UHGV virus genome: UHGV-0036148
Length of the DNA: 55,727 bases
Origin: a virus
Strand: one strand, 5' to 3'
Part shown: positions 1 to 55,727 of the stretch, in pieces
Layout of the letters: every line of letters starts with the position of its first letter
How positions within the stretch are numbered: position 1 is the stretch's first letter
Made by a program: the position numbers and the translations under genes
Notes under the pieces: model-generated
Database searches by the model: none
What the model was told of the DNA's origin: nothing
What the model saw: the letters and a program-made list of their open reading frames with translations, nothing else

Positions 1-89
1 TCAATGTATCCGCATTCGTGATACCAGTACGCAATGCCAGCACGGACAAAAAAGCGGGTTTTATCCCGCTTGTGTTCATAGATACGCAT
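1..89 (-). CDS. hypothetical protein, N-terminal part of an ORF that runs off the window start and is in frame with the partial ORF at 55590..55727
   Basis: ATG at 89..87 preceded by GGGGTGA SD; frame stays open to position 1 and joins the open frame at the window end. Confidence 0.3.
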   Translation of the reverse strand, partial: MRIYEHKRDKTRFFVRAGIAYWYHECGYI

Positions 90-99
90 ATTCACCCCG

Positions 100-330
100 T
101 TATGCAGTTGTGTAGCTGTCCACCAGCTTTTCATCTTTCATTCTGGCAAGCTGGTCGATGTTCATCGTGTAGCCGCCATCGGAGAAAAGCAATTCAGCCG
201 CAGCGCGACGAAAAGCAATATCATCATGGTTACGTGTCCATGTAGCGATCACAACGCGTTTCCCGTTAGTGGCGAACATAGACAATTCGTTATCAACAAC
301 GTCGATAGCCTGCCAGATTTTTAATTCCAT
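100..330 (-). CDS. hypothetical protein (76 aa)
   Basis: six-frame ORF in tightly packed minus-strand operon; no recognisable motif. Confidence 0.4.
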   Translation of the reverse strand: MELKIWQAIDVVDNELSMFATNGKRVVIATWTRNHDDIAFRRAAAELLFSDGGYTMNIDQLARMKDEKLVDSYTTA

Positions 331-686
331 GATTTATCCCCGTAGATCTTGAATAGTTCACACGCTTCCTGATTTTCAAATATATTCATATGCAGGTCAC
401 GCAGGCGGCGCATTGTGCGGAAGCGCGGCCTGAACTCCTGGCTACGTTTAATGTATTTGCCGCCAATTGAATAAATATGCCCGTATGCGTACCATCTGTT
501 ACCTACCCATATATCATATTCTTTGCCTTCGTAATTAAATTTTATCGTTAGCTCGCCAACCTCAACTATTAACCCTTTGTCAATAATGTCATTAAGCATT
601 TCGTCCCATTCTTTGAGGAATGGTTGTTGATAAAAACCAAAAAGCGTATTTACAGCATGGCAAAGATAGTCAATGATTATTTGCAT
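321..686 (-). CDS. hypothetical protein (121 aa)
   Basis: ORF in operon context; no recognisable motif. Confidence 0.4.
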   Translation of the reverse strand: MQIIIDYLCHAVNTLFGFYQQPFLKEWDEMLNDIIDKGLIVEVGELTIKFNYEGKEYDIWVGNRWYAYGHIYSIGGKYIKRSQEFRPRFRTMRRLRDLHMNIFENQEACELFKIYGDKSWN

Positions 687-690
687 ATTA

Positions 691-903
691 TCACCACATC
701 ATATAATAAACGTTCTCGTCAGCTAACATGTCAGCTACATCCTGCGTCATGTGTCTGGCCTCAAGGAAAAAATCCTCACTATGCCATTCCCTTACAAGCA
801 TGCGCGCCCATTTACGGCGCTGGCGCTTATTGCGTCGCAGATCATCAAAAGCCTTTAATGCTTTGTCATATGCCCTTACCAGGCGTTTACGGTTACTTTT
901 CAT
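691..903 (-). CDS. small basic protein, tandem paralog A
   Basis: MKSNRKRLVRAYDKALKAFDDLRRNKRQRRKWARML closely parallels adjacent ORF 916..1104. Confidence 0.45.
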   Translation of the reverse strand: MKSNRKRLVRAYDKALKAFDDLRRNKRQRRKWARMLVREWHSEDFFLEARHMTQDVADMLADENVYYMMW

Positions 904-915
904 TTTTCACCCCAA

Positions 916-1104
916 TTAACCAAATAAATCCTCAGCAACAACATCATAAGCCTGATCAGCGGTTAATTTAGTATCACCAAAATTCCAATCCTTTGCTAAT
1001 TTCCTGGCTATGCGTCTTCTCTTGCGCTTATTGTTTTTCAGGTCGTCAAAATAACACAAACATTTATCATACGCCCTTACAAGGCGCTTAAGGTTACTTT
1101 TCAT
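916..1104 (-). CDS. small basic protein, tandem paralog B
   Basis: MKSNLKRLVRAYDKCLCYFDDLKNNKRKRRRIARKL; paralog of 691..903. Confidence 0.45.
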   Translation of the reverse strand: MKSNLKRLVRAYDKCLCYFDDLKNNKRKRRRIARKLAKDWNFGDTKLTADQAYDVVAEDLFG

Positions 1105-1107
1105 ATT

Positions 1108-1407
1108 TTAAATCCTATATTGCCAATAAATATCGCAGTGGATAGCAAAAACCTTAACAGGATCGTCACCAAACAAAGGATGTTGAATTGTCTTAATTGT
1201 GTACCCCATGTAAGGGAGAACAAGAATCCGCTTCTTATCTTCGTTTGCAGGGTATCCCCATTTAAGAATCAATCTTGTGTAGTCGCGCCCCTCAAGGCGT
1301 TTGCGCCAATAGTCATTATAAAGCCGGTATTCCTCTACCTTCTTCCCCGCCCGGATAGCGTGGAAGTATTCTCCTTTTAAATTCAAATGCAGGTGTTTAC
1401 TTGCCAT
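1108..1407 (-). CDS. putative ASCH-domain protein
   Basis: AGKKVEEYR fits the ASCH GxKxxExR signature; ATG at 1407 with AGGA SD; assignment from motif only. Confidence 0.35.
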   Translation of the reverse strand: MASKHLHLNLKGEYFHAIRAGKKVEEYRLYNDYWRKRLEGRDYTRLILKWGYPANEDKKRILVLPYMGYTIKTIQHPLFGDDPVKVFAIHCDIYWQYRI

Positions 1408-1669
1408 TGCTATGATCCTGTAAACAGTCGTTATAGCCTTCAATGTATCCGGTTAATCCGGTGTTACTCACTGACCATTCAGCTGAACGGCGCTTGATGG
1501 CCTCATCCATCGTAATTTCACCTTTACGGTGACATCCGGCGTCAATGTAACGGTTGACAACTGAAGACAACCTTCCGCGTAACTGTTGTGTTCCGGCGTA
1601 ATGGTGGGCCGTTTCCGTTAGTTCGTTAACTAGTTTTGCAAATAGATGTTCCTTTAATTTAGGCTTCAT
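1397..1669 (-). CDS. hypothetical protein (90 aa)
   Basis: ATG at 1669 overlaps upstream stop (translational coupling), GGGGTGA SD. Confidence 0.4.
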   Translation of the reverse strand: MKPKLKEHLFAKLVNELTETAHHYAGTQQLRGRLSSVVNRYIDAGCHRKGEITMDEAIKRRSAEWSVSNTGLTGYIEGYNDCLQDHSNGK

Positions 1670-1859
1670 TATCGTCACCCCGTTTGTATATTTTGATTGG
1701 CTTGATTGGGATTGCTGGCAATTCACCTTCATTCAATGCGCTTGCCATGCCCAATATTAAACGCGCTTCAGCACCAGTAACTTTCTTACACCACGCACCG
1801 CCCGTTTTATCTTCGAACAAGATAACGGCAAACTGATCGTTTATTTCCAGCTTATCCAT
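1659..1859 (-). CDS. hypothetical protein (66 aa)
   Basis: start overlaps Q stop codon (TAATG); operon context. Confidence 0.4.
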   Translation of the reverse strand: MDKLEINDQFAVILFEDKTGGAWCKKVTGAEARLILGMASALNEGELPAIPIKPIKIYKRGDDNEA

Positions 1860-2581
1860 TATTCACCCCGTGTCACTCGTTTGATTTCGTTGTCAGCCCG
1901 CGCCTCTTCTTTGAACAATTCGGCAATGGCGTCTTCATAGAAAGCCCGGTATTTCTTCCACCATGTTGATCGGCTTACCGGGAAAACAAGCTGATTAACC
2001 GCCTGCCGGACAAGATCTACAGGGAAACGCGAGTACCCGCGCCCGCCGCAGTGCTGGCACGTTTTGAACACTGGCATTTCCGCCGCTTCACTGGCTGCTT
2101 TATCCGGTACTTCGCCACGGCCCTTGCATTGTTTGCAATGATTGCGAACCGTCCCATGCCCCTTGCATTTTTTGCAAAGGTGTTTCTCACCGTATTCGTC
2201 AAACGTAAATTTATATCCGCCGCACTCCATACAAGTTTTTTCCGTCGCGGCGCTTTGGCAATAATCCCGAAACGCGAAAACGGCAACAAGAATAATGAGA
2301 TCATTGCGTTTGGCCTCGTCCAGTTCCATAACGTATTCATAATCTTTTGCCATAGCCCTTAAACGCTCTGTAAGCAAAACTACGGCCTTATGTTTTTCGG
2401 CTTGTGATAGTTCCATCTTTCCCAAAAAAGCGCTATAACCAAGCTCTACGCGCGATTGCGCCATACCTGCCGCAGTTAGTGCATCCGTAGTATTAAGAGC
2501 GTCCGGGGACGTGCCCCGGCTTTCATCTGATAAACGCGGTGATTTTGGGAAGTGGAATTTAAGAATAGATTCCAGATTCAT
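1859..2581 (-). CDS. Q: late antiterminator Q (lambda type) with extra CxxCxGxG zinc-finger repeats
   Basis: N-terminus MNLESILKFHFPKSPRLSDE... and C-terminus ...GYSRFPV...ADNEIKRVTR parallel lambda Q as I recall it; four CxxCxGxG motifs. Confidence 0.8.
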   Translation of the reverse strand: MNLESILKFHFPKSPRLSDESRGTSPDALNTTDALTAAGMAQSRVELGYSAFLGKMELSQAEKHKAVVLLTERLRAMAKDYEYVMELDEAKRNDLIILVAVFAFRDYCQSAATEKTCMECGGYKFTFDEYGEKHLCKKCKGHGTVRNHCKQCKGRGEVPDKAASEAAEMPVFKTCQHCGGRGYSRFPVDLVRQAVNQLVFPVSRSTWWKKYRAFYEDAIAELFKEEARADNEIKRVTRGE

Positions 2582-2763
2582 TATTTGCCCCCGTAACGAG
2601 CAATAAGGTGTTTACGATCAGAAATAGACTGAACTAACTTTCTCTCAAGCTCTTTCAATGCAAGCAATTCGCGCATATGAAAAGCCTGGATTTGTCGGAC
2701 TGTAGCTAAATAATGCTCATCGCGCTGAATATCTATTTGCAGATCTTTAATTTCGTTTTTCAT
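2581..2763 (-). CDS. hypothetical small protein (60 aa)
   Basis: ORF between rusA and Q; no recognisable motif. Confidence 0.35.
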   Translation of the reverse strand: MKNEIKDLQIDIQRDEHYLATVRQIQAFHMRELLALKELERKLVQSISDRKHLIARYGGK

Positions 2764-2766
2764 TTG

Positions 2767-3168
2767 TCACCCCCACATATTAGTTTCGTATTCACCAATA
2801 TCCGGTAACAGGTCGCCGCGTTCGCGAACTTTAATAAACAATCGCCCGCCTTTTACCTTCCGGCAGCGAACAATTTTTATTGCGTCGATTTGTCCGTCAT
2901 CATTCCAGAACTCTGCATAAGTAAGACTATCAAAAAGGCATTTGGGGATATTATCTAGATCTCTGGTTCGGTTATCCGGCGGCGCGGCATGAATGGTAAT
3001 TGCCAGTCGGCAAGATAGGTTGATGTTTAAATTTAATAGCTCGATGATGTCTCTTACTTGCTCACGGTATTCTTTTCCAACCTTGCTGATATAGTGAAAA
3101 CCGCGTGAATGCCGATAATATCGGTTATTAGATGGCGGGTAAGGTAGGCTAAATGTATATTCATTCAT
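2767..3168 (-). CDS. rusA: Holliday junction resolvase RusA
   Basis: LPYPPSNNRYYRH ... RDLDN ... KGGRL motifs match the RusA family. Confidence 0.85.
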   Translation of the reverse strand: MNEYTFSLPYPPSNNRYYRHSRGFHYISKVGKEYREQVRDIIELLNLNINLSCRLAITIHAAPPDNRTRDLDNIPKCLFDSLTYAEFWNDDGQIDAIKIVRCRKVKGGRLFIKVRERGDLLPDIGEYETNMWG

Positions 3169-3770
3169 GCTGCCTTTCTCCTTAAGGCGTCTAATTTAGC
3201 CTGATAGACTTTTATGATTTCCTTACATTCTTCTATCGTCCATTTGTGAGTTTCGTTGTTGTTCTCCAGCGCCACCACCCTGGCGAGGCCAATTTTTCGA
3301 ATCAGTGCCGGGCGATACCCTCCGATGTTGCCGTCTAGTGTCTGGTTGCAGTGCCTGCATTGCTTGTGACAATTATCATCGTTGAAACGAAGATGTCCTG
3401 CGGCGGCTACCGTCCTGTAATGGCCTGCATCCCACCCGCATTGCTCACCGTAGTAAGTCCCGCATGATATGCACGGCAATCGCGAGTCACGCTCGCGTAT
3501 ATAAGCGTTAAAAACGTTTTGTGCCTGTTTAATCCAGTAGCTACGCGGATTTAACTGCTTCCGCTTCCGGCTGCGCTCTTCCCGCTGGCTATCACGGCGT
3601 CTCTTCCGCTCCATAGCCTTCATAGCCTTCTCACGGTCGCGGCATAGCTGATCAAACTTCAGCTCTTCCAGACATTCATCGCTGCACCATGTTTGATTGT
3701 GATATTTAGGCTCAAAAAAAACGCCGCAGCATTTGCAACGGCGTCTTATGGGTTTTTTAGGGTTCTGCAT
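3165..3770 (-). CDS. ninG: NinG/Rap-like recombination protein
   Basis: RRRCKCCG, PRSYWIKQAQ, LPCISCGT, DAGHYRT, LRFN, HKQC, HRWTIEECK parallel lambda NinG; ATG at 3770 with GGGGTGG SD. Confidence 0.75.
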   Translation of the reverse strand: MQNPKKPIRRRCKCCGVFFEPKYHNQTWCSDECLEELKFDQLCRDREKAMKAMERKRRRDSQREERSRKRKQLNPRSYWIKQAQNVFNAYIRERDSRLPCISCGTYYGEQCGWDAGHYRTVAAAGHLRFNDDNCHKQCRHCNQTLDGNIGGYRPALIRKIGLARVVALENNNETHKWTIEECKEIIKVYQAKLDALRRKAA

Positions 3771-3784
3771 AAAAACCACCCCGA

Positions 3785-3961
3785 TTATTTTTGATTCTCT
3801 GTTTCGTTCAGCCTTTCGGCGTGTCCGGCCCTTAGCCAATGTTCTAAGCATTCGTTGCACTCGTTACAGCCTCCTTTCTTCGTGCTGCATACATTGCACA
3901 TTGCACGCATGACGCTCTCTCGTTCATAGTCGTCATGCCATTGGTAATTATCAAAAGGCAT
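3785..3961 (-). CDS. small Cys-rich protein (putative zinc-binding)
   Basis: CNVCSTKKGGCNECNEC motif; ATG at 3961 with AAGGAG SD. Confidence 0.4.
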   Translation of the reverse strand: MPFDNYQWHDDYERESVMRAMCNVCSTKKGGCNECNECLEHWLRAGHAERLNETENQK

Positions 3962-4120
3962 AATGCTCTCTCCTTTTAAGGTGATTTCTACGCATTTCAG
4001 CGCTGCCGGATTTTTAAAGAGCATTTTGCTTGCTTGAAGTATACAAAATGGATACGTGTAAACAAGACGAATAGCGCCATTATGTGATCCACATCACGCA
4101 ATGGCGCCATTTTGTAAATT

Positions 4121-4909
4121 TCAGTCCGGCAAAACGCGGTTGAGCGTAGTACGATTGATGGCCCTGTCGTTAGCCAGGAACACAGCACGGGCAAAGCCGC
4201 GCGGCGTTAGTGAGCGGATCATCTTAGTGCGTTTCGACTTTCCTCCCAACTTCGCGTGCTGCTTACTGTCTTCCCATTCGTCCGGCATTGGCACAGGCCG
4301 GAACAGCGGCTGTTTAAATCCGTTGCCGCACCAAATACAAGTTTTCTTCGTGTATGCGTCGCGGGCCGCTATGTATTCAGGGAAGGCAGGATGTTTGTCA
4401 TCTTCCGGCAGGTAGCCACCGTAAGCGCACGGGTTGAAAATAAAATCAGGTTTACGCCATAGCGTTGACAGTGCGCCCACCGGATTTTCCACCATCCACG
4501 GCACGTTATACATATTCGCCAGTTTTTCTACCAATTTTGCGTTATACGCCGCCTTTACCTGGAAAGCAGGATCTTTTTTTCGCTTATCAGCGAACCAGCG
4601 AGCACCAGACACAGCGAGATCGTCGCACGGCGGAAAGCCCAATATAATGTCAGGTGCTGGATAAGAAGATAATTCAGGCGAGAACATTGCCAGGAAATGG
4701 CTGTCAATCCACACGTTAACGTATTCAATATTCGGATGAATGATTTTAACGCCTTCATAATCGCCGTGATTTGCGCCGTCATAGTTGAAGCAATAGCACT
4801 TATATCCTGCTTCCGCCCAATCTTTAACGGCGTACCCGCTGCCGTCGTACAGCGACCACACAACCCAACTTCTAAGCCAATTATTTAACCAGTGTTTAGC
4901 CTTGCTCAT
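4121..4909 (-). CDS. putative DNA C5-cytosine methyltransferase-like protein
   Basis: LYDGSGY (motif I-like), GFPPCDD (PC motif IV-like), MVENPVG (ENV motif VI-like); short, no obvious target-recognition domain. Confidence 0.45.
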   Translation of the reverse strand: MSKAKHWLNNWLRSWVVWSLYDGSGYAVKDWAEAGYKCYCFNYDGANHGDYEGVKIIHPNIEYVNVWIDSHFLAMFSPELSSYPAPDIILGFPPCDDLAVSGARWFADKRKKDPAFQVKAAYNAKLVEKLANMYNVPWMVENPVGALSTLWRKPDFIFNPCAYGGYLPEDDKHPAFPEYIAARDAYTKKTCIWCGNGFKQPLFRPVPMPDEWEDSKQHAKLGGKSKRTKMIRSLTPRGFARAVFLANDRAINRTTLNRVLPD

Positions 4910-5451
4910 TTTCTGCCCTCAAACGTGAAATAGCGGCGCATGATGATAGTGATCACCGTTACCGCTGCCATTTTTGAGATGAATTGCATAGCTGATATTT
5001 CAGGCATAAACGCCATAAACGATAGCGTGGGGAAAATCAACGCATCGCCAATGGCTGACGCTATATTTGCAGGCCAGCGTTTCGAATCGAAATCACCAGG
5101 CAAAACCCGGTAAACACCGCCAGATATAAGCGCACCGGAAACAACCGCGACGAATGACGCGATTGCCACCATCCCTGCGTCATAATTTATCAGCACCGTG
5201 ATCGCGCCAGCGGCGGCGCATGTTGTAGCCGACCATTTCAGGCCGCCGTCATATAACAGAAAGTCGCGGATCATCATATTGACACACACTACGGCTACCG
5301 TGGTGATAGGGATCACCCACGGTCCGCAATGGTTAACAATAAGGTTGATGATCACGAAAACGGCGACATAAACGCAGGCCAATAACCTGTCAATTGCCAC
5401 CTTTTTCATTTGGGTCATACCTCTTATCGCGAATAGCTTCAGATCTGTCAA
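4906..5451 (-). CDS. multi-pass membrane protein
   Basis: several long hydrophobic segments (VYVAVFVIINLIV, ITTVAVVCV, IASFVAVVSGALISGGV, AVTVITIIM). Confidence 0.45.
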   Translation of the reverse strand: MTDLKLFAIRGMTQMKKVAIDRLLACVYVAVFVIINLIVNHCGPWVIPITTVAVVCVNMMIRDFLLYDGGLKWSATTCAAAGAITVLINYDAGMVAIASFVAVVSGALISGGVYRVLPGDFDSKRWPANIASAIGDALIFPTLSFMAFMPEISAMQFISKMAAVTVITIIMRRYFTFEGRK

Positions 5452-5887
5452 AACTCAAATCAAGCCGAGTTGAAATACAACCGCATTGAGGGTTAAGCAT
5501 TGAAGGGGGCAACCCCTTACAGCTTGTTATTGCTCCGTCATTTATTATTCCATCATTAATATTGGCGGCAGTGAACTGATTTTTCTTTAGCTCTTCATCG
5601 CGATCATTTAATATTTGCTCCGCTTTTAGTGCGCTGTAGCTGATTAAGTCAACCAAAGTATCAGTAGGGTCAGAACCATTAGCCAAAATGGCCTCTAAAC
5701 GCGCTTCCTTGAGGCAAATCATCAGATCCCATACATCAAGTGGTGTTAAGTTTGCGCCCTTCTTAGCGTTGTATATAGTGGCTATTTTTGGCGCTGATTT
5801 TTCCTCTTTTCTGTCGTAGCCGTTTTGTTTACCTCTTTGCTCTATTGTTTCCGCTGCAAGTCGTAATAAATCTGCTGCATTAGTCAT
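5390..5887 (-). CDS. hypothetical protein
   Basis: ORF between the two methyltransferase genes; start taken at internal ATG after Dam stop. Confidence 0.35.
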   Translation of the reverse strand: MTNAADLLRLAAETIEQRGKQNGYDRKEEKSAPKIATIYNAKKGANLTPLDVWDLMICLKEARLEAILANGSDPTDTLVDLISYSALKAEQILNDRDEELKKNQFTAANINDGIINDGAITSCKGLPPSMLNPQCGCISTRLDLSFDRSEAIRDKRYDPNEKGGN

Positions 5888-6419
5888 TATCTGCACCTCT
5901 TGCATATAGCTCTTTACGTGTTATCTGCGTGAAAATACATTCATGTCTGCACCGTGGATGCCAGATCAAAAACAAGCTCCCTTTGTTGTTTCCGCTCACT
6001 GGCTTACCAGTCGCAGCATTTATAAAAGCCAGCCGCCCGCGCGTGATTAATCGGCATTCGCTTGCCGTCTCAACGCCGTTCATAAACCAGCTAACAGAAA
6101 TGTCAGCGGGCAATAACATTACGCAACCGATGTGGTTTCGGCTGTGTTCAAGCGCCGCTTTATCAACGAATGGCCCCGGGTTCGAATATGGTGGATTCAT
6201 CCAGACATACTCACCAGGCATTGCCACCGCTCCCCACGGATAATGCAACGTGTCCATTTCTTCGGTTATATATCGCGGTATTAATGCGTTTGCTTCGTTT
6301 GCTGCCACATCTGCGACAAACTCGAACTCGCGATCCATTCCTCTAAAAACTGGTTTAGGTGTCTGCCACAGGTCTTTAATTTCCTTCGGCGTACTGCTGC
6401 CTCCAAAATCATTTTTCAT
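5880..6419 (-). CDS. phage DNA N6-adenine methyltransferase (Dam-like)
   Basis: LWQTP ... MNPPYS (NPPY catalytic motif) typical of phage Dam N6-MTases; ATG at 6419 with GGGTGG SD. Confidence 0.7.
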   Translation of the reverse strand: MKNDFGGSSTPKEIKDLWQTPKPVFRGMDREFEFVADVAANEANALIPRYITEEMDTLHYPWGAVAMPGEYVWMNPPYSNPGPFVDKAALEHSRNHIGCVMLLPADISVSWFMNGVETASECRLITRGRLAFINAATGKPVSGNNKGSLFLIWHPRCRHECIFTQITRKELYARGADND

Positions 6420-6431
6420 TATGACCACCCA

Positions 6432-6683
6432 CTAGAAATAGTCCTGTTCCGTTCCCCAACGGTTGTTCAAATATCCCACCAACCAGATAAAACGCTCAAT
6501 ACTGATTAGTGGGGCGACCTTGCGATAATGCTTTTCTAATATCAGCCGCGTAGCTTTATCGCTGTAGCCGTTTCTTTCTACCTCCGCTTTGCAGGCAGAA
6601 AGCGCAGCGCGGGCGGCAGCTTTTACGGCATTAAATTGCAGTTCTGACATATTGAACAAAGCCATAGGATCACCATTCATCAC
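6432..6683 (-). CDS. hypothetical protein (83 aa)
   Basis: ORF in operon context. Confidence 0.35.
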   Translation of the reverse strand: MMNGDPMALFNMSELQFNAVKAAARAALSACKAEVERNGYSDKATRLILEKHYRKVAPLISIERFIWLVGYLNNRWGTEQDYF

Positions 6684-6906
6684 CCCAATCAGGCGCTACA
6701 GTCCAGCAAAAACCAATGAATGCGCTAACAGCCAATAAAGCGCGGGCTGCAAAAAGAATATTCCCAATGTCGTTAAATTCAGGCAGCGACCACGTAATAA
6801 ACATAGCCCCCAGCATGATAACACCGATAGCAGTCAGGGCCGCCAGGAAAACAAAAAGCGTAGCCAAAAGCCACGCCCCCAACCAGTTAAAAAAGCTCTT
6901 AACCAT
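6670..6906 (-). CDS. small membrane protein (78 aa)
   Basis: two hydrophobic helices (WLGAWLLATLFVFLAALTAIGVIMLGAMFI ; ALLAVSAFIGFCW). Confidence 0.4.
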   Translation of the reverse strand: MVKSFFNWLGAWLLATLFVFLAALTAIGVIMLGAMFITWSLPEFNDIGNILFAARALLAVSAFIGFCWTVAPDWGDEW

Positions 6907-6907
6907 T

Positions 6908-7111
6908 TTAAACCTCGTCTATTACACCGCCTTGCACGCGCTCATTAATGTCCCATGTGTGAGATTTGCACACTTCTTGATAATAGTGATCCGGCCTGCT
7001 GCCGAAATACCATTTACCTTCCATATAAAAATAAACGCCCGAAAATATTCCGGGCGCTGCCTTTGTTGCTGATTCTGGAATCTTCCATTCTTTATATTGT
7101 TTAAACTTCAT
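6908..7111 (-). CDS. hypothetical protein (67 aa)
   Basis: ORF in operon context. Confidence 0.35.
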   Translation of the reverse strand: MKFKQYKEWKIPESATKAAPGIFSGVYFYMEGKWYFGSRPDHYYQEVCKSHTWDINERVQGGVIDEV

Positions 7112-7292
7112 ACATTAACACCGCCTTTTTAAGTGCGCTTAATTCAAAGTGCATAAGACGAAAATGCTGTACACCACCAACAATACTAACCTGATAAATA
7201 TCACCGACACAGTTATAGTAATAACAACCAAATTGACCGATTCCGGCTAATTTAGCGTTATCCGGTATCATGTATTCGCCAACCTTTTTCAT
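7101..7292 (-). CDS. hypothetical protein (63 aa)
   Basis: ATG at 7292 with GAGGTGA SD. Confidence 0.35.
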   Translation of the reverse strand: MKKVGEYMIPDNAKLAGIGQFGCYYYNCVGDIYQVSIVGGVQHFRLMHFELSALKKAVLMYEV

Positions 7293-7295
7293 ATA

Positions 7296-7388
7296 TCACC
7301 TCATATGGTATTCAATAAACCACCTGATAAACAGGCATAAGGCAATAAAACCCCAGCAACAGCACATATAAAACAATGTGTCGTCCAT
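7296..7388 (-). CDS. mini membrane peptide (30 aa)
   Basis: MDDTLFYMCCCWGFIALCLFIRWFIEYHMR; GAGG SD; stop overlaps SD of next gene. Confidence 0.35.
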   Translation of the reverse strand: MDDTLFYMCCCWGFIALCLFIRWFIEYHMR

Positions 7389-7390
7389 AA

Positions 7391-7609
7391 TTAAGCCTCA
7401 ATAACACCGTAATCAAACGTGCCTAAATACCGTTCGATGCTTACAACCTCAATACCATCAATGCACCGTTTCCACACAGACACCCGGCTTTCATTTTCCC
7501 GGAAGTGCATATTAGAAAGCACTTCATCGGCTGGATAGCCTTTCCCGGCGACGTAGGCATCGTGACCTACTCCACCCTCAACACAATAAAGCATTAATTC
7601 GCGGGCCAT
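7391..7609 (-). CDS. hypothetical protein (72 aa)
   Basis: first ORF after the 100-bp intergenic gap that carries a CRP-consensus site. Confidence 0.35.
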   Translation of the reverse strand: MARELMLYCVEGGVGHDAYVAGKGYPADEVLSNMHFRENESRVSVWKRCIDGIEVVSIERYLGTFDYGVIEA

Positions 7610-7686
7610 CTTGTCTTCCTCCGTGCCGTAAACCTTTTAATTTCAGTTCACAAAACGGATTCGCAATCACAACACAAAATGTATAT

Positions 7687-7708
7687 TTATGTGATCGCAA
7701 TCACAATG
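7687..7708. promoter_or_regulatory. CRP-consensus palindrome TGTGA-N6-TCACA
   Basis: ttaTGTGAtcgcaaTCACAatg, perfect half-sites with 6-bp spacer, in a 100-bp intergenic gap. Confidence 0.45.
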
Positions 7709-8329
7709 TTAATGAAGTACGCGTTTTTCAGGTTCAGGCACTAGCTGTGCGTCTTTCCGCGCGTCATTAAGCACAGCTATAGCTGCCTGTACACCTAAAT
7801 CATTTGCGCGCATATTATTGCCAACCATTTCGCCGTAAAATAATGGCATGATCGCCTTTACTTCTTCCTCTGTGTGACCTTCATCAATACACTTCTGTAA
7901 CGCTTTAGCCTCGAATACTTTTTTCATTACGCCGCGCACAGAATACAGCGCAACGCTACCCATATGATTTTCATCTAACGGGAAAATAACAGCACTTCCG
8001 AACGCCAGCGGGTCAATCTCTTCCGGTACTGGTACTCGCCCAAATTCTTCTTCCATTCGTTTTACGAAAGCGAGGCAGAAGACATAACGAGCTACGGCAG
8101 TTTTTTCTTCAGCGTTTAAAGACACATAATCGCGGATCGACGCGTCCATCACAATATCAACAATCTGTAACGCCAGATTCAAATCAGCGTCATACGCACC
8201 AGCTTCCATATCTTTTAATACTTCGTGATAATCTTTAATTTCTACTTCATGAAAACTTGCATCTTCAGTGTAGCGAGTGATTAACATGCCTTCGCTGCCG
8301 AGTGAATAAGCCGTTTTGATGTCTTTCAT
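7709..8329 (-). CDS. hypothetical protein (206 aa)
   Basis: long ORF in early-left operon; no recognisable motif. Confidence 0.45.
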   Translation of the reverse strand: MKDIKTAYSLGSEGMLITRYTEDASFHEVEIKDYHEVLKDMEAGAYDADLNLALQIVDIVMDASIRDYVSLNAEEKTAVARYVFCLAFVKRMEEEFGRVPVPEEIDPLAFGSAVIFPLDENHMGSVALYSVRGVMKKVFEAKALQKCIDEGHTEEEVKAIMPLFYGEMVGNNMRANDLGVQAAIAVLNDARKDAQLVPEPEKRVLH

Positions 8330-8342
8330 GATATTTATCCTT

Positions 8343-8675
8343 TTATAGTGGGTGATGCCATTTCATTTCAGTTTCTGGATTGAACGGGTTTCCTTCGCTT
8401 AAAAGGAATAAGTCACGCGCCCGTTTTAGCTCTTCCTGGTTTATTTCGATTTCATCAATCTGACCGAACGATCCAGGCATCATCCGTTTTAAATCAGATA
8501 GCGGGCGCATAAGGCCGCAGCCACGTAACAACATGTCTAACGCGAATTGCCGCCGCCCAGCCGCATCATTAAAGCGACGTGCCCACGGTACACACACGAT
8601 CCGGCGCTCGAACTCAATAAATAGCGATAGCTTGTTAGTTTCTGCATCATATGCTTTATGTAATTTAATTTTCAT
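8343..8675 (-). CDS. hypothetical protein (110 aa)
   Basis: ORF in operon context. Confidence 0.4.
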   Translation of the reverse strand: MKIKLHKAYDAETNKLSLFIEFERRIVCVPWARRFNDAAGRRQFALDMLLRGCGLMRPLSDLKRMMPGSFGQIDEIEINQEELKRARDLFLLSEGNPFNPETEMKWHHPL

Positions 8676-8856
8676 CTAACACCTCGATATATTGTTCAAG
8701 ATGCCATCTGCCGACTTCCTTCAGGTCTTCATCGTATATAACGACTTCCCCGCCCTGCATGATCATGAAGGCAGCGGCTGTAAATTCACGCCCCCACCAC
8801 GCCTTTAATCGCTCACCGCCTTTCAGGTCTTTGACCTTTACTTCTTTTATAGCCAT
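8665..8856 (-). CDS. hypothetical protein (63 aa)
   Basis: ORF in operon context. Confidence 0.35.
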   Translation of the reverse strand: MAIKEVKVKDLKGGERLKAWWGREFTAAAFMIMQGGEVVIYDEDLKEVGRWHLEQYIEVLDEN

Positions 8857-9119
8857 ACGCCGAACATCCCATTCAGTCCGGCGAACAATTTCCGCCAGTG
8901 GTTTTCAGCATAAGCCCGGAACGGCTTAACGCGAACATTGCGGGCCTTCAGTTCAATCTTGTCGAAGAAACGCGGCTCTATAATTGTTCCGTCCAGATAT
9001 TTAACCAGGATCGGACGCTCAAGATCGTCATGTGTCTTGTTCAGCACAACCAGACCAGGGTCTTTACGGTATTCCGGGAGCACGACCAGATCACCCGTTT
9101 TGATATTCATGAATGGCAT
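8847..9119 (-). CDS. hypothetical protein (90 aa)
   Basis: ATG at 9119 overlapping stop of upstream mini-ORF. Confidence 0.4.
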   Translation of the reverse strand: MPFMNIKTGDLVVLPEYRKDPGLVVLNKTHDDLERPILVKYLDGTIIEPRFFDKIELKARNVRVKPFRAYAENHWRKLFAGLNGMFGVWL

Positions 9120-9235
9120 CACATCACCCCGCCGATATAGCTAATAATTGCCGCAGCCGCGCCAGCCATTACCACCATGAAGACGAAAGCGACCACACAG
9201 AAAACGGCCTTGACAGTATTTTTGTCTACTCGCAT
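9119..9235 (-). CDS. mini membrane peptide (38 aa)
   Basis: MRVDKNTVKAVFCVVAFVFMVVMAGAAAAIISYIGGVM; GAGGT SD; TGATG overlap with next gene. Confidence 0.35.
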   Translation of the reverse strand: MRVDKNTVKAVFCVVAFVFMVVMAGAAAAIISYIGGVM

Positions 9236-9242
9236 ATAAACC

Positions 9243-9350
9243 TCACATGTCAGTAATCAGCTTAACAATCGCCACAGTGATATAGAGTGACGCACTAAGG
9301 TAAACAGCCGCCACAGCGACGGCGGCGGATAACATTGCAATCTTTTTCAT
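9243..9350 (-). CDS. mini membrane peptide (35 aa)
   Basis: MKKIAMLSAAVAVAAVYLSASLYITVAIVKLITDM; ATGA overlap with upstream stop. Confidence 0.35.
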   Translation of the reverse strand: MKKIAMLSAAVAVAAVYLSASLYITVAIVKLITDM

Positions 9351-9571
9351 TTGCCACCCTCCGCAATGAACTTATCAAGCCATTTGTTATTAGCCAGCCG
9401 TTCGGCATCTTCGCCAAATGATTTACGTTCGCTTAATTCCTGTCGAGTTGGAAAAGGCCACTTATCGATCCATCCTGCCGACGTTTCAAACTCGTACAGC
9501 CCGCCACCGAAAGTAATAAGTTCATCAGCGCCGTCAGGAATTTCATTGTCAACTTCTTTATCTTCGATCAT
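9347..9571 (-). CDS. hypothetical acidic protein (74 aa)
   Basis: ORF in operon context. Confidence 0.4.
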   Translation of the reverse strand: MIEDKEVDNEIPDGADELITFGGGLYEFETSAGWIDKWPFPTRQELSERKSFGEDAERLANNKWLDKFIAEGGK

Positions 9572-9585
9572 GATTTAATACCTCA

Positions 9586-9864
9586 TTAATCGTTAATAAC
9601 CTGGCCCATACGCCCGCGATATTTGCGCATACGTGGATCGACATATTCAGGCCAGTGCATATCCGGTTTTCTTTGCAGTGGGTAAAAACTTGCCTGCCAG
9701 TTGTCGAACCATATTTGCTTTGCGTACAGGTCACTAAATCTTTTTGCCATCCGTTCCGCTGCCGTTCCGCATAAAAAAAGCCCATGATCGATATGATCAC
9801 GGGCTTCTTTGAGAACTTGCTCTTTTGTTCGCGGTGGCGGTGGCGTTTTTAAATAATCAACCAT
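9586..9864 (-). CDS. hypothetical protein (92 aa)
   Basis: ORF downstream of ssb. Confidence 0.4.
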   Translation of the reverse strand: MVDYLKTPPPPRTKEQVLKEARDHIDHGLFLCGTAAERMAKRFSDLYAKQIWFDNWQASFYPLQRKPDMHWPEYVDPRMRKYRGRMGQVIND

Positions 9865-9879
9865 CGCTAACCTATTGAT

Positions 9880-10284
9880 TTAAAACGGGATGTCGTCATC
9901 GAAGTCAGGAGGAACATTATTCCCGTTATTATTCTGCTGCTGCGGCGGCGCTTTCTGCTGCTGGCCTTGCTGGTTAACAGCCATGAACTCAAACTCATTG
10001 ACCGCCACTTCTACCGCAGTTCCCTTCGTGCCGTCGTTCCGGTCATATTGCCGAACATCCAGGCGACCGCTTACCACTATTTTTCCACCCTTACGGATAT
10101 GTGGCGCTAATTTTTCCGCACGCTCGCCAAATACAAGACAAGTGATCCACATTACCCGCTTATTATCACCGTAGCCATTCGTTACAGCTAACGGGAAGCT
10201 ACCAATCGCTTTACCATTTTGCGTGTAGCGAACCTCCATATCATTCCCGATATTACCGCCCAGTGTGATTGAATTTAAGCTCAT
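9880..10284 (-). CDS. ssb: single-stranded DNA-binding protein
   Basis: OB-fold-like N-terminal region, Gln/Pro-rich linker, acidic C-terminal tip PPDFDDDIPF. Confidence 0.85.
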   Translation of the reverse strand: MSLNSITLGGNIGNDMEVRYTQNGKAIGSFPLAVTNGYGDNKRVMWITCLVFGERAEKLAPHIRKGGKIVVSGRLDVRQYDRNDGTKGTAVEVAVNEFEFMAVNQQGQQQKAPPQQQNNNGNNVPPDFDDDIPF

Positions 10285-10937
10285 TAACCGATCTCCCCGT
10301 TAAGCTCTTTTAAGCGAATGTCATAAACGTCTTTCGCTTTCTGTTGCTGTTCTGAATCTTTAGGCAGTAGTTTCCAGCACTTCCCGAAGATCTCGCGTAA
10401 CTTGTTAGCGTCCTGCGCTTTCGCTGCCGCATCACAGAAACGCGCTAACACCTCATCAGGATTTGGCGGCGCTTTCTGCTGCTGTGGTTTCTGATTAGGT
10501 TGTTGTTTTGGTGGGTTTTTCTGCTGGCGAGGCTGCTGCCCTGTCTGTTTAGCGTATGCGTCGCTATCTAAATCTTTCGCATCGTCAATACAGAACAAGC
10601 CATTCAAGCAATATTTGCGAGCATAAGAAGATGTCGCGCCAGTTAATTGACCAGCCGACATTCCTTTTTGTTCCTTCTCCTCGCGAGCGAAAGCAGTAGC
10701 CGTTATTTCGTCTTCTCCATCGCTCAATACCGCCGTAGCCTTAATGTAATAACGATCACCAATTAACACAACTTCATCATTAAGCGTTAATGTAATGCCT
10801 TCCAGTAAAGGCTTGACAGCCTCCAAAATATCCTCAGCCGACCTATAATTGTAACCCCCGTATGAGTTGCGCTGAGATTTTGGCGCCTTTAATTGTTGCT
10901 GTATTAGCCACAATTTTTTATATAAATCTTTCTTCAC
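10284..10937 (-). CDS. erf: Erf-family single-strand annealing protein
   Basis: N-terminal region resembles the Erf family (recalled); position beside ssb; GTG start at 10937. Confidence 0.6.
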   Translation of the reverse strand: MKKDLYKKLWLIQQQLKAPKSQRNSYGGYNYRSAEDILEAVKPLLEGITLTLNDEVVLIGDRYYIKATAVLSDGEDEITATAFAREEKEQKGMSAGQLTGATSSYARKYCLNGLFCIDDAKDLDSDAYAKQTGQQPRQQKNPPKQQPNQKPQQQKAPPNPDEVLARFCDAAAKAQDANKLREIFGKCWKLLPKDSEQQQKAKDVYDIRLKELNGEIG

Positions 10938-11379
10938 ATCGTTTCCCCTTTTTTAAAGGAAGAAGTACAGCGGCCTCATGAGTCCAGCCGCGACGCAATC
11001 TTGTATGTATAGTGTGCTCACATATACCGTATTTTTCAGAAAAATAATGTACCGTGTTTGTTTCCCCCTTCACTGTTAACATCATGGTTCTGCATGTATT
11101 GCGCATGTTTTCAGCGTGCGTAACCCATCGGCAATTATCAGGTGAATACCCCTTGTCGTTGTCAATCCTGTCTATTTCTAACCCTTCACGATAACCGTTA
11201 TTTAAAGCCCACTCGATAAACTTTGACGAATCATTCAACCATTCGTCACATATAGTTATATTTTTATCCTTATAGTGTTTATTTCGTGGATTCTTATCGC
11301 TTTCCCTGCATCTCGTTTTCATTCCCTTAAAAACGTCATAAAGTTTTGTATGCGTCATTCCATGTTTTGAATAACCCAT
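10918..11379 (-). CDS. HNH endonuclease
   Basis: IDRIDNDKGYSPDNCRWVTHAENMRN HNH-type motif; AAGGAGA SD. Confidence 0.6.
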   Translation of the reverse strand: MGYSKHGMTHTKLYDVFKGMKTRCRESDKNPRNKHYKDKNITICDEWLNDSSKFIEWALNNGYREGLEIDRIDNDKGYSPDNCRWVTHAENMRNTCRTMMLTVKGETNTVHYFSEKYGICEHTIHTRLRRGWTHEAAVLLPLKKGKRCEERFI

Positions 11380-11528
11380 TAACTAATCTCCTTCGCTGTT
11401 AACACTACATACAAGGCTTTATTCGCGGCGCTCCACATATCGGCATCATGAAGCACTTCCGCTACCGCCAGTTTGAATTGAAGCGCCTGAATAACCATAA
11501 TGTCACCTCAGAATGTTTACATTTTGTA

Positions 11529-11819
11529 TTAATGGTAGCGGACTTTATCCAGGGGTTTCTCCCCTAAATGGCGTGGTTGCGTTGCGTGGTAGTAGCTGCC
11601 GCTTTCATTTTCCGTATACCATTTTACTGATCCTTTGCGACGTTCTTTAATGCTATTTGGTTTGCATCTTTCCTCGTTTGCAAATCGAATAGCTTTATCC
11701 ACATTGTCTGTTTTATTAATTGCAGGTGATGATTTTCTTTCGTTTTCTCTTTTTATCCTTCTGCGTTCCCTGGCGTTCATTTTGCTATCACATTTTCCAT
11801 ACATAATTGTAACGCTCAT
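11529..11819 (-). CDS. putative N-like antiterminator (arginine-rich motif protein)
   Basis: NARERRRIKRENERK arginine-rich motif near N-terminus; first gene of the leftward operon. Confidence 0.3.
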   Translation of the reverse strand: MSVTIMYGKCDSKMNARERRRIKRENERKSSPAINKTDNVDKAIRFANEERCKPNSIKERRKGSVKWYTENESGSYYHATQPRHLGEKPLDKVRYH

Positions 11820-12160
11820 AATCTGATCTCCGTATATCCTTGATGAAACTTAATAAAAAATCATCTTCGTTAATTGCCGCACTTCCAGCGGCTGACCAGA
11901 TTTTTAATGAGCGGCTTAACATCTTTCAACTAATCCCGCAATCATCGCCGTTTCCGGTGTGACCTTGCTCACTCCAAGCAAGCTGACTCGTCGCCTTGCG
12001 TGCGGTTTCGTGGGGGATGTAACGCTTTAAACACCCCATGCGCCTTGTTATCAGTGCCGCTTTCGGTCCCCCATCGGGGAGTTACTCCACGGTTGACAAG
12101 GTGTTAAGCCTGATTTTTAAAGTGCCAGGAAGCTGCTTTTGTTACCTACGCCCTTCCTTT

Positions 12161-12196
12161 GATTCGCAATATACGCCCCGTAAAACACCGAGTCAA
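12161..12196 (-). promoter_or_regulatory. candidate leftward early promoter (PL-like)
   Basis: minus strand TTGACT - 17 bp - TATATT between cI terminator and N-like gene. Confidence 0.35.
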
Positions 12197-12289
12197 TCCA
12201 TTTTGTATACTTTTTTAAAATATTTTATATGCTATTGATATCTAAACAATAAATAGCGTTTTCTGTTTACGTTTTGGTGTTTTTTTGGG

Positions 12290-12320
12290 CGAAGAAAAGC
12301 CGCCATCCGGCGGCTAATGT
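12290..12320 (-). terminator. rho-independent terminator after repressor gene
   Basis: minus strand GCCGCCGGATGGCGGC hairpin followed by TTTTCTT. Confidence 0.5.
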
Positions 12321-12968
12321 TTATGGCAGGTTTACGATCTTCGCATCAACCACCACGCCCAATATTTTTGACTCTGGATTCATAGGGATCGGCGGATACA
12401 ACGGATTCAGTGAACGCAAAAGTTTTCGGCCTCCATCAATAATCAACTGTTTAAACGTAGGTATCTGCCCTTCCTCCAGTTGTGCTATAACAAGTTTTCC
12501 GTCAATAGCTGGCGCGTGCGGGTCAACGAGTATCATAGTCCCCGCCGGGATGCTTAACCCCTGCGGTGCGTTCATTGATTCACCTTTAGCAACCAGCCAA
12601 TAACTATCATCCGAACAAATAACGCTAGTAGCAACGTGTGGCAATGTTGATCGGTGTGTGCCTTCCATATTGTTTGCTACATCCTTCCAGTCAACAACCG
12701 GATAACTGCCTAAATCACGCGGTGGCGCTCCCGGCAACGTGTTAGAAACAGAATCATCAATGACCATTCCGTCATGAGTAACAGTGAATTGCCGACGCCC
12801 AAGCGCCCGCATGATACGCGCAATATCTTCAAGATTCGGCTCACGGCGACCGTTCAGCCAGTGAGAAAGGCCGCCTTTGGTTATCCCCATAAGATCAGCC
12901 AATGAATCCTGGCTCATGCCCTGCGCCCGCATGAGTTGTTTTGCTAAGTCATACCATTTTGTTTTCAT
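12321..12968 (-). CDS. cI: CI-like repressor (HTH_XRE + S24 LexA-like peptidase)
   Basis: N-terminal HTH (QDSLADLMGITKGGLSHWLNG), C-terminal S24 domain with AKGESM serine motif and K later. Confidence 0.8.
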   Translation of the reverse strand: MKTKWYDLAKQLMRAQGMSQDSLADLMGITKGGLSHWLNGRREPNLEDIARIMRALGRRQFTVTHDGMVIDDSVSNTLPGAPPRDLGSYPVVDWKDVANNMEGTHRSTLPHVATSVICSDDSYWLVAKGESMNAPQGLSIPAGTMILVDPHAPAIDGKLVIAQLEEGQIPTFKQLIIDGGRKLLRSLNPLYPPIPMNPESKILGVVVDAKIVNLP

Positions 12969-13273
12969 GTCGCTACCCTATAACCTAAAAAATTTTGATG
13001 CAAGTCACAAAACGTGTTTTTCAAGTCTTGACCCGTTAGCGCCATTCTGTAAACTTGCTGACAAGGTAAAGCCATACTTGCAATGATGCAAGGAAAAAGA
13101 TAAGGGAAAGCACAAAAAGGCCGACGCCTTAAGCTCTTTAAAAATCCGGTGTCGCTGCGAAGCGAAAAACAAATATCACGCAACGGCGGGATCTGTTGAG
13201 CGGTCAGTCACTGCTATCTAATGCTAATGGGATGCCCGCCCGCGCGTTCATTTTAACCATAGGAGAAAATACA

Positions 13274-13528
13274 ATGAGCATGAACATGATTAGCGAAGTA
13301 TGGAAAGTAAAACTTAACAGCCCGATTCAAAAACTGGTCTTAATGGCTCTGGCTGAAAAGGCAGATAACCGCCGTCACGTCATGGTATCACGACAAGAAA
13401 TTGCAAAAATGTGTGAACTTCCTGTTCATACGGTACATGATGCCTTCGCTGCGTTAATGCATAAAGGGTTTGTTTGTCGTCTTGATGCGTTCAGTGATGT
13501 CTATGTAGTGATGTTACCGGAGGAATGA
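13274..13528 (+). CDS. HTH DNA-binding protein, Cro-like candidate
   Basis: first gene of rightward operon divergent from repressor; AGGAG SD before ATG 13274; HTH-like segment. Confidence 0.45.
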   Translation: MSMNMISEVWKVKLNSPIQKLVLMALAEKADNRRHVMVSRQEIAKMCELPVHTVHDAFAALMHKGFVCRLDAFSDVYVVMLPEE

Positions 13529-13531
13529 TCT

Positions 13532-14578
13532 ATGAAGTGGTTTAAGCATGATAGCGATGCGAACCGCGATGAAAAACTTCAAAACGTTTTATTAGATTAT
13601 GGCCTGGAAGGGTACGGGCTTTATTGGTATTGCCTCGAACTAATAACTTATGACGTAGATCAGCACAATCTGACTTTTGACCTACGACATGACGCGAGAA
13701 TCATTGCGCGAAACGTCGGATCGACTGAAAAACGTATAGAAGAAATGATGAAATACTTCATCGAAATTGGTTTGTTTGAATGTTCTCAAGGCCACATAAC
13801 TTGTTTAAAGTTATTGAAAAGGCTGGACCAATCAATGACTTCTAAAAGCGCTTACAGGGCCGCCATAAACACAGCGAAGGAGCAATTAAAATTAGAAAAG
13901 TTAATCAATCCAACACAAAAAGGTCATGATAGGGTCATGACCGGGTCAGGAAAGGGTCATGAATTAGAATTAGAAGAAGAAAGAGAAAAAGATATATACA
14001 CTTCGTGTATTGTCGAAAATGAACAAAAAATGGTCAATCAGGATGGCGTAAACGAAGCGGCGTTGCGTTGCCTGGCCTTCTACAACGACAAGGCAGGATG
14101 CAAATGTCGTGATGCGAAGCCATTCATCGAACTACTGACAGAAACAAAAACACGTAAAGCGTATACGGAGGATGAGATCACATTAGTGATTGAGTGGGCT
14201 TTAACGCAATGGCGTAGCCGTGGTGGAACACCTAAGCCTATCAATATTTGCCGGGTAACTAAATTTGATGGGTATCTGACTGATGCTGAACAATGGCGCA
14301 AACTGTCAGCCACCGCAAACGCTGCCGACGTGGTGGAAGCATTTAACAGCACGTTTGACAGCCTGTTACCACCTGTCGAACTGGATCGGGATCTTGAGCG
14401 CAAGATCTATGCGTTCACTGACTACCTGAAAGACAAAAGCATTAACGGCTTTGTCGCCTACTTCGAAACGTTCAAAAACACGGCTTCAGATTTTTACTTC
14501 GGCGATGGCTTCACAGCGACACTTGATTTTCTGCTTAAACCAAAAACGCTACGCGATACACGCGCAGGCGCTCTTTGA
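13532..14578 (+). CDS. replication initiator / replisome organizer
   Basis: N-terminus MKWFKHDSDANRDEKLQNVLLDYGLEGYGLYWYCLE resembles the phage replisome-organizer N-terminal domain; contains iterons. Confidence 0.6.
   Translation: MKWFKHDSDANRDEKLQNVLLDYGLEGYGLYWYCLELITYDVDQHNLTFDLRHDARIIARNVGSTEKRIEEMMKYFIEIGLFECSQGHITCLKLLKRLDQSMTSKSAYRAAINTAKEQLKLEKLINPTQKGHDRVMTGSGKGHELELEEEREKDIYTSCIVENEQKMVNQDGVNEAALRCLAFYNDKAGCKCRDAKPFIELLTETKTRKAYTEDEITLVIEWALTQWRSRGGTPKPINICRVTKFDGYLTDAEQWRKLSATANAADVVEAFNSTFDSLLPPVELDRDLERKIYAFTDYLKDKSINGFVAYFETFKNTASDFYFGDGFTATLDFLLKPKTLRDTRAGAL
13915..14010. other. candidate origin of replication (iterons + AT-rich tract) inside initiator gene
   Basis: four 11-bp-spaced copies of GGTCATGA/GGTCAGGA followed by AT-rich attagaattagaagaagaaagagaaaaagatatata. 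Confidence 0.5.
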
Positions 14579-14712
14579 CCACCCACGATCCGCAAAAACC
14601 CAAAATAACCCGCAAAACAAGCTCGCCAGCGAGATAAATCGCATGTGGTGCTACACTTACTTACCTTTTTGCGATTAGCTCGTTATAGAGCGTTACAGAG
14701 AGGATTTCAAAA

Positions 14713-14814
14713 ATGGACGGTAAACACGTTTTCGCCCTGGCTTTTGCCATCGCCGCTGCAATAGCTGTTAACGTCGCCTTGTTCGGCGGTTTGTTCCTTC
14801 TCGTCAATCCATAA
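14713..14814 (+). CDS. mini membrane peptide (33 aa)
   Basis: MDGKHVFALAFAIAAAIAVNVALFGGLFLLVNP; GAGG SD. Confidence 0.3.
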   Translation: MDGKHVFALAFAIAAAIAVNVALFGGLFLLVNP

Positions 14815-14946
14815 CCTACCTACCAGTCTGTAAATCAAAAATTAGCCACCCGATAGCGCCTCTAGCGCAATAAGACACTGCAACCTGTGCAAACGGGTTA
14901 CGCGGTGGGATTTTTGCGTTGTAGAGCGTTTTACGGAGAAATTACA

Positions 14947-15684
14947 ATGTCTGAGTTGATGTGTTTTAATTTTGATGACAATAAAATCACTGCTGTAATT
15001 TATGACGGTAAACCTGCTTTTGTTGCGGTTGATGTGGCCCGTGCGCTGGGGTACAACGACGAGCATCAGGCCATTAAAAAACATTGTAAGTCATTGATTA
15101 AACTTGATTCCGTTAAAACAACGGAATTAGGTTTTGGGTTCAGACCAAAAGGCATAATTATAATTCGAGAGGCAGATATATACCGTCTTGTTATGAGATC
15201 AAAATTAGAATCAGCCGAGCGCTTCCAGGATTGGGTGTGCGAGGAGGTTCTTCCGGCTTTGCGTGAAAATGGGTGTTACGGTTGCAAACCTGCTTTGCCT
15301 GACTTCTCTAACCCTGCGGAAGCGGCGCGGGCGTGGGCTAATGAATACGAGCAAAAATTGTTAGTTAAGCAAGAAAATGAACGTCTTGCGCTTGAAAATA
15401 AAGTGCTGGCTCCGAAAGCGGCTGTATGTGACGCGATAGTCAAAAACGATATGCACCGAACGGCTTCAGAGGTAGCTAAACCGCTGGGAATGTCAGCCGT
15501 AAAATTAAACAGAAAACTTTCGGCGGTTGGTGTTTATGATCTTCGCTGTCGCCGCCGTGTATTCAGTCAGTGGTTTATTGATGAGGGCTACGGTGAAATG
15601 AGGGTAACTCACGATGGATATGAGCAGGCTGTATTCACTGCTAAAGGACAAGTATGGATCACTGAGCTTTTAACTTGCAACTAA
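14947..15684 (+). CDS. antirepressor (Bro-N + KilA-C/Ant domains)
   Basis: FNFDDNKITAVIYDGKPAFVAVDVARALGY Bro-N signature; C-terminal Ant-like region; GGAG SD. Confidence 0.75.
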   Translation: MSELMCFNFDDNKITAVIYDGKPAFVAVDVARALGYNDEHQAIKKHCKSLIKLDSVKTTELGFGFRPKGIIIIREADIYRLVMRSKLESAERFQDWVCEEVLPALRENGCYGCKPALPDFSNPAEAARAWANEYEQKLLVKQENERLALENKVLAPKAAVCDAIVKNDMHRTASEVAKPLGMSAVKLNRKLSAVGVYDLRCRRRVFSQWFIDEGYGEMRVTHDGYEQAVFTAKGQVWITELLTCN

Positions 15685-15718
15685 GTATACAATTTGTTAT
15701 TCGTGAGGAAATGACACT

Positions 15719-16837
15719 ATGTCACAAAGAAAAATCAGCGATGAGCAATTGATCGCTGAATATAACAACGGTTTAACGTACAAGCAGATCGCTGAAAAAT
15801 ATGGCATGTCAAAACGCAACGTCGAGCGGCTAGGCGCAAAACTGGCGAAACGCGGTTTAATATCCACGCGTCGCGCACCGGGTTTTGGCGTCAATGCTGA
15901 GTCATTGCTCGTCGATAAGGATGGCAATGTGATCATGCGCTGGATTAAAACAGCCCGTGACCGCGACGAAATGGAACAGTTAATGGAAGCGGCCCGCGAC
16001 GCTTTCACGGATGAAATACCACGCGCGGAGGCTGTGCCAGTGCCTGAAATTGATTTTCAAAAAAGCCTGGCCCTTTATCCGGTGTTTGATCTGCATATCG
16101 GGGCGCTTGCTCATAAAGCTGAATGCGGCGAGAGCTACGACACTGGGATCGCTGAGCGCGTGTTGAATGACTTCTTTGACTACGCTGTTGGCGCTGCTCC
16201 GATGTCTGAAAAAGCCGTACTGCTCCTCGGTGGCGATCTGCTTCATTCTGACGGTATGGTCCCGGTGACGCCAATAAGCGGGCACATTCTTGATCAAGAT
16301 AGTCGCTACGCAAAACTTGTTTATGTGGCGATCCGGTCTGTCCGGCGGGCGGTAGGTAAAATGTTGTTAAATCATAAGGATGTTGAAATCCAGGTGTTAT
16401 CAGGCAATCACGATCAGTCAGGCATGATTTGGCTACGTGCGGCGCTGGCGGCTTTTTACGAAGATGAACCGCGCGTGACGGTTGATGTGTCCCCTACTAT
16501 CGTCCACCACACACAGTACGGCAAAACATTCCTTGCTTACCACCACGGGCACACTATCAAAAAGCCGGAAAATTTATTGTCTGCTTGCGTAGCTGACTGG
16601 CGTGAGGATTTCGGCAAGTCTGCGGCGGTTTACGCTCATTGCGGGCACTGGCATCATCAACGGCTGATTGAATCATCGTTAGGCGTTGTTGAGTATCACG
16701 GCACATTAGCGGGTAAAGACGCTTATTCAACGAATGGCGGTTGGCGGTCGCGGCGTCTGGCGGCGGTGATTATTTACAGCCCGGATCATGGGGAAATTGG
16801 GCGCTTTGTTTATTACCCTGAATATTCCATTTTGTAA
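15719..16837 (+). CDS. HTH domain fused to calcineurin-like metallophosphoesterase
   Basis: N-terminal HTH (LTYKQIAEKYGMSKRNVERL); phosphoesterase motifs DLHIG, GGDLLH, GNHD, HHGH, GHWHH. Confidence 0.6.
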   Translation: MSQRKISDEQLIAEYNNGLTYKQIAEKYGMSKRNVERLGAKLAKRGLISTRRAPGFGVNAESLLVDKDGNVIMRWIKTARDRDEMEQLMEAARDAFTDEIPRAEAVPVPEIDFQKSLALYPVFDLHIGALAHKAECGESYDTGIAERVLNDFFDYAVGAAPMSEKAVLLLGGDLLHSDGMVPVTPISGHILDQDSRYAKLVYVAIRSVRRAVGKMLLNHKDVEIQVLSGNHDQSGMIWLRAALAAFYEDEPRVTVDVSPTIVHHTQYGKTFLAYHHGHTIKKPENLLSACVADWREDFGKSAAVYAHCGHWHHQRLIESSLGVVEYHGTLAGKDAYSTNGGWRSRRLAAVIIYSPDHGEIGRFVYYPEYSIL

Positions 16838-16855
16838 ACCGGAGGCAATAACATA

Positions 16856-18271
16856 ATGGTAACTGAGCAAATAAACTCACTACGGCAGGAACGTGAAGCG
16901 TCAGTTATCGGCGGGCTACTGTTAGGTGGCCTTACTCCTAACGCGCAAGATGTTCTCGCCACACTTGATCCTGAAGTGTTCACGATCCCGCTTTATAAAC
17001 GTGCGTTTGAAGTTATCCGGGCGCAAGCCAGAAACAGGAATCTTATCGACGCGTTATTAGTTGGCGATGAGATTGGCAATGAAAACTTTGTACCGCTAAT
17101 GCAAACGGCGCGATCGTGTCCTTCTGCTGCCAACCTGAAGGGATACGCACAGCTACTACGTGAAGAGCACCAGCGGCGGCAGATGCTGGAACTCATCGAC
17201 GATATGCGCTACAAGCTGGAAACGGGGACGCTTGAAGTCGTCAAAGAGACGATGAAAGATTTTGATTCCCGGTACTCAAAATTAAAGGTAACGAAAGACA
17301 AGATTATTCCGGTTCTGTTGCGCGATGCGGTACAGGAATACACGGAGGTGTTAAGCAAACGCATGGAATGCGGTGTCAATTCTGACAACATCAAAACAGG
17401 GATAGAACCACTCGACGAAATGTTAGGCGGAATTAACGCTACTGATTTGGTACTTCTCGCCGGACGTCCTGGGTCTGGTAAATCTGCGTTGGCGCTTGCA
17501 ATTGCTCGCGAGGCTGCCGAGCGCCCTTACCCTGGTGGCGAAGGTCAGCGGGTAGGCGTTTTGCTGTTTACGCTTGAAATGTCACTCGATCAGATGACTG
17601 AACGGGCCATTGCTGGCGCTGGTAATTTATCAACTGACTGCCTGCGCAATCCGGTAAAACTTGATGATGAGGGTTGGGCGCATGTCGGCCAGGGTATGAG
17701 CGCACTTGCTAATCTTGAGGTGTGGATCGTTGACGCGTCGCAGTTAACGGTTGAGGAAATACGCGCAACAACGGAACGCATGAAGCAGGATCACCCAAAC
17801 TTGGGCATGGTAATGATTGACTACATCGGTTTAATGAAGCTGGCTAAAGCCGAACGTCACGATCTCGCTGTAGGGCAATTGTCATGGTCGTTGAAGATGA
17901 TGGCGAAAGAATTGCGCGTACCAGTGTTGGCGCTGGCCCAGTTATCCCGCCGCGTTGAGGAACGACCTAACAAGCGCCCTAATAATTCAGATCTTCGAGA
18001 TTCAGGGAACCTTGAGCAAGACGCTGACAGGATCATCATGGTTTACCGCGATGGTTATTACGATGAGCAGTCTGTAGCACGCGAATACATGGAAATAATT
18101 GTATCTAAAAACCGTCACGGGAAAACTGGTACTGTTTACCAGCGGTTTGATGACAACGGCAATATCCTCCCTTGTGACCAGGCCCGCGCAGCGTCTGCAT
18201 GTATTCAGTCTATGAATCATCGTACAAGCAGATTTAACCAACGAAACAACCAGAATAACGCATCCTTTTAA
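16856..18271 (+). CDS. dnaB: DnaB-family replicative helicase
   Basis: Walker A GRPGSGKS, Walker B MVMIDYIGLM, DnaB-like N-terminal domain. Confidence 0.85.
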   Translation: MVTEQINSLRQEREASVIGGLLLGGLTPNAQDVLATLDPEVFTIPLYKRAFEVIRAQARNRNLIDALLVGDEIGNENFVPLMQTARSCPSAANLKGYAQLLREEHQRRQMLELIDDMRYKLETGTLEVVKETMKDFDSRYSKLKVTKDKIIPVLLRDAVQEYTEVLSKRMECGVNSDNIKTGIEPLDEMLGGINATDLVLLAGRPGSGKSALALAIAREAAERPYPGGEGQRVGVLLFTLEMSLDQMTERAIAGAGNLSTDCLRNPVKLDDEGWAHVGQGMSALANLEVWIVDASQLTVEEIRATTERMKQDHPNLGMVMIDYIGLMKLAKAERHDLAVGQLSWSLKMMAKELRVPVLALAQLSRRVEERPNKRPNNSDLRDSGNLEQDADRIIMVYRDGYYDEQSVAREYMEIIVSKNRHGKTGTVYQRFDDNGNILPCDQARAASACIQSMNHRTSRFNQRNNQNNASF

Positions 18272-18347
18272 TCAATATGAGCAAACGGCTTACCAGAAAG
18301 TTTACCGCTTTCTGGTGGCTGTTATCGCGTTTAAAGCGAGGCTGAAA

Positions 18348-18857
18348 ATGAAAACTTCATACCAACAACAAATAATTGATTTTTTAAATGACGCTGTTAT
18401 TTCAGGTGAGGGAACGATAGTTAAATCTATTCCTGGACCGGAAGGTGAAATAATTTGCGCTTTGGATGCTTTGGTTTCTGATGGCGTTATTATAAAAGTA
18501 GATCTAAATAGTAAAAGATTATCATATTGCTTGAAGTCAGTAAGGGAAATGGCGATAAGGGATATAATCCCTTTGTTTTCAAATAGTAGCGGGTATTTTT
18601 CAGCGGAAGATGTTAAGAATGAATTGAATATTAATATAAACAAAGGAAAGGTCGGCAGAATATTGCGGATGTTAGGAAGTGAGAATCTATTAACCGTTAA
18701 TAAGTTTGACGGTAAATATTTTTTCAGAAACGCGCGTTTTTATGGTTATTCAAATGTTGTCGCATTTAATTTTAGTAACTTATTAAACGAATACCGTAAA
18801 GATAACGGCCTACTGCCTGATAAACCAGTATTTGAGATTGAAAAACTTAACGGTTAA
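18348..18857 (+). CDS. hypothetical protein, AT-rich gene
   Basis: ORF with visibly lower GC than neighbours; GAGG SD; no motif. Confidence 0.4.
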   Translation: MKTSYQQQIIDFLNDAVISGEGTIVKSIPGPEGEIICALDALVSDGVIIKVDLNSKRLSYCLKSVREMAIRDIIPLFSNSSGYFSAEDVKNELNININKGKVGRILRMLGSENLLTVNKFDGKYFFRNARFYGYSNVVAFNFSNLLNEYRKDNGLLPDKPVFEIEKLNG

Positions 18858-18871
18858 ACGGGGTTGGAACT

Positions 18872-19078
18872 ATGAGGCGTGTAATTTTTTATTCAGTTGA
18901 AACGTTTGTTGACGATACGCGCGTTTATTATCCGTGGGAAGTATACGACGCAATGGTGTATACGCCGCCACTAATGCGGAAATATAAACACGTAAAATTT
19001 AACCGGGTTTTCGTGCCGATGCGCGATGCATTACGGGCGCTGCGTGGGGAATTAAGAAACACAATGCGGATTGTGTAA
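18872..19078 (+). CDS. hypothetical protein (68 aa)
   Basis: ORF in operon context. Confidence 0.3.
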   Translation: MRRVIFYSVETFVDDTRVYYPWEVYDAMVYTPPLMRKYKHVKFNRVFVPMRDALRALRGELRNTMRIV

Positions 19079-19088
19079 GGGGGGGGGG
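19079..19088 (+). repeat. G10 homopolymer tract forming the RBS of the downstream gene
   Basis: ten consecutive G between stop TAA (19076-78) and ATG 19092. Confidence 0.9.
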
Positions 19089-19091
19089 ATT

Positions 19092-19319
19092 ATGAACAAG
19101 GATTTAGAATTGACCGTGGAGGATTTAAGCACTATCGCGGAATACAAGCGCGGCGGTGATCCTGATAAACCTGTCACGGTTGATATGAAATATTTAAAAG
19201 ACGCTTTTATGACTTCTTCAAGATTGATAAGTCTTGATGCAATTATAAAGGCTCGCTGGGAAAGTTGGCAGGAATACAAAGCAAAAAATAAGGCAAAAAG
19301 AAATAATGCGGCAAATTAG
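19092..19319 (+). CDS. hypothetical protein (75 aa)
   Basis: ATG 4 nt after the G10 tract. Confidence 0.35.
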   Translation: MNKDLELTVEDLSTIAEYKRGGDPDKPVTVDMKYLKDAFMTSSRLISLDAIIKARWESWQEYKAKNKAKRNNAAN

Positions 19320-19737
19320 ATTTGAAATAGTAAACGACGCCGTAAAAGAAAACGCTATCAGGCAGATAAGGGAGATCCATCCTGATAGCAAAAGCCCGCT
19401 GGTAATTACCATCCAGGAGAAAACCCGCTCACTGAGTCAAAACGCGTTACTTTGGGCGCTGCTGACAGACGTTAGCAATCAGGTTAATTGGTACGGCAAA
19501 AAGCTGTCGCCGGAAGACTGGAAGGCGGTATTCACTGCCGGGCTTAAGAAATATGGCGTTGTCCCTAACCTGGATAAATCAGGTTTTGTTGTGCTGGGAA
19601 CGTCAACCAGCCGGATGAGTAAAGCGGAATTTAGCGAATTAATCGAACTGATCTACTCGTTCGGCGCGGAACACGGTGTTCAGTGGTCTGGCGATACGAA
19701 GTTAAACGAGGAATTTATAAAACGCTGGGGGCAATAA
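19306..19737 (+). CDS. ninB: NinB recombination protein
   Basis: PLVITIQEKTRSLSQNALLWALLTDVSNQVNWYGK...VPNLDKSGFVVLGTSTSRM parallels lambda NinB. Confidence 0.85.
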   Translation: MRQIRFEIVNDAVKENAIRQIREIHPDSKSPLVITIQEKTRSLSQNALLWALLTDVSNQVNWYGKKLSPEDWKAVFTAGLKKYGVVPNLDKSGFVVLGTSTSRMSKAEFSELIELIYSFGAEHGVQWSGDTKLNEEFIKRWGQ

Positions 19738-19913
19738 TGGTTAGTTATTACAGGGCAAAGCCTACGGGCATTTTGTATAAGATTGATGGCGAATACGTTT
19801 ACTATTTTCACAACCAGGCGCGTGATTGGCGACTGTGTCACGCGCACTTTCAGCACGAAATAGAAAATCACCCTGAATATTTTATCAAAGTTGACAATGT
19901 AACGGTGGCGTAA
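19737..19913 (+). CDS. hypothetical protein (58 aa)
   Basis: TAATG overlap with ninB stop; GGGGG SD. Confidence 0.35.
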   Translation: MVSYYRAKPTGILYKIDGEYVYYFHNQARDWRLCHAHFQHEIENHPEYFIKVDNVTVA

Positions 19914-19914
19914 T

Positions 19915-20568
19915 ATGGCAAATAAAACACCTCGCGCAATAGGAAGAATAGTTCATCGTTTCGACACTGATATTCCAAGTTTTGAAGTAACAACGTTTTT
20001 AAGCTATTACGATTTTGGTACTGAGTATTACGCAGGATCTAAGGTTGGCGGCGAGAGTTATACGCTGATGGCTAATACGTGGAGTTTTGTGCGCTACTCT
20101 GAAAAGGATGATGACGGTATGAACAAAGAAAGCGAAATCATTGATGAATTGATCGAAGATGAGCGCCATGATTGCGAGATGCAACCGGAAAAAACGGAAT
20201 GGCGGGCATGTGAAAAACCTCCGGTTGGCGTGTGGCTTGATTGCGTAGGTCTTACGAGCGGAACGGTTCTCGATGTCGTTAAATTTAAGTATATCGGCGA
20301 TAATTGGGCTATCGCTCACAGTAAATTAGTATCAGACATGGAAACAGCAATATCATGGGAAAAATACTCTTACCGCATTCACATTGACCAGAAGGAAAAG
20401 GCGCTCGCTGAAATCGCGTTCGCACTTGCCACTAAGGTAATGGGTGAAGACGCGGCAAGCGAGATTGACTTTAGCTGTGACAACGATTTTACGTGCGATT
20501 ATCGCAATATGGCGCGAGCTATTATTGTTGGATGTATCGGACACGTTGAATACACGGGGAAAAGATAA
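19915..20568 (+). CDS. hypothetical protein (217 aa)
   Basis: ORF in operon; no recognisable motif. Confidence 0.4.
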   Translation: MANKTPRAIGRIVHRFDTDIPSFEVTTFLSYYDFGTEYYAGSKVGGESYTLMANTWSFVRYSEKDDDGMNKESEIIDELIEDERHDCEMQPEKTEWRACEKPPVGVWLDCVGLTSGTVLDVVKFKYIGDNWAIAHSKLVSDMETAISWEKYSYRIHIDQKEKALAEIAFALATKVMGEDAASEIDFSCDNDFTCDYRNMARAIIVGCIGHVEYTGKR

Positions 20569-20786
20569 TGGATAAGATCGGCACAATTCTTATTAATCGT
20601 GAACAAGTGCAAAAAATGTTAGGCGGGCTTAGTAAGTCAGCATTTTTTAAACTGGTTAAAAAATGGAAGGATTCAGGTACTCCATTCCCTGAACCCGTTA
20701 AGGGGATGCCAGCGTTAAAGCGCGGCGGATATCTTTACCGTTATCAGGATGTTATTTCATTTTGTAAGTCAATGGGTTTCATGTAA
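20568..20786 (+). CDS. AlpA/excisionase-family small DNA-binding protein
   Basis: INREQVQKMLGGLSKSAFFKLVKK...PFPEPVKG pattern resembles AlpA/Vis-type HTH; convergent with integrase. Confidence 0.5.
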   Translation: MDKIGTILINREQVQKMLGGLSKSAFFKLVKKWKDSGTPFPEPVKGMPALKRGGYLYRYQDVISFCKSMGFM

Positions 20787-21958
20787 TAATCAGCCAGCTT
20801 ATTCATCGCCTCTATTTGTTCCCTCACATAGTCATACTGATCGTATATAGCAAACATCCCAGCCAGCTTATGCCCCAAAACCTTTTCCGCAACGTGAGGC
20901 GCAACGCCAAGCGCTGAAAGGTTTGTTCTCACGGTGCGGCGTAGATCGTGACACGACCACGACTCGCCGCCCATCCTTATCATTAAATCCCTCGCTGCTG
21001 TTTTCGGTACACTTCTGTCCACTGCTTCATCCCTTCCAGAAAGCACAGGAACGAAGACAAAATCAAAGCTATGCAGATCCATAGCCTCGCGCAATAAAGC
21101 TACGCTAACGTCTGATAAACCGCGTTTAAACTCGTTCCTGTTCTTACTCAATGCACCTGGCACCGTCCACACACAGCTATCAAGATCGAAATGCTCGCGC
21201 CTTGCGTTTGTCAGTTCGCTTGTTCTACATCCGGTGAGTATAATCAGCTTCATCAATATCTGGTTCAGCCGCGCCATTTTTGAACTGTCTATAAGGCTGA
21301 TTAGATGGTGAATCTCTTGTATTGACAAAACGCGTTTCCTTTGCGCCGGGTTTTTGCCTACATCTTTCACACGTAGCAATGATATGTCGTCACGATCCAC
21401 GCGGCGGCGGCGCATGGCGTACTTTATTACCGCCTTCATTCTGTTGAGAACTATCCCTGCCTGAACTGGTGCGCCACCACTGGCTACCTTTCTAAAAACC
21501 CCCTCCCACATCATAGCGTCCATATCATCGACTATATAGCTACCGTATGGTTTTATGACGTGCTTATCTAGCATGCCCTCAACCTGCTTATAATTGACCA
21601 TGTTCCTTGCCTGCGGCGATTCCATGTACTCCCTTACAATATCCTCAACCGTTGCCCGTGTCGTAACGCGGGAAAGGTGCATTCTTTTTGCTACCGATGG
21701 ATCTCGACCTGAGTTTAGCACTTCCTTATGCTCCGCCACCGCCGCCCGCGCTTCCTTGAGTGTTATTTCTCCGTATGTTCCTATCTTCATCCGTCGAGGC
21801 TTGCCGTTGAATCGGTAGCGATACTGGAAGGATATAACTCCTCGCGGGCTTATCCTGGCAGACAATCCGCCAGCGTCCGGTACTTCTTTCGGGCCGTCGT
21901 ATGGCTTGCCGTGGATGTTTCGTAATTTGGTATCTGTAAGCATAATTTTGGTCACCAT
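20744..21958 (-). CDS. int: tyrosine integrase
   Basis: C-terminal catalytic region HDLRRT...LGH...Y; ATG at 21958 (longer upstream-extended frame exists). Confidence 0.85.
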   Translation of the reverse strand: MVTKIMLTDTKLRNIHGKPYDGPKEVPDAGGLSARISPRGVISFQYRYRFNGKPRRMKIGTYGEITLKEARAAVAEHKEVLNSGRDPSVAKRMHLSRVTTRATVEDIVREYMESPQARNMVNYKQVEGMLDKHVIKPYGSYIVDDMDAMMWEGVFRKVASGGAPVQAGIVLNRMKAVIKYAMRRRRVDRDDISLLRVKDVGKNPAQRKRVLSIQEIHHLISLIDSSKMARLNQILMKLIILTGCRTSELTNARREHFDLDSCVWTVPGALSKNRNEFKRGLSDVSVALLREAMDLHSFDFVFVPVLSGRDEAVDRSVPKTAARDLMIRMGGESWSCHDLRRTVRTNLSALGVAPHVAEKVLGHKLAGMFAIYDQYDYVREQIEAMNKLADYYMKPIDLQNEITS

Positions 21959-22256
21959 TTGGTACACACATTTTACGCATGGATAGTACCACGATAGAAA
22001 ACGATATGACACGATAGAATAAATATTTCTTTTAAAATCAAGGTGAAGAGGTAACGATGTGACACGATGTGAAATGATAGAAATGGCACTATCCATTTAT
22101 CTTTTGAATGGGTGGACTAACGAAAAACTGATTTATATTCAACATCTTATGCTTTGTTTTTGCTTTTAATTTATCGATTTGGTCACAATTTGGTACACAA
22201 AAAGAAACGAGGCGTTAGCCTCGTTTCGCGCGGCGATGTTCTTCGCACATCACCTC
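21944..22256. other. attP-like region with direct repeats and clustered short repeats
   Basis: 22-bp direct repeat TTTGGTCAC(C/A)ATTTGGTACACA at 21947 and 22188; multiple ACGATAG/GACACGAT repeats between. Confidence 0.4.
22214..22238 (-). terminator. rho-independent terminator downstream of tail fibre gene
   Basis: minus strand AAACGAGGC-taac-GCCTCGTTT followed by CTTTTTG. Confidence 0.5.
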
Positions 22257-25200
22257 TTATTCTTCGCTTCCGGTCAACTGACTGATAAGCGCTTCAAGTT
22301 TTGCTATCCGCTCATCCATTGCTGCAATGTTAGCTTTCAGGCTTGCGTTCTCCTCTTCCAGTTCAGTGACGCGGTTATCCGTTTCGCGTGCCACCTGGAC
22401 AAGTAAACCAGTCACCGCCGCATAGTCAACATTAAGGTAACGTGTTTCTTCTCGTAGCTCGTTGCCGTCAACGGTCGGACCCTGCAATTCATTACCGTAA
22501 CGAGTAAACGATCCTACGGCTTCCGGTAGCGCCTCCATTACTTCCTGTGCAATAACGCCAGCATAAGGAAGGCCGTTTTCCCTGAGCGTGTAGGTGTACC
22601 CGTTCATTTTGCGGATTGATTCAGTGGCTTCACCTATAACCTGAATGTTATCTTTAAGGTCGCGGTCAGATGATTGGTGAAGTGTCTGGCATGTGATATT
22701 ACCGCTAACATCAAACATTTGACCTGATGATGTTTTTTGTGCATAAAACAGGTATCCGGCAGATGTTCCAACCTCAAAAACGTTTTGTCGATCACTTGAC
22801 CCCCAGACCCTGATGCTAACTGGCAGTTCTGAATTACCTGAATTAAGTAAAGCAAAACGACTGCCCGTCCCTGCTTGTTTTCTAATTACTAAATCGGCAG
22901 TTGAGTTAACCTCATCTTTGTTGATGGTTAGCGCCTGTTTTGTAGCACCTTTGACAGTACCACTTAGTAATTGAACTGCGCCGTCGTCGCCATTTAACAG
23001 CACTTGAGCGCTGCTTCTGTGGTTTTTCAGGAACAACATTTTGCCTGTGCTTTCTGATGTGCCTACCGACCACGCCGAATTGGTTCCAGTGCTATCAACA
23101 CCGCGTACAGTACAATTCATCGCGCTATAATCTGACGTACTTCCAAGTACATCAACGCGCCCGCCACCTAATTTTGATGGAGCCGCCGAGGTTAACGACC
23201 TGACGGTTACATCCTGATTTCTTCCTGAAACAACAATCTGACTCCATGCAGACCAGTTACCATTTTCACAATAGCGAACGTATATTTGTTTCGTGTCTGT
23301 GCCAACAAGGGTTTGCAAGTTTGTATAATCTGAATCCGTGATCTTACGAATTGACTCTACACGAAGCAAAAAGTTGCCGCCTACGCCGTCAGGCTTATTG
23401 GTAATATTTGCACCGCCTCCGGCAGTTCTGCATTGATAGTATTTAACTGACCCTTTATCTGTGCCTTTTATGGTCAGATTATTAAGATCAACAGCCACTT
23501 CAGAAATGCTTTCAGGCTCAATTGCTCCCGCCATACCTGCGTTAAATGTGGCAAGGTCAGAAAAGGTTGTTTTGCCGCCTACCGTTACCCCGCTATCGAG
23601 TATTGCTTGTGTAATTACTTTGCTGTTTTTTGTGTGGTCAGAATAACTACCAAAATACAAATCACCGTCACCAGCTATACCCAGGTATTTTTGATCAACA
23701 TCATCAACCTTAAACCCAATGGACAAGTTTTTAATTGTGTTGTTGCGCGTTAAAACCAAAGGCGTATGCTGAGATCCTTTGATGCTTACCGTAGTGTTAT
23801 CGGAACTGGTGCTTGTGTTTGCAAATTCTGCGGTGGCTCCGCTGATTTTGTAAGTTACTTTTAGATCGCGGGCCTCAACCCTCCCGTCGTGGCGAACAAT
23901 AAGATCCCCTCCTGTTACGCCTTTTGCGTTTTTGGCCCTGATGCGAACTTCGCCAAGCGTATCAGTATTTGCAGGCGCCCAAACAATGCCGCGCTCACTA
24001 TCATCGTTATTATAAAACCGCAAAGCTGCGATTCCATCGACTGCCCGCAGGAAGACTGACGGTGTACCTTTTTTGATTGTCAAGTCACCGGTCATTGTAT
24101 CGCCGGTTTTTTTTACCTGCGCATCGTTAGTTACGTTACCAAGTCCAACGTCCGATTTCGACGGCTTATTTTGGGTTCCGTATAGCTCATTAATGGCATA
24201 AGTGCCGCTGTTGAGTCCAGTATCGTTACCAGCGAAAATCTTGACCCTGGCATTTTCGTATTCGATATTAATCGCTGACCACGTATCACCGCACCGCGAG
24301 AATATACCAGAACCGTGGCTATAAATGGTCGCCGTGCTTCCGGTCGGCCTATCACCGCGCCAGAAATGACCACCTTTGTCACGCAGAGCTTTTAATAGTT
24401 CTGTATTGCTCATCTTGCCGTTTGTTGCTATCCCGCTACCGCCAAGACCGAAAGCGCCTGTAAGCATAGCATTAGAAAGGCCCAGATCTGCCTTGCTGGG
24501 TTTGTTTACCTGGTCGTAAATCCTTGCTGCTGGGCTTTCAATATATCCAGCGGGTGCGTCGGCTTGCTTAACAAATCCTTCAGGAATGTATAATTCCGTG
24601 TTGCCAGTCTGCGCCAGCACCGCTACTTTTGTGTTTTTAATATAAGATCGCTGGTAGCACCAGACCTCGATATAGCCGTCACCTTTAACCAGGCCGTAAC
24701 ACATTTGACTATTATTGGGAAGGTTTGGTGAACCGAGTCGGCGAATACTTAAAAATTTAGATATATTTTCACTGGTTACTTCGCCTGTGTCGTTAAGACC
24801 TCGAGCGGAGATCTCTATAAAGTCAATATTCCCGTAACTTAAACCGTAGCCACCGCCATTTGTAACCATTAGCGTTAAGTGGCAGTCTGATGACTTTGGA
24901 TCGCTAAGTTTAGCAATCTTAACGTAAGCGCCATTACCGCTAGTTTCAACAGGCCAAGCACATTGGACCATTGGGCTGGTAAGCCTTCCCATTTGATTCA
25001 GATATTCTTGCGCCCTGTCCTCTGATGTTTTGGCTTTGGTTTCGCTTGTTTTCGCTGCCGTCTCGCTTGCCTTAGCGTTGGTTTCTGATGTTTTCGCTGC
25101 CGTGGCGGATTTTGCAGCCGCTGTTTTTGACGCTTCTGCTGCGTTTTTGTCGGATCCTGTTTTTTGAGCGTTGGCGGTTGATTTGGCTGTTTCTGCGCGA

Positions 25201-25577
25201 ATGTTGGTAAGAAGCTGATCCAACTGACCTTCGCCGCCAAAATCTTCCCACCACTCGACAGCGGAGGCGATTTCTGTTTCCTTGCCCTGGTAGTAACGCA
25301 GGGTTTCAGCTACGTCCTGAGCAAGCCCATCAACTGAGATCGAGTCAGATAGCAGGATGCTGAATTTTGTCCCGGCAGGGATGGCGGGGTTAGCCGCTGG
25401 CGTCACTGACAGTTCAGTGCCGCTTTTAATTTCTGTGATGGTAAAGATCTGTACCGGATTGCCAACAGCAATGAGCGTGCAACCTACACGAATAAGAGAA
25501 AGCGGCGCGGAAAAGTTTGTTCCCGTGCCTTTAACAGTATTGCCGTTAATGGCAACTGTTCCAGTTGTGTAAATCAT
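22257..25577 (-). CDS. tail fibre protein with C-terminal intramolecular chaperone (S74-like) domain
   Basis: 1106 aa; Ala/Lys/Thr low-complexity linker; C-terminal SDRDLKDNI...GYTYTLRENG...GVIAQE motif typical of autocleaving chaperone domains. Confidence 0.8.
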   Translation of the reverse strand: MIYTTGTVAINGNTVKGTGTNFSAPLSLIRVGCTLIAVGNPVQIFTITEIKSGTELSVTPAANPAIPAGTKFSILLSDSISVDGLAQDVAETLRYYQGKETEIASAVEWWEDFGGEGQLDQLLTNIRAETAKSTANAQKTGSDKNAAEASKTAAAKSATAAKTSETNAKASETAAKTSETKAKTSEDRAQEYLNQMGRLTSPMVQCAWPVETSGNGAYVKIAKLSDPKSSDCHLTLMVTNGGGYGLSYGNIDFIEISARGLNDTGEVTSENISKFLSIRRLGSPNLPNNSQMCYGLVKGDGYIEVWCYQRSYIKNTKVAVLAQTGNTELYIPEGFVKQADAPAGYIESPAARIYDQVNKPSKADLGLSNAMLTGAFGLGGSGIATNGKMSNTELLKALRDKGGHFWRGDRPTGSTATIYSHGSGIFSRCGDTWSAINIEYENARVKIFAGNDTGLNSGTYAINELYGTQNKPSKSDVGLGNVTNDAQVKKTGDTMTGDLTIKKGTPSVFLRAVDGIAALRFYNNDDSERGIVWAPANTDTLGEVRIRAKNAKGVTGGDLIVRHDGRVEARDLKVTYKISGATAEFANTSTSSDNTTVSIKGSQHTPLVLTRNNTIKNLSIGFKVDDVDQKYLGIAGDGDLYFGSYSDHTKNSKVITQAILDSGVTVGGKTTFSDLATFNAGMAGAIEPESISEVAVDLNNLTIKGTDKGSVKYYQCRTAGGGANITNKPDGVGGNFLLRVESIRKITDSDYTNLQTLVGTDTKQIYVRYCENGNWSAWSQIVVSGRNQDVTVRSLTSAAPSKLGGGRVDVLGSTSDYSAMNCTVRGVDSTGTNSAWSVGTSESTGKMLFLKNHRSSAQVLLNGDDGAVQLLSGTVKGATKQALTINKDEVNSTADLVIRKQAGTGSRFALLNSGNSELPVSIRVWGSSDRQNVFEVGTSAGYLFYAQKTSSGQMFDVSGNITCQTLHQSSDRDLKDNIQVIGEATESIRKMNGYTYTLRENGLPYAGVIAQEVMEALPEAVGSFTRYGNELQGPTVDGNELREETRYLNVDYAAVTGLLVQVARETDNRVTELEEENASLKANIAAMDERIAKLEALISQLTGSEE

Positions 25578-25620
25578 CTCGATGACTCCATTTTGTTAAT
25601 TAACGGAATAATTCTACCAT

Positions 25621-25642
25621 TTTGTGATCTGTGTTGCATTTT
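25621..25642. promoter_or_regulatory. degenerate CRP-like site upstream of lipoprotein gene
   Basis: tttTGTGAtctgtgTTGCAttt; left half-site perfect, right half degenerate. Confidence 0.25.
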
Positions 25643-25754
25643 CTGCTTACACAAAATGTATTTGTTGATTTATATCAATATACGAAATGTTGTTTTGTCG
25701 GATATTCAAGACACCGGATGAACCGGACGAGCTAACAAGAACGAGGATTAAAAA

Positions 25755-26003
25755 ATGAAAAACATGTTCAAAGTGGTTTTATTCTCTGCGGCTGTAGCTC
25801 TTACTGGTTGCGCTGTTGACAAAGAGGCCGCATTGCATAACCTGCCGAATAGCGGAGTAATTCCACAAGATGTTGTCTATGATGGTGAAGGTCATCTTGT
25901 CTATGACACTGAAAAACTGCCTTATACTGGTCAATGGTGTCATGAACTCGATCACAACATGCGCCGCATCGGTAGCCCTTCTAACTGTGTAGCTAACTAC
26001 TAA
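25755..26003 (+). CDS. small lipoprotein (moron)
   Basis: signal peptide with lipobox LTGC; AGGA SD; opposite strand between J and tail fibre; own terminator. Confidence 0.6.
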   Translation: MKNMFKVVLFSAAVALTGCAVDKEAALHNLPNSGVIPQDVVYDGEGHLVYDTEKLPYTGQWCHELDHNMRRIGSPSNCVANY

Positions 26004-26008
26004 AAGAA

Positions 26009-26032
26009 AACCCCGCGCGAAGCGGGGTTTTT
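26009..26032. terminator. bidirectional rho-independent terminator
   Basis: CCCCGC-gcgaa-GCGGGG hairpin flanked by A-run and T-run, between lipoprotein and J stops. Confidence 0.6.
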
Positions 26033-26034
26033 GT

Positions 26035-29000
26035 TTATCCTGAGAATGAACCAGAACCGCGCGACACTATGACTGTCGGCGAATTTATATAAGCCCCCTT
26101 GTCATTTTGAGCAGATACCTTAATTTTAACTGTAACGCCCCTGCTGGTTACTGCTGCTGAATGCATAACAAGGCGCTCCGTGCCATCCAGTGCTGAATCT
26201 TTTGATGAACCGCCGATTGTTATTGTGCAACCACCAAAACCCTTAACGTTAGCCATAACGCAGATATGTCGGCTATACGCTGCGTCAGATGTGTCATTGT
26301 ATGTTATTACTTTTTCCAGCATCCCATCCCTTAACGTGCTAACGTCAGAACCTGTGTACATGTTTGCAACATCACCGATAAAGGTTTTCGCCTCAAGTGA
26401 ACCGGTAAACTTGCCGCTGTCTGCATGTATTTCACCCCTTACAACAACGTTGTTAAATTCTGATGCGCCGCTTTGTGTTATCCTCCAACCATTGGAACCG
26501 GGGACGAAGTTTGCTGATTTAATTTCATTGACAATTTTAGCCATAGTAATAGAGGCATCTGCAATTTTAGCTGTCCCTATTGATGCATCCTTAATAAATG
26601 CCTCTTTCACATACATTGCGCCGTTAGTGACATAGAAGGGCGATGTATATGCGCCGTTTGCCGCCGTCATTAACACGAAGCGGTCAACAAGGAAAATGCA
26701 CTGCGACTGAAAGTTAGTGCCATCACCAGTCAGGCCAAGCGACATACCTGTTGCGTATTTCATGCCGTTGTTGTCGGTGGCGAGCTTGATTGAATATGTC
26801 GCATCAACATTACCCCTAAAGTCGGTTAACGCTTTAGATGTCGTCTCTATTGCTGTCTTATTCCCGTTAACGGTAACTGTTAGCTGATCAATTTTCGTTG
26901 ACAACGCCTTATCTGCTGTAGCCATTGCCTGCGACCATTCTGTAATGCTTGAGTTTACCGATTCGAAAGACGCTGAGATCTGGCTAAATTTTTCTGCGCT
27001 TGATTCCTCATGCGTAGAAAGTGCCGTTGATACTTCAGACACTTTTGAATTGATCGTACTGGTAAGCGATGCGCTAAGGCCGCTTATTGCGTCTGCGCGT
27101 GCTTTTGTTTCGTCGGCGATGGCTTTGTCCATCCTGGTGACGTTGCTTGTCACTTTATTATCAAGCGTGCTGACACTTGCGCTAACTTCGCTGATAGCTT
27201 GTCCTCTGGCGCTTGTTTCGTCAGCAATTGCCTGATCAAGACGGTTTACGCTGGCTTCAGTCTTCTTATCAAGATTAGTGATCGATGCGCTTACCCCGCT
27301 AATGGCTTCCGCTGTTGCTTTTTTCTCTTCTGCCACAACGTTGTCAATGCGGTCGATTTTCGCGTTGGTTTCCCTGATTCCTTTCTTGTATTGGGCAGAA
27401 AGAGTAACACGCGTGTTGGTTTGAGCGATTGAGTTATTGATAAGTGCAATAGATGCGTTTTGCAGGCTTGCTTTTGCCTGATTTATTTCGTCGCTGTTTT
27501 TGCCAACATTATTTTCAACAGTGCCAAGATTTGCGCTGAGTCCTGATATTGCTTGTGCGCGGGCGCTTGATTCATCGGCAATTGCCTGATCAAGACGCTT
27601 AACGCTGGCGTTTGTGCTGTTCTCAAGCGTTGTTAAATCTGCTTTAACCTCTGTTATTGCGTCGCTTCTTGCCTGCGTTTCATCTGCTATTGCTTTATCA
27701 AGACGGGAAACGCTCGCGTCGGTTTTTCTTTCTAGACTGTCTATTGAGGCGTTCACGCCACTGATTGCTTGTGCGCGTGCGCTGGCCTCGTCAGAAATTG
27801 CCTGATCAAGTCTGCTTACTTCTGATTTGGTGTTGCTTTCAAGTGTGCTAATACTTGCATTCACGCTGCTGATAGCGTCAGTGCGTGCCTTCGTTTCGTC
27901 AGCAATCGCCTTATCAAGACGATTAACGTTACTTGTGACCTTACCGTCAAGTGTGGAAATTGACGCCTTCACACCGTTAATGGCTTCAGTTCTCGCGCTC
28001 GTCTCGTCTGCTATTGCCTTATCAAGACGGCTTATACTTGAGTCAGTTTTCTTGTCGAGAGCTGATACCGAGGCGTTTACTCCACTAATAGCCTCGCTGC
28101 GGGCGCTTGTTTCGTCTGCAATAGCTTGATCCAAACGTTTAACGCTGGCGTCAGTTTTCTTGTCAAGTGCTGAGATATTTGCGTTAACGTCGCTGACTGC
28201 CTGGGTGCGTGCGCTTGTTTCGTCGGCGATAGCTTGATCAAGGCGGTTAACGCTGGCGTCAGTTTTCTTGTCAAGATTGCTTATTGAGGCGTTTACACCG
28301 TTAATAGCTTCAGCGCGTGCGCTGGCCTCGTCAGCTACTGCGCGTTGCACGCTAGAAATCTGACCTTTGAGGTTTGAATCCATCGTATTCATTTCTGCCG
28401 TGATGGTTTTCAGTGATTCCGCTGTCGCTTTTTTCTCTTCAGCGATAACGTTGTCAATACGGTCAATTTCCGCTTTAGTCTCTGTCCTGCCTTTCTTGTA
28501 CTGAGCGGTAAGAGTTACGCGCGTGTTTGTCTGTGCAAGTGAGTTATTAATAAGAGCAAGTGACGCGTTTTGCATGCTTGCTTTCGCTTGCGCCAGTTCG
28601 CTGCCAACTTTTTCGCTGGACACTTCTAATGAATCAATTCTTGACTCATGCTGACCAATATCATCGGCGTTTTCCTTAACTTTTTTATAAAGATCTTCTG
28701 TTTCTTTTTTTAGCGTATCTGTATCAGCTTTTATTGATCCTGTTTCTGTAATCAGGTTGTCAGTATCATTTCTTAAATCTTCGGTTATGTTAGTCAGGTT
28801 GTCGGTTTCAGTTCTTAAATCGTCAGTTATGTTGGTCAGATTATCAGTTGCAGTTTTGAGGTTGTCGGTAGCTGCTTTTAGTTCATTTGTGGCATTTTCA
28901 ATAACATCCGTGCGATCACCAAGATCTTTGATGTCACCAATCATTTCCTTGAACTGTTCTGAGTTCATCACGTCTTTGGTGACGTAATCGCTGATTTCAT

Positions 29001-31413
29001 CAAAATTCTCTGTCGGCTTACCTGATGCCTCCACAAAGTCAGACACGCCAAAAGCATTGCGTGTGCGCACATAAACGTAATAGGTGTGCCCCGTGTTCAT
29101 GCCGCCAAAAGTCCACTGATGACCACGCCCGGTATATTGTGCCTTAGTGGTTACTGATGCCGGATCGGTGATCTGTTTTTCACCTGAGTAATAAAACTCA
29201 TAACTGGTGTCAGTGGTAAGCGTTGTTCTGCTGATCGGGTAAACTGTAGCCTGAAATACACCGGGAACCCAGTTAACTCCTACCGGGGCCGCTGGTGCAC
29301 CAATAACCAGATCCACAATACTTTCTGCACCCTTCATGCCCGTGTCATTTCTGCCACGGATGCCTAATGAGTAGGTTCCCGCATCAATGCCATAAAAATC
29401 ATAACTGTAATTAGTAGTTTCGTAGTATTTAACTACTGCCCCCGCTGAATTGTATACGCGGATTTCAAAGGTCAGGCGATGAGTTGTCGTCAGTGTTTCC
29501 CATGTTGCGCGGCATTGAACTGTTTCAGATCCAATGTTTAACACCTTCAGGTTTTCAATGTTCGGCACGCGGAAGTGATTAAGCGTATCGTTGTTGACCT
29601 CAAAGATTGCGCCATTATCAACTACAGCCTGTTTGTGCGGGTCATGCTGTGATGCCTCGATCGTGTACACGCTGTTATTTTCTGTTTCTGCCACACTGAT
29701 AATTCGACACAATACGGGTTTTGCCGCGTTAGTTGACACAGCAAATACAGTACCGTTACGAATCCACGCCGGGGCGGATGCAAGGGTAATTTTGTTTCCG
29801 CTAACTCCGGTGATCTGGTGTTTTTTAAATTTGCCGTCACTATCAAGCAGGCTAATGGTGTCGCCAGGGGTGATATATTCAGAATCAACCTTATCGACAG
29901 TGATAACCCTGCCATTGTTTGCCACGATACGACCACCTAGACGGGCGCCAGCGCGGTTATTGTCGAGTATCTCGATAATATCACCAGGGGTGAAGTGAAT
30001 TGCGTCACGGGCCATTTTAAACGTGAATTTAGACGGCTCGCGTTTTGCTGTTTCTATCAGCCATTTGCCAGCGCGGTACGCTTGCCCGCGTGACGTGCAC
30101 CCGAACGCCTCCAACGTGGTTTCGTTATAACCATCGCGGGCGATTAGTTCATCATCTGCCACGTATTCTTTTGATTGCTCCCAGCCGTTTTCCGGGTCAG
30201 TCCATGATACGATCACGGCGTTGTAACACTCTGCAAGCGGAAGACTTGAGCGAGTAAACGCGCCATCAACGACGTTTGCGTTTGTGATGGTGGCAATTGG
30301 ATCCTGTGGTGCATCAATCATCACGGTAAGGCGTTGCCCGTCCCATAACGCGATACCACGGAACATACCTGCAATGTTATCCAGTAGGTCGCGGGCGCTC
30401 ATTTGCTCCGTAATGTAAGCGTTAAGCGTCATGCGAGGTTCAAGGCCACCATAGCCATCATCAACCAACTGATCGCAGTATTGGGAGAGCACGTACAAAG
30501 CGCCATCATCAACATCAATGTAACCAGCATGTTTAGCAAGCCCGAAGCGCTCGTTTTTAACCAGATACCGGAAAATCCACGCAGGGTTATTGGTGTACGC
30601 TTTTTTGAATCCGCCAAGCCATAAACCAGAATACGCGCGCGTTTCTGTGTTGTAGTTATCAGGAACATCAACAATCAGGCCGCGAAGGTGATAGGTACGT
30701 GTAGGCGTATCAGTATATTGATCGTGGTCAATTACCGCGCCAGCTACAGCGGTATGAGGATAAGACAGGTTATCGTCAATTATTTCGCTGTAACTACTCC
30801 ACCGCGTATCATTCCTCAATAGATCGCCGTTGCTGTCTGGTGTTACGCGACGAACGCGAATATCAAATGGTTTTTCATCCGGCGCTTTAATGATGTGAGC
30901 TTCCAGATATTCACCACTTTGCTTGCCGGGGCCAATGTGTATATCCTTAATCAGCGACCACGTAGAAGATAATGACGGTTTAACATCAACCATCAACATG
31001 ACAGATGTATTGTACTGGTTGCCCTTTTCATCTGACTGGACTAGAGCATCGACACCAAGATTTAACCTGACACGGGTAACGTTTGGATCTGAAACAGTCC
31101 TGATTATTGGTGTGTCGTGAGTTACCTTTGCGTTGACAATAACGGTTGATTCGATGGCATTAAAGCCATTAATCGGCGATTGGTCAGCCGTGCCGTTGCG
31201 CCAGGCTACACTAATCCCGGGGATTGATGTATTCCCGTTTGCGTCAGTAACAGGTGTGTCATTAAGCATCACGTCATTCAGTGGCGCTTTCTGGTTTACC
31301 GGACCGTATATCGGCCCTTCACTGAGAATGTCTAAAACACGATAAAACTGTTTGTGATACAGGTTATCGTTCAATAATGTTGGTGTTTTGGCTTTGCCGC
31401 CGCCGCTACTCAT
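26035..31413 (-). CDS. J: host specificity / central tail fibre protein J with expanded repeat region
   Basis: N-terminus MSSGGGKAKTPTLLNDNLYHKQFYRVLDILSEGPIYGPV parallels lambda J; 1792 aa with about ten 35-aa tandem repeats. Confidence 0.9.
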   Translation of the reverse strand: MSSGGGKAKTPTLLNDNLYHKQFYRVLDILSEGPIYGPVNQKAPLNDVMLNDTPVTDANGNTSIPGISVAWRNGTADQSPINGFNAIESTVIVNAKVTHDTPIIRTVSDPNVTRVRLNLGVDALVQSDEKGNQYNTSVMLMVDVKPSLSSTWSLIKDIHIGPGKQSGEYLEAHIIKAPDEKPFDIRVRRVTPDSNGDLLRNDTRWSSYSEIIDDNLSYPHTAVAGAVIDHDQYTDTPTRTYHLRGLIVDVPDNYNTETRAYSGLWLGGFKKAYTNNPAWIFRYLVKNERFGLAKHAGYIDVDDGALYVLSQYCDQLVDDGYGGLEPRMTLNAYITEQMSARDLLDNIAGMFRGIALWDGQRLTVMIDAPQDPIATITNANVVDGAFTRSSLPLAECYNAVIVSWTDPENGWEQSKEYVADDELIARDGYNETTLEAFGCTSRGQAYRAGKWLIETAKREPSKFTFKMARDAIHFTPGDIIEILDNNRAGARLGGRIVANNGRVITVDKVDSEYITPGDTISLLDSDGKFKKHQITGVSGNKITLASAPAWIRNGTVFAVSTNAAKPVLCRIISVAETENNSVYTIEASQHDPHKQAVVDNGAIFEVNNDTLNHFRVPNIENLKVLNIGSETVQCRATWETLTTTHRLTFEIRVYNSAGAVVKYYETTNYSYDFYGIDAGTYSLGIRGRNDTGMKGAESIVDLVIGAPAAPVGVNWVPGVFQATVYPISRTTLTTDTSYEFYYSGEKQITDPASVTTKAQYTGRGHQWTFGGMNTGHTYYVYVRTRNAFGVSDFVEASGKPTENFDEISDYVTKDVMNSEQFKEMIGDIKDLGDRTDVIENATNELKAATDNLKTATDNLTNITDDLRTETDNLTNITEDLRNDTDNLITETGSIKADTDTLKKETEDLYKKVKENADDIGQHESRIDSLEVSSEKVGSELAQAKASMQNASLALINNSLAQTNTRVTLTAQYKKGRTETKAEIDRIDNVIAEEKKATAESLKTITAEMNTMDSNLKGQISSVQRAVADEASARAEAINGVNASISNLDKKTDASVNRLDQAIADETSARTQAVSDVNANISALDKKTDASVKRLDQAIADETSARSEAISGVNASVSALDKKTDSSISRLDKAIADETSARTEAINGVKASISTLDGKVTSNVNRLDKAIADETKARTDAISSVNASISTLESNTKSEVSRLDQAISDEASARAQAISGVNASIDSLERKTDASVSRLDKAIADETQARSDAITEVKADLTTLENSTNASVKRLDQAIADESSARAQAISGLSANLGTVENNVGKNSDEINQAKASLQNASIALINNSIAQTNTRVTLSAQYKKGIRETNAKIDRIDNVVAEEKKATAEAISGVSASITNLDKKTEASVNRLDQAIADETSARGQAISEVSASVSTLDNKVTSNVTRMDKAIADETKARADAISGLSASLTSTINSKVSEVSTALSTHEESSAEKFSQISASFESVNSSITEWSQAMATADKALSTKIDQLTVTVNGNKTAIETTSKALTDFRGNVDATYSIKLATDNNGMKYATGMSLGLTGDGTNFQSQCIFLVDRFVLMTAANGAYTSPFYVTNGAMYVKEAFIKDASIGTAKIADASITMAKIVNEIKSANFVPGSNGWRITQSGASEFNNVVVRGEIHADSGKFTGSLEAKTFIGDVANMYTGSDVSTLRDGMLEKVITYNDTSDAAYSRHICVMANVKGFGGCTITIGGSSKDSALDGTERLVMHSAAVTSRGVTVKIKVSAQNDKGAYINSPTVIVSRGSGSFSG
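27150..28420 (-). repeat. tandem ~105-bp coding repeats within J
   Basis: recurring gcttgtttcgtc(a/g)gcaat(t/a)gc(c/t)tgatcaag...aacgctggcg units; protein repeats LDxAIADETSAR... Confidence 0.7.
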
Positions 31414-31427
31414 GGCTTTTTCTCCTG

Positions 31428-31964
31428 TTAACTTACAACGTCTAAGGCGTCTTTGTTGTTGCTTGTGTCTATGCCTAACGATCCGACGTTTGAACCTATT
31501 TTCATTTCACCCAACAGGATTGGCACTGGCCTGCCCTGTCCCACCTTGTTTTCAATGCTGGTGTAGGTGTTGTTCGTTATGGTGTTATCTTGTGCGCTTT
31601 CTGCTGATGTTTTTATCTTCATGTTGCGTGACATAAAGATTGAGAACGCAACGCTAACAACCGAAACACCAATCAGAACCCAGCCAAGCAATCCTATTTC
31701 TAAACCACCGAGTCCACCTTCCACCACTGGCGCAACAATGACAGTAGTCCCATTAGGGTATTTACTGTTAACCGCTGCGGGCGCGGTCTTTTCGTCATAA
31801 TCTTTTCCGGCAATTCGCAAGCGCAATGGGGTACTTAAAAACGCCTTTTTGAACTCATAATTTTGCGCAACCAACAAGCTAAGCCCCTGCGCTGGCGTTT
31901 CAACGTTTAAACACACCTTGCCGTAATATCTTCGAAGATTGCCCGTAAATCTAAATTTGAGCAT
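31428..31964 (-). CDS. I: tail assembly protein I-like
   Basis: position between K and J; internal hydrophobic segment. Confidence 0.55.
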   Translation of the reverse strand: MLKFRFTGNLRRYYGKVCLNVETPAQGLSLLVAQNYEFKKAFLSTPLRLRIAGKDYDEKTAPAAVNSKYPNGTTVIVAPVVEGGLGGLEIGLLGWVLIGVSVVSVAFSIFMSRNMKIKTSAESAQDNTITNNTYTSIENKVGQGRPVPILLGEMKIGSNVGSLGIDTSNNKDALDVVS

Positions 31965-32644
31965 TTGTCAGATCTCCATATTGAATTGGTCTGTCGAACA
32001 TACGCGGGCCGCATTTGCTCGCGGCGGCTTAACAGTCCGGCATTGTCATGATGCAAAACAGTGTTATCGCCCAGGTAAATCATCGCGTGGCATGGGTCAG
32101 CGCCTTTAAACGGCTGGCGGATAATCACATCACCGGGCTGAATGTTTTGCGCGTCAACCATGAAAAACCCGTTCAATGGCAGGTTTTTTATGTACAGGTT
32201 TTCCCCACGCAGCCACCACCCATCGCGGCGCTCAAAGTCAGGCAGATCCACGCCGCAAAGGTGATAGGCGTCACGAAAAAGCGAGTAGCAGTCTGTTTTC
32301 CCGTGCTCAAATTTACGGCCTAACAGGTGCGCTACCGGGCGGAATTTTCTTACCCTGCCACCGGAACATAAAAACCACGGTAGGCCGGAAATAACCTGCT
32401 GTTGTCGATCCCGTGCTGACAATACCAATGAATCGTTAGTATGTGAGTGGAAAACGGCTGTTATAACGCCTAATTCGTCAGCTTTGATATAATCGTCAGG
32501 CGAGATTTTAAAGCTGTTGTGCGGCGTTTCAGACACGTTTAAACACGGGTAAAAATAATCGTTATCTATCACCAGCCCACACACTTCTTCGTCAGGGTGG
32601 GCCGCTGCATAGCGAATCATTTTATCTTCAAGTGCCATAATCAA
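31907..32644 (-). CDS. K: tail assembly protein K (JAMM/MPN + NlpC/P60-like)
   Basis: CGLVI, AVFHSHTN (JAMM HxH), AMIYLGDNTVLHH parallel lambda K. Confidence 0.85.
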   Translation of the reverse strand: MIMALEDKMIRYAAAHPDEEVCGLVIDNDYFYPCLNVSETPHNSFKISPDDYIKADELGVITAVFHSHTNDSLVLSARDRQQQVISGLPWFLCSGGRVRKFRPVAHLLGRKFEHGKTDCYSLFRDAYHLCGVDLPDFERRDGWWLRGENLYIKNLPLNGFFMVDAQNIQPGDVIIRQPFKGADPCHAMIYLGDNTVLHHDNAGLLSRREQMRPAYVRQTNSIWRSDKCSNLDLRAIFEDITARCV

Positions 32645-33345
32645 CCCACCTTGCTGGATCCAGGGAAACAGGAAATTGGTAACGGATTAGGGCGCGGAAA
32701 ACGCAAACGGCAACCGCTTAGGCGGTGGCTGCATTTATCCAGCTTCGGATCACTGGTTAGCTCGTCTTTGTCAGTAGCTACGGGGCCGCCACTGTATCTG
32801 CAACCGTCGCCGCGATATTGCCACTGGCAAACGTCAGCGAGAATTGTGCGCCCGGGGATAACCGCCTTGTCAGCATCAATTGGCGTTGACAGTTCATATT
32901 GCACCTGGTCGGCTGTTTCTTCGCTCATCGCCTCAACGACGTAAAAAGATACAGCCTCAATAGATGGATCTGCATCTGGATTGCCGTTGGGGAAGTTAAC
33001 AGCGTCCAGGTATTTTACTTCCACCTGGCGGCGCGTAACCTTCATTCCTCGCAGGTCGTTAAAATCGTTGTTCATCCCGGTGATTAGCCCGCCAATGTTG
33101 GCTACTACCATTTGCGGGCGCGAGTAAACGCCTTCGTTTTTCATTTCGAAGCCAGTAGCCTCGATTGGGTAGCTGTTGTAAGTCACTCCCTTCCAGATAA
33201 CCGGGCCGTAATAGCCATTCGCGCCGGAATGGAAGCGGATAACCTCGCCACCCAGGGGCGTGAGGTCTAATTCAAACAAATCAATTACCGCGCCGACTCC
33301 GGCATCGACGGAATCAATAATCATTTCTGTAGGTATGCTGCGCAT
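32641..33345 (-). CDS. L: minor tail protein L
   Basis: YLDAVNFPNGNPDADP, LSTPIDADKAVIPGR, QWQYRGDGCRYSG, KCSHRLSGC parallel lambda L. Confidence 0.85.
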   Translation of the reverse strand: MRSIPTEMIIDSVDAGVGAVIDLFELDLTPLGGEVIRFHSGANGYYGPVIWKGVTYNSYPIEATGFEMKNEGVYSRPQMVVANIGGLITGMNNDFNDLRGMKVTRRQVEVKYLDAVNFPNGNPDADPSIEAVSFYVVEAMSEETADQVQYELSTPIDADKAVIPGRTILADVCQWQYRGDGCRYSGGPVATDKDELTSDPKLDKCSHRLSGCRLRFPRPNPLPISCFPGSSKVG

Positions 33346-33361
33346 TTTTTCACCTTGTCAT

Positions 33362-33383
33362 TTTGTGATCGCCGTCACGCTAA
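33362..33383. promoter_or_regulatory. degenerate CRP-like site in divergent region between L and plus-strand moron cassette
   Basis: tttTGTGAtcgccgTCACGc. Confidence 0.25.
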
Positions 33384-33473
33384 ATCATACCAAAACGGTT
33401 GATAGCGATTTTTACAATATGTATATTGTACTCAAAAGGAAGCATGGTTAACAAAATGGCGCGGAGGTGTGAG

Positions 33474-33629
33474 ATGACTGATAAGGTGTGGAGGTTGACG
33501 GTATTCCTGTCAGGCGGCAGGGAAATGACTGTGGCTCTGTATAAAGACGAAGGCGAGGCACTGACTGACGCGCTTTTACTTACTGAAGATGACCGCGTTT
33601 TGGGATACAGGATCGAACCTGCCAAATGA
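33474..33629 (+). CDS. hypothetical small protein (51 aa), moron cassette gene 1
   Basis: GGAGGTG SD; plus strand inside minus-strand tail module. Confidence 0.35.
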   Translation: MTDKVWRLTVFLSGGREMTVALYKDEGEALTDALLLTEDDRVLGYRIEPAK

Positions 33630-33642
33630 AAGGTTAACAAAA

Positions 33643-33993
33643 ATGCAAAAATACAGATTAGACGTGTGGACTGATAAATGTGAGTGGGAAAGCATAGGAC
33701 TATTTGACACATTCGAATCAGCGCGTAATGAAGGTTGTGAATTGCTCCGCTGTTGGTCTGGTGCTCGTGATTATTATGTTATTCCGGTGCAAGTGCCGGA
33801 TAAGGTGGAAGAGATGAACCCGAAAGATATTAACTTTAACGTCAATGTTGAATTTGCCGACTCTATGGATCAGGCTTGCCCTGGTGAAATACACGCAAAA
33901 GGTTTCCCGGCAGACAATCCGCAAGCAAAACGCGAATACGAAAAAGCGGCAAAAGATTTCTGTATCGACAATTTGTCTGCGTTCGATAAATAA
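33643..33993 (+). CDS. hypothetical protein (116 aa), moron cassette gene 2
   Basis: ORF following gene 1 on plus strand. Confidence 0.4.
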   Translation: MQKYRLDVWTDKCEWESIGLFDTFESARNEGCELLRCWSGARDYYVIPVQVPDKVEEMNPKDINFNVNVEFADSMDQACPGEIHAKGFPADNPQAKREYEKAAKDFCIDNLSAFDK

Positions 33994-34002
33994 GGCGGCA
34001 AC

Positions 34003-34251
34003 ATGGGGCGGCGCAATCACGGCGATTATGTGTACACGTTGAAACAGGCCGCCCGCCTCGTTGGTTATCATGAACACGAATTTATTGATTTGCTGATTGA
34101 GCGCGGGATACTGTACCAGGTCTGTTTAACGCTGTACCCGAAAGCGAAATACCTACAGGAAAAGTTATTCATCATCATGACGGATGAAAACCAGGTTAAC
34201 CATTCATTCGTCACTGATAAGGGCGTTAATTATCTGCGTGATAACTTATAG
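34003..34251 (+). CDS. hypothetical protein (82 aa), moron cassette gene 3
   Basis: AAGGCGG SD; plus strand. Confidence 0.4.
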   Translation: MGRRNHGDYVYTLKQAARLVGYHEHEFIDLLIERGILYQVCLTLYPKAKYLQEKLFIIMTDENQVNHSFVTDKGVNYLRDNL

Positions 34252-34261
34252 GTGACAGATT

Positions 34262-34378
34262 ATGAAAATAGAAGTTTTGGCGCTAATAATAATGGGATTG
34301 ATAGTATTTGGCGTTCATGCTGTAGATCTGGACTGGAAAACGATAGCGGAAAATATAGCATTAATGGAAATGGAATAA
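34262..34378 (+). CDS. mini membrane/secreted peptide (38 aa)
   Basis: MKIEVLALIIMGLIVFGVHA... hydrophobic N-terminus; GGTGA SD. Confidence 0.3.
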   Translation: MKIEVLALIIMGLIVFGVHAVDLDWKTIAENIALMEME

Positions 34379-34382
34379 TAAT

Positions 34383-34410
34383 AACCCCGCTTCTCGCGGG
34401 GTCGTGTTTA
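34383..34410. terminator. hairpin terminator closing the plus-strand moron cassette
   Basis: CCCCGC-ttctc-GCGGGG hairpin; T-rich on minus side, TCGTGTTTAT on plus side. Confidence 0.45.
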
Positions 34411-34605
34411 TACGCCATCAACCAAAAATAAAACTTCCTTCCCTTCCCGGGATCTACACCCCACGTACCCATCGCCAACGTCGTGAAGATACCATATATC
34501 GCCGTTGTCAGCTTTTACAGTAAGGTCGTTGATCTCATAGTCGTCAAACAATGTAAAAGCGTCAGTTTTGTCAACTACACAAGTCCCGTACATATCAACC
34601 CCCAT
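34408..34605 (-). CDS. hypothetical protein (65 aa)
   Basis: ORF immediately downstream of M. Confidence 0.35.
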   Translation of the reverse strand: MGVDMYGTCVVDKTDAFTLFDDYEINDLTVKADNGDIWYLHDVGDGYVGCRSREGKEVLFLVDGV

Positions 34606-34958
34606 TAGCCGACAACTTGCTCAAATGTTGCGTTTAGCGTGTATACAGGCCCATCTTTGGTCATGCTCCAGCTACGACAAACAAAAAGCCTCTGCACGTT
34701 ATCCATAGATGGCGACCAGTAAAAAGCCTCGATAGCGCCTCGCGCCCTCAAGAATGCTTCTGCCTGGATCGCCACGTTCCCTCCATCACCACATCCCGCG
34801 CTACTGCCTTTAAAAACCAGGGTGTAACTATCAAGTAATGTGTTAATCCCTTTCGCCTGGCGTTGTTCATACCCATCACCAAGTTTAATGACAGATACGT
34901 TTGGCTCCCTGGTCACGCTGTAGCTTCTTTGCGGCGTCCATCTGAAAACTTCTGGCAT
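34605..34958 (-). CDS. M: minor tail protein M
   Basis: FRW...LGDGYEQRQAKGIN...EQVVG parallels lambda M; GGGGGAAT SD. Confidence 0.8.
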   Translation of the reverse strand: MPEVFRWTPQRSYSVTREPNVSVIKLGDGYEQRQAKGINTLLDSYTLVFKGSSAGCGDGGNVAIQAEAFLRARGAIEAFYWSPSMDNVQRLFVCRSWSMTKDGPVYTLNATFEQVVG

Positions 34959-34984
34959 GATTCCCCCTATAAGTTACATATTGC

Positions 34985-35020
34985 ATACATCTTTACGCGC
35001 TTCTACGCGAAAAATGAGAA
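34985..35020 (-). promoter_or_regulatory. conserved intergenic element (copy 1) upstream of M
   Basis: atacatCTTTACGCGCTTCTACGCGAAAAATGAGAAA; near-identical copy at 47609..47645. Confidence 0.4.
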
Positions 35021-35127
35021 ATTCATCACAAGAATTATAACCAGTTTACAAAATGGCTTCACACAGTGCGTGACAATATGTATATAGTAAGCAAGAAGAA
35101 AAAGCAGTACCGACAAAGGAGGCCAAC

Positions 35128-35283
35128 ATGAAGCGTTATGTAGTGGTAATGCTGAACAACGCATTCGAACAGGTGGAAGTGGCGATAGTCAAAGGCTTTG
35201 ATGACGCATTCAAATACGGTCAATTCATGATGAATGCGAAGGAAAACGAGTACCGTGATTTCTTCCTGAAAGTGGTCAACTAA
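35128..35283 (+). CDS. hypothetical small protein (51 aa)
   Basis: AGGAGG SD; plus strand between M and tape measure. Confidence 0.35.
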   Translation: MKRYVVVMLNNAFEQVEVAIVKGFDDAFKYGQFMMNAKENEYRDFFLKVVN

Positions 35284-35301
35284 TGGATTGCGGGGTGGGT
35301 T

Positions 35302-35556
35302 ATGAAATTGGTAGCGATTGGTAAAAATCTGAAAGCACAGAAAAACGCACAGGACCGGATCATCAAAAAGGGCAAGGCTTTATTAAATGCTTTCCTGAGA
35401 AAAGAGGCCACCCCCAAAAAATTACGCGATGGTTACGGTTATAAATTTGATATTAACCCCGATTGGCGGTTATTCAGCGAAGATTTAAAGGCGTGGTTAA
35501 TTATCGACCATCTGGAATATAACAGACACTGTGGGGTTAAAGGGGCGCATAAGTAA
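35302..35556 (+). CDS. hypothetical protein (84 aa)
   Basis: GGGGTGGG SD; plus strand. Confidence 0.4.
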   Translation: MKLVAIGKNLKAQKNAQDRIIKKGKALLNAFLRKEATPKKLRDGYGYKFDINPDWRLFSEDLKAWLIIDHLEYNRHCGVKGAHK

Positions 35557-35691
35557 GGCGGGCATGAAGGGCGATAAATTCACCCGGCGGGGGAACTGGA
35601 ATGTTTGACAGGTAATTTTGGATAGGGTGTATCGCGCGGAATGGTTGTTTATAAATACGAAAATAGCCCCGGCATTGTGCCGGGGTTTGGT

Positions 35692-38600
35692 TTATTTGCG
35701 GCGAGGTTGCAACATTCCTCCAGGGCGTTGCGACTCCCTTGCCATCATTTTCATTGCTACGCGTTCCATTGTCTGCTCAAGCCTGCGGCTATCCTCGTCA
35801 CTAAATCCGTTTGTGGTCTGGACGGTGATGTTTACAGGCATATTGATACCGCCACCGCTGAAAAGATCGCGGCCAGGAATAACCCTGCCATTTTCACCAG
35901 GAATCATATACTGACGCCCGTTGCTCGTCTGGAATAGCTCCGGTATCCCGTGTTCCCCTACGCGATACAGGCTACCACCATTAACCGCACCGCCGTTATA
36001 GCGAGCGCCAGCCAGTCCAAGCGTTTTGGCGGCAGCTACGCCAGTAGTAAGCCCAGTAAGTCCAGTGGCCCCAGCGCCGCCCATCGTGGCAACGTTTGCC
36101 AGGTATGCAGGAGTAGCCCACGCTGATGATAACGCTGCCGCCTCTGCCAGTGCTTTGGTTGTTGCCATAGTTCTTGCTGTATCACCAATCAATTGCTGCT
36201 TGACCCACTCAGTACCCATTTGAACAATCGTACCAATCACAGAGGAAAGGATTGTATTGCCAATGTTAGCCAGCGCCTGTTGCCAGCTTTGAGTACCGTT
36301 AATCAGGCCGACAAGCGCGTTAGTTGCAGATCCGCCCATTGCATCAACAGCATCACCTAACAGTTGGTTGGTCAATGACTGCGCCTTATACCTCTCCCAC
36401 TGAAGTGATAGCATTTCCCTCTCGTGCGCTTTTTCTTGCTCCCTCATATATTGCTCTGTAGCGCCTAAATCTGTGAGCATTTGTTTGCGAACCGCCCATT
36501 CGTTCATCGCCTGCTGAATTGGGTCTAGCTGCCCGCGTAGTTGCAGCTCATTGTTTACCAGATTATCCCAACTAGATTGGCGTTTGCGTTGCTCTTCCGC
36601 CGCAACCAGCGCTTTCCATGCCGTAGTATATTGTTCGGTATTTATTTTTCCGCTTTTAAGTGCGGCGTTTAGCGCATCCTGATCCTCTTTTAATTTCCGT
36701 TGTGCTGCGGCTTCTACGTTGTATTTGTCTGCAACATTCTGGCCCCGCTTCTCAATCTCTTTGCGCAGGCGTTCAGCCTCTTTTAGACGTTTTTTCTCCT
36801 CGCTTTCGCCAGTTTTTTTCCCATGACTGGCCTTTCTTTCAGCTTCGGCGCGTTTCTGCTCGGTGTCGTATGCTTTGGTCATTGTAGCCATGTATTTTTC
36901 ATACGCTTCCCCGGTCAGGTTTGCTTTCTCAGCCTCACGCTTAAACCCATCAATCGCCTTTTCCCTGCTGGCTGTTTTGGAGTCGAGTTTTGCCAGTTCC
37001 AGGCGGCGGTTTGCCAGATCCATTAGTTCTTGTTGATCTGCGTTAAGTGCTGCTGAAGCGTGTTGCGTTGCTGCTGCTGCGCGTTCTGCTTCTGTGGTGA
37101 TTCTTCCGTATGCATCCGCCACCAACCCTAATGAAGTGGCAAGGGTCTTCATTAGCGGATCTGTATCCTGCATAAGCAAAATATATTTGCGCTGCATTTG
37201 ATTAAGGCGGTCGAGAATATCCTCACGCTGCGCCTCTTCCCTGGTCAGGCGGGCTGTGATTTCCTGATTAGCTTTCGATAGGTTGGCGTAAGCGCGTGAC
37301 CCCTCCTCTGCTTTCTCCAGTGCCTGTTTATTCAGCTCCAGCGCCTGCGTGTCCTGGTCAATCTGTTTGTTGAGACTGGCAACGTCTTCCTCTAACTGAC
37401 CCATTGATATTTGTAGTTTATCTGCGCCAGCCAGTTTAGCCGCCTTGCTCATTCGCTCCAGTGATTCGGTACTAACATCCACTGAATCAGCAAGGTTGCG
37501 GTTTGCCTCTGCCGTTTGATCTACGTGATCTACATATGCTGTCAACCCGTAAACAGCAAGCATTAACGCGCCAGGGATACCACCAATCGCGCCCAGAGTA
37601 GCGCTAAATGCTGTTTTTAGTAGTCCCGCATTAGTCGCCGCCGCAGTGTGGGCCGCAGCAAGGCGCTGCTCTGCCGCAGTAAGGGCGTTTGATGCCGCCG
37701 TGTTCTGTGCTTTGGCTACAGCCAATTCTTTCAGCGTCTGAACTTCGAATTTTGTTCCGGCGTTTGCCGCAGCATAAGCCTGCGCCTCTCTCAGCCTTGC
37801 CGCCGCCGCCGCTGCTGATTGCCGTGCTGATACCACCTGAGCGTTAGCTAGCGCCAATTCACTCTGAGCGGCCTGCCGTGCCGCTGCCGTTTGTGCCCTG
37901 GTTGCCTGAGCGTTAGTTAATGCCTCTGCTGTTGCAGCTACGAATTTATTTACCACTCTGCCACCCATCACAGTGGCAAGGCCAATAAATGCAGTAGCTA
38001 TTTCGTTAAGGTTTTCTGACAGGGTTACAACTGCCGAATTAAAAGCACCAATCCCGCCCATAATTGACGAATTGCTGCCGAAAAATTTAGCTGCGTTGTT
38101 GCCTGCAACAGTGAAAGCCTCCTGCATAGTTGGGGTGAGTTTAGAAAACTCAGCATCAACCTCCGCTTTCATTTCCTTAAGGGCTTTAATGATAGCTTCA
38201 CGGGTGATCTTCCCTTCTGCTGCCATCTTGCGCATTTCTGCCGACGATACGCCCAATGATTTAGCCAAACCCTCTGACAGCCTGGTAGCGTTTTCTGTAA
38301 CGGAGTTAAATTCATCGCCATTCAAAACACCTTTGGCGAGGGATTGACCCAACTGACGGATCCCGCCTTCTGCTTCAGCGGCAGAAGCGCCAGAAATGCG
38401 GAATGTTTTGTTAATGGTTTCAACCATATCACCAAGTGCTTGCGTCGATAAACCAGCGTCGCGCGTCGAGCGCTCTAATTTACCGTAAAGATCTGCCGTA
38501 GCATCAAGATCGCTTCGTGAATTTTGCGCGATCTGAAATACACGCTGATTAACGTCTGCCAGTGATTCACCAGCACGAACGCTATTGATTAGCCTGTTAT

Positions 38601-38841
38601 TCACCTCCTGCCAGGCGTTTGCATACTCAATGATTTTTTTTGCTGCCATTGCAGCACCCAGGGCACTGGCAATCGAGGATAGCTTTGACAGTGACTTACT
38701 TGCCTGAGTGGCGGCACTATCCACGCGCTCCAAATCCTTTTCCATTTTGCCAGTTGCGCGATCTACCTCGCGCTGAACAGTCAGAAGCTGACCCGTTTTT
38801 GCATCAACCTCGTAATAAATTGTGCCTAAATTTGTTGACAT
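35692..38841 (-). CDS. H: tail tape measure protein
   Basis: 1049 aa, Ala/Gln-rich coiled-coil, position between chaperone and M; GAGGT SD. Confidence 0.85.
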   Translation of the reverse strand: MSTNLGTIYYEVDAKTGQLLTVQREVDRATGKMEKDLERVDSAATQASKSLSKLSSIASALGAAMAAKKIIEYANAWQEVNNRLINSVRAGESLADVNQRVFQIAQNSRSDLDATADLYGKLERSTRDAGLSTQALGDMVETINKTFRISGASAAEAEGGIRQLGQSLAKGVLNGDEFNSVTENATRLSEGLAKSLGVSSAEMRKMAAEGKITREAIIKALKEMKAEVDAEFSKLTPTMQEAFTVAGNNAAKFFGSNSSIMGGIGAFNSAVVTLSENLNEIATAFIGLATVMGGRVVNKFVAATAEALTNAQATRAQTAAARQAAQSELALANAQVVSARQSAAAAAARLREAQAYAAANAGTKFEVQTLKELAVAKAQNTAASNALTAAEQRLAAAHTAAATNAGLLKTAFSATLGAIGGIPGALMLAVYGLTAYVDHVDQTAEANRNLADSVDVSTESLERMSKAAKLAGADKLQISMGQLEEDVASLNKQIDQDTQALELNKQALEKAEEGSRAYANLSKANQEITARLTREEAQREDILDRLNQMQRKYILLMQDTDPLMKTLATSLGLVADAYGRITTEAERAAAATQHASAALNADQQELMDLANRRLELAKLDSKTASREKAIDGFKREAEKANLTGEAYEKYMATMTKAYDTEQKRAEAERKASHGKKTGESEEKKRLKEAERLRKEIEKRGQNVADKYNVEAAAQRKLKEDQDALNAALKSGKINTEQYTTAWKALVAAEEQRKRQSSWDNLVNNELQLRGQLDPIQQAMNEWAVRKQMLTDLGATEQYMREQEKAHEREMLSLQWERYKAQSLTNQLLGDAVDAMGGSATNALVGLINGTQSWQQALANIGNTILSSVIGTIVQMGTEWVKQQLIGDTARTMATTKALAEAAALSSAWATPAYLANVATMGGAGATGLTGLTTGVAAAKTLGLAGARYNGGAVNGGSLYRVGEHGIPELFQTSNGRQYMIPGENGRVIPGRDLFSGGGINMPVNITVQTTNGFSDEDSRRLEQTMERVAMKMMARESQRPGGMLQPRRK

Positions 38842-39100
38842 GATTTAACCTCATACAAAATGTGATCTATGCCTCTATTTTATACAAAATGGATTTACCT
38901 CAGTGAACACATTTTGTATAAAGAAGCCAAAGGAAAGGGATAGAGCGAAGGGACTTAAAAGGCCGGATTGACCGGAGGAAGCAAAAGAGGATAAGAAAAT
39001 GAAAAACGTAAACTACCACCCCAACGAACATGAGCGCTATGCTGACTTTATCGAGCAAATGTTAAAAGCGCTGAAAAACAAAAACTAAGCGGGGTGAAAT

Positions 39101-39460
39101 ATGAAAAGTCTGGCAAAAATCTTAATCGTGGCGGTACTTGCAGGAGTTGCGCTTAATGCTAATGCTGAGCACTCTCCGTCCGCAAAATACATACTTCGTG
39201 AATGTGCGCATAATGCTCAGTTGTACGATATAAAGCATGGTGACGGTAATGGTGATCTGGAAATGCCATTTAACGTTGGCTGTATTCATTACGCAATGAA
39301 GCCAGTATTAGAAAAAACCGCTGAATGGAAAGATCTTAATAGCAAGTACAATGAATTAAAAGAGGCGGCAAAAAACAATAAAGCGTCACTAAATGCGTTT
39401 AAGGATGGCGAGTCTTATGGTGTAAACGTGGCCCACAGAGTTGATGCGTATTTCAACTAA
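39101..39460 (+). CDS. secreted protein with signal peptide (moron)
   Basis: MKSLAKILIVAVLAGVALNANA signal peptide; opposite strand within tail module. Confidence 0.5.
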   Translation: MKSLAKILIVAVLAGVALNANAEHSPSAKYILRECAHNAQLYDIKHGDGNGDLEMPFNVGCIHYAMKPVLEKTAEWKDLNSKYNELKEAAKNNKASLNAFKDGESYGVNVAHRVDAYFN

Positions 39461-39472
39461 CACAGAATTTTA

Positions 39473-39499
39473 GAGGCCCGGCTAATCCCGGGCTTTTTC
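39473..39499 (+). terminator. rho-independent terminator after secreted-protein gene
   Basis: GCCCGG-ctaatc-CCGGGC followed by TTTTTC. Confidence 0.5.
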
Positions 39500-40162
39500 T
39501 TGCTCGCTATTTTCCATTCTTTTTAGTATCTCCATAGCCTCCCTCATTCCATCGTCATAAGCCTTTTTATCCAGTAATACATCTGGTCGTTTTTGTTTGT
39601 TTCTTGCTTCTGGCGGCGTTTTAGCACGCACAGCGGCCCTATATCCGGTCATTGTCATATTCCACGCTTCTGATTCTGATAACCCCAGGTGAGCAACGGC
39701 AGAATAAACAAACTCCAGTATGTCGAACGTTGGTTTGTATTCACCTTCCTGTCTATCGCTTGCGACCTCTTCAGGGCCATCACCAATTAAGCCGTGGTAC
39801 ATGCAGTGTTGCGCCAGCGTAATAACATCATCAACCGGCATTATTCCCGGTTTTAATCTCAATTTACCCGAAGGAGTGAACCTGCATTCGCCCAATAACG
39901 GGCCTGTTTCGTCGTCTGAGCAACATTTCAGTATGTGGATGGATGTTTGTACTATCTCACCATAACACCGCGCCATAATGCGATTGCGGAGGTCTGGATC
40001 TGTGGGTAATCGTGATGGGTATTTGCTGCCGTGGATAAGTGCGAAATATTCGACAAGCTCACTATCGTTGCCGATTTTAGCCATCGCAGCAAAGCAAGGA
40101 TTAAATTCATAGCGCTTACCGTTCACCACAGCCGCAAATTGTCCTGTACGAACATGGATCAT
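39482..40162 (-). CDS. putative tail assembly chaperone (by position)
   Basis: occupies the G/GT position between major tail gene and tape measure; ATG 40162 with AGGGTGA SD. Confidence 0.3.
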   Translation of the reverse strand: MIHVRTGQFAAVVNGKRYEFNPCFAAMAKIGNDSELVEYFALIHGSKYPSRLPTDPDLRNRIMARCYGEIVQTSIHILKCCSDDETGPLLGECRFTPSGKLRLKPGIMPVDDVITLAQHCMYHGLIGDGPEEVASDRQEGEYKPTFDILEFVYSAVAHLGLSESEAWNMTMTGYRAAVRAKTPPEARNKQKRPDVLLDKKAYDDGMREAMEILKRMENSEQEKARD

Positions 40163-40181
40163 AGTATTCACCCTAAAAGGA

Positions 40182-40199
40182 AGGGGCTAAATAGCCCCT
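40182..40199. terminator. hairpin between major tail gene and chaperone (possible attenuator)
   Basis: AGGGGCT-aaat-AGCCCCT stem-loop. Confidence 0.3.
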
Positions 40200-40206
40200 T
40201 TATTGT

Positions 40207-40683
40207 TTATGCGGCAACTGGATCGGTTACAGTTACCTGGCCCGCGCTTTCGCACTCAATGGACCAGGTTGTCACATCATCGTGCGGCGCTTCTTCTTCG
40301 AAAGATGTGCAAAGGAATGGACCCTCAGTCACATCGGTGGGGGTGACGATTTTTAGCCACACGTATGGCTGATTTCCGGTAGCAGTGCCCGGTGACATTA
40401 CATGACGCTTTAGTTCTTTCTGGTTGTGTAGAGCATCACTACGTGATACGCCGTCGCCGGAGAAAGAAACAGATTTGTAAGTGACCAGGGATTCTTTGGT
40501 ATAGTCGGCGGATTTATCAGCGGTGGCGTCTGCGGTTTCCCATTCTACGGAAAGCGTTTTGCCGCGCATCATGCCTAACGCTTTATATGCTTCTTTACCA
40601 GGTTTCGCATTAGGGCAAGCGATAGCAAAGAATACAGCAACGTCACGGCCTGTAAATGAGCCATTTTCGCAAGTCTGAGACAT
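40207..40683 (-). CDS. major tail protein (V-like, by position)
   Basis: 158-aa ORF in the V position upstream of chaperone/tape measure. Confidence 0.5.
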   Translation of the reverse strand: MSQTCENGSFTGRDVAVFFAIACPNAKPGKEAYKALGMMRGKTLSVEWETADATADKSADYTKESLVTYKSVSFSGDGVSRSDALHNQKELKRHVMSPGTATGNQPYVWLKIVTPTDVTEGPFLCTSFEEEAPHDDVTTWSIECESAGQVTVTDPVAA

Positions 40684-40696
40684 GGTTTGTTACCTC

Positions 40697-41083
40697 TTAT
40701 CTAGATATGATAGTTTGAAAAGCTACGGTAAAAATAAAGCGCCCTTCTTTTGTCTGCATTGCAGGAATAGCGCCTACTGGCTTCATGTGTGTAATTTTAT
40801 CAGTTTTATACTCTGTTATCATACTTTGCCGTATAGCGTCGGCGAGATCTTCCACTTCACTGATATTTGCGTCATTACGCGCTGAAATAACCAGGATGCG
40901 GAAATAATCACGGGTTATTGCTTCTTCACCAGCCGCCCCGCCGTTTTGCTGTATGACAATGTATCTGCTGTTATTCGAATTGGATCGCTCATTCCAGAAA
41001 CGGGCCTGCAAAATATAACCTTCGTCGTACCCGTGGGATTTAATCCAATCCCTTATTTCGTCGTATACTTCGCTGCGTTTCAT
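40697..41083 (-). CDS. tail terminator-like protein (U position)
   Basis: 128 aa, position immediately upstream of major tail gene. Confidence 0.4.
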   Translation of the reverse strand: MKRSEVYDEIRDWIKSHGYDEGYILQARFWNERSNSNNSRYIVIQQNGGAAGEEAITRDYFRILVISARNDANISEVEDLADAIRQSMITEYKTDKITHMKPVGAIPAMQTKEGRFIFTVAFQTIISR

Positions 41084-41520
41084 GTTTTGTAACCTTCTAC
41101 AATCGTTTTATAAATATCGTCGGCGTTATCTGGTTCTTCGAATGCCTTGCGCAAAAATTCCGGTTCCGCGTTTGGATCCCAGTAATCACCCTTACCAGTA
41201 CCGCCGCCAAATTCGACGCCTTCTCTTGTTTTACCGAAATGTTCGCGCGGCTGGCCTTTTAATTTACCCGGCATATTATGCACCCATTCAGCGTAACGGG
41301 CCGTATATCCCAGCCGTAACTGCATACCCTCAGCCGTGTTACCTATGTACTGGAATTGACTGTTAATTAAAAAACCAGTATCGATCGGTGTCATGTTCGC
41401 AGCGAATCCACCAGCAACAAGCCCCACTCGCCATAATACATCGTGCGTTTTTCTGTCTGTAATTTCCTTTATTTCCTGCTTCAATCGCTCCCTGACGCGT
41501 TTAACACCCTTAATAGGCAT
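41080..41520 (-). CDS. head-tail joining / tail completion protein (by position)
   Basis: 146-aa ORF in neck module. Confidence 0.4.
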   Translation of the reverse strand: MPIKGVKRVRERLKQEIKEITDRKTHDVLWRVGLVAGGFAANMTPIDTGFLINSQFQYIGNTAEGMQLRLGYTARYAEWVHNMPGKLKGQPREHFGKTREGVEFGGGTGKGDYWDPNAEPEFLRKAFEEPDNADDIYKTIVEGYKT

Positions 41521-41531
41521 AGAAAACCCCT

Positions 41532-41924
41532 TTAATATTTACTTCGCACGCTGTTACCTGTAATGATTTTATAATCCGGCGTGTCGTTAAACATGCTCAT
41601 ATCCCATTCAACCACGCCGGAGATCTCATTCGCGCCAGCTTCAAGCGGATCAGAAAAAGCCGTGGTGTCACCTGGTGCAATCATCCACCCTTTCTTGGGG
41701 CGCTCCACTGGTTGCAGGTTGTAAAGCAGTTCGGTAAATATGATGTAACTAACATCGGTTTCACTCCCGCGCTCGTCTTCGTCTTTACCTTCCGTCGTCG
41801 TCCAGGCGCAATCAATCAGGTAAGGTTGCCCGTATACCTTCGAATTATTCCAGTCGTCACGCGTTACGGGGTAAACGGTGGCTAATGCCTTGTAGCTGAA
41901 TCTCGCAATCTTACTCATAGCCAT
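41532..41924 (-). CDS. head-tail joining protein (by position)
   Basis: 130-aa ORF in neck module. Confidence 0.4.
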   Translation of the reverse strand: MAMSKIARFSYKALATVYPVTRDDWNNSKVYGQPYLIDCAWTTTEGKDEDERGSETDVSYIIFTELLYNLQPVERPKKGWMIAPGDTTAFSDPLEAGANEISGVVEWDMSMFNDTPDYKIITGNSVRSKY

Positions 41925-42096
41925 AGCTCCATTTGACGATTTTCGGATGGGTTTTCGCCACGCGCGGGCAAAGAATTACCCATTCGCCAGCGTCATTAAG
42001 ATAGGCCGCCACCTGTCGCCCGGTATCAGTTTTCACCCACACGCGGGTAAACAGTTTCGGCAATAGCGGATCCGGTAATGTCAGGTCGTTCCACAT
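41911..42096 (-). CDS. hypothetical small protein (61 aa)
   Basis: ORF in neck module. Confidence 0.3.
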   Translation of the reverse strand: MWNDLTLPDPLLPKLFTRVWVKTDTGRQVAAYLNDAGEWVILCPRVAKTHPKIVKWSYGYE

Positions 42097-42098
42097 TG

Positions 42099-42485
42099 TT
42101 ACATCCTCCCGCTTTTACCTATCCAAAGCCCAGCGTGTGCGGTGTTTTCTGGATCTGGTGGAATCAGTTCGGCTGTACAGTGATGTTTATCAAGGGAGTA
42201 AAGCAACGAGCAGGCTGCCTTCCATTTTTTATTGAAATCGACATAGCGGTATGACTGGCCTGCACCGTTCGGACCAGTTTGCGAGGAAACGTACTTGTTA
42301 GCCTGGGTGAGTCCTAACAGGCCGATCAGATAAAGTTGGATCAATGTTGCAATGGAGGCCGGATAGTTGGCATCAAGGCATTCATTAACGCTATTTGCCT
42401 GCTCCACCAGCAAGGATAAGATAATGTCTGGCAGGTCAATACCCTGGCTTTCAAGATATTCCCGCGCCTGTTCTGTAGTGACCAT
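42099..42485 (-). CDS. head completion / DNA-packaging adaptor (by position)
   Basis: ATG 42485 with GGAG SD just downstream of terminator. Confidence 0.4.
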   Translation of the reverse strand: MVTTEQAREYLESQGIDLPDIILSLLVEQANSVNECLDANYPASIATLIQLYLIGLLGLTQANKYVSSQTGPNGAGQSYRYVDFNKKWKAACSLLYSLDKHHCTAELIPPDPENTAHAGLWIGKSGRM

Positions 42486-42502
42486 TTTGTCTTCTCCACA
42501 TA

Positions 42503-42531
42503 CAAAAAAAATCCCCGGCATCGCGCCGGGG
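42503..42531 (-). terminator. rho-independent terminator after major capsid gene
   Basis: minus strand CCCCGGC-gcgat-GCCGGGG followed by TTTTTTTT. Confidence 0.65.
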
Positions 42532-42550
42532 AGTTACAGGAAATAAGAAA

Positions 42551-43600
42551 TTATTTGTGACCGTAAACAACACCGGAACGGCCCAGCATGTCGCAGGTGA
42601 TTTGTAAGCCTTCGGCAGACATGATTTTGAAGTTATAATTATCAGTCGGCATAAAGCGCGGTACAGGTACTACGCCAGTGGTCATACCGATCAGCGGGGT
42701 GATAACGTCACGACGGCGCTGATAAGCAATGATTTCGTTACCTTTCAGTGCAAAGGTCTGACGGATTCCACCAACAGGGGCGAACGGCATAACCGTATTG
42801 AGTACGCTGCCAACAACAGCACCGTTAACGATGTGCGGACGGGCCAGGTTAGCCATGATTTCAGGTGATACCCACATCACATCATATTTAGCAACGAAGT
42901 TATTGCGGGCCATCACGCCAAATTCGCCAACAGTGAAGAAGTCGATCAGTGCGTCAAATTTTGCAGTGGTAAGGTCAGTGGTCAGTTTCAGTTGCTGGGT
43001 GTTTTTATGTTTTTTAATACCCATAGCTTTATGACCATCAACCACGATGTTTTCGTTACCTTCAAGGTAGAATTTAACGCGTGCTTTGTTGAATTTTTTC
43101 AGTTTCAGGCGCTGGCTGTCCAGGGCAAGGTCGATGCCTACAGTATTTAAGCCCTGGGCTAAACGCCAGTTAACACCGTAACCCGCTGCGAACATCGGGA
43201 TCGGGTCGCCATCGCTGCCGTATTCGGTGTGATCATAGCCGTGTGGCGCCTGACCATCCATAGACATTACGACTTCATCGTTGATGTCACCGGATACGCT
43301 GTACATTTTCAGTGTTTTACCGATTGGCAGTACGGTTTGCACACCCATCAGGTCGTTGACGATTTCAATACCGATTTCTTCGGTGTTCAGTTCGATAATC
43401 TGGTTGTCGATTTCTTTCCAGAACTCTTTTGCAAAGCCGCCAACGGCGTTACAGGCAATCATTTCAGCGGTCATGTTCGCCTTGTTTGCTGCAATCATGG
43501 CGTCATGCTGATCGTTGAAGATGTTGCGTTGCGCCCACAGTTCTTTCCAATGGCCCTGCATACGGGCGTTGGTAGCAAGGTTTTCTTTAGTAAAGTACAT
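42551..43600 (-). CDS. major capsid protein (by position and size)
   Basis: 349 aa, follows decoration-size gene and is followed by a strong terminator. Confidence 0.6.
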   Translation of the reverse strand: MYFTKENLATNARMQGHWKELWAQRNIFNDQHDAMIAANKANMTAEMIACNAVGGFAKEFWKEIDNQIIELNTEEIGIEIVNDLMGVQTVLPIGKTLKMYSVSGDINDEVVMSMDGQAPHGYDHTEYGSDGDPIPMFAAGYGVNWRLAQGLNTVGIDLALDSQRLKLKKFNKARVKFYLEGNENIVVDGHKAMGIKKHKNTQQLKLTTDLTTAKFDALIDFFTVGEFGVMARNNFVAKYDVMWVSPEIMANLARPHIVNGAVVGSVLNTVMPFAPVGGIRQTFALKGNEIIAYQRRRDVITPLIGMTTGVVPVPRFMPTDNYNFKIMSAEGLQITCDMLGRSGVVYGHK

Positions 43601-43617
43601 GTTTTTCCCCTTTTAAA

Positions 43618-44046
43618 TTAAGCGACGCGAACGCGAATGAAGTCTTCCGCTTCCAGGGTTACGTCTTCCTGGCAGTATGCGATGATTGGGTCCGCAGTAC
43701 CCTCATCACTCGGCGCGGTAAACAGCTTGACGCCAGTAGCAGAAAGAGCGATAGCCGCGCCTTTGGTGTAAGCGTCAGCGGGAACACGAAGAGCAAACTC
43801 ACGGCCCTGCTCTACATAATCAGCAACAGCCGTAGCATTAGCTGCGATTGCATCAGCAATGGTTTTACCTTCATGGAATGCCGGGTTAACGACAAACAGT
43901 TGAGTTGCGCCTACATCAGTTGGGGCGGCTTTAGCAAATTTACCGCTAGCCAGTTTAACCAGTTCACCCGGTTTTAATTCAGCACCAGCTAGGCGGGTTT
44001 CGGTGATGGATTTACCATCAATATTTACACGACGAAAACGAAACAT
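43618..44046 (-). CDS. head decoration-like protein (by position)
   Basis: 142 aa, Ala-rich, immediately upstream of capsid gene. Confidence 0.4.
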   Translation of the reverse strand: MFRFRRVNIDGKSITETRLAGAELKPGELVKLASGKFAKAAPTDVGATQLFVVNPAFHEGKTIADAIAANATAVADYVEQGREFALRVPADAYTKGAAIALSATGVKLFTAPSDEGTADPIIAYCQEDVTLEAEDFIRVRVA

Positions 44047-44062
44047 TGTGATCCCCTTTTAA

Positions 44063-45346
44063 TTAGAAATAGGTGTTAAAGTCTGGGACTTCGCCTTTTT
44101 TGCCTTCGCTTGCTGCGTTGGTTGCCATCGGCGCGGCTTTACCCAGGGATTTAAACATTGCTTCTAACGCTTCACCACTTAATGCGTTAGCAACAATTTC
44201 GCCGTGTACTTTCATAACTGCGGCGCGTTTTTCTGCTTCTTCTTTATTTGCGTTTGCTGCAATTTCTTCTTTAATTGCTTTCTGGTTGGTCTGTAATTCT
44301 TCAACGCTTGCCTGTACTGGTTTTAATGCCTCTGCTACTGCATTAGCGATATTAGCGGCTAAACCTTCGTTAATTTCTTTTACCAGTTCGGCGCGTTCTT
44401 CTTTGGTTAAAGGCATGGGTTCACCCTCCGATTTATTGGCCTTAATTTTTTCATTCAGGGAGAAAAGATTAGATAGGTGTTCAGCGAACTGAGCGAACCA
44501 TGATTTACTTTCCTCATTGGTTGCAAGCTCGCCATTATTGAGAATAATTTTATCAGCCTGTTTTTGGTAGTTGTATTTTTCTGCGTAATTTTTATTGGTG
44601 GCAATTGTCACCTCTTTGTCTGTGAAGTCCACGACATAGACATAATCGGCATCAGGAAGCAATTCACGCGCCGCTTCCGTCAGTTGTCTTTCAAGCGTGC
44701 GATAGCTGTTTTCTTTCATTGCCACCGCCATTAAAGGCTTCGCCTGGTCAGTGTTAACCATCAGGCCAACGCCCTGTTCTGGCGATGCGGCTGGCGGTTC
44801 ATGCAGTAAGATGGCGTCATGGTCAATCGACATAATTTTGACAACGCTGTCAGCACCCTGGGCTTTCATTTCTTCGGTGGCTGGCATGCGCTGACGATAT
44901 ACGGCAACAGATGACCAGATCGGATCTTTGCTTTCGCCTTTTTCCAGCGCTTCCAGTCGGCTTAATAATTCGCGGCCTTGTTCTGAATGGCTGGCAGTTT
45001 CAACATCCACCCATTTTTCCACATAAACACGGTTGCCGCGTAATTCCACGTTTCTGTTCCACGCTCCACAAAAGCCAATATTCAGACCTTCAGGGCTAAA
45101 TGCGGAAACAAATTCACCGTCAACAGTAGGATGGCCCAACGGTGCGAGTGTACCTTCCAGTGACTGATAATTAGCGATAATTTCAGCTTCAGGGTAATAT
45201 TCACGATTCATAACGATGTTGAAGGGCAATGTATATGACGGGACTACAATATGCTCGCGCCCGTTATACGTTTCCCGGCGGATGGTATTAGCGGTTAATT
45301 TGGTATTAACCTGAATCAATTCTTTACTCACGGTTTTTACTCCCAA
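44063..45346 (-). CDS. head maturation protease / scaffold-like protein (by position)
   Basis: 427 aa with C-terminal Ala/Glu/Lys coiled-coil typical of scaffolds. Confidence 0.4.
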   Translation of the reverse strand: MGVKTVSKELIQVNTKLTANTIRRETYNGREHIVVPSYTLPFNIVMNREYYPEAEIIANYQSLEGTLAPLGHPTVDGEFVSAFSPEGLNIGFCGAWNRNVELRGNRVYVEKWVDVETASHSEQGRELLSRLEALEKGESKDPIWSSVAVYRQRMPATEEMKAQGADSVVKIMSIDHDAILLHEPPAASPEQGVGLMVNTDQAKPLMAVAMKENSYRTLERQLTEAARELLPDADYVYVVDFTDKEVTIATNKNYAEKYNYQKQADKIILNNGELATNEESKSWFAQFAEHLSNLFSLNEKIKANKSEGEPMPLTKEERAELVKEINEGLAANIANAVAEALKPVQASVEELQTNQKAIKEEIAANANKEEAEKRAAVMKVHGEIVANALSGEALEAMFKSLGKAAPMATNAASEGKKGEVPDFNTYF

Positions 45347-46287
45347 TCTTCGCCATATTTAGCGTGCGCAACCTTATAGTTTTCTTGCGCCCGTTCTAAT
45401 ATTCGTTTGTTTAATATATTACCGTCTTCGTCAACTAATACGGTAATAGTGCTGCATTTGCAGTTAATTGAATTAGGGGATCTACTCCACCATTCGCGCT
45501 GCTCTTCTATGGTGTACGTTTTCCCGTGCCGCTGTGCGTGTGACAGCCTGGTAGTCGGCGACAATGCCGAAATGTGCATCTGCATAGTGCGCAAGTTAAG
45601 CTCATCCGATGCGGCCTCTGCCTCATCCATACGCGCTGTGCGCAACGCTGTGCATATTTCAGTGCGGGCAATACGTTTGCACCTGTATAGTGGTAATTGC
45701 GTTTCCTGCTGCAATGTGCGCGCTATTTCGAGTGGGTTTAAGCCACGAGCCATGCCTTCAGTTAATCGGCGGGCCATATCCTTCTTGATCTGTGCTGTAA
45801 GCCCGCGCATCTCTTCAAATACACGGGTACGAACAAGGGCAAGGCGCGTGCGATAGGTCTGACTGGTTAATACCGCCGACACTTCAGGGTAAGCCCTGGA
45901 ATATGTGACCGACTGGTTAGCGAGGTTGGCATATTCCTGTGCAGTACCGCGCTGATATGCCACTTTCACGTACTCCTGCCAAAACCAGAAGTTTTCCGGG
46001 TCGGTAAGGTCGAATATCTCATCAATCATGTCGCTGGCGTCTTCAAGCAAATCATGCAATTCGTCGATGTAGATCTGAAAAGTGTATTTCTTGTTAACAG
46101 CCAGGGTGTATTGCATCCGGTCCAGTATGGCGATATACGGTTCCGCAACTTTCTTAAGGCAGGCTTTAAAACGCTTGATAGCACCGGACCTCAACTTCCC
46201 TGTCATGGTCGGGTCTTCGGTGTTAGATGGCATTATCGCGGCTGGAGGTATTCGCCTGATTATCTTCTTCACCTTCATCATCGTCAC
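45337..46287 (-). CDS. MuF-like minor head morphogenesis protein
   Basis: central and C-terminal regions resemble the Mu F / SPP1 gp7 family (recalled). Confidence 0.55.
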   Translation of the reverse strand: MTMMKVKKIIRRIPPAAIMPSNTEDPTMTGKLRSGAIKRFKACLKKVAEPYIAILDRMQYTLAVNKKYTFQIYIDELHDLLEDASDMIDEIFDLTDPENFWFWQEYVKVAYQRGTAQEYANLANQSVTYSRAYPEVSAVLTSQTYRTRLALVRTRVFEEMRGLTAQIKKDMARRLTEGMARGLNPLEIARTLQQETQLPLYRCKRIARTEICTALRTARMDEAEAASDELNLRTMQMHISALSPTTRLSHAQRHGKTYTIEEQREWWSRSPNSINCKCSTITVLVDEDGNILNKRILERAQENYKVAHAKYGEDWE

Positions 46288-47593
46288 CCTCTTCCGTTTC
46301 TACTACACTAGCGGGGCCATCGTATCCGGCAGCCTCGCGGATTTCGTCACCGCTAAATATCTCTTCACCAGTAGCCAGACAAGCCTGATTGATTTGTGCC
46401 ATTTTGTGTGCCGCTTCCAGTAGTTCGGCTTTGGTCATGGCGTTCAGGTCGTCCCATATTACTGATACATCAATTGGCATACTGATAAGGCGGAGATCTG
46501 CCATCTTGCGGAACAGATCTTCAAGTTCACCGCCAATTTCCTCCCTGCGGGTCATACAGCGGCTGTTGAAATAGCGGAGATCTTCGGTTGATGCGCGTTC
46601 TCCCTGCTGGTTCCCTACCAGGATGCGGGTCGGAATATCAATACCAGCGGCGGCGGTTTGCAGGTTGACGTCATAGGTTGCTGACGGGTCAGATACGGCA
46701 GTCACCAGCGGGCTGACTGTTGCCCCCTGTAATGCCATCATCACATCGTTACCCTTATTCATTTCAGCCGCAGCCTCATTGAATCTTTCGCGTAGCTCTG
46801 TAACGTCGCAATCGTATGTTGCAGCCAGGGAACGGAAGTCAATTTCCTTATCGAATGAGATAGCAAGCTGGCGGGCGGCGTTTTTCAGGAATGATTCACC
46901 GCTACCACCTTCCACCTTCTCCAGTGACACAAAGGCGTTATAGGAAGGTTCAAGGAAAGCGATAGCATCATCAGAATAGTCGCCAAAGATGAATATGCGG
47001 TCAGGGTGGATCTTTCTGGCAATGGTTTTACTGTTTATGCGCTCTTTGTATTCCCACCATGTCGGCAGGCCATAATTTTCACTGTTCGGGTCTTCTTCGA
47101 CCTCCTTCGGTGTAAGAGCGCCAGCCCATACCGGGGTAAATTTGGCAATACCTACGCCTTTTGTCACTGGCTGATCCCACGGCTGGTTATCTCTGACATG
47201 AATCAACAGGCCAGCATAACGACCAATGAGGCGGCGGCGGTCACATTCGGCAATGATGCGCCAAAATCTGTTATCAAACTGTTTCTTGATTTCTCTTTCC
47301 CAGGATGTTTCTGTTTCCGCTTTCTCGTCTTCTGTTCCTTCAATCATCGTTGGCCTGGTGCGCCAGCAAGTTGTGATGATTTTCTCAATAGCACCGTGAG
47401 CAATACCACCGCGACGATACAGTTTGTATAGATCGTCATACGTGATCTCTTCTTTGAATCCGTATTCACTCCACGCAGCATCGCGTTTGGCATCTATCCC
47501 CATAGTGAATGGGTTGGCGGCTGCATAGCGGGCATAGGCCGCCTGACGTTGTGACAAGGCAGCATTAACCGCCAATTCTAAATTGGATGGCAT
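46223..47593 (-). CDS. portal protein
   Basis: large ORF directly downstream of TerL with acidic C-terminus; ATG 47593 with AGGAG SD. Confidence 0.65.
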   Translation of the reverse strand: MPSNLELAVNAALSQRQAAYARYAAANPFTMGIDAKRDAAWSEYGFKEEITYDDLYKLYRRGGIAHGAIEKIITTCWRTRPTMIEGTEDEKAETETSWEREIKKQFDNRFWRIIAECDRRRLIGRYAGLLIHVRDNQPWDQPVTKGVGIAKFTPVWAGALTPKEVEEDPNSENYGLPTWWEYKERINSKTIARKIHPDRIFIFGDYSDDAIAFLEPSYNAFVSLEKVEGGSGESFLKNAARQLAISFDKEIDFRSLAATYDCDVTELRERFNEAAAEMNKGNDVMMALQGATVSPLVTAVSDPSATYDVNLQTAAAGIDIPTRILVGNQQGERASTEDLRYFNSRCMTRREEIGGELEDLFRKMADLRLISMPIDVSVIWDDLNAMTKAELLEAAHKMAQINQACLATGEEIFSGDEIREAAGYDGPASVVETEEGDDDEGEEDNQANTSSRDNAI

Positions 47594-47608
47594 AATGTTT
47601 ACTCCTGA

Positions 47609-47645
47609 ATACATGTTTACGCGTTGCTACGCGAAAAATAGAAAA
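47609..47645 (-). promoter_or_regulatory. conserved intergenic element (copy 2) upstream of portal
   Basis: atacatGTTTACGCGTTGCTACGCGAAAAATAGAAAA. Confidence 0.4.
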
Positions 47646-47671
47646 ACTTGTGGGGGATTGTGGGATGGTTT

Positions 47672-49150
47672 TTAAAATCCGCGCAGGCGCTTCGGTAACA
47701 TGAGGCCCATAGCCTGTGGCTGGCTTAATTCAGTGATACCCCACACCATTGCGTCGAGGCGGTCCGGGGATTTTTTAGCGGTAGCTGGCACGTATTCCAT
47801 CATTTGATTTTCCAGCGTGTACAGACTGCCAGTGTGTGCTACTCTGCCTTGTGCATACAGTGCAGATATTGGTTCGGCACGGGCAAATTTACCTTTGCTT
47901 GCGTGCACCTTAACAATGCGGCCTTTGAATCCGGCATTGCGTAGCGTGGCCTCCGCCATTTCACCGCCCTGGTTGGTTTCGATAACTATCGCATCAGCCT
48001 CATGGATGTCATAGGCGTTCATTGCTGCTTGCGCCCAGTCGTTAGGCGACATGCGGCCTGAGTAGTCACCATCAACAGAATACTGAGCATTCTTACCGCC
48101 ACCATAAGCGGAACACGCCACGATACCCGTTTCGTCAGACTCATCAGATGATGTTGTCGCAGGGTCAATGGCTACCACCGTGCGGATCTTGTCCTGCGTT
48201 ATCTGCATCCGGTGTGCTGCTGTTATCATAGCCTCAGTCCACAATGCACCCTCTTCGTCGAACTTACGCGGGCGCTGCATGTACTGGGCCTCAAATGACC
48301 GCCTGTGTGCTTTCAGTCCAGCTTCATGATCGTCATTGTGCTTCCTGGGCCACAGCCAGCCATCAGGAAGATTGTGAGCAATAGGGATTGCGAACTCGTT
48401 TTCAGGGTACAGATCCCAATAGTCAACGCTGTTGTCAATCTTCACTGGCAGGTTCAGGTGATACCACTTCTCCCCGCTCCCACCGCGTAACAGGTAGCCG
48501 GACAAATCATCGTAGTGGATGCGCTGCATAATGACGATAACAGGCGTTGTTTGCACTGCCAGACGTGACGCAAGCGTGTCGTTATAGTTTGTGTTAACCT
48601 GCTTTCTCACCACGTCAGAATAAGCGTCAGCGGGTTTTAATGGGTCATCGATTATTAACGCACCGTTAAATCCCGGTTCCATATACCCAGCACGGAACCC
48701 AGTTACCTGGCCCAGCGATGAGGTTGCGTACACGCCGCCACCGTATTCGGTCCACCACATCGATTTTGAGTTGGCATCGTTGCGGATCTTCATAGGCCAC
48801 ATTGCCTGATACTCAGGCGTGCAGATCATGTTTCTTACGGTTGAGGAATTGAGTAACGCGAGGTTATTGGAATAGGAAACGTGAAGGAATCTTGTGCGGG
48901 GATTTATTGCGAGGGACCGTGCCATCATATTGATGGTAGCGATCATGGTCTTACCGTACCCTGGGGGAATGTTGATGATGAGTCGGGTTATCTCACCATT
49001 GACAACGCGTTGCAGTGCGTCGCGGATAGCTAAGTGATGGCCTGATAGTAACATCTTCGTCCCGTTCGCTTGCTTATAGAAGTAGCGATTGAAAAACAGG
49101 CCATCGTTTTCACATTTGGACTGAATAACTCGTTCTTTGATTGTCAGCAT
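47672..49150 (-). CDS. terminase large subunit
   Basis: P-loop-like NIPPGYGKT, C-terminal nuclease-like acidic motifs (AIDPA, IVIETNQGG, DRLDA); GAGGTG SD. Confidence 0.85.
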   Translation of the reverse strand: MLTIKERVIQSKCENDGLFFNRYFYKQANGTKMLLSGHHLAIRDALQRVVNGEITRLIINIPPGYGKTMIATINMMARSLAINPRTRFLHVSYSNNLALLNSSTVRNMICTPEYQAMWPMKIRNDANSKSMWWTEYGGGVYATSSLGQVTGFRAGYMEPGFNGALIIDDPLKPADAYSDVVRKQVNTNYNDTLASRLAVQTTPVIVIMQRIHYDDLSGYLLRGGSGEKWYHLNLPVKIDNSVDYWDLYPENEFAIPIAHNLPDGWLWPRKHNDDHEAGLKAHRRSFEAQYMQRPRKFDEEGALWTEAMITAAHRMQITQDKIRTVVAIDPATTSSDESDETGIVACSAYGGGKNAQYSVDGDYSGRMSPNDWAQAAMNAYDIHEADAIVIETNQGGEMAEATLRNAGFKGRIVKVHASKGKFARAEPISALYAQGRVAHTGSLYTLENQMMEYVPATAKKSPDRLDAMVWGITELSQPQAMGLMLPKRLRGF

Positions 49151-49152
49151 AA

Positions 49153-49638
49153 TCACACCTCATCTTCTACTTCCTGGACGATGCGGGCGATTTCTTCTTT
49201 CGTGACTTCTACCTGTACGGGCGCTTCTTCCCTGTTGCCTACGATTTCCTGCGTAACGCGTTCGCCATACTTACGCGGTTGCAGTTTTGCTAACAGCCAT
49301 TTACGAGTCTCAATCATCAAATGGTGTCTGTTCAGTTCTTCCTTTTTGATGTTCTCTGGCGCGTCAGCAAGATCGATAATCTCATCAGCTAACACCTCGA
49401 AGCCGATCTCCTTCGCGCGTATGTACATGTCCGAAAATTCTGGCACGTCACGGAACCACTTAAGGATTGTTGAGCGTGCAGGCATACCAGGCATCTTCGA
49501 AATTTTGTTAATGCTTTCGCCGTCCGCCACCAGTTCACAAATCTCTAATGCCTTTTCTTCGGTATAACCATGCGGACGGCCCGTCTTTTTGGCTGCTGGC
49601 TTTTTGTCTTCAGCCTTTGCCTTTTTCGTGCGGGCCAT
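49153..49638 (-). CDS. terminase small subunit
   Basis: basic N-terminus plus HTH-like segment; immediately upstream of TerL; AGAGGTGA SD. Confidence 0.6.
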   Translation of the reverse strand: MARTKKAKAEDKKPAAKKTGRPHGYTEEKALEICELVADGESINKISKMPGMPARSTILKWFRDVPEFSDMYIRAKEIGFEVLADEIIDLADAPENIKKEELNRHHLMIETRKWLLAKLQPRKYGERVTQEIVGNREEAPVQVEVTKEEIARIVQEVEDEV

Positions 49639-49649
49639 AATGTCACCTC

Positions 49650-49736
49650 TTAAAACCATTTACATAGAATATATAAGCACGCAATTAATGTTGCGCAGTA
49701 CGTTAATACTTCCAGCCAGTCGAATAGCTCTTTCAT
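49650..49736 (-). CDS. mini membrane peptide 9 of array (28 aa)
   Basis: MKELFDWLEVLTYCATLIACLYILCKWF; AGGTGA SD; stop overlaps terS SD. Confidence 0.4.
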   Translation of the reverse strand: MKELFDWLEVLTYCATLIACLYILCKWF

Positions 49737-49743
49737 TGTTCAC

Positions 49744-49812
49744 CTACTGAGTTAGTGCAGCCATAGTCAGAGAAATAGCGACAAACAGGAAGAAGAAATC
49801 AAGCCATTTCAT
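49744..49812 (-). CDS. mini membrane peptide 8 of array (22 aa)
   Basis: MKWLDFFFLFVAISLTMAALTQ; AGGAG SD. Confidence 0.4.
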   Translation of the reverse strand: MKWLDFFFLFVAISLTMAALTQ

Positions 49813-49829
49813 TTTTGAACTCCTGCGAT

Positions 49830-49901
49830 TCAGTTAACACTTAAAAGCACCGCAATAATGACAATCACTATAATCATGCAAAAGAAATCTGCTTCCCTCA
49901 T
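49830..49901 (-). CDS. mini membrane peptide 7 of array (23 aa)
   Basis: MREADFFCMIIVIVIIAVLLSVN; ATGA overlap with upstream stop. Confidence 0.4.
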   Translation of the reverse strand: MREADFFCMIIVIVIIAVLLSVN

Positions 49902-49978
49902 TTCCTGAACCCTCGATAAAAGTCAACAGCAACGACCACAACTACAGCCACCAATAACAGCATTTCATATGCGTTCAT
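49898..49978 (-). CDS. mini membrane peptide 6 of array (26 aa)
   Basis: MNAYEMLLLVAVVVVVAVDFYRGFRK; GGGAG SD. Confidence 0.4.
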   Translation of the reverse strand: MNAYEMLLLVAVVVVVAVDFYRGFRK

Positions 49979-50072
49979 CGACACTCCCTATAACCAGCCC
50001 AATAATAAGGATGATGGCGACAACGCCCAGCATCATGCCGAACATGATCGCCAGTAATTCGAATATATCCAT
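49965..50072 (-). CDS. mini membrane peptide 5 of array (35 aa)
   Basis: MDIFELLAIMFGMMLGVVAIILIIGLVIGSVDERI; AGGTGA SD. Confidence 0.4.
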   Translation of the reverse strand: MDIFELLAIMFGMMLGVVAIILIIGLVIGSVDERI

Positions 50073-50080
50073 GCCGTCAC

Positions 50081-50155
50081 CTATACGACATTCTTCCACC
50101 AGAAATAGATAATGACGGCGACCACTGACCACCAGATGAGATCGTAAACACTCAT
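50081..50155 (-). CDS. mini membrane peptide 4 of array (24 aa)
   Basis: MSVYDLIWWSVVAVIIYFWWKNVV; GAGG SD. Confidence 0.4.
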   Translation of the reverse strand: MSVYDLIWWSVVAVIIYFWWKNVV

Positions 50156-50164
50156 GCGGATGCC

Positions 50165-50239
50165 TCAGCTTTCAATGAATATCATGATCGCCAGCCATAC
50201 AGCGAAGCAGGCGGAAAGGATGATGAGCGGGTCAATCAT
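50165..50239 (-). CDS. mini membrane peptide 3 of array (24 aa)
   Basis: MIDPLIILSACFAVWLAIMIFIES; GGGGTGG SD. Confidence 0.4.
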   Translation of the reverse strand: MIDPLIILSACFAVWLAIMIFIES

Positions 50240-50252
50240 CTTGCCACCCCGT

Positions 50253-50348
50253 TTAGCATTTGCTCTTTGTGGCTATCAGCACAGCGATAACAAAACCCAC
50301 CAGGAATACAGACACGCCGATCAATCCGGCTATTTCGTAAGCGTTCAT
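50253..50348 (-). CDS. mini membrane peptide 2 of array (31 aa)
   Basis: MNAYEIAGLIGVSVFLVGFVIAVLIATKSKC; shares MNAYE start with peptide 6. Confidence 0.4.
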   Translation of the reverse strand: MNAYEIAGLIGVSVFLVGFVIAVLIATKSKC

Positions 50349-50352
50349 ATAG

Positions 50353-50421
50353 TTAATCCCATAACAGAAAGACTACAGCTATAACCATTCCGATGAATAA
50401 ACCACACAGAAAAGTGAGCAT
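50353..50421 (-). CDS. mini membrane peptide 1 of array (22 aa)
   Basis: MLTFLCGLFIGMVIAVVFLLWD; GGGGG SD; ATG 2 nt after stop of HExxH gene. Confidence 0.4.
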   Translation of the reverse strand: MLTFLCGLFIGMVIAVVFLLWD

Positions 50422-50423
50422 AA

Positions 50424-51008
50424 TTACCCCCGTTTAAAGCTCATCACACGCGGTACAAGCGCCTCTTTTGTTTTAGGCTTACGTTTGCCTTTCTTAGCTG
50501 GTTTTTTCTCTTCTTTCGGCTCCTCTGCCTGTTCAACTGCCTGTTCTGCTGCATCAGTCGCCTTCTCTGCCTGTTCCAGTGCCTTCTCTACGACTTCGGC
50601 GGCCTGCATAGCTGCCAACTGTGCTTCGTTAGATTCAGCAAGGATCGGGAAGAATGCGTCAAAGATGCGGCCCACCATGTAAGCATAAGTCTCGTTCGCT
50701 GGATGGCTTGGATCAGTGGTCGCTACGACGCCCACATCGCTCAGTACGTGGAATGTAGTGTGTGCGCATTCATGGACCAGAGTACCAAGCTCATTATCGA
50801 ATACTGCGATCACGTAGAAGTTACCGCCTTTCTCGCCAGTGCAAGTAAGTGTTAAACCTCCTGCCAGTTCAAAATCAGGTTCGATTGGAATGCCTGCCTT
50901 TTCGCAAAACTCGTAAAACATGTCGCGAGTAGGGCAGAAGAAAACTGTTGTATGCTCAAAGAGCGGGACTTTGAATTGAGGCAATTTAATGCCTTTAGCC
51001 TTAGCCAT
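50424..51008 (-). CDS. HExxH motif protein (putative zinc metallopeptidase-like) with Ala/Glu/Lys-rich basic tail
   Basis: LVHECAHTTFH motif; AGGAG SD; low-complexity C-terminus. Confidence 0.45.
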   Translation of the reverse strand: MAKAKGIKLPQFKVPLFEHTTVFFCPTRDMFYEFCEKAGIPIEPDFELAGGLTLTCTGEKGGNFYVIAVFDNELGTLVHECAHTTFHVLSDVGVVATTDPSHPANETYAYMVGRIFDAFFPILAESNEAQLAAMQAAEVVEKALEQAEKATDAAEQAVEQAEEPKEEKKPAKKGKRKPKTKEALVPRVMSFKRG

Positions 51009-51287
51009 CAGAATAATCTCCTATTCTGAAAAATATAACCCCCGCAAAACTCGACACCGCAGGGAGTGAAAACAGCTATAAAACACTGAAAACGGCGCTT
51101 CATCAGTACCGTTTCCAGAATTTTATAAAATTGGTGAATGGCGCTTTCTTCTACCCAGGTAGCGCCCGACCTGTTAATGGGACTGTTGATCCGGTATTAC
51201 GTGTTTTTGACTATTCCGCCGTCGCTCGCGGGAAGGATTGGCCCGGTTATGGCTGGCTGGCGAAAACGGCGACACGTCCACGCGCTG

Positions 51288-51758
51288 TTATTTTTTGCGT
51301 AAGCACTGCGTTTTGATATAGCTCTGAAGTCCGGCGATCTTCGCGTCTTTCTCTTTTAGTTGTTCTCTGAGGGATAGATAAGCCGATTCAGCGTCTGGAG
51401 TGAGTCTACAGGTGGCTCCATCAATGCGGCTGGCGGTTCCGGTATTGTCGAGCAATCGCACTGGCTCGGCGTTGACGTGCAACCGGATAGCACCGCTATC
51501 AATGCCAGCACGCAGATCGGCAATGTCAGATCTGATAGCTTTAATCTCATCGTGATACCTCTTATCAAGTTTTGACAGTTCGGCGTTTCGCTCCTTCATC
51601 TGCTGAATAGTGTTACTTGCTGTTTTTAGTGCGCCTTTCGTCACCGTGACTTCTTCCTGCAACCTTGCCGTTTCACCCTGGTAATAACACGTTACGGCTG
51701 TAAGGCTGGCAATAATGCAAACAACAACGGCGATGATTAACGTCTTCACCTTGTCCAT
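51288..51758 (-). CDS. i-spanin (Rz-like)
   Basis: N-terminal TM helix then coiled-coil; directly downstream of endolysin. Confidence 0.65.
51356..51550 (-). CDS. o-spanin (Rz1-like) embedded in Rz in alternate frame
   Basis: [24 protein letters not shown] lipobox, Pro-rich mature part; fully nested in Rz. Confidence 0.55.
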   Translation of the reverse strand: MRLKLSDLTLPICVLALIAVLSGCTSTPSQCDCSTIPEPPAALMEPPVDSLQTLNRLIYPSENN

Positions 51759-52237
51759 TTCTCACCCCATTCGCAAACGGCATATTCAACCTCGCGGCGG
51801 TTTACCAGGCCTTGCCACTTCTTACCGCCAGCGTATACCCAGCGTTTAAGCTGTGCGCACGCTTCTGATTTCTTGCCGTCATTGAGTAGTTTTAATAAGG
51901 TTGATGTTTTAAAGTTGGTTGTGCCTACGTTATAGGCGAATGAATAAAGTGCTGCGCGGGTAAAATCTGATATTTCGACTTTAATATAGGGATCGATCGC
52001 TTTTGCGGTCTTGTGTAGATCTTTATTTAACAAAGTATCGCATTCTGATTGCGTGTAAGTCTTGCCAAGCATGATGTCTTTTCCGGTGTGACCGTGGCAA
52101 ACAGTCCACACACCAACAACATCACGATAAGGATTGTAATCAACTCCCTCTAATGGCTTAATCATCACCGCCGCAATAGCGATCGCCCCACCAGCCGCCG
52201 CCGCAACAATCTTGTTTTTCAGCGATTGGCTAATCAT
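51746..52237 (-). CDS. SAR endolysin (T4-lysozyme-like muramidase)
   Basis: Gly/Ala-rich N-terminal SAR segment [18 protein letters not shown]; E...D...T catalytic spacing in [18 protein letters not shown]. Confidence 0.85.
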
Positions 52238-52438
52238 TTACTTATTCCCCATTCGCGCGTCGTGTTCCTCTTGCGCTCGCTTGTTCTCCTGTGATTTGAA
52301 GTAATAGTTAACGGCAAATGTGCCTACGGTTGATAAGATACCCACAAAGACGGCAATATCATTGATGGTTATCGCGCCGAAAAAAGCAGTTACGGCCCCA
52401 GTCACATACGCGCACGCCTCCCGTATTCTGTCTAACAT
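52238..52438 (-). CDS. holin (pinholin-like, two TM segments)
   Basis: 66 aa, two hydrophobic segments, charged C-terminus, immediately upstream of SAR endolysin. Confidence 0.65.
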   Translation of the reverse strand: MLDRIREACAYVTGAVTAFFGAITINDIAVFVGILSTVGTFAVNYYFKSQENKRAQEEHDARMGNK

Positions 52439-52455
52439 AGATTTACCTCCAACAA

Positions 52456-52480
52456 AGCAAAAACCCGGCGCGGGGCCGGG
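52456..52480 (-). terminator. rho-independent terminator immediately upstream of holin (tR'-like)
   Basis: minus strand CCCGGC-cccgc-GCCGGG followed by TTTTTGCTTTGTT. Confidence 0.55.
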
Positions 52481-52508
52481 TAATTACAATTTCGCATTGT
52501 TAGGTAAT

Positions 52509-52537
52509 ATTTTAATCTGTTTGTTTACGCTCTACAA
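52509..52537 (-). promoter_or_regulatory. candidate late promoter (PR'-like)
   Basis: minus strand TTGTAG - 17 bp - TAAAAT about 30 nt upstream of terminator hairpin. Confidence 0.3.
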
Positions 52538-52545
52538 ATACGGCT

Positions 52546-52722
52546 TTACGACTTTCTTTTTATCAGGCCATTATCAAGCAATAATTGCATTTGTTCACGG
52601 CTCATATTTACACCAGACCAGAAAGGCCGCTCACTCGACATAACAAAAACCTTTTCACCTTTCAGCAAGTAAGCAATATCAAATACATTATGCAAATAGA
52701 TGCCGTCTTCGATCTCGTTCAT
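52546..52722 (-). CDS. hypothetical protein (58 aa)
   Basis: ORF below 60-aa cutoff found by manual translation; MNEIEDGIYLHNVF... Confidence 0.3.
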   Translation of the reverse strand: MNEIEDGIYLHNVFDIAYLLKGEKVFVMSSERPFWSGVNMSREQMQLLLDNGLIKRKS

Positions 52723-52916
52723 AGCTCACCAACCTTGCGCCAATATCCGTGATTAAACATCGTGATGATCTCCACAGATGTCATAGGTAAAAACGGCTCA
52801 TGCCACTTCTCAAACTGACTTAATCGCATCATCACTTGTTCACCTTCAAGGCGATAATAAGCGCGTGAAGCCAATGACTGATAAACACCGTCATATTGAT
52901 GGTTGCTATTTCCCAT
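52719..52916 (-). CDS. hypothetical protein (65 aa)
   Basis: ORF in operon context. Confidence 0.35.
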   Translation of the reverse strand: MGNSNHQYDGVYQSLASRAYYRLEGEQVMMRLSQFEKWHEPFLPMTSVEIITMFNHGYWRKVGEL

Positions 52917-53148
52917 TTTTACGCTCCTTAATGGCTCGCTTGATCTGCTCTACCGTAGCATCGAAGAAAGCAAGAAACATAACTACAGGCCATAAAGGAA
53001 TCTCAAGGCCACCAGGTTTAGCACCGCTAAACTTAATAAAACATGACATCAGGATCGCGCCAGCGATATAAAGCAAAACAATCACAGCAATAAGGCATTC
53101 AATCATCATCGTCCTCATCGTCCTCATGTTCAGCCAGGAACTCATCAA
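52906..53148 (-). CDS. small membrane protein (two TM)
   Basis: IAVIVLLYIAGAILMSCFI and LWPVVMFLAFF hydrophobic segments. Confidence 0.4.
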   Translation of the reverse strand: MMSSWLNMRTMRTMMIECLIAVIVLLYIAGAILMSCFIKFSGAKPGGLEIPLWPVVMFLAFFDATVEQIKRAIKERKNGK

Positions 53149-53353
53149 CTACGCGGTAAGTCACTGGCGGGATGTATTCGAAATCATCAGAATCAAGATC
53201 AAGCGTCCGGCTGTCGCCGTCATCGTCCAGCGTATTCATCCCTAATTCACCGAAAGGGCCGTACCCAATACAGCCCAGATATTCGCAACCAATCGTAAAG
53301 CCAGGATATTCTCCCTTACACCTGATCTTGTACAGCTTATTTGATGCGCTCAA
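53099..53353 (-). CDS. small protein with poly-acidic C-terminal tail
   Basis: ends ...AEHEDDEDDDD; Cys/Gly-rich N-terminal half. Confidence 0.4.
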   Translation of the reverse strand: MSASNKLYKIRCKGEYPGFTIGCEYLGCIGYGPFGELGMNTLDDDGDSRTLDLDSDDFEYIPPVTYRVVDEFLAEHEDDEDDDD

Positions 53354-53660
53354 TGTTAATTCCCCCTTCCGCGCCCTCAGTCATTTTGTATTCCGCCACC
53401 AGTTCAGCACCGATCAATTCCACTTCATCACCAGGGAACGGAACGAGCGCCAGCGACGCGAAAACAAACTGTTTAATGTGGTTCAGATGGTCAAGGTCTT
53501 TCACGTCAAAAGGCGGTTCCGCTACATCGAAGCACTTAACACATGATTCATCATCAGTTGCTACACGGAAACATGCGCCAGGTTGTCCAGCGAATTGTCC
53601 AAGTTTTTTATTTTCTGCAAAAGTGCCACGGAAAACCTTAACGCTGATAAATTTAGACAT
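53337..53660 (-). CDS. hypothetical protein (107 aa)
   Basis: ORF in operon context. Confidence 0.4.
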   Translation of the reverse strand: MSKFISVKVFRGTFAENKKLGQFAGQPGACFRVATDDESCVKCFDVAEPPFDVKDLDHLNHIKQFVFASLALVPFPGDEVELIGAELVAEYKMTEGAEGGINIERIK

Positions 53661-53663
53661 TTG

Positions 53664-53921
53664 TCATTCTCCTTCGTAAAGAATTGTTACCAGTTCTGCA
53701 TCTGTTAGCGTGTTGTGATCTTTATAAGTACCGTAGCGAGCAACGAAAGCTATTTCGCCAGCTATTTTCCGCCACATAGGGATCGACTCATCAAAATAGG
53801 TGTTCTCCATTGCCTCCCTGTATGCCAGTTCATAAAAACGCCCACGGTTAACATCTTCAATCACGCGGCTATACGTGCCATCGGTACGACTTACGCCGCG
53901 CCATAGCCTGAACACAACCAT
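53664..53921 (-). CDS. hypothetical protein (85 aa)
   Basis: ORF in operon context. Confidence 0.4.
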   Translation of the reverse strand: MVVFRLWRGVSRTDGTYSRVIEDVNRGRFYELAYREAMENTYFDESIPMWRKIAGEIAFVARYGTYKDHNTLTDAELVTILYEGE

Positions 53922-53923
53922 AA

Positions 53924-54223
53924 TTAAAACTCCGCACCAGGTAAGCTACGCGCTTTGTTTACCACATCGCTTTCTAGTCTACGACGCGCTTTATAATTCA
54001 TGTTCGACATAAAGATTGCAGGTGTTTCATCATACCATGCCTTAATTTTTAACAACTGATCCACAGTGAAAACCATGTCATCATCTGTTATGTATAGCCA
54101 GTCTTCGCGCTTGCCGACCACAACATGAGATTTTCCCCAACTGTCTTTAAACTCATAATCGCAGAAGGCATCACCTTTAGGCACTTCAACAAAACAGCAC
54201 GCTATGAACTTATTGCTTTTCAT
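53924..54223 (-). CDS. hypothetical protein (99 aa)
   Basis: ATG 54223; longer frame would begin inside an intergenic hairpin. Confidence 0.4.
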   Translation of the reverse strand: MKSNKFIACCFVEVPKGDAFCDYEFKDSWGKSHVVVGKREDWLYITDDDMVFTVDQLLKIKAWYDETPAIFMSNMNYKARRRLESDVVNKARSLPGAEF

Positions 54224-54262
54224 GATTTTGTCCCATCTGTCTTTCTGTGGTTTATATATAAC

Positions 54263-54292
54263 AAAATGGCATCGCCGGAGAAATGCCATTTT
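54263..54292. promoter_or_regulatory. perfect 10-bp inverted repeat hairpin in intergenic gap
   Basis: AAAATGGCAT-cgccggagaa-ATGCCATTTT. Confidence 0.4.
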
Positions 54293-54295
54293 GTA

Positions 54296-54317
54296 TACAT
54301 TGTGATACAGATCACAT
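54296..54317. promoter_or_regulatory. CRP-consensus palindrome TGTGA-N6-TCACA
   Basis: cattgTGTGAtacagaTCACAtttt; perfect half-sites, 6-bp spacer, A/T flanks as in CRP consensus. Confidence 0.45.
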
Positions 54318-54326
54318 TTTGTTCAT

Positions 54327-54614
54327 TTAACTTGCATTTTCATCTACCTTTAAATAATTTTTCGTGTCAATACCTGCCGGATACCTTGAAAATTGCGCTA
54401 ACCATTGTCCGGTAATGTTTTTCACCAGTGCATAATCAAGATCGCCGCAGTAGAATACCTGGTACATTGTCCCTTCGTTATCATCCATAACAAAGACCAT
54501 CGGATCAGTAGTCGCATTGCGCAGCCTGTGAATCGTGTAAGCCTGGCCAGTAGTGAATTTGTACTCGTTACACGTTGTGCGGCAAAACATCCGGTCAAAA
54601 TAGCTTTCCATCAA
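54327..54614 (-). CDS. hypothetical protein (95 aa)
   Basis: ORF in operon context. Confidence 0.4.
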   Translation of the reverse strand: MMESYFDRMFCRTTCNEYKFTTGQAYTIHRLRNATTDPMVFVMDDNEGTMYQVFYCGDLDYALVKNITGQWLAQFSRYPAGIDTKNYLKVDENAS

Positions 54615-54862
54615 AAAATCCCCTTATAATCGACCGTGTATTTTGCTATCAGCTTCCATTCACAATAGCTTTCCATGTCTCGCGGCTGCCAGCCTTTCAT
54701 GCCTACAGCACTCCGCGCAGCGTGACGGCGATAATCGTCATTAAGATCCGCAATACACCACGGCTGAAGAAAAAACATATAATTCGCTTCGTTAACCAGG
54801 ATAGACATTAGTCTTCCAGTGGCCTTATCTTTCGCCCTGAAATAACTTACCTTGATTTTCAT
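54611..54862 (-). CDS. hypothetical protein (83 aa)
   Basis: ORF in operon context. Confidence 0.4.
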   Translation of the reverse strand: MKIKVSYFRAKDKATGRLMSILVNEANYMFFLQPWCIADLNDDYRRHAARSAVGMKGWQPRDMESYCEWKLIAKYTVDYKGIF

Positions 54863-55073
54863 TTTTAATTACCTCGATCAACATTTCTTCTTCCAGGTTA
54901 GCCGGACGTTTACGAAATATTCCGGCAAAAACCAAATCGTCGAGTAGGTCTTTACGCTTAAATAACCACTCCTTCATTATTACCCCGTCGTCGCTGCGAT
55001 ATACGACGCCGTTTTTCAGAAAATAAAAAGTACGGGTGTTTGTCTGGAGGTATAGATCTTCGTAAACGTCCAT
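54825..55073 (-). CDS. hypothetical protein (82 aa)
   Basis: ORF in operon context. Confidence 0.4.
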   Translation of the reverse strand: MDVYEDLYLQTNTRTFYFLKNGVVYRSDDGVIMKEWLFKRKDLLDDLVFAGIFRKRPANLEEEMLIEVIKNENQGKLFQGER

Positions 55074-55077
55074 GATG

Positions 55078-55305
55078 TTAACCCTCGACTACTTCCAGCC
55101 CGCGCCCCTTGTCGCCAACGAAGCCCCCCAGGCTGAACGTATACGACCATGCCGGATTAATGTAATGGTCATCAGCGCCAGCGGCTATCAGGTCAGCACC
55201 GTTAATCATGCATGTGACATTATCGCTATGCACCACTTTAACGACCTTACCAACAACCTGTTTCAGTGACGGATAACCGTGATCGTGCAAGAATTTTACT
55301 TTCAT
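55078..55305 (-). CDS. hypothetical protein (75 aa)
   Basis: ORF in operon context. Confidence 0.4.
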   Translation of the reverse strand: MKVKFLHDHGYPSLKQVVGKVVKVVHSDNVTCMINGADLIAAGADDHYINPAWSYTFSLGGFVGDKGRGLEVVEG

Positions 55306-55307
55306 CT

Positions 55308-55586
55308 TTACCCCTTATAAGTAACAGCATCAGAAAGCAACAATACCGCCAACATCTCACCGCCATGTAACGGATCTGGAATACCAAAAAATATATCGCT
55401 TTTACTGTCAGGCACTACTACGCGCATATTTCCCTGTTTGTCTTCATGCACGAACCACAGCTTTTCGTGTGGCTCAAACATGCCGAAAAGCAATTTAAGA
55501 TCTATCTCTTCGCCCTTCGTGAATAACGAAACATCCGTTGTGGCTATAACTAACGCTTTCTGATCTGCTGTTTTCTTCGTTCTCAT
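55308..55586 (-). CDS. hypothetical protein (92 aa)
   Basis: ATGA overlap with upstream partial ORF. Confidence 0.4.
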   Translation of the reverse strand: MRTKKTADQKALVIATTDVSLFTKGEEIDLKLLFGMFEPHEKLWFVHEDKQGNMRVVVPDSKSDIFFGIPDPLHGGEMLAVLLLSDAVTYKG

Positions 55587-55589
55587 TCC

Positions 55590-55727
55590 TCTGTCTCCCA
55601 GCGTTCAATACTGATTAAGAAGTCCCGGATAGCGTGTCGCTCGTCGCGCGTTGGTTTGCGCTTACGGTAGATCCTGAAATCGAACCATTCTTTTTCCTGC
55701 TCAAAATCCAAATCGTAAGCAACAGCT
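55590..55727 (-). CDS. hypothetical protein, C-terminal part of ORF running off the window end (in frame with 1..89)
   Basis: open frame ...AVAYDLDFEQEKEWFDFRIYRKRKPTRDERHAIRDFLISIERWETEE ending at 55590. Confidence 0.35.

Follow-up and report, generated by a model that had tools for sequence, protein, structure and literature searches.

What function does the structured gap at positions 54224-54326 serve, upstream of the lysis genes of a temperate coliphage? The window, that is, the whole stretch of 55,727 nucleotides analyzed here (virus genome UHGV-0036148), was identified as an mEp021-like (mEpimmI) temperate coliphage by its matches to mEp010, mEp554, mEp021, mEp515, mEp044, and MagusPhagus, and it behaved as a circularly permuted genome. 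A Q-like antiterminator gene was found on the minus strand (1859-2581; PF03589, E = 5e-30). Minus-strand transcription leads from this gene through position 1 to position 55727, across the gap, and on to the holin-endolysin-spanin genes (52438-51288, minus strand). All ORFs around the gap were on the minus strand, and the gap separated ORF 54327-54614 from ORF 53924-54223; its minus-strand (coding) reading was TAA..ACAAAATGTGATCTGTATCACAATGTATACAAAATGGCATTTCTCCGGCGATGCCATTTTGTTATATATAAACCACAGAAAGACAGATGGGACAAAATCATG. The downstream unit began with a 99-aa gene (ATG at 54223), which was preceded at a normal distance by the ribosome-binding site (RBS) GATGGGA (54237-54231; RBS and gene together 53924-54237, minus strand) and followed by six more small ORFs as far as 52546. 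Pfam and PHROGs searches assigned no function to the flanking small proteins, the PHROGs matched being of unknown function. A reading made from the sequence alone had called this the only sizeable gap in the gene block and had proposed a regulated internal promoter or an attenuator, possibly at the boundary between delayed-early and late transcription. The 103-nt gap did stand out, but a second gap of 107 nt was present directly upstream of the holin gene.

The two features on which that proposal was based were both present in the gap. The palindrome TGTGATACAGATCACA at 54301-54316 was a perfect TGTGA-N6-TCACA (10 of 10 core positions), as expected of a CRP-like site, and the hairpin was exactly as described, with AAAATGGCAT (54263-54272) and ATGCCATTTT (54283-54292) separated by N10. 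The perfect inverted repeat was longer than first noted (54261-54294, minus strand), comprising 12 bp (54261-54272 vs. 54283-54294) with 10 nt between the arms; it was extendable to 54254-54300, with a U-rich run after it. On the minus strand, the elements were arranged in the order CRP-like palindrome, 9-mer, -35, 17 nt, TGn-TATATA, about 25 nt, RBS, and ATG (hereinafter referred to as the cassette).

The minus-strand 22-mer containing the palindrome, AAATGTGATCTGTATCACAATG, shared 18 of 22 positions with the textbook CRP consensus AAATGTGATCTAGATCACATTT. Perfect copies of TGTGA-N6-TCACA occurred twice in the 55.7-kb window. With one mismatch allowed, nine sites were found vs. 1.58 expected, a number that none of 100 shuffles reached, and six of the nine were located in non-coding DNA according to a crude mask. 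In an alignment of 26 sequences from relatives, GTGA was invariant and the right-half C's were each kept in 25 of 26, while the other right-half bases varied; judging from the sequence, the conserved bases are those that would be expected from the base contacts of CRP (GTGA, C.C). The center of the palindrome (54308.5) was placed at about -60.5 from the predicted transcription start (±1-2 nt), and in the 26 sequences the stretch from the site to the -10 element was free of indels. Class I CRP sites are reportedly in phase at -61.5 and -71.5, and they also occur near -82.5 or -92.5.

The hairpin arms turned out to be two inverted copies of a 9-mer, ACAAAATGG, that was repeated across the genome. 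The window contained 14 exact copies vs. 1.02 expected (maximum of five in 100 shuffles), mostly adjoining promoters. At least seven of the 14 were in the approximately 10% of the DNA scored as non-coding by the crude mask, in which over-extended ORFs pass as coding; inspection placed 11-12 of the copies in non-coding DNA. Copy 1 in the cassette was a variant, ACAAAATGT (54314-54322, minus strand), overlapping the left half of the palindrome to give ACAAAATGTGATC, a sequence that also headed a related element at 38855. Copy 2 was ACAAAATGG itself, with the extended form GTATACAAAATGGCA (54286-54294, minus strand); it formed the 5' arm of the hairpin and ended 2 nt before the -35 element. Copy 3 was inverted (54261-54269, plus strand; minus-strand reading CCATTTTGT), formed the 3' arm, and supplied the TG of an extended -10. 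In addition, when 596 Gb of bacterial genomes were scanned for ACAAAATGG-N14-18-CCATTTTGT, only chance-level matches in unrelated taxa were returned, which were uninformative.

The candidate -35 element, TTTCTC (54278-54283, minus strand), was located in the hairpin loop and was the positional homologue of TTGACT in the pR-like promoter. It was poor in the window phage, matching the TTGACA consensus at two of six positions, and TTGTTN occupied this place in 24 of 26 distinct sequences from relatives. The candidate -10 element, TATATA (54255-54260, minus strand), was found 17 nt from the -35 and was preceded by TGT (TG at 54263-54262); relatives carried TATATA or TATAAA. Despite the 17-nt spacing and the extended -10 TGn, only one of the two key bases of a sigma-70 -10 element was present, as A-11 was found and T-7 was absent from both TATATA and TATAAA. 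A generic consensus promoter scan did not call the cassette -10/-35 pair because its -10 has A, not T, at -7; two sister moron promoters likewise had A at this position. From the position of the -10, the transcription start was predicted at 54246-54248 (minus strand), with a leader of about 25 nt.

The same layout was found repeatedly in the genome: a palindrome, about 17 nt that usually included a forward 9-mer whose end was 0-2 nt from the -35, the -35 itself, 16 or 17 nt often ending in CCATTyTG or ACAAWATG, and TATAnn. In about nine promoter-like sites, the 9-mers kept constant distances from the -35 and -10. Among the early-region sites, the pR-like promoter (12196-12168, minus strand; TTGACT-17-TATATT) was the top match of the generic scan, with a 9-mer directly upstream of its -35 and a nutR1-like boxA downstream. 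The pL-like promoter (13028-13055, plus strand; TTGACC-16-TAAACT) was also flagged by the scan and had nutL downstream, and the nutR2-linked promoter (minus strand; TTGTTT-16-TATACT) preceded the nutR2 boxA by about 20 nt. The pL-like and nutR2-linked promoters of mEp021 had other spacers than those of the window phage but retained the hexamers and CCATTyTG. Further sites included a scan-flagged promoter-like sequence antisense to the early-right operon (7660-7687, plus strand; TTCGCA-16-TATATT) and a candidate upstream of a 1106-aa gene (minus strand; ATGCAA-17-TAGAAT).

Three more sites headed plus-strand islands, or morons, within the minus-strand tail region: 33399-33427 (element 33364-33427; TTGATA-17-TATATT; flagged by the scan, 10/12), about 35058-35086 (element 35015-35086; TTCACA-17-TATATA), and 38894-38922 (element 38855-38925; TTTACC-17-TATAAA), all on the plus strand. 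Because these islands lie on the opposite strand and each ends in a terminator, each of them must possess a promoter of its own at precisely these sites. The distance from palindrome to -35 was 17 nt in the 54224-54326 cassette, the nutR2-linked promoter, and the 38855 copy, and 18, 19, and 27 nt at pL, 33364, and 35015, respectively. Relative to predicted starts, the palindromes of the sister promoters were centered at about -59.5 to -62.5 and, at 35015, -70.5. Transcription starts elsewhere in the genome were predicted near 12160, 4030, and 52502 (minus strand) and near 13062, 33434, 35093, and 38932 (plus strand). CCATTyTG abutted the -10 in pL, the nutR2-linked promoter, and the 38855 element (38909-38917), as in the cassette. 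A profile built from the cassette relatives retrieved 38858-38923 (E = 0.0078) and, more weakly, 35013, 7689, and pR. The pR sequence aligned through the -35 (AAAGTATACAAAATGG-ATTGACTCGG vs. AAAGTATACAAAATGGCATTGTTTCGG), on which basis TTGTTT was taken as the -35 homologue.

By sequence, the 38855-38925 element is a true paralogue of the cassette. Its layout was ACAAAATGTGATCT, 15-16 nt, TATACAAAATGG, 16 nt, (A/C)CATTTTGT, and TATAAA, followed by two ORFs and then a terminator. The paralogue was found in 35 E. coli prophages with variable cargo genes, and its -35, TT(T/C)AC(C/T), was conserved inside an otherwise variable inter-arm segment.

A core of about 70 nt (54322 to 54252, minus strand), from the palindrome through the TATA sequence, aligned without gaps in at least 26 distinct relatives, all of them closely related, so that this conservation carries limited weight. 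The core varied in four places only, namely the palindrome spacer, two non-critical right-half bases, the center of the hairpin loop, and two A/G arm positions. The first sample came in part from a pattern scan in which the hairpin-arm sequence was fixed; a second scan was anchored on the upstream part only, and every J-type sequence printed from it had the inverted arm together with TATA(T/A)A. Dozens more contigs of about 54 kb, with one copy each, were found by pattern scans of viral contigs. BLAST searches against 5,426 complete E. coli genomes and phage records revealed that the core moves as a unit and its neighbors are swapped, with at least five upstream contexts and at least three first downstream genes. 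A sequence break was found directly after TTTTGTTATA, and mosaic junctions were present at both edges of the core. Depending on the relative, zero, one, or two extra small genes were inserted between the core and the 99-aa gene. No match to the cassette was found in mEp021, and the BLAST match of mEp515 stopped at the gene start, so the cassette is probably missing there as well. Presence in most but not all relatives, variable first genes, and a downstream terminator (t5) are characteristic of a moron, here with a predicted promoter.

Taken together, the cassette is a real and conserved regulatory element, and it is most likely one copy of a promoter element that the phage reuses to turn on accessory genes. 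The explanation that we favor, with a probability of roughly 55%, is that it is a sigma-70 promoter of the accessory (moron) type that carries a CRP-type site in class I position and whose hairpin may also terminate read-through transcription. Of the functions first proposed for the gap, the regulated internal promoter is thus the reading best supported by the sequence, given a layout shared with nut-linked early and moron promoters and a CRP-like site at class I distance. We infer promoter activity, the start site, CRP binding, and termination from these sequence features. The portable promoter would fire leftward (minus strand) into seven small accessory genes (54223 to 52546), and terminator t5 would close the unit. 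The CRP-type site near -60.5 would be in a class I activator position, and ACAAAATGG at about -46 to -38 would fall in the zone of RNA polymerase alpha-CTD and UP-proximal contacts. With a weak -35 and a 17-nt spacer ending in the inverted 9-mer CCATTTTGT, which would supply the extended -10 TG, cAMP-CRP may recruit RNA polymerase, and the cassette is possibly under sugar-starvation (cAMP-CRP) control. Transcription of the accessory block need then not depend on the N-like/Q antitermination cascade and could proceed, for instance in lysogens, subject to catabolite control. On this reading the hairpin results from two copies of the promoter-associated 9-mer placed in inverted orientation on either side of the -35. 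It would probably also form in read-through RNA arriving from upstream, where it could act as a weak terminator and make the cassette a terminator-promoter insulator.

The folding of the hairpin bears on the extent of this terminator function. The minus-strand RNA of 54250-54300 was calculated at -21.1 kcal/mol (z = -6.6; none of 200 shuffles was as stable), and the plus-strand fold of the same segment at -15.7 kcal/mol (z = -3.9). In most relatives the inter-arm segment paired as well (CAUUGU with GCAGUG), giving a 19-bp stem closed by a UUCG, UACG, or UCCG tetraloop (-20 to -21 kcal/mol, z about -6) and followed by (A/G)UUUUGUUAU; the stem core of the relatives had 8 bp (four G-C, two G.U), with the UUCG loop inside the 19-bp stem. 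On the sense strand 95% of the cells were paired, and four G.U pairs became A.C mismatches on the opposite strand. The long stem with its U-rich tail and this strand bias both favor a pure intrinsic (Rho-independent) terminator, T8, that ends the upstream small-gene block, with no promoter and an incidental palindrome; overall, this explanation appears unlikely. In its favor, ARNold predicted terminator T8 in the mEp010 record PP180001 at the homologous hairpin and T-run (L001, 4838-4882), terminator features also underlie the matched region in mEp554 and mEp044, and terminator-then-promoter pairs recur in the phage (t1-pR and the t4-nutR2 promoter). The conserved TTGTT of the relatives, which was assigned above to the -35, is also explicable as part of the 95% paired 19-bp RNA stem.

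Several observations oppose a purely terminating role. The window stem had a core of 5 bp, with an interrupted upper stem and a 10-nt loop, and the AUUUUGUUAU after the GC core was paired with the upstream A-run; a terminator scan called the hairpin neither in the window nor in L004. Most one-sided substitutions in the stem were compatible with pairing (transitions other than at U.G pairs, by the author's count: six compatible vs. one not, p about 0.06), which favors a terminator, but a covariation test of the hairpin found no pair changed on both sides, and no excess over shuffles. The 38855-38925 paralogue kept the inverted 9-mers with the same 16-nt spacing, without a GC stem or a free U-tract, and was placed where its strand has nothing to terminate. 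A terminator also fails to account for the palindrome, the invariant AAA(T/C)GTGATCT, the constant spacing, and the TATA(T/A)A close to the RBS. Termination was therefore ranked as a possible second function of the cassette rather than its main one, because of the sequestered U-run, the lack of a scan call, the terminator-less paralogue, and the unexplained palindrome and spacing.

The 9-mer itself could also be the recognition sequence. In that case the inverted 9-mers (12-16-12 in the paralogue), the palindrome, or both would be operators of a phage-encoded DNA-binding protein that coordinates dispersed promoters, with neither CRP nor RNA polymerase alpha as the reader, an explanation that we hold to be improbable. 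The excess of exact copies, their concentration in non-coding DNA, and their fixed positions at the promoter-like sites agree with operators, as does the inverted pair, whose copies flank the -35 in two diverged paralogues and are separated by exactly 16 nt in both. Relatives of the 38855 copy showed one change concerted in both arms (T-A to T.G to C-G), and a generic A/T-rich UP element would be less specific in sequence than the 9-mer. Since a third 9-mer copy overlaps the left half of the palindrome, the palindrome could be read by a protein other than CRP. Against operators, the analysis identified no candidate protein, a center-to-center distance of 25 bp between half-sites is unusual for one dimer, and the single 9-mers at pR and pL would be half-operators. 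Further, morons are usually expressed in lysogens and not repressed alongside early genes, the palindrome and its flanks fit the CRP consensus better than any alternative requires, and the 9-mer positions coincide with known RNA polymerase contacts.

An attenuator, the other function first suggested for the gap, was not borne out: the 103-nt gap contained no leader ORF and no mutually exclusive terminator/antiterminator pairing. Its sole alternative pairing, copy 1 with copy 3, was not of the mutually exclusive kind, and an Rfam search of 52300-55727 at a permissive threshold gave chance-level matches only, none of them in the gap.

Four further candidate assignments were set aside. A sigma-54 promoter (TGGCAT-N5-CGGCA, with GG-N10-GC in the hairpin) did not hold, as the GC was lost in L003, the window read CGGCG, and the 38855 paralogue lacked such spacing. 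The phage boxA, GCTCTTTAAAAATCCGG, was present at three other places and absent from the gap, and a nut site (boxA-boxB) was rejected on this ground. For a plus-strand promoter, some relatives had a better -10 (TATACT or TAAACT) but no -35-like hexamer (CTGCCG), and in the 38855 paralogue only the forward -35 was conserved. As for the operators of the phage repressor, the immunity region carried palindromes of the CTTG-N4-CAAG type just downstream of the pL -10, and not the 9-mer or the TGTGA palindrome.

Recombination between mosaic modules could in principle preserve a conserved linker without function, and the mosaic junctions at both core edges would suit it. This was considered very improbable, since conservation was position-specific (the loop center, palindrome spacer, and non-critical bases varied, and GTGA, C.C, the 9-mers, and TATA did not) and the diverged paralogue retained the same architecture.

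That the cassette is a Q-dependent late promoter or marks the delayed-early/late boundary is hardly credible: the Q-like gene does lie upstream of it, and t5 and the lysis genes downstream, but the cassette is 1.8 kb and seven genes upstream of t5, and it was missing from mEp021 (with an annotated Q) and probably from mEp515, both of which have the lysis cassette. The lambdoid pR'-tR' place was occupied by another conserved promoter-like sequence together with t5. This sequence, upstream of the holin gene (52537-52509, minus strand), consisted of TTGTAG (52537-52532), 17 nt, and TAAAAT (52514-52509), and was followed by a -10-like TAACAAT in the early transcribed region, with t5 about 30 nt downstream. 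The terminator scan detected t5 of mEp021 as a strong intrinsic terminator at 52463-52481 (minus strand), and it has been described as experimentally demonstrated (PMC11893012). The stretch 52537-52463 was identical in mEp021, and its core was kept in all 20 distinct relatives reaching the region, cassette-less ones included, with TAAAAT conserved and TTGTAG in most. The early/late boundary is more likely located at 52537-52463, because the arrangement there is that of lambdoid pR'-tR'.

Returning to the CRP-dependent accessory promoter, its recurrence raises a wider and more speculative proposal, which we put forward only tentatively. Through the shared cassette, a class I CRP site plus the 9/10-mer ACAAAATGG(C), mEpimmI phages may tie much of their transcription to host cAMP-CRP as a dispersed phage regulon that would include the pL-like and nutR2-linked promoters and at least four moron promoters; the 9/10-mer, bracketing the -35 as an inverted repeat, might be read by a further factor. 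Both the repeated 9-mer and the CRP-like sites that recur at early and moron promoters emerged as by-products of the analysis of the gap. The promoters of the mEpimmI group, which is reported to be prevalent in the human gut, have so far been undescribed, and the main paper on the group treats nut sites and terminators only. If the promoters are activated by CRP, the sites listed here would provide a concrete map of at least nine promoters in mEpimmI phages and would explain how accessory genes between Q and lysis and the tail-region morons are expressed outside the N/Q antitermination cascade. A common gut coliphage would then adjust both its early transcription and its lysogenic-conversion genes to nutrient state (glucose, cAMP).

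Among described elements, terminator T8 of mEp010 (PP180001) is the same homologous hairpin; its annotation is a software prediction that ignores the palindrome, the hexamers, and the genome-wide repeat in the arms. If the promoter reading is true, this database annotation would be corrected, as it may tell only half the story. Like the operators of the P1 repressor C1 and the stoperators of mycobacteriophage L5, the 9-mer is a short asymmetric motif repeated mostly in short non-coding gaps. Unlike those sites, which keep one orientation along transcription, the 9-mers were at fixed promoter positions in both orientations.

Action of host CRP on phage promoters has a precedent in coliphage T1, in which cAMP-CRP regulates several promoters (pir, dam, and recE; PMC6737242), coupling them to the metabolic state of the host as proposed here. 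In T1, however, CRP represses, whereas the geometry of the cassette suggests activation, and T1 belongs to an unrelated phage group with no sequence similarity. The class I promoter lac P1 resembles the cassette in its near-consensus 22-bp CRP site about 61 bp upstream of the start (here predicted), its weak -35, and an A-rich stretch between the CRP site and the -35, where alpha-CTD binds; in a sister promoter of the same genome, the site is placed one helical turn further upstream (about -70.5). The cassette differs from lac-type promoters in that its -10 lacks T at -7, its CRP-like site overlaps a phage 9-mer, and an inverted repeat brackets its -35. As in the morons of HK97 and lambda, the cassette unit was variably present in close relatives and had variable cargo, its own promoter-like sequence, and a downstream terminator. 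The cassette unit differs from morons in being co-directional with the surrounding operon and in sharing t5 with the late-promoter region, whereas the three tail-region sister units are opposite-strand morons of the textbook kind.

By its sequence layout, the unit at window 38855-39500 on the plus strand, flanked by the tape-measure gene and the tail gene after it, is a textbook opposite-strand moron. At its head lay a promoter-like cassette paralogous to the minus-strand 54322->54252 core, followed by a 29-aa ORF (39000-39089), an ORF of 119 aa (39101-39460) that encodes a signal peptide, and, 3' of the latter, the hairpin GCCCGGCTAATCCCGGGC with a T-run, all on the plus strand. This cassette was retained in 35 E. 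coli prophages, with variable cargo, such as a protein annotated as 'TagO'. Two more plus-strand islands were found within the tail region, with their 5' ends at window 33364-33427 and 35015-35086. Each opened with a CRP-like palindrome, the phage-specific 9-mer, and a promoter-like sequence (TTGATA-17-TATATT and TTCACA-17-TATATA, respectively), and terminators closed them at 34384-34402 and 35665-35687, respectively.

In relatives with extra genes after the 54322->54252 cassette, a GC hairpin without a U-run, CACGGGGCCGGATGGCCCCATCAAAC, was located just before the 99-aa gene (mEp010 locus L001, ~4630-4660; relatives' loci L002, 4490-4520, L005, and L008-L010). The hairpin was also present in mEp021 and was absent from the window. 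In the mEp010 record, a 36-aa ORF (mEp010_64; L001 4802-4912) spans the cassette and overlaps the record's own predicted terminator T8; this ORF is probably a spurious gene call.

Further promoter-like sequences were identified in the window. On the plus strand at 7650-7705, ACAAAACGG-A-TTCGCA-16-TATATT lay in antisense orientation relative to the early-right operon and was directly followed on its 3' side by a perfect TGTGATCGCAATCACA in an operator-like position, and this stretch may be the source of a CRP-repressed antisense transcript. Upstream of the 1106-aa gene (22257-25577), three clustered copies of the ACAAAATG motif and a possible promoter (ATGCAA-17-TAGAAT) were found at 25588-25651 on the minus strand, a site that may serve the distal tail-fibre gene as an internal promoter. 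Immediately 3' of the pL-like -10, at 13056-13090, lie palindromes of the CTTG-N4-CAAG type, ACTTGCTGACAAGG and CTTGCAATGATGCAAG, and the CRP-like TTTGATGCAAGTCACA (12994-13009) contains a half-site related to them. These sequences are candidate operator sites for the CI-like repressor, for which no operators are described in the mEpimmI group's paper.

Every nut site (three in all) had a promoter-like sequence ahead of it. At 4030-4116 on the minus strand, the long hairpin GGCGCCATTGCGTGATGTGGATCACATAATGGCGC, in which a CRP-like palindrome is nested in a larger inverted repeat, is the counterpart of the predicted t4 of mEp021. On the 3' side of this hairpin lies TTGTTT-16-TATACT, with nutR2 boxA (GCTCTTTAAAAATCCGG) beyond it, so that nutR2 seems to have a promoter of its own.

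The minus-strand stretch at 52460-52545 probably holds a Q-dependent late promoter together with terminator t5. It comprises two hexamers (TTGTAG, 52537-52532; 17-nt spacer; TAAAAT, 52514-52509), a -10-like TAACAAT within the early transcribed region, and the t5 stem (52481-52463) ~25 nt ahead of the holin ATG. A second upstream variant, CCATAATCGCGCATAAAAAACAAATAGAT, had no obvious -35. The core of the stretch was kept in 20 distinct relatives, and the mEp021 copy was identical to that of the window.
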